Shown here: piece by piece, positions 1 to 7,511 of the stretch
Layout of the letters: the number at the start of each line of letters is the position of its first letter
How positions within the stretch are numbered: position 1 is the stretch's first letter
IMG/VR virus record: IMGVR_UViG_2698536395_000003
DNA length: 7,511 nt
Direction: 5' to 3' (one strand)
DNA from: a virus
Lineage: Duplodnaviria; Heunggongvirae; Uroviricota; Caudoviricetes
Translations under genes and position numbers: made by a program
The notes under the pieces: model-generated
The model's input: only the letters and a program-made list of their open reading frames with translations
Told to the model about the DNA's origin: nothing
Database searches by the model: none

Positions 1-66
1 AGGGGATTTTCCCTCGTTTTGAGGGATCTCCCTCATTTTAGGGGAACCTCCCTCGTTTTGAGGGAT
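1..66. repeat. Origin-of-replication iterons (lambda ori-type): three complete direct repeats of about 17 bp (10-26, 29-45, 49-65) plus a partial copy at 1-9
   Basis: Direct repeats tccctcgttttgaggga / tccctcattttagggga / tccctcgttttgaggga at 19-20 bp spacing, each an internal inverted repeat, located inside the O coding sequence. This matches the known lambda O-binding iteron architecture. Confidence 0.8.
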
Positions 67-414
67 GCACCATTCTGAGATGTTTTTATTTGGTCCAAAC
101 ATGCCGCCTTGCTGCTTGATAATATTCATTCTGACGAGTTCTAACTTGGCTTCATTGCACCGTTTGACAGGTAACTTTGTAATCTCGCTAAGTTGAGAAT
201 CGGTGATTCTGTCCATTGGTTTATTCCACCCATAGGTTTTACGCAGAATGGCAAGCAGCACTTTAAACTGTCGCTTGGTCAGATCTGCGCCTGAATAAGC
301 CTCAATCAGCATATTTGATAGTCTGGCGTAACCATCATCGAGATCTGCCACATTACGCTCCTGTTCGGCAAAGTTACCTCTGCCGAAGTTGAGTATTTTT
401 GCTGTATTTGTCAT
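1..414 (-). CDS. O: Replication initiator protein O (lambda-type), N-terminal portion; the CDS continues beyond the window start
   Basis: Minus-strand translation from the ATG at 414 reads MTNTAKILNFGRGNFAGQERNVADLDDGYARLSNMLLEAYSGADLTKRQFKVLLAILRKTYGWNKPMDRITDSQLSEITKLPVKRCNEAKLELVRMNIIKQQGGMFGPNKNISEWCIPQNEG..., which I recognise as lambda O. The frame is open to position 1, so the six-frame track does not list it. The coding sequence contains the ori iterons, as in lambda. Confidence 0.85.
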   Translation of the reverse strand, partial: MTNTAKILNFGRGNFAEQERNVADLDDGYARLSNMLIEAYSGADLTKRQFKVLLAILRKTYGWNKPMDRITDSQLSEITKLPVKRCNEAKLELVRMNIIKQQGGMFGPNKNISEWCIPQNEGGSPKMREIPQNEGKSP

Positions 415-423
415 AATGACTCC

Positions 424-501
424 TGTGGATTGATCCAGTAATTCCCTCAGAATTGCATATCAATTTGCTTAGAGTCCCCGGCGGCCACCGGGGATTTTTT
501 C
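424..501 (+). ncRNA. oop: oop-like antisense RNA, antisense to the 3' end of the cII-family gene; candidate promoter -35 ttgagt (389-394) and -10 cataat (412-417); intrinsic terminator hairpin 476-493 followed by a T-tract
   Basis: Plus-strand hairpin ccccgg-cggcca-ccgggg followed by attttttc lies inside the minus-strand cII coding region. A sigma70-like promoter with 17-bp spacer sits upstream at the O start. The position and organisation match lambda OOP RNA. Exact ends are inferred. Confidence 0.5.
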
Positions 502-743
502 TTTGTGATTTCATCAAGCGCATACTTAAAAGCCCTGCTAATCGGACTGATGTCTGATGCCATTCCGAAAGCACACAAGACCGAAGCAATAAATCTCCAG
601 TCCGTTCTGCTTATCTTCGATTCATGACAGCCAATCATCTTTGCCAGACCGCGCTGGGTAAGCGTTGACAGGTTGATGAGTAAATCTGTTTCTGCGCGAT
701 CAATTTCTCGCTGTGTTAGCTTGCTGTAACTTGCTTGTGCCAT
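447..743 (-). CDS. cII: cII-family transcriptional activator (lambda cII / P22 C1 homologue), 98 aa
   Basis: ORF with C-terminal tail ...KKKSPVAAGDSKQIDMQF resembling the lambda CII C-terminus (...KKRPAATERSEQIQMEF). It sits between cro and O. The oop terminator overlaps its 3' end and a TTGC-N6-TTGC box overlaps its 5' end. Confidence 0.8.
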   Translation of the reverse strand: MAQASYSKLTQREIDRAETDLLINLSTLTQRGLAKMIGCHESKISRTDWRFIASVLCAFGMASDISPISRAFKYALDEITKKKSPVAAGDSKQIDMQF

Positions 744-760
744 TTGTTAATTTTCCTATA
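715..760 (+). promoter_or_regulatory. PRE-like cII-dependent promoter with the CII box TTGC-N6-TTGC at 721-734, directed toward cro (antisense) and c2
   Basis: ttgctgtaacttgc at 721-734 on the plus strand is exactly TTGC-N6-TTGC. It overlaps the start of the cII-family gene as in lambda PRE. The -10 element is not confidently placed. Confidence 0.5.
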
Positions 761-799
761 TTGATATATAGCGGCACACCCAGTGGATTTGCCGCTGAT

Positions 800-846
800 G
801 TTTGCTCACCCGGTTAGAGGTGAAAGGCCAGAACTGTTAAAGAGCA
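800..846 (-). promoter_or_regulatory. nutR: boxA (834-846, minus-strand sequence tgctctttaacag) and a boxB hairpin (about 803-823) with loop CUAACC
   Basis: Minus-strand boxA-like gctctttaaca lies about 10 nt upstream of a hairpin uucaccu-CUAACC-gggugag. The same boxA core and identical loop occur at nutL. Located between cro and cII, as for nutR. Confidence 0.55.
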
Positions 847-852
847 ATTTAC

Positions 853-1038
853 TTATGCCGCTTGGCGGTAAGCACTTTCTTGATACTTCAGGGCGCCAGC
901 TGTAACGATTTCCAATCGATAGGCGTCTTTCTCTGGGATAACTTCTTTCCACTGAGAGACTGCTGCATCGCTAATGCCTAGTGCTTTAGCAACAGCACGC
1001 TGGGTTCCGAAGTGGTCAATAACATCTTTTTTGTACAT
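853..1038 (-). CDS. cro: Cro repressor, P22-type, 61 aa
   Basis: MYKKDVIDHFGTQRAVAKALGISDAAVSQWKEVIPEKDAYRLEIVTAGALKYQESAYRQAA matches my recollection of phage P22 Cro almost exactly. A GGAG ribosome-binding site precedes the start on the minus strand. Confidence 0.93.
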   Translation of the reverse strand: MYKKDVIDHFGTQRAVAKALGISDAAVSQWKEVIPEKDAYRLEIVTAGALKYQESAYRQAA

Positions 1039-1118
1039 AGACTCGCTCCGAAATTAAAGAACACTTAAATTATCCACCAAAGGAATCTTAAGTCAAGTTT
1101 ATTTAAGATGTCTTAACT
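1039..1118. promoter_or_regulatory. OR operator region with divergent PR and PRM: three 18-bp sites fitting the P22 c2 operator pattern ANTNAAGNNNNCTTNANT at about 1053-1070, 1076-1093 and 1101-1118; PR on the minus strand with -35 ttgact (1091-1096) and -10 ataatt (1068-1073)
   Basis: attaaagaacacttaaat, accaaaggaatcttaagt and atttaagatgtcttaact each carry the AAG-N4-CTT core. A minus-strand ttgact-17bp-ataatt promoter overlaps the first two sites upstream of cro. The PRM position is inferred and appears to give a leaderless or near-leaderless c2 mRNA. Confidence 0.65.
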
Positions 1119-1769
1119 ATGAATACACAACTGATGGGTGAGCGTATTCGCGCTCGCAGAAAAGAACTCAAGATTAGGCAGGCTGCCCTTGGCAAGATGG
1201 TTGGCGTGTCTAATGTTGCTATTTCCCAATGGGAGCGATCTGAAACTGAGCCCAATGGCGAAAACCTATTGGCCTTAGCCAAGGCTTTGCAGTGCTCCCC
1301 TGATTACCTGTTGAAAGGAGAGGATAGTCTTTCAAACATTGCCTATCACAGCAGGCATGATCCAAGAGGTTCGTATCCTCTAATTAGTTGGGTAAGCGCA
1401 GGATGTTGGATGGAAGCTGTAGAGCCATATCATAGGCGTGCAATAGATAACTGGTACGACACAACGGTAGATTGTTCTGAAGACTCTTTTTGGCTCGACG
1501 TTAAAGGTGATTCAATGACTGCCCCGGCAGGACTGAGTATTCCTGAAGGGATGATTATTCTCGTCGACCCAGAAGTCGAACCACGTAATGGAAAGCTGGT
1601 AGTCGCCAAACTTGAAGGAGAAAACGAGGCGACATTCAAAAAGTTAGTTATTGATGCCGGTAGAAAATTCCTGAAACCACTCAATCCACAATACCCAATG
1701 ATTGAAATCAATGGGAACTGTAAAATCATTGGCGTTGTCGTTGATGCCAAGCTAGCAAACCTTCCTTAA
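1119..1769 (+). CDS. c2: c2 repressor (P22-type CI-family immunity repressor with HTH N-domain and LexA/S24-like C-terminal autocleavage domain), 216 aa
   Basis: MNTQLMGERIRARRKELKIRQAALGKMVGVSNVAISQWERSETEPNGENLLALAKALQCSPDYLLKG... is recognised as P22 C2. The C-terminal domain carries the GDSM serine motif and the conserved lysine region typical of self-cleaving repressors. Confidence 0.95.
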   Translation: MNTQLMGERIRARRKELKIRQAALGKMVGVSNVAISQWERSETEPNGENLLALAKALQCSPDYLLKGEDSLSNIAYHSRHDPRGSYPLISWVSAGCWMEAVEPYHRRAIDNWYDTTVDCSEDSFWLDVKGDSMTAPAGLSIPEGMIILVDPEVEPRNGKLVVAKLEGENEATFKKLVIDAGRKFLKPLNPQYPMIEINGNCKIIGVVVDAKLANLP

Positions 1770-1791
1770 GGGGCTTTCGCCCCTTTTTTAT
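1768..1791 (+). terminator. Rho-independent terminator downstream of c2
   Basis: ggggc-tttc-gcccc hairpin followed immediately by ttttttatt, starting at the c2 stop codon. Confidence 0.6.
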
Positions 1792-1833
1792 TTCCCGTTA
1801 AAAATCAAAGACAAACTAAATTCGCGCCCATAA

Positions 1834-1895
1834 AATTAAGTTTTCTTCAAAAATGCACTTGACCAAAAAATTAAGAGGTCTTAATTTTAAGCCGT
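1834..1895 (+). promoter_or_regulatory. OL/PL: operator sites at 1834-1851 (aattaagttttcttcaaa) and 1869-1886 (aattaagaggtcttaatt); PL -35 ttgacc (1859-1864) and -10 taattt (1882-1887)
   Basis: Both 18-bp sites match the ANTNAAGNNNNCTTNANT pattern found at OR. The second is a near-perfect palindrome overlapping the spacer and -10 of a ttgacc-17bp-taattt promoter pointing toward N. Confidence 0.65.
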
Positions 1896-1932
1896 CAGCA
1901 GGAGGCTGGAAGCCAAACGGAACAGATTGGCA

Positions 1933-1973
1933 GGCTCTTTAACATCGACGAACTCTCAACCTAACCGTTGAGA
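1933..1973 (+). promoter_or_regulatory. nutL: boxA ggctctttaaca (1933-1944) and boxB hairpin tctcaac-CTAACC-gttgaga (1954-1973)
   Basis: BoxA-like element 9 nt upstream of a 7-bp-stem hairpin with a 6-nt loop, in the PL leader upstream of N. Same boxA core and same loop as the nutR candidate. Confidence 0.65.
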
Positions 1974-2083
1974 CCAGAACTTGAGTGGTTTTGGGGATGG
2001 CGCGAATTGCAGCTGCAAGACAGCGATCGAGAAGATAAGCACCTCGACGCGTCATGCGCCAAAGCCACTTAAAGGAGACCATC

Positions 2084-2389
2084 ATGGTAACCATTGTCTG
2101 GAAAGAATCCAAAGGTACGGCAAAAAGCCGCTACAAAGCTCGCAGAGCAGAACTTATTGCCGAGCGACGCAGTAATGAAGCACTGGCGCGAAAAATTGCG
2201 CTAAAGCTCTCTGGTTGCGTCAGAGCAGACAAAGCAGCATCACTAGGAAGCCTTTGCTGCAAGAAGAAAGAAGAAGTTGTTCGAAAAAATAGAAGTATTT
2301 ATTACAAGGATTCAAACCCATTAGGAAACAAAATACATGCAGTCCAAAAAATAAAATTGTACAGTAAACTACCGTACGGTGCTTATTGA
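2084..2389 (+). CDS. N: N transcription antitermination protein, phage-21-type arginine-rich motif
   Basis: From the ATG at 2084 (preceded by aaggag at 2071-2076) the product begins MVTIVWKESKGTAKSRYKARRAELIAERR...; GTAKSRYKARRAELIAERR is the phage 21 N arginine-rich boxB-binding motif. The track ORF 2054-2389 is the same frame from an upstream ATG without a ribosome-binding site. Confidence 0.85.
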   Translation: MVTIVWKESKGTAKSRYKARRAELIAERRSNEALARKIALKLSGCVRADKAASLGSLCCKKKEEVVRKNRSIYYKDSNPLGNKIHAVQKIKLYSKLPYGAY

Positions 2390-2391
2390 GT

Positions 2392-2730
2392 ATGCTTATG
2401 GTGAAAAAGACTATTTATGTTAATCCTGACCGCGGACAAAACAGAAAAGTATCTGATAGAGGTCTTACATCTCGAGACAGGAGGAGAATAGCGAGATGGG
2501 AAAAGAGGATAGCATATGCATTAAAAAACGGTGTAACACCTGGATTTAATGCTATAGATGACGGTCCTGAATATAAGATTAATGAAGACCCAATGGACAA
2601 AGTTGACAAAGCATTAGCAACACCATTTCCTCGCGATGTCGAAAAAATTGAAGATGAAAAATATGAGGATGTAATGCACAGAGTTGTTAATCACGCTCAC
2701 CAACGAAATCCAAATAAAAAATGGTCATAG
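2392..2730 (+). CDS. Hypothetical protein (about 112 aa) immediately downstream of and overlapping the N stop; arginine-rich basic N-terminal half and acidic C-terminal half; function unknown
   Basis: Open frame from TTG 2386 / ATG 2392 / ATG 2398 to the stop at 2728-2730, whose start region overlaps the N stop codon (2387-2389). Followed directly by an intrinsic terminator. Product MLMVKKTIYVNPDRGQNRKVSDRGLTSRDRRRIARWEKRIAYALKNG...EKIEDEKYEDVMHRVVNHAHQRNPNKKWS is not recognisable to me. The start codon is uncertain. Confidence 0.55.
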   Translation: MLMVKKTIYVNPDRGQNRKVSDRGLTSRDRRRIARWEKRIAYALKNGVTPGFNAIDDGPEYKINEDPMDKVDKALATPFPRDVEKIEDEKYEDVMHRVVNHAHQRNPNKKWS

Positions 2731-2753
2731 CCCACTTCGGTGGGTTTTTTATT
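2731..2753 (+). terminator. Rho-independent terminator (tL1-like position)
   Basis: cccac-ttcg-gtggg hairpin followed by ttttttatt immediately after the stop codon at 2728-2730. Confidence 0.65.
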
Positions 2754-2863
2754 GGCTGAACTAACCTAATTTATTACAGCAAGCCACGCAGTGAAATGGG
2801 TGTGACTTGTGTTGGTCGCCAGAAAATGAAATTAGGCAGCAAACCACTTATTTGAGGTGAGAT

Positions 2864-3334
2864 ATGACAAAATCATGGAGCGTACCTTTTCCTGAATCAG
2901 AAACTGAACATGATGGAATGCCTGTTTTCTGGAGATTCCAGGCGACAGTTGAAGAAGATGGGATAAAAATATTCGCACTTCAATATATAGCTTTTCATCA
3001 GACAGAGCATTATGCATGGTTGGTTCCTGCGCATTGGATTGTTAATTTTAAACCAGCACCAAATCAGTGGTTACAGGAATGGAAACAAAGGAGAAATAGA
3101 TATGCAATTAAGAAAGTAGCAAAAAATGCAGAAAGATCTTTTGCATTCCCAACGAAGAAACTTGCTATTGAAAGTTTATTGCGCCGGAAGAAATACCATT
3201 TAATGAGAATAAAACAAGATTTGGCTGTTGTATCAACTCTTGTTGATGGGATGAAAAATATTGATACATCAACACCAGATATTGAATATAACTTTGGACA
3301 CAACCAAGAAACAGAAAATTGGGTATTTTATTAG
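2864..3334 (+). CDS. Hypothetical protein, 156 aa, in the AT-rich island; function unknown
   Basis: ORF with a good ribosome-binding site (gaggtga 6-8 nt upstream of ATG 2864) and a long open frame in AT-rich DNA. Product MTKSWSVPFPESETEHDGMPVFWRFQ...KQRRNRYAIKKVAKNAER...LLRRKKYHLMRIKQ... has an aromatic-rich N-terminal part and basic central patches. No homologue recognised. Confidence 0.6.
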   Translation: MTKSWSVPFPESETEHDGMPVFWRFQATVEEDGIKIFALQYIAFHQTEHYAWLVPAHWIVNFKPAPNQWLQEWKQRRNRYAIKKVAKNAERSFAFPTKKLAIESLLRRKKYHLMRIKQDLAVVSTLVDGMKNIDTSTPDIEYNFGHNQETENWVFY

Positions 3335-3438
3335 TACGAGTAAGCACTGTGTATTCATTCCAACGAGTGAATACACGGAGCAATGTCGCTCGTAACTAAA
3401 CAGGAGCCGACTTGTTCTGATTATTGGAAATCTTCTTT

Positions 3439-3465
3439 GCCCTCTAATGTGAGGGCGATTTTTTT
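3439..3465 (+). terminator. Rho-independent terminator upstream of ea10
   Basis: gccctc-taatgt-gagggc hairpin followed by gatttttttc. Confidence 0.6.
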
Positions 3466-3483
3466 CTGTGAGGATATGAACAG

Positions 3484-3852
3484 ATGTCAAACATCAAAAA
3501 ATACATCATTGATTACGACTGGAAAACATCAATAGAAATTGAAATCGACCATGACTTAATGACAGAGGAAAAACTTCACCAGATTAATAATTTCTGGTCA
3601 GACTCTGAATACCGACTCAATAAACACGGCTCTGTATTAAATGCTGTATTAATCATGCTGGCGCAACATGCTCTGCTTATAGCAATTTCAAGCGACTTAA
3701 ATGCATATGGTGTTGTGTGTGAGTTCGACTGGAATGATGGAAATGGTCAGGAAGGATGGCCTCCAATGGATGGTAGCGAAGGAATAAGAATTACCGATAT
3801 CGATACATCAGGAATATTTGATCCAGATGATATGACTATCAAAGCCGCCTGA
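3484..3852 (+). CDS. ea10: Ea10-like early protein (lambda ea10 homologue), 122 aa
   Basis: 122-aa ORF with ribosome-binding site gagga upstream, ending 72 nt before cIII. The size and the spacing to cIII match my recollection of lambda ea10. Product MSNIKKYIIDYDWKTSIEIEIDHDLMTEEKLHQINNFWSDSEYRLNKHG.... The identification is from memory and should be confirmed by alignment. Confidence 0.7.
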   Translation: MSNIKKYIIDYDWKTSIEIEIDHDLMTEEKLHQINNFWSDSEYRLNKHGSVLNAVLIMLAQHALLIAISSDLNAYGVVCEFDWNDGNGQEGWPPMDGSEGIRITDIDTSGIFDPDDMTIKAA

Positions 3853-3924
3853 GCGCGGCGTTACCGCATACCAATTACGCTTCACTCGAGGCGTTTTTCG
3901 TTATGTATAAATAAGGAGCACACC

Positions 3925-4089
3925 ATGCAATATGCCATTGCAGGGTGGCCTGTTGCTGGCTGCCCTTCCGAATCTTTACTTGAACGAATTACCCGTAAAT
4001 TACGTGACGGATGGAAACGCCTTATCGACATACTTAATCAGCCAGGAGTCCCGAAAAATGGATCAAACAATTATGGCTATCCAGACTAA
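3925..4089 (+). CDS. cIII: CIII protein (protects CII from FtsH/HflB), 54 aa
   Basis: ATG at 3925 preceded by aaggag; translation [54 protein letters not shown] matches lambda CIII. It is absent from the ORF track because it is shorter than 60 aa. Confidence 0.9.
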   Translation: MQYAIAGWPVAGCPSESLLERITRKLRDGWKRLIDILNQPGVPKNGSNNYGYPD

Positions 4090-4222
4090 ATTCACTATCG
4101 CCACTTTTATTGGCGATGAAAAGATGTTTCGTGAGGCCGTCGACGCTTATAAAAAATGGATATTAATACAGAAACTGAGATCAAGCAAAAGCATTCACTA
4201 CCCCCCTTTCCTGTTTTCCTAA
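4058..4222 (+). CDS. kil: Kil (FtsZ-inhibiting host-killing peptide), 54 aa here
   Basis: ATG at 4058 preceded by aggag; [54 protein letters not shown] matches lambda Kil and overlaps the 3' end of cIII as in lambda. The track ORF 3932-4222 is this frame extended upstream. Confidence 0.8.
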
Positions 4223-4276
4223 TCAGCCTGGCATTTCGCGGGCGATATTTTCACAGCCATTTTCAGGAGTTCAGCC

Positions 4277-4573
4277 ATGAACGCTTATTACATTCAGGAT
4301 CGTCTTGAGGCTCAGAGCTGGGCGCGTCACTACCAGCAGATCGCCCGTGAAGAGAAAGAGGCAGAACTGGCAGACGACATGGAAAAAGGCCTGCCCCAGC
4401 ACCTGTTTGAATCGCTATGCATCGATCATTTGCAACGCCACGGGGCCAGCAAAAAAGCCATTACCCGTGCGTTTGATGACGATGTTGAGTTTCAGGAACG
4501 CATGGCAGAACACATCCGGTACATGGTTGAAACCATTGCTCACCACCAGGTTGATATTGATTCAGAGGTATAA
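4277..4573 (+). CDS. gam: Gam (RecBCD inhibitor), short GamS form, 98 aa
   Basis: [60 protein letters not shown]...[10 protein letters not shown] is recognised as lambda Gam. Ribosome-binding site aggag 7 nt upstream. Confidence 0.95.
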
Positions 4574-4578
4574 AACGG

Positions 4579-5364
4579 ATGAGTACAGCACTCGCAACGC
4601 TGGCTGGGAAGCTGGCTGAACGTGTCGGCATGGATTCTGTCGACCCACAGGAACTGATCACCACTCTTCGCCAGACGGCATTTAAAGGTGATGCCAGCGA
4701 TGCGCAGTTCATCGCATTGCTGATCGTCGCCAACCAGTACGGCCTTAATCCGTGGACGAAAGAAATTTACGCCTTCCCTGATAAGCAGAACGGCATCGTT
4801 CCGGTGGTGGGCGTTGATGGCTGGTCCCGCATCATCAACGAAAACCAGCAGTTTGATGGCATGGACTTTGAGCAGGACAATGAATCCTGCACATGCCGGA
4901 TTTACCGCAAGGACCGTAATCATCCGATCTGCGTTACCGAGTGGATGGATGAATGCCGCCGCGAACCATTCAAAACCCGCGAAGGCAGAGAAATCACGGG
5001 GCCGTGGCAGTCGCATCCCAAACGGATGTTACGTCATAAAGCCATGATTCAGTGTGCCCGTCTCGCCTTCGGATTTGCTGGTATCTATGACAAGGATGAA
5101 GCCGAGCGCATTGTCGAAAATACCGCATACACTGCAGAACGTCAGCCGGAACGCGACATCACTCCGGTTAACGATGAAACCATGCAGGAAATTAACACTC
5201 TGCTGATCGCCCTGGATAAAACATGGGATGACGACTTATTGCCGCTCTGTTCCCAGATATTTCGCCGCGACATTCGTGCATCGTCAGAACTGACACAGGC
5301 CGAAGCAGTAAAAGCTCTTGGATTCCTGAAACAAAAAGCCACTGAACAGAAGGTGGCAGCATGA
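4579..5364 (+). CDS. bet: Bet (Red-beta single-strand annealing recombinase), 261 aa
   Basis: [85 protein letters not shown]... matches lambda Bet over its full length. Confidence 0.97.
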
Positions 5365-6038
5365 CACCGGACATTATCCTGCAGCGTACTGGGATCGACG
5401 TGAGAGCTGTCGAACAGGGAGATGATGCGTGGCACAAATTACGGCTCGGCGTCATCACAGCTTCAGAAATTCACAACGTAATAGCAAAACCCCGATCAGG
5501 AAAGAAGTGGCCTGACATGAAAATGTCCTACTTCCACACCCTGCTGGCTGAGGTTTGCACCGGTGTGGCTCCGGAAGTTAACGCTAAGGCTCTGGCCTGG
5601 GGAAAACAGTACGAGAACGACGCCAGAACCCTCTTTGAGTTCACTTCCGGCGTGAATGTTACTGAATCCCCGATCATCTATCGCGACGAAAGTATGCGCA
5701 CCGCCTGCTCTCCCGATGGTTTATGCAGTGACGGCAACGGCCTTGAGCTGAAATGCCCGTTTACCTCCCGGGATTTCATGAAGTTCCGGCTCGGTGGTTT
5801 CGAGGCCATAAAATCGGCTTACATGGCCCAGGTGCAGTACAGCATGTGGGTGACACGAAAAGATGCCTGGTACTTTGCCAACTATGACCCGCGCATGAAG
5901 CGTGAAGGCCTGCATTATGTCGTGATTGAGCGGAATGAAAAGTACATGGCGAGTTTTGACGAGATGGTGCCGGAGTTCATCGAAAAAATGGACGAGGCAC
6001 TGGCTGAAATTGGTTTTGTATATGGGGAGCAATGGTAA
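5361..6038 (+). CDS. exo: Exo (Red-alpha 5'-3' exonuclease), 225 aa
   Basis: [36 protein letters not shown]... matches lambda exonuclease. Its start overlaps the bet stop (ATGA). Confidence 0.97.
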
Positions 6039-6220
6039 TGAAGCATCCTCACGATAATATCCGGGTAGGCACGATCACTTTCGTCTACTCCGTTACAAAG
6101 CGAGGCTGGGTATTTCCCGGCCTTTCTGTTATCCGAAATCCACTGAAAGCACAGCGGCTGGCTGAAGAGATAAATAATAAACGAGGGGCTGTATGCACAA
6201 AGCATCTCCTGTTGAATTAA
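6038..6220 (+). CDS. Small early-left protein, lambda orf60a-like, 60 aa
   Basis: ATG at 6038 with ribosome-binding site ggggag 8 nt upstream, overlapping the exo stop. The track ORF starts at 6032 but that ATG has no usable spacing to a ribosome-binding site. Position and size correspond to lambda orf60a. Confidence 0.7.
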   Translation: MKHPHDNIRVGTITFVYSVTKRGWVFPGLSVIRNPLKAQRLAEEINNKRGAVCTKHLLLN

Positions 6221-6384
6221 GAACGAGTATCGGGATGGCACATAGCCTCGCTCAAATTGGAGTCAGGTTTGTGCCAATACCAGTAGAAACAGACGAAGAA
6301 TTTCATACGTTAGCCACATCCCTTTCACAAAAGCTGGAAATGATGGCGGCGAAAGCAGAAGCAAACGAGAGAGACCCGGCATGA
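6193..6384 (+). CDS. Small early-left protein, lambda orf63-like, 63 aa
   Basis: 63-aa ORF overlapping the previous gene by 28 nt, matching the lambda orf60a/orf63 arrangement as I recall it. Confidence 0.7.
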   Translation: MHKASPVELRTSIGMAHSLAQIGVRFVPIPVETDEEFHTLATSLSQKLEMMAAKAEANERDPA

Positions 6385-6464
6385 CAACAACAGAATGCAT
6401 TTTTCTGGCAGCAGGCTTCATATTCTGTGTGCTTATGCTTGCCGACATGGGACTTGTTCAATGA
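6381..6464 (+). CDS. Candidate small hydrophobic peptide, 27 aa (MTTTECIFLAAGFIFCVLMLADMGLVQ)
   Basis: ATG 6381 overlaps the orf63 stop (ATGA) and its own stop overlaps the next ATG at 6461 (ATGA). A gagagag ribosome-binding-site-like motif lies 7 nt upstream. The product is a single predicted transmembrane-like helix. Below the track's length cut-off. Confidence 0.35.
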   Translation: MTTTECIFLAAGFIFCVLMLADMGLVQ

Positions 6465-6676
6465 CACCTCAGCAGGAAAACGCCCTTCGCAGCATTGCCC
6501 GTCAGGCTAATTCTGAAATCAAAAAAGCCAGACAGCAGTTTCCGGATAAAAACGTCGATGACATTTGCCGTAGCGTACTGAAGAAGCACCGCGAAACGGT
6601 AACGCTAATGGGATTCACACCGACTCATTTAAGTCTGGCGATCGGCATGTTAAACGGCGTCTTTAAGGAGCGATGA
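6461..6676 (+). CDS. Small early-left protein (lambda orf61-region homologue), 71 aa from ATG 6461; alternative 93-aa form from ATG 6395
   Basis: Open frame 6395-6676. The start choice is uncertain: the ATG at 6461 is translationally coupled to the upstream small ORF, while 6395 gives the longest ORF but lacks a ribosome-binding site. Confidence 0.55.
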   Translation: MTPQQENALRSIARQANSEIKKARQQFPDKNVDDICRSVLKKHRETVTLMGFTPTHLSLAIGMLNGVFKER

Positions 6677-6695
6677 ACATGAAAAGCAAAATCAT

Positions 6696-6722
6696 CAGGG
6701 AGCTACAGGCTCCTTTTTTATT
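6696..6722 (+). terminator. Rho-independent terminator between the orf61-like and TraR-like genes
   Basis: ggagc-tacag-gctcc hairpin followed by ttttttattgtt. Confidence 0.55.
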
Positions 6723-6774
6723 GTTCGCATTCACCCTCAAGCGTATTAACCAACAATTCAGGGATTAATGGAAG

Positions 6775-6996
6775 ATGGCAGACATCATTGATTCAGCATC
6801 AGAAATTGAAGAATTACAGCGCAACACAGCAATAAAAATGCACCGCCTGAACCACCAGGCTATATCTGCCACTCATTGTTGTGAGTGTGGCGATCCGATA
6901 GATGAACTAAGACGTCTGGCCGTTCAGGGTTGTCGGACTTGTGCAAGTTGCCAAGAGGATCTGGAGCTTATCAGTAAACAGAGAGGTTCGAAGTGA
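6775..6996 (+). CDS. TraR/DksA-family C4-type zinc-finger protein (lambda Orf73-like), 73 aa
   Basis: CxxC-N17-CxxC motif (CCECGDPIDELRRLAVQGCRTCASC) in a 73-aa protein, characteristic of TraR/DksA-like RNA polymerase secondary-channel binders. Ribosome-binding site ggaag upstream. Confidence 0.75.
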   Translation: MADIIDSASEIEELQRNTAIKMHRLNHQAISATHCCECGDPIDELRRLAVQGCRTCASCQEDLELISKQRGSK

Positions 6997-7301
6997 GCGA
7001 AATTAACTCTCAGGCACTGCGTGAAGCGGCAGAGCAGGCAATGCATGACGACTGGGGATTTGATGCGGACCTTTTCCATGAGCTGGTAACACCATCGATT
7101 GTGCTGGCACTGCTGGATGAACGGGAAAGAAACCAGCAATACATCAAACGCCGCGACCAGGAGAACGAGGAAATTGCGCTAACGGTAGGGAAGCTGCGTG
7201 TTGAGCTTGAGGAAGCAAAATCAAAACTCAACGAGCAGCGTGAGTATTACGAAGGTGTTATCTCGGATGGGAGTAAACGTATTGCTGAACTGGAGAAATG
7301 A
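6993..7301 (+). CDS. Hypothetical coiled-coil protein, probably the N-terminal part of an ea22-like gene truncated by the IS insertion; GTG start
   Basis: GTG 6993 overlaps the upstream stop (GTGA) with ribosome-binding site gagagg 6 nt upstream. The frame ends at a TGA (7299-7301) that coincides with the first bases of the IS-like left terminus. The heptad-rich C-terminal part (LTVGKLRVELEEAKSKLNEQREYYEG) suggests coiled coil. The ea22 assignment is positional inference only. Confidence 0.55.
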   Translation: MSEINSQALREAAEQAMHDDWGFDADLFHELVTPSIVLALLDERERNQQYIKRRDQENEEIALTVGKLRVELEEAKSKLNEQREYYEGVISDGSKRIAELEK

Positions 7302-7511
7302 GGTAGCCTGAGTTTAACGGACACTCATTCCTGAACTAGAAAGGCATCAGAAGGAGCTAATAATCAGCAGAAAAACCCAACGTTACTCTAAAGAGCTAAA
7401 AGCCGAAACTGTCAGAACGGTTCTTGAAAATAAACTTTCGATCAGTGAAGGCGCCTCCCGATTACCCCTTCTTGAAGGCACTTTAGGACAATGGGTTACC
7501 GCCGCCAGAAA
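7299..7511 (+). mobile_element. Left end of an IS3-family insertion sequence (IS600-like): terminal repeat starting TGAGGTAGCC... and the 5' part of transposase orfA; the element continues beyond the window end
   Basis: The sequence from 7299 begins with a TG...GGACAC-type IS3-family terminus. From 7363 the frame reads (I)SRKTQRYSKELKAETVRTVLENKLSISEGASRLPLLEGTLGQWVTAAR, which is the helix-turn-helix N-terminus typical of IS3-family OrfA and closely resembles what I recall of IS600 OrfA. Confidence 0.7.
7363..7511 (+). pseudogene. IS3-family transposase orfA, 5' partial; the expected start codon position reads ATC rather than ATG, so it is either a non-canonical start or an inactivated copy
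   Basis: Strong ribosome-binding site aaggag (7351-7356) 6 nt upstream of codon 7363-7365 (ATC). The frame has no ATG, GTG or TTG between the upstream stop and the conserved SRKTQRYSKE segment. The frame is open to the window end. Confidence 0.4.

Follow-up and report, generated by a model that had tools for sequence, protein, structure and literature searches.

By its sequence, the small protein encoded directly after the N antiterminator gene in an EHEC-type Escherichia coli prophage is a known and already characterised one: Nun. With a probability of about 0.9, the gene is the orthologue of HK022 nun in a lambdoid prophage, and its product would exclude lambda-type invaders as Nun does. 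The gene had been described as an uncharacterised 'island' gene, a view refuted by identity to HK022 Nun at 108 of 109 residues (PDB 6ALG chain N; E = 2.6e-71 in a search of solved structures). The window, that is, the whole 7,511-nt stretch of DNA that was analysed, represents a prophage of EHEC-type E. coli whose repressor is P22-like.

2398..2730, plus strand: nun coding sequence of 110 codons and a stop; once the initiator Met is removed, the mature protein has 109 residues (from 6ALG, PHROG 5632, the starts of homologues, and the HK022 coding sequence)

Identity of the protein

The sole change relative to 6ALG chain N, S11R, falls outside both the amino-terminal arginine-rich segment (ARM) and the carboxyl-terminal arrest tail. 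Identity between the ARM and PDB 1HJI chain B, from the structure of the arginine-rich Nun peptide with lambda boxB RNA, is complete (26 of 26 residues). Moreover, every residue that has been tested by mutagenesis is unchanged from HK022 Nun: H93, R94, N97, H98, H100, R102, K106, K107, and W108. The reading frame also covers PHROG 5632, "Nun-like transcription termination factor," from end to end (E = 4.8e-71).

Among phage records, 30 match the reading frame by tblastn. The HK022 GenBank nun gene is 97.4% identical, and those of mEp235 and mEpX1 are 98.2% identical. The mEp235 annotation places 'transcription termination factor Nun' directly after "antitermination protein N," and the mEpX1 records give Nun or Nun-like. 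On this evidence, the arrangement of N followed by nun was already deposited and annotated.

The original prediction had suggested a protein mimic or a small nucleic-acid-binding regulator, and had named the Nun and Ral families as ones that a homology search might reveal. It is Nun that the search reveals. The guess of nucleic-acid binding was right for the basic amino-terminal part, which is identical to the Nun ARM peptide solved with lambda boxB RNA (1HJI; PMC5386594). Mimicry or anti-restriction activity finds no such support: in the cryo-EM structure, it is the carboxyl-terminal tail that occupies the cleft of RNA polymerase (PMC5386594), and sequence identity to Nun rules out Ral-like, anti-restriction, and protein-mimic roles. 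As for Ral itself, the top PHROG match is Nun, the two weak secondary PHROG matches are to families of unknown function, and in phi367, a related phage, Ral has a gene of its own. No model of Pfam, NCBIfam, or PADLOC matches the reading frame, and an Rfam scan gives no match in or near nun.

Start codon and protein layout

The reading frame is real: the N stop codon (TGA, 2387-2389), the candidate starts, and the stop codon (TAG, 2728-2730) all lie where they had been placed, and the peptides quoted from the translation are correct. In-frame candidate starts are TTG 2386, ATG 2392, ATG 2398, and GTG 2401, the last of which was missing from the earlier list. Translation had been proposed to begin in or at the N stop codon. 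This holds for TTG 2386, the only candidate to overlap that codon, but homologues support ATG 2398. Indeed, the Met aligned with ATG 2398 is the first residue in every diverged homologue of 109-110 residues; the current HK022 annotation uses the same Met; and numbering from Val (codon 2401) reproduces both the PDB chain (V1) and the H93, H98, H100, and W108 of the literature. These three points make ATG 2398, 8 nt after the N stop codon, the most likely start.

The protein divides into parts of sharply different charge. Residues 1-44 have a net charge of +10 (pI 11.5) and residues 45-86 a net charge of -7 (pI 4.2), a segregation reached by 40 of 20,000 sequence shuffles. Residues 87-109 have a net charge of +3 (pI 10.0) and include three His residues. 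The bipolar pattern noted originally is thus correct as to the basic amino-terminal part and the acidic middle. However, the layout has three parts rather than two: the basic, His-rich tail, on which function critically depends, was left out of the quoted 'acidic half'.

2455..2532, plus strand: ARM, Nun residues 19-44 (DRGLTSRDRRRIARWEKRIAYALKNG), predicted to bind the lambda boxB hairpin as described for Nun (PMC5386594); residues 20-44 have a net charge of +7
2533..2658, plus strand: acidic linker, Nun residues 45-86
2659..2727, plus strand: carboxyl-terminal arrest tail, Nun residues 87-109 (KYEDVMHRVVNHAHQRNPNKKWS), identical to that of HK022 Nun and containing H93, H98, H100, R102, K106, K107, and the penultimate, aromatic residue W108

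The acidic linker of Nun is not visible by cryo-EM, in which residues 87-109 alone are seen (PMC5386594). Tail residues seen inside the RNA polymerase cleft were mutated in the same study, and their roles are also treated elsewhere (PMC4496710).

Expected action against invading phages

Nun excludes superinfecting lambda and lambda imm434 (PMC5386594, PMC4124055, PMC4496710). Through its ARM it binds boxB, a hairpin in nascent nut RNA, in competition with lambda N (PMC5386594, PMC4124055), and residues 87-109 thread into the RNA polymerase active-site cleft and block translocation (PMC5386594). Nun action is stimulated by the factors NusA, NusB, NusE, as well as NusG (PMC5386594, PMC4124055), and the Nun-arrested complex is released by Mfd (PMC4124055, PMC4496710). 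Mutants of HK022 that lack nun function show normal lytic growth and lysogenisation, and no role is known for Nun beyond exclusion (PMC4124055, PMC4496710).

The protein encoded here would be expected to work in the same way, because of its identity with the characterised HK022 Nun. A repressed prophage would make a low level of Nun. Upon entry of an invader with lambda-type nut sites, the arginine-rich helix would bind boxB in the nascent pL and pR transcripts, competing with the N protein of the invader. Together with NusA, NusB, NusE, and NusG, the tail (residues 87-109, including H98, K106, K107, and W108) would then enter the RNA polymerase cleft and block translocation. Finally, Mfd would remove the arrested complex, and the early genes of the invader would not be expressed. 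We infer an exclusion phenotype for the prophage from the identity of its protein to HK022 Nun.

Nun and the N proteins of the lambda family have much in common. Both are small and largely unstructured, binding boxB through an amino-terminal ARM and engaging RNA polymerase through a carboxyl-terminal part; both are dependent on Nus factors; and their genes take the same place in the genome. Nun has been termed an N homologue in the literature (PMC4124055). Nevertheless, the outcomes are opposite: antitermination by N, arrest by Nun. The conserved tail, VVNHAHQRNPNKKW, is specific to Nun, and comparison of Nun with the Pfam N models gives no significant match.

The resident N protein and nut sites

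The phage that carries nun has an antitermination system of its own, of a different type from that of lambda.

2084..2389, plus strand: N antiterminator gene, encoding a phage-21-type ARM (PHROG 271; protein alignment); the allele in physical linkage with nun is the one with the carboxyl-terminal tail KDSNPLGNKIHAVQKIKLYSKLPYGAY
1933..1973, plus strand: nutL, with boxA GGCTCTTTAACA at 1933-1944 and a non-lambda boxB hairpin, TCTCAAC-CTAACC-GTTGAGA, at 1954-1973 (sequence and fold)
806..846, minus strand: nutR, with boxA TGCTCTTTAACA at 846-835 and another non-lambda boxB hairpin, TCACCT-CTAACC-GGGTGA, at 823-806 (minus-strand fold)

The ARM of the resident N protein is identical at 22 of 22 residues to the N peptide of PDB 1NYB, which we take to be the phage 21 N peptide-boxB complex. 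The site that matches nutR is annotated as boxA in phage mEp235. A search of the 7,511-nt window for the lambda boxB pattern finds none, save for one match with three mismatches at 7465-7479, which is at chance level. Since both the N protein and the nut sites that it carries belong to the phage 21 type, and since lambda boxB is missing, the resident phage should be spared by Nun. The same logic applies to HK022, in which N gene and nut sites are missing altogether.

Might Nun instead regulate its own phage? By binding to the phage-21-type boxB of the resident, or by a route that does not involve nut, it could damp N-dependent antitermination, for example to tighten lysogeny or delay induction. 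Nun in excess does arrest transcription without nut, and its overproduction is toxic (PMC4124055, PMC4496710); moreover, tight linkage between N and nun recurs in distant phages. However, the published specificity of Nun is for lambda nut (PMC4124055), a type whose boxB the window lacks, and the Nun ARM differs from the ARM of the neighbouring N protein in both of the pairs inspected (this window and Hafnia phage Pocitis76), which fits an outward-facing weapon. Such self-regulation is therefore highly improbable, and exclusion of lambda-type invaders remains the preferred reading.

Boundaries of the nun module

Genes in the window are ordered cII, cro, repressor, N, nun, then cIII, kil, gam, bet, and exo. 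This sets nun in the early-left (PL) region, beside immunity, and bears out the original placement of the gene in the PL operon directly after N.

1119..1769, plus strand: P22-type repressor gene
2763..2855, plus strand: second, stranded N 3' end (...SEMGVTCVGRQKMKLGSKPLI*), downstream of the nun terminator and matching the N 3' end of nun-less phages

Prophages in complete E. coli genomes, including that of the O26 strain RM10386, are 99.8-100% identical to the window. Homology to HK022 around nun is confined to 2272-2747 (96.6% identity), which comprises the last third of N, nun, and the terminator. The GC content of this shared block is 36.6%, versus 48.4% for the 5' part of N. The block begins inside N, and the last ~38 N codons (...EEVVRKNRSIYYKDSNPLGNKIHAVQKIKLYSKLPYGAY) correspond to the sequence that survives upstream of nun in HK022. 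Beyond the nun terminator, the remnant at 2763-2855 matches the N ends of phages without nun, including Gally, HK542, and HK97. The junction is marked by a 10-bp direct repeat, ATTTATTACA, at 2297-2306 and again at 2769-2778, where N has its Ile-Tyr-Tyr codons. N is a chimeric gene: the final ~38 codons fall within the HK022-shared block, and the second, stranded N 3' end lies past the nun terminator. In the simplest reading, two diverged N alleles would have recombined to give this structure, with nun and its terminator having lain behind one of the two.

Comparison with HK022 itself shows both likeness and difference. The two proteins are identical in the ARM, in the His-rich segment, and in the KKW tail, and the two loci have in common the 126 bp upstream of nun as well as the position of the terminator. 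In HK022, nun follows putL and there is no N gene, whereas here it follows an intact phage-21-type N gene. The N-less arrangement of HK022 thus is not the only one, since several other phages also have nun directly after N: mEp235, mEpX1, Kapi1, PDP110P1, PA28, 06-3462, and a group of Stx1a-converting phages. Of these, mEp235 is 98.5% identical to the window over 407-2856 (from cII to the N remnant), P22-like repressor and N included. These phages differ from the window only in downstream cargo genes and a few point changes; PA28 differs in its terminator and N frame as well.

Other features of the window can be noted. Between nun and cIII lie two AT-rich ORFs (35-38% GC) at 2864-3334 and 3484-3852; one encodes a 156-residue protein of PHROG 1636, of unknown function, and the other a DUF2528 protein. 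They are followed by terminator-like hairpins at 3437-3458 and 3877-3894, respectively, and resemble additional cargo cassettes of unknown function. The Rfam cIII thermoregulator RNA, Lambda_thermo, is found at 3912-3970 (88.5 bits), overlapping the start of cIII (3925-4089). At the left end of the window (1-66), repeats of the form TCCCTC(G/A)TTTT(G/A)(A/G)GGGA lie inside a gene labelled 'replication protein' in RefSeq, and look like lambda-type origin iterons. At the right end (7299-7511) is an apparent IS600 element of the IS3 family; the match to RM10386 extends no further than 7298, and an IS600 transposase is listed there in related genomes.

Terminator and expression

Two elements flank the nun coding sequence within the block shared with HK022.

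2272..2397, plus strand: upstream part of the HK022-shared module, 126 bp, which also encodes the last ~38 codons of N
2729..2752, plus strand: intrinsic terminator closing the nun module, with a 7-pair stem (2729-2746), a UUCG loop, and a T-run

A terminator had been predicted directly after the reading frame, and it is real. Stem and T-run are both present, and the fold has an energy of -10.3 kcal/mol (z = -2.2). Furthermore, the stem carries a compensatory change relative to HK022 (CCCAC/GTGGG here, CCCGC/GCGGG in HK022), which speaks for its being maintained.

The main nun promoter of HK022 reportedly lies just 5' of the coding sequence, and transcripts are said to end just past nun. The promoters of HK022 nun should lie in the region equivalent to 2272-2397, to judge from the shared DNA. 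Two consensus scans of 2230-2400, one with looser criteria, reveal no convincing sigma-70 promoter, only weak 7-of-12 matches; promoter-like -10 matches are TAAAAT at 2352-2357 and TAAACT at 2365-2370, both weak. Here, the putative promoter region also is translated as the carboxyl terminus of N, a second use that could constrain or change the promoter. Because the module lies inside the 3' part of N and is closed by a terminator, transcription begun within it should stop immediately past nun.

Lysogens of HK022 make Nun constitutively (King et al. 2000, as cited in PMC5386594), and the repressed prophage is credited with a Nun concentration of about 100 nM (King et al. 2000, as quoted in a citing paper). 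Expression in the prophage state would be expected here as well, given 96.6% DNA identity with HK022.

One could argue from the weakness of the upstream promoter matches that nun is a silent or decaying passenger, a module that landed inside N with its promoter compromised and whose protein is not made in useful amounts. Phage PA28 provides a precedent of sorts: a 1-nt deletion there causes the N frame to run into nun, and the stem of the nun terminator is disrupted (CCCACTTCGATAGATTT; positions 2200-2870 of locus L003). The window tells otherwise. Its nun reading frame is intact, and near-identical copies are present in ~4% of complete E. coli genomes; all of the functional residues are kept; and the terminator is intact, with its compensatory change. 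A silent or decaying passenger is thus extremely unlikely.

The original prediction can be read as giving the protein a primary role in the first minutes of lytic growth, as an early regulator co-translated with N from PL that would act as a protein mimic or an anti-restriction factor at infection or induction. Position is in keeping with such a role: the gene is in the PL operon, and its likely start, 8 nt past the N stop codon (1-3 nt in distant relatives), would permit translational coupling on PL transcripts. Nevertheless, the protein is Nun and matches neither Ral nor any family of PADLOC or Pfam, and HK022 nun works without an N gene upstream. The known role of Nun is in the repressed prophage; HK022 nun mutants show normal growth and lysogenisation, and exclusion is the only function known for Nun (PMC4124055, PMC4496710). 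An early lytic regulator of this sort is very unlikely, and exclusion by a repressed prophage is much the better account.

The wider Nun family

A search of 5.8 billion proteins yields only 22 Nun clusters, and their alignment reveals a tail, EDVMHRVVNHAHQRxPxKKW, that is conserved in homologues down to 41% overall identity, together with an ARM that varies. The most distant members, of which Hafnia phage Pocitis76 has one, combine a lambda-N-like ARM (MDAQARRREKRK...) with a tail that retains VVNHAHQRN..KKW. One of these most distant members has Pfam N36 on record.

Gene arrangement varies as well. In Pocitis76 (positions 1740-2267 of locus L008), the nun-like gene is 3 nt after an N gene whose ARM differs from that of Nun, and among Pocitis76 and a metagenomic contig (L012) the distance past N is 1-3 nt. 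In Citrobacter braakii (430-1060 of locus L009), a putL-like element precedes nun, which is followed by an ORF that is a remnant of the N 3' end. Another metagenomic contig (2362-3140 of locus L010) contains an HK022-like putL element, then nun, then an overlapping gene for a second Nun paralogue (2824-3117). This paralogue has the tail VNHAHQRRPDKKWS, and its amino terminus resembles a phage-21-type N ARM. Further downstream of the two paralogues there is a lambda-like N gene.

Targeting heads therefore vary on a constant tail, and appear from these alignments to be exchangeable within the family. Such patterns speak for Nun being an exclusion device that faces outward and whose targeting heads can be exchanged. 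A more ambitious proposal, to which we attach rather low odds, is that a nun gene adjoining N is also expressed from PL, coupled to N, because it begins so close behind the end of N, at 8 nt here and at 1-3 nt in distant relatives. Nun would then have a lytic-phase role in poly-lysogenic EHEC strains, directed against co-induced or co-infecting phages with lambda-type nut sites. The family as a whole would be a modular kit, in which a constant arrest tail is combined with exchangeable ARMs for the nut types of rivals, tandem paralogues such as those of the metagenomic contig included.

Distribution and annotation

Megablast finds nun in 221 of 5,426 complete E. coli genomes; in 157 complete genomes the gene is intact and at least 99% identical. 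Many of the 221 carriers are EHEC strains of serogroups O26, O111, O145, and O157.

Work on Nun goes back to the 1980s and includes a solved structure of its complex with RNA polymerase, so the value of these results as discovery is small. Their practical value lies in an annotation gap. In almost every match listed, RefSeq labels the nun product "hypothetical protein" (for example, WP_000930321.1, at 2892-3230 of locus L005), and occasionally "transcriptional regulator." The label 'hypothetical protein' is explained by the failure of any Pfam, NCBIfam, or PADLOC model to match Nun; catalogues of prophage anti-phage functions that are based on these collections will miss it. In the RefSeq record of PA28, a 45-residue fragment alone is annotated 'Nun-like', although the full nun reading frame is intact.

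Follow-up and report, generated by a model that had tools for sequence, protein, structure and literature searches.

IS600 is a long-known member of the IS3 family, and its insertion into an apparently dispensable gene of the PL operon is ordinary. IS600 residing in lacZ of STEC O121:H19 undergoes excision mediated by IEE (Nakamura et al. 2022, PMC9397093; Kusumoto et al. 2011; Calvo et al. 2023, PMC9943667). The IS-excision enhancer excises IS600, and IEE-dependent excision brings adjacent deletions of a few nucleotides upward. O26:H11 is among the IEE-carrying STEC/EPEC lineages, and iee lies on SpLE1-like elements (PMC9397093). The window analysed here is the whole 7,511-bp E. coli draft contig LODD01000226.1 (assembly GCA_001609855.1; locus L006), and its right-hand end lies 213 nt inside a multi-copy IS. 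Compared with IS600 (Shigella sonnei / E. coli, IS3 group, 1,264 bp), the left repeat is the same for the first 28 nt, and the Shine-Dalgarno sequence, the position of orfA 64 nt from the end, the HTH_Tnp_1 N-terminus of OrfA and the 3-bp target duplication are alike, whereas the deposited 213 nt read ATC in place of the ATG of orfA, and the frameshift site, the DDE OrfB and the right end are outside the window. The ATC is the only unusual feature of this copy, and it is most probably not real.

The prophage region in the window is the early-left part of a lambdoid prophage. A partial rep-O gene, cII and cro are on the minus strand, and the plus strand carries, in this order, a cI-like repressor, cIII, kil, gam, bet/RecT, exo/YqaJ, DUF1317, DUF1382, a TraR/DksA zinc-finger ORF and an Ead/Ea22 ORF. 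Positions 1-7298 were 100.0% identical to the O26:H11-type prophage in many complete genomes, e.g. NC_013361.1 3128727-3136024, and a synteny comparison gave the gene order of lambda, exo-orf60a-orf63-orf61-(TraR-like)-ea22. The left contig end (window 1-250) lies in the replication (O) gene, which is found at 2-4 places per O26-type genome, and was error-free; the repeated O gene probably explains the assembly break at this end. The WGS accession had no match in the literature.

The TraR/DksA-type C4 zinc-finger ORF (6775..6996, plus strand, 73 aa; Pfam zf-dskA_traR, E 1e-8) is named TraR/DksA family protein in O26 genomes, and its 3' end shares 4 nt with the start of ea22. The truncated ea22-like gene that follows (6993..7301, plus strand) has a GTG start, 102 native codons and a stop supplied by the IS, as judged from Pfam Ead_Ea22 and comparison with the intact allele; in the Pfam search, residues 2-101 of the 102-aa ORF matched Ead_Ea22 (PF13935) with an E of 4.2e-30. 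The gene resembles lambda ea22 in its GTG start, its place after the TraR-like ORF and its 96% DNA identity over the first 302 nt, but the C-terminal half of the intact O26 allele is mosaic and unlike that of lambda, and the window copy is without its C-terminal half. The intact allele encodes 201 aa from the same GTG (L002 2844-3449) and is present in more than 100 complete O26-type genomes. It reads ...GAG AAA AGC GAA GAG... and runs 99 codons beyond the truncation point, so that the truncated product is shorter by 99 aa at its C-terminus. At the insertion site the uninterrupted allele reads GAGAAAAGCGAAGAG, also given as GAGAAAAGCG. The IS lies precisely at the C-terminal edge of the Ead_Ea22 domain, which spans residues 2-101 whether the protein is truncated or intact; truncation therefore leaves the conserved domain complete and removes nothing but the variable C-terminal half.

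Several other independent inactivating alleles of the ea22-like gene were seen among metagenome, Logan and NCBI contigs (L021-L028, P0064, P0066). They include a 4-bp deletion (GAGTATTACGAAGG to GAGTAGAAGG), a nonsense change (CGTGAG to CGTTAG), and length changes of -1, -2 and +1 in the run of AAAA where the IS inserted. Lysogens appear to be able to do without the gene. An 81-aa C-terminal ORF (P0053), tried as a route to the IS junctions, led to unrelated ea22 pseudogene alleles instead.

The earlier note, made from the letters of the window alone, had proposed that an IS3-family (IS600-like) element truncates the ea22-like gene located 3' of the TraR-like ORF, and this proposal holds, with IS600 from 7299 onward and the intact 201-aa allele found elsewhere. 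After GAGAAA, the window reads TGAGGTAGCCTGAGTTTAACGGACAC..., with the junction GAGAAA|TGAGG. In the IS600 alignments, the left part of the element occupies 7299..7511 (plus strand, 213 nt), in the same orientation as the PL operon, and is ended by the contig end. The left terminal inverted repeat TGAGGTAGCCTGAGTTTAACGGACACT (7299..7325, plus strand) is that of canonical IS600, according to both the alignment and the comparison of the left and right repeats (IRL and IRR). To place the boundary, three independent IS600 copies, in a DUF551 gene, in a TolA-like gene and on plasmid pO26_1, were put into a multiple alignment; they matched the window from exactly 7299 and diverged upstream. The same alignment bears out the further suggestion of the note that the ORF ends on the IS terminus, since the left inverted repeat of IS600 opens with the triplet TGA (7299-7301), which terminates the ea22-like ORF. 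Megablast had placed the start of IS600 farther upstream, at 7282-7284, and in the multiple alignment these extra bases proved to be a chance extension into A-rich flanks.

The copy in EH031 (L002 3584-4847) defines the element as 1,264 bp with TGAGG...CCTCA ends and a CCG duplication, inserted in the DUF551 gene. The left repeat of the window reads TGAGGT...CGGACACT, and the right repeat, ...AGTGTCCG...ACCTCA, was taken from the canonical L002 copy and the right junction in L029, outside the window. As such, the imperfect 5'-TG...CA-3' terminal inverted repeats that are a trait of the IS3 family are present, the left end in the window and the right end in L002 and L029. Direct reading gave the Shine-Dalgarno sequence AAGGAG of orfA (7351..7356, plus strand), which is kept in all IS600 copies, followed by an N-terminal OrfA fragment of 49 codons (7363..7511, plus strand) that matched HTH_Tnp_1 (PF01527) with an E of 1.1e-10 and 42 bits against a cut-off of 24.1. 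Canonical IS600 copies are annotated 'programmed frameshift', and the window, which reaches IS position 213, stops short of the frameshift site. IS600 occurs at about 18-20 places per O26 chromosome. Independent insertions were also seen in the same early region of the prophage: that of EH031 lies in the DUF551 gene just downstream of ea22, and EH2252 (NZ_AP027176.1 3151805-3160369) has an IS600 somewhere within a 7.3-kb stretch matching the window.

An exact look-up placed the 102-aa protein on 69 contigs. Seven other assemblies (L008-L014) have the same left junction, followed by 119-127 nt of 100% canonical IS600 with the ATG included, and their flanks equal the window except for Ns. For the right junction, the fusion ORFs predicted under two scenarios had no match in an exact-sequence look-up, private errors having altered the actual contig end. 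When the C-terminal half of Ea22 that the window lacks was used as the query of a homology search, it led to a fusion ORF (P0068) and through it to LOFM01000155.1 (L029), a contig of the sister 2016 assembly GCA_001606365.1. This contig begins with the right end of IS600, ...CAGTACACCTCA|AAA|AGCGAAGAGCAACTC, and has the junction CACCTCA|AAA|AGCGAAGAG. The left copy of the target-site duplication is the AAA at 7296..7298 (no strand assigned), defined from the left and right junctions and the uninterrupted allele. The 3-bp duplication that the earlier note had proposed looking for at the right end was thus found in the sister contig, and the AAA duplication is a composite of the window (left) and L029 (right), that is, of two sister assemblies. 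Since the right junction reads intact-allele sequence, IS600 entered the intact allele, duplicating AAA.

The insertion is real: its site, the identity of the IS and the composite target duplication are all seen directly. In the mechanism that we propose, a standard IS600 (1,264 bp) would have jumped into an accessory gene, the ea22-like one, of a lambdoid prophage of the O26:H11 type, landing after codon 102 along the direction of PL transcription and duplicating the target AAA, and the TGA of its left repeat would end the ORF to give a 102-aa protein with the whole Ead/Ea22 domain. Past the insertion, L029 carries DUF551, DUF4222, a hypothetical gene, an excisionase (72 aa) and an integrase (356 aa), all open, and beyond the integrase are host genes, also open, as far as gyrA. 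The suspicion that integration or excision functions further along might be defective is therefore not borne out, the excisionase and integrase being intact in the sister assembly; the insertion may still have a polar effect on PL-driven expression of xis. The insertion itself has little biological weight, as IS600 in accessory genes of O26-type prophages is routine and the sister isolate has kept both xis and int intact.

Two contigs encode the same 102-aa ORF in an IS-free form. In L005 (6720-6735) and L007 (2816-2831), corresponding to window 7293-7301, the sequence is GAGAAA-T-GAAGAG, compared with GAGAAA-AGC-GAAGAG in the intact allele, so that the 102-aa ORF ends in TGA and is overlapped by a 109-aa ORF. 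The earlier note had named full-length homologues ending at the same position without an IS as the observation that would speak against truncation. Such ORFs do literally exist in L005 and L007, but the two alleles look like excision scars and not like an ancestral end of the gene. Had the ea22-like ORF naturally ended at this TGA, with the IS landing beside a pre-existing stop, the identical IS-free ORFs would be readily accounted for; however, the right junction in L029, CCTCA|AAA|AGCGAAGAG, is that of the intact allele and not TGAAGAG, the intact 201-aa allele is the form in more than 100 complete genomes, and imprecise excision of the IS explains the L005-type allele better. A natural end at this position is accordingly very improbable.

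When the alleles are written side by side, the IS allele is GAGAAA|TGAGG...CCTCA|AAAAGCGAAGAG, and the L005-type allele is obtained from it when IS bases 2-1264 are removed together with the AAAAGC next to them, with a 2-nt GA microhomology at the joint, written GAGAAATGAAGAG. In L005 and L007, AGC is replaced by T, the first base of IS600, and the second AAA and the AGC are lost. These alleles show the features of excision scars: related strains carry an IS3-family IS at the site, few nucleotides are lost, and the joint has microhomology. From the sequences compared, the best explanation of L005 and L007 seems to be that they are imprecise, IEE/MMEJ-type excision scars of ea22::IS600. The case is like the excision from lacZ::IS600 of O121:H19 in that the IS and the IEE-carrying lineage group are the same, and in that the AGC-to-T allele has lost the IS with a few adjacent nucleotides at a microhomology joint. 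In contrast with lacZ, the target here is a prophage accessory gene, and the scar is frameshifted and restores no function. The dependence of L005 and L007 on IEE is putative and taken from the lineage literature. A natural series of alleles is thereby seen at one site, intact, IS600-interrupted and carrying a frameshifting scar, and it fits microhomology-mediated IS excision of the IEE type in the wild.

In the deposited sequence, ATC stands in place of the ATG of orfA (7363..7365, plus strand; G>C at 7365 by comparison with other IS600 copies), 6 nt after AAGGAG (7351-7356), as the earlier note had read it. The comparison of these three positions with other genomic copies, which it had also suggested, gave ATG in all other IS600 copies examined. 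No canonical in-frame start (ATG, GTG or TTG) was found from the TAA at 7315, upstream of the ATC, to the end of the contig. The deposited overhang has 94.4-94.8% identity to canonical IS600, with 12 private substitutions at 7327, 7336, 7342, 7365, 7396, 7398, 7408, 7432, 7455, 7465, 7467 and 7472. ISfinder by convention treats elements as isoforms when they are at least 95% identical at the DNA level; we attribute the shortfall of the overhang in identity to IS600 to read error. Substitutions amounted to 12/213 in the terminal overhang versus 0/7298 in the flank (Fisher p = 2e-19), and transitions and transversions were 6:6. In the coding part, six changes are non-synonymous (start loss, F12L, A16T, Q24K, S35P and P37L) versus three synonymous, and the pattern looks unselected. 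The OrfA fragment thus differs from IS600 OrfA by five amino-acid changes and the start change, with the HTH affected.

Full-length matches to the overhang above 95% identity were absent among 5,426 complete E. coli genomes, and its best match among PLSDB plasmids was 94.9%. A 30-mer covering the ATC and two other variant-specific 24-25-mers gave no matches in GTDB representatives, IMG/VR and JGI metagenomes, and a scan of IMG/VR for the junction pattern gave none either. Among about 15 billion proteins, the OrfA fragment (WP_074014293.1) occurred once. Divergent IS600-like copies were without the variant bases, and ATG was found in all of them. Mixing of a related IS paralogue into the consensus was considered as a source of the changes and dropped, as the IS600-like copies on S. 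dysenteriae and E. coli plasmids do not have the variant bases. By these sequence comparisons, the 12 substitutions appear to be private to the window contig.

It was conceivable that the ATC marks an IS600-like isoform in which ATC-initiated OrfA serves as built-in down-regulation of the transposase and has been missed by gene callers. In E. coli, low-level initiation can take place at near-cognate AUN codons, the Shine-Dalgarno sequence is strong and correctly spaced with no other in-frame canonical start, and PGAP took the ATC as a start (WP_074014293.1). However, the DNA-level searches are independent of gene calling and revealed no second copy with the ATC or its companion variants, a recently transposed element is expected to have siblings, and the same junction has ATG in other strains. 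We give such an isoform hardly any credence. The methionine with which WP_074014293.1 begins corresponds to 7363-7365, and hence the NCBI (PGAP) annotation took the ATC as an initiation codon.

A second possibility is that the substitutions are real and that this is a privately degenerated, inactivated IS600 with the orfA start lost and the HTH changed, for instance by gene conversion from an unsampled decayed relic. The deposited sequence does have the changes, the 6:3 ratio of non-synonymous to synonymous changes is as compatible with neutral decay as with error, and divergent IS600-like copies (about 90% identity) exist on Shigella dysenteriae plasmids. Against this, 0/7,298 changes in the flank are set against 12/213 in the overhang, the identical insertion is canonical in seven other assemblies, and no donor with these bases was present in any collection searched; the reading requires an unsampled donor or local hypermutation. 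Furthermore, a 5%-divergent copy would be unique sequence that the assembler is expected to cross, yet the contig ended at 213 nt, and overhangs of IS600 bearing errors and adapter were shown in the same assembly. A real degenerate copy is, as such, unlikely, though less so than the isoform.

The quality of contig ends was judged from another contig of the same assembly, LODD01000112.1 (L030), which was reached through the neighbouring RefSeq accession WP_074014269.1. Positions 1437-1657 of this contig begin as an IS600 left end, whose 191 nt contain 5 private substitutions, and finish with 30 nt of Nextera adapter. The adapter reads CTGTAGCTTATACACATCTGACGCTGCCGA, while the true Nextera sequence is CTGTCTCTTATACACATCTGACGCTGCCGA, which amounts to 2 errors. 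As the correct adapter sequence is known, its errors show that these overhangs consist of raw reads, untrimmed and with several per cent error, and the end of LODD01000112.1 provides an internal measure of about 3-7% error in IS600 overhangs. In the case of the sister assembly, the IS600 right-end overhang of L029 (1-190) has 7 private substitutions (96.3%) beside 6,297 error-free flank bases, and its best match in the 5,426 genomes was 96.8%.

Based on the canonical copies at the same junction, the private nature of the variants and the error- and adapter-bearing IS600 overhang in the same assembly, the reading that we hold with considerable confidence is that a standard IS600 sits in ea22, that the assembly broke in the multi-copy IS, and that ATG to ATC is a read or assembly error, as we infer for the G>C at 7365. 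Because of the many identical IS600 copies, short-read assembly would have broken inside the element, and the last 213 nt would be an unpolished overhang built on one or a few Nextera reads of low quality that had not been trimmed. Its 12 substitutions, including the one in the start codon, would then be read or assembly errors and not properties of the element. The alternatives put forward in the earlier note, an inactivated copy or a non-canonical initiator, are not supported, given the ATG in seven same-junction assemblies, the private variants and the adapter-bearing overhang.

Four observations do not fit an artefact easily. The substitutions are evenly spread, with the last 39 nt clean and no rise toward the contig end; the opposite contig end, also a low-copy repeat, is error-free; the LODD and LOFM contigs are each listed in '2 samples', which, if these were independent runs, would make the variants reproducible; and the T>C at IS position 169 recurs in a second LODD contig. 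A simple stop of a de Bruijn assembler at the last unique k-mer (k about 40) was tried as an account of the contig end and fits the window, but fails for L029, where a variant lies 6 nt from the contig end. The clustering of substitutions at both IS ends (12/213 in LODD at the left, 7/190 in LOFM at the right) could in principle be real and the product of error-prone re-synthesis of the termini, for which the primase-polymerase domain of the IS-excision enhancer, being of low fidelity, might for instance be responsible when excision aborts or in the course of copy-out. In that case, the host factor that excises IS copies would also mutate and inactivate them, here at the orfA start; the chance of this is very slight, and we keep to read or assembly error as the source of the changes.

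The lesson is one of data quality, in that draft contig ends in multi-copy IS elements are, in some public assemblies, unpolished reads. Where such an end appears to have lost a start codon, to be a private 'isoform' or to encode a singleton 'partial transposase', this is not to be taken as biology. As WP_074014293.1 came from this overhang, homology-guided annotation can carry a contig-end error into the protein database.

Some minor features of these ends were also seen. The T>C at IS600 position 169 (window 7467) is common to the window and LODD01000112.1, and plasmid p542099 has extra C's there (TATCCCC); IS600 copies may truly vary at this base, or the sequencing may err systematically in this context. 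A partial 'transposase', WP_074014269.1 (...GPVAYTHLTLP), was annotated from the adapter-bearing end of LODD01000112.1. In RefSeq, the 135-aa 'hypothetical protein' P0068 from L029 is a chimera in which the IS end is read into the remainder of ea22.
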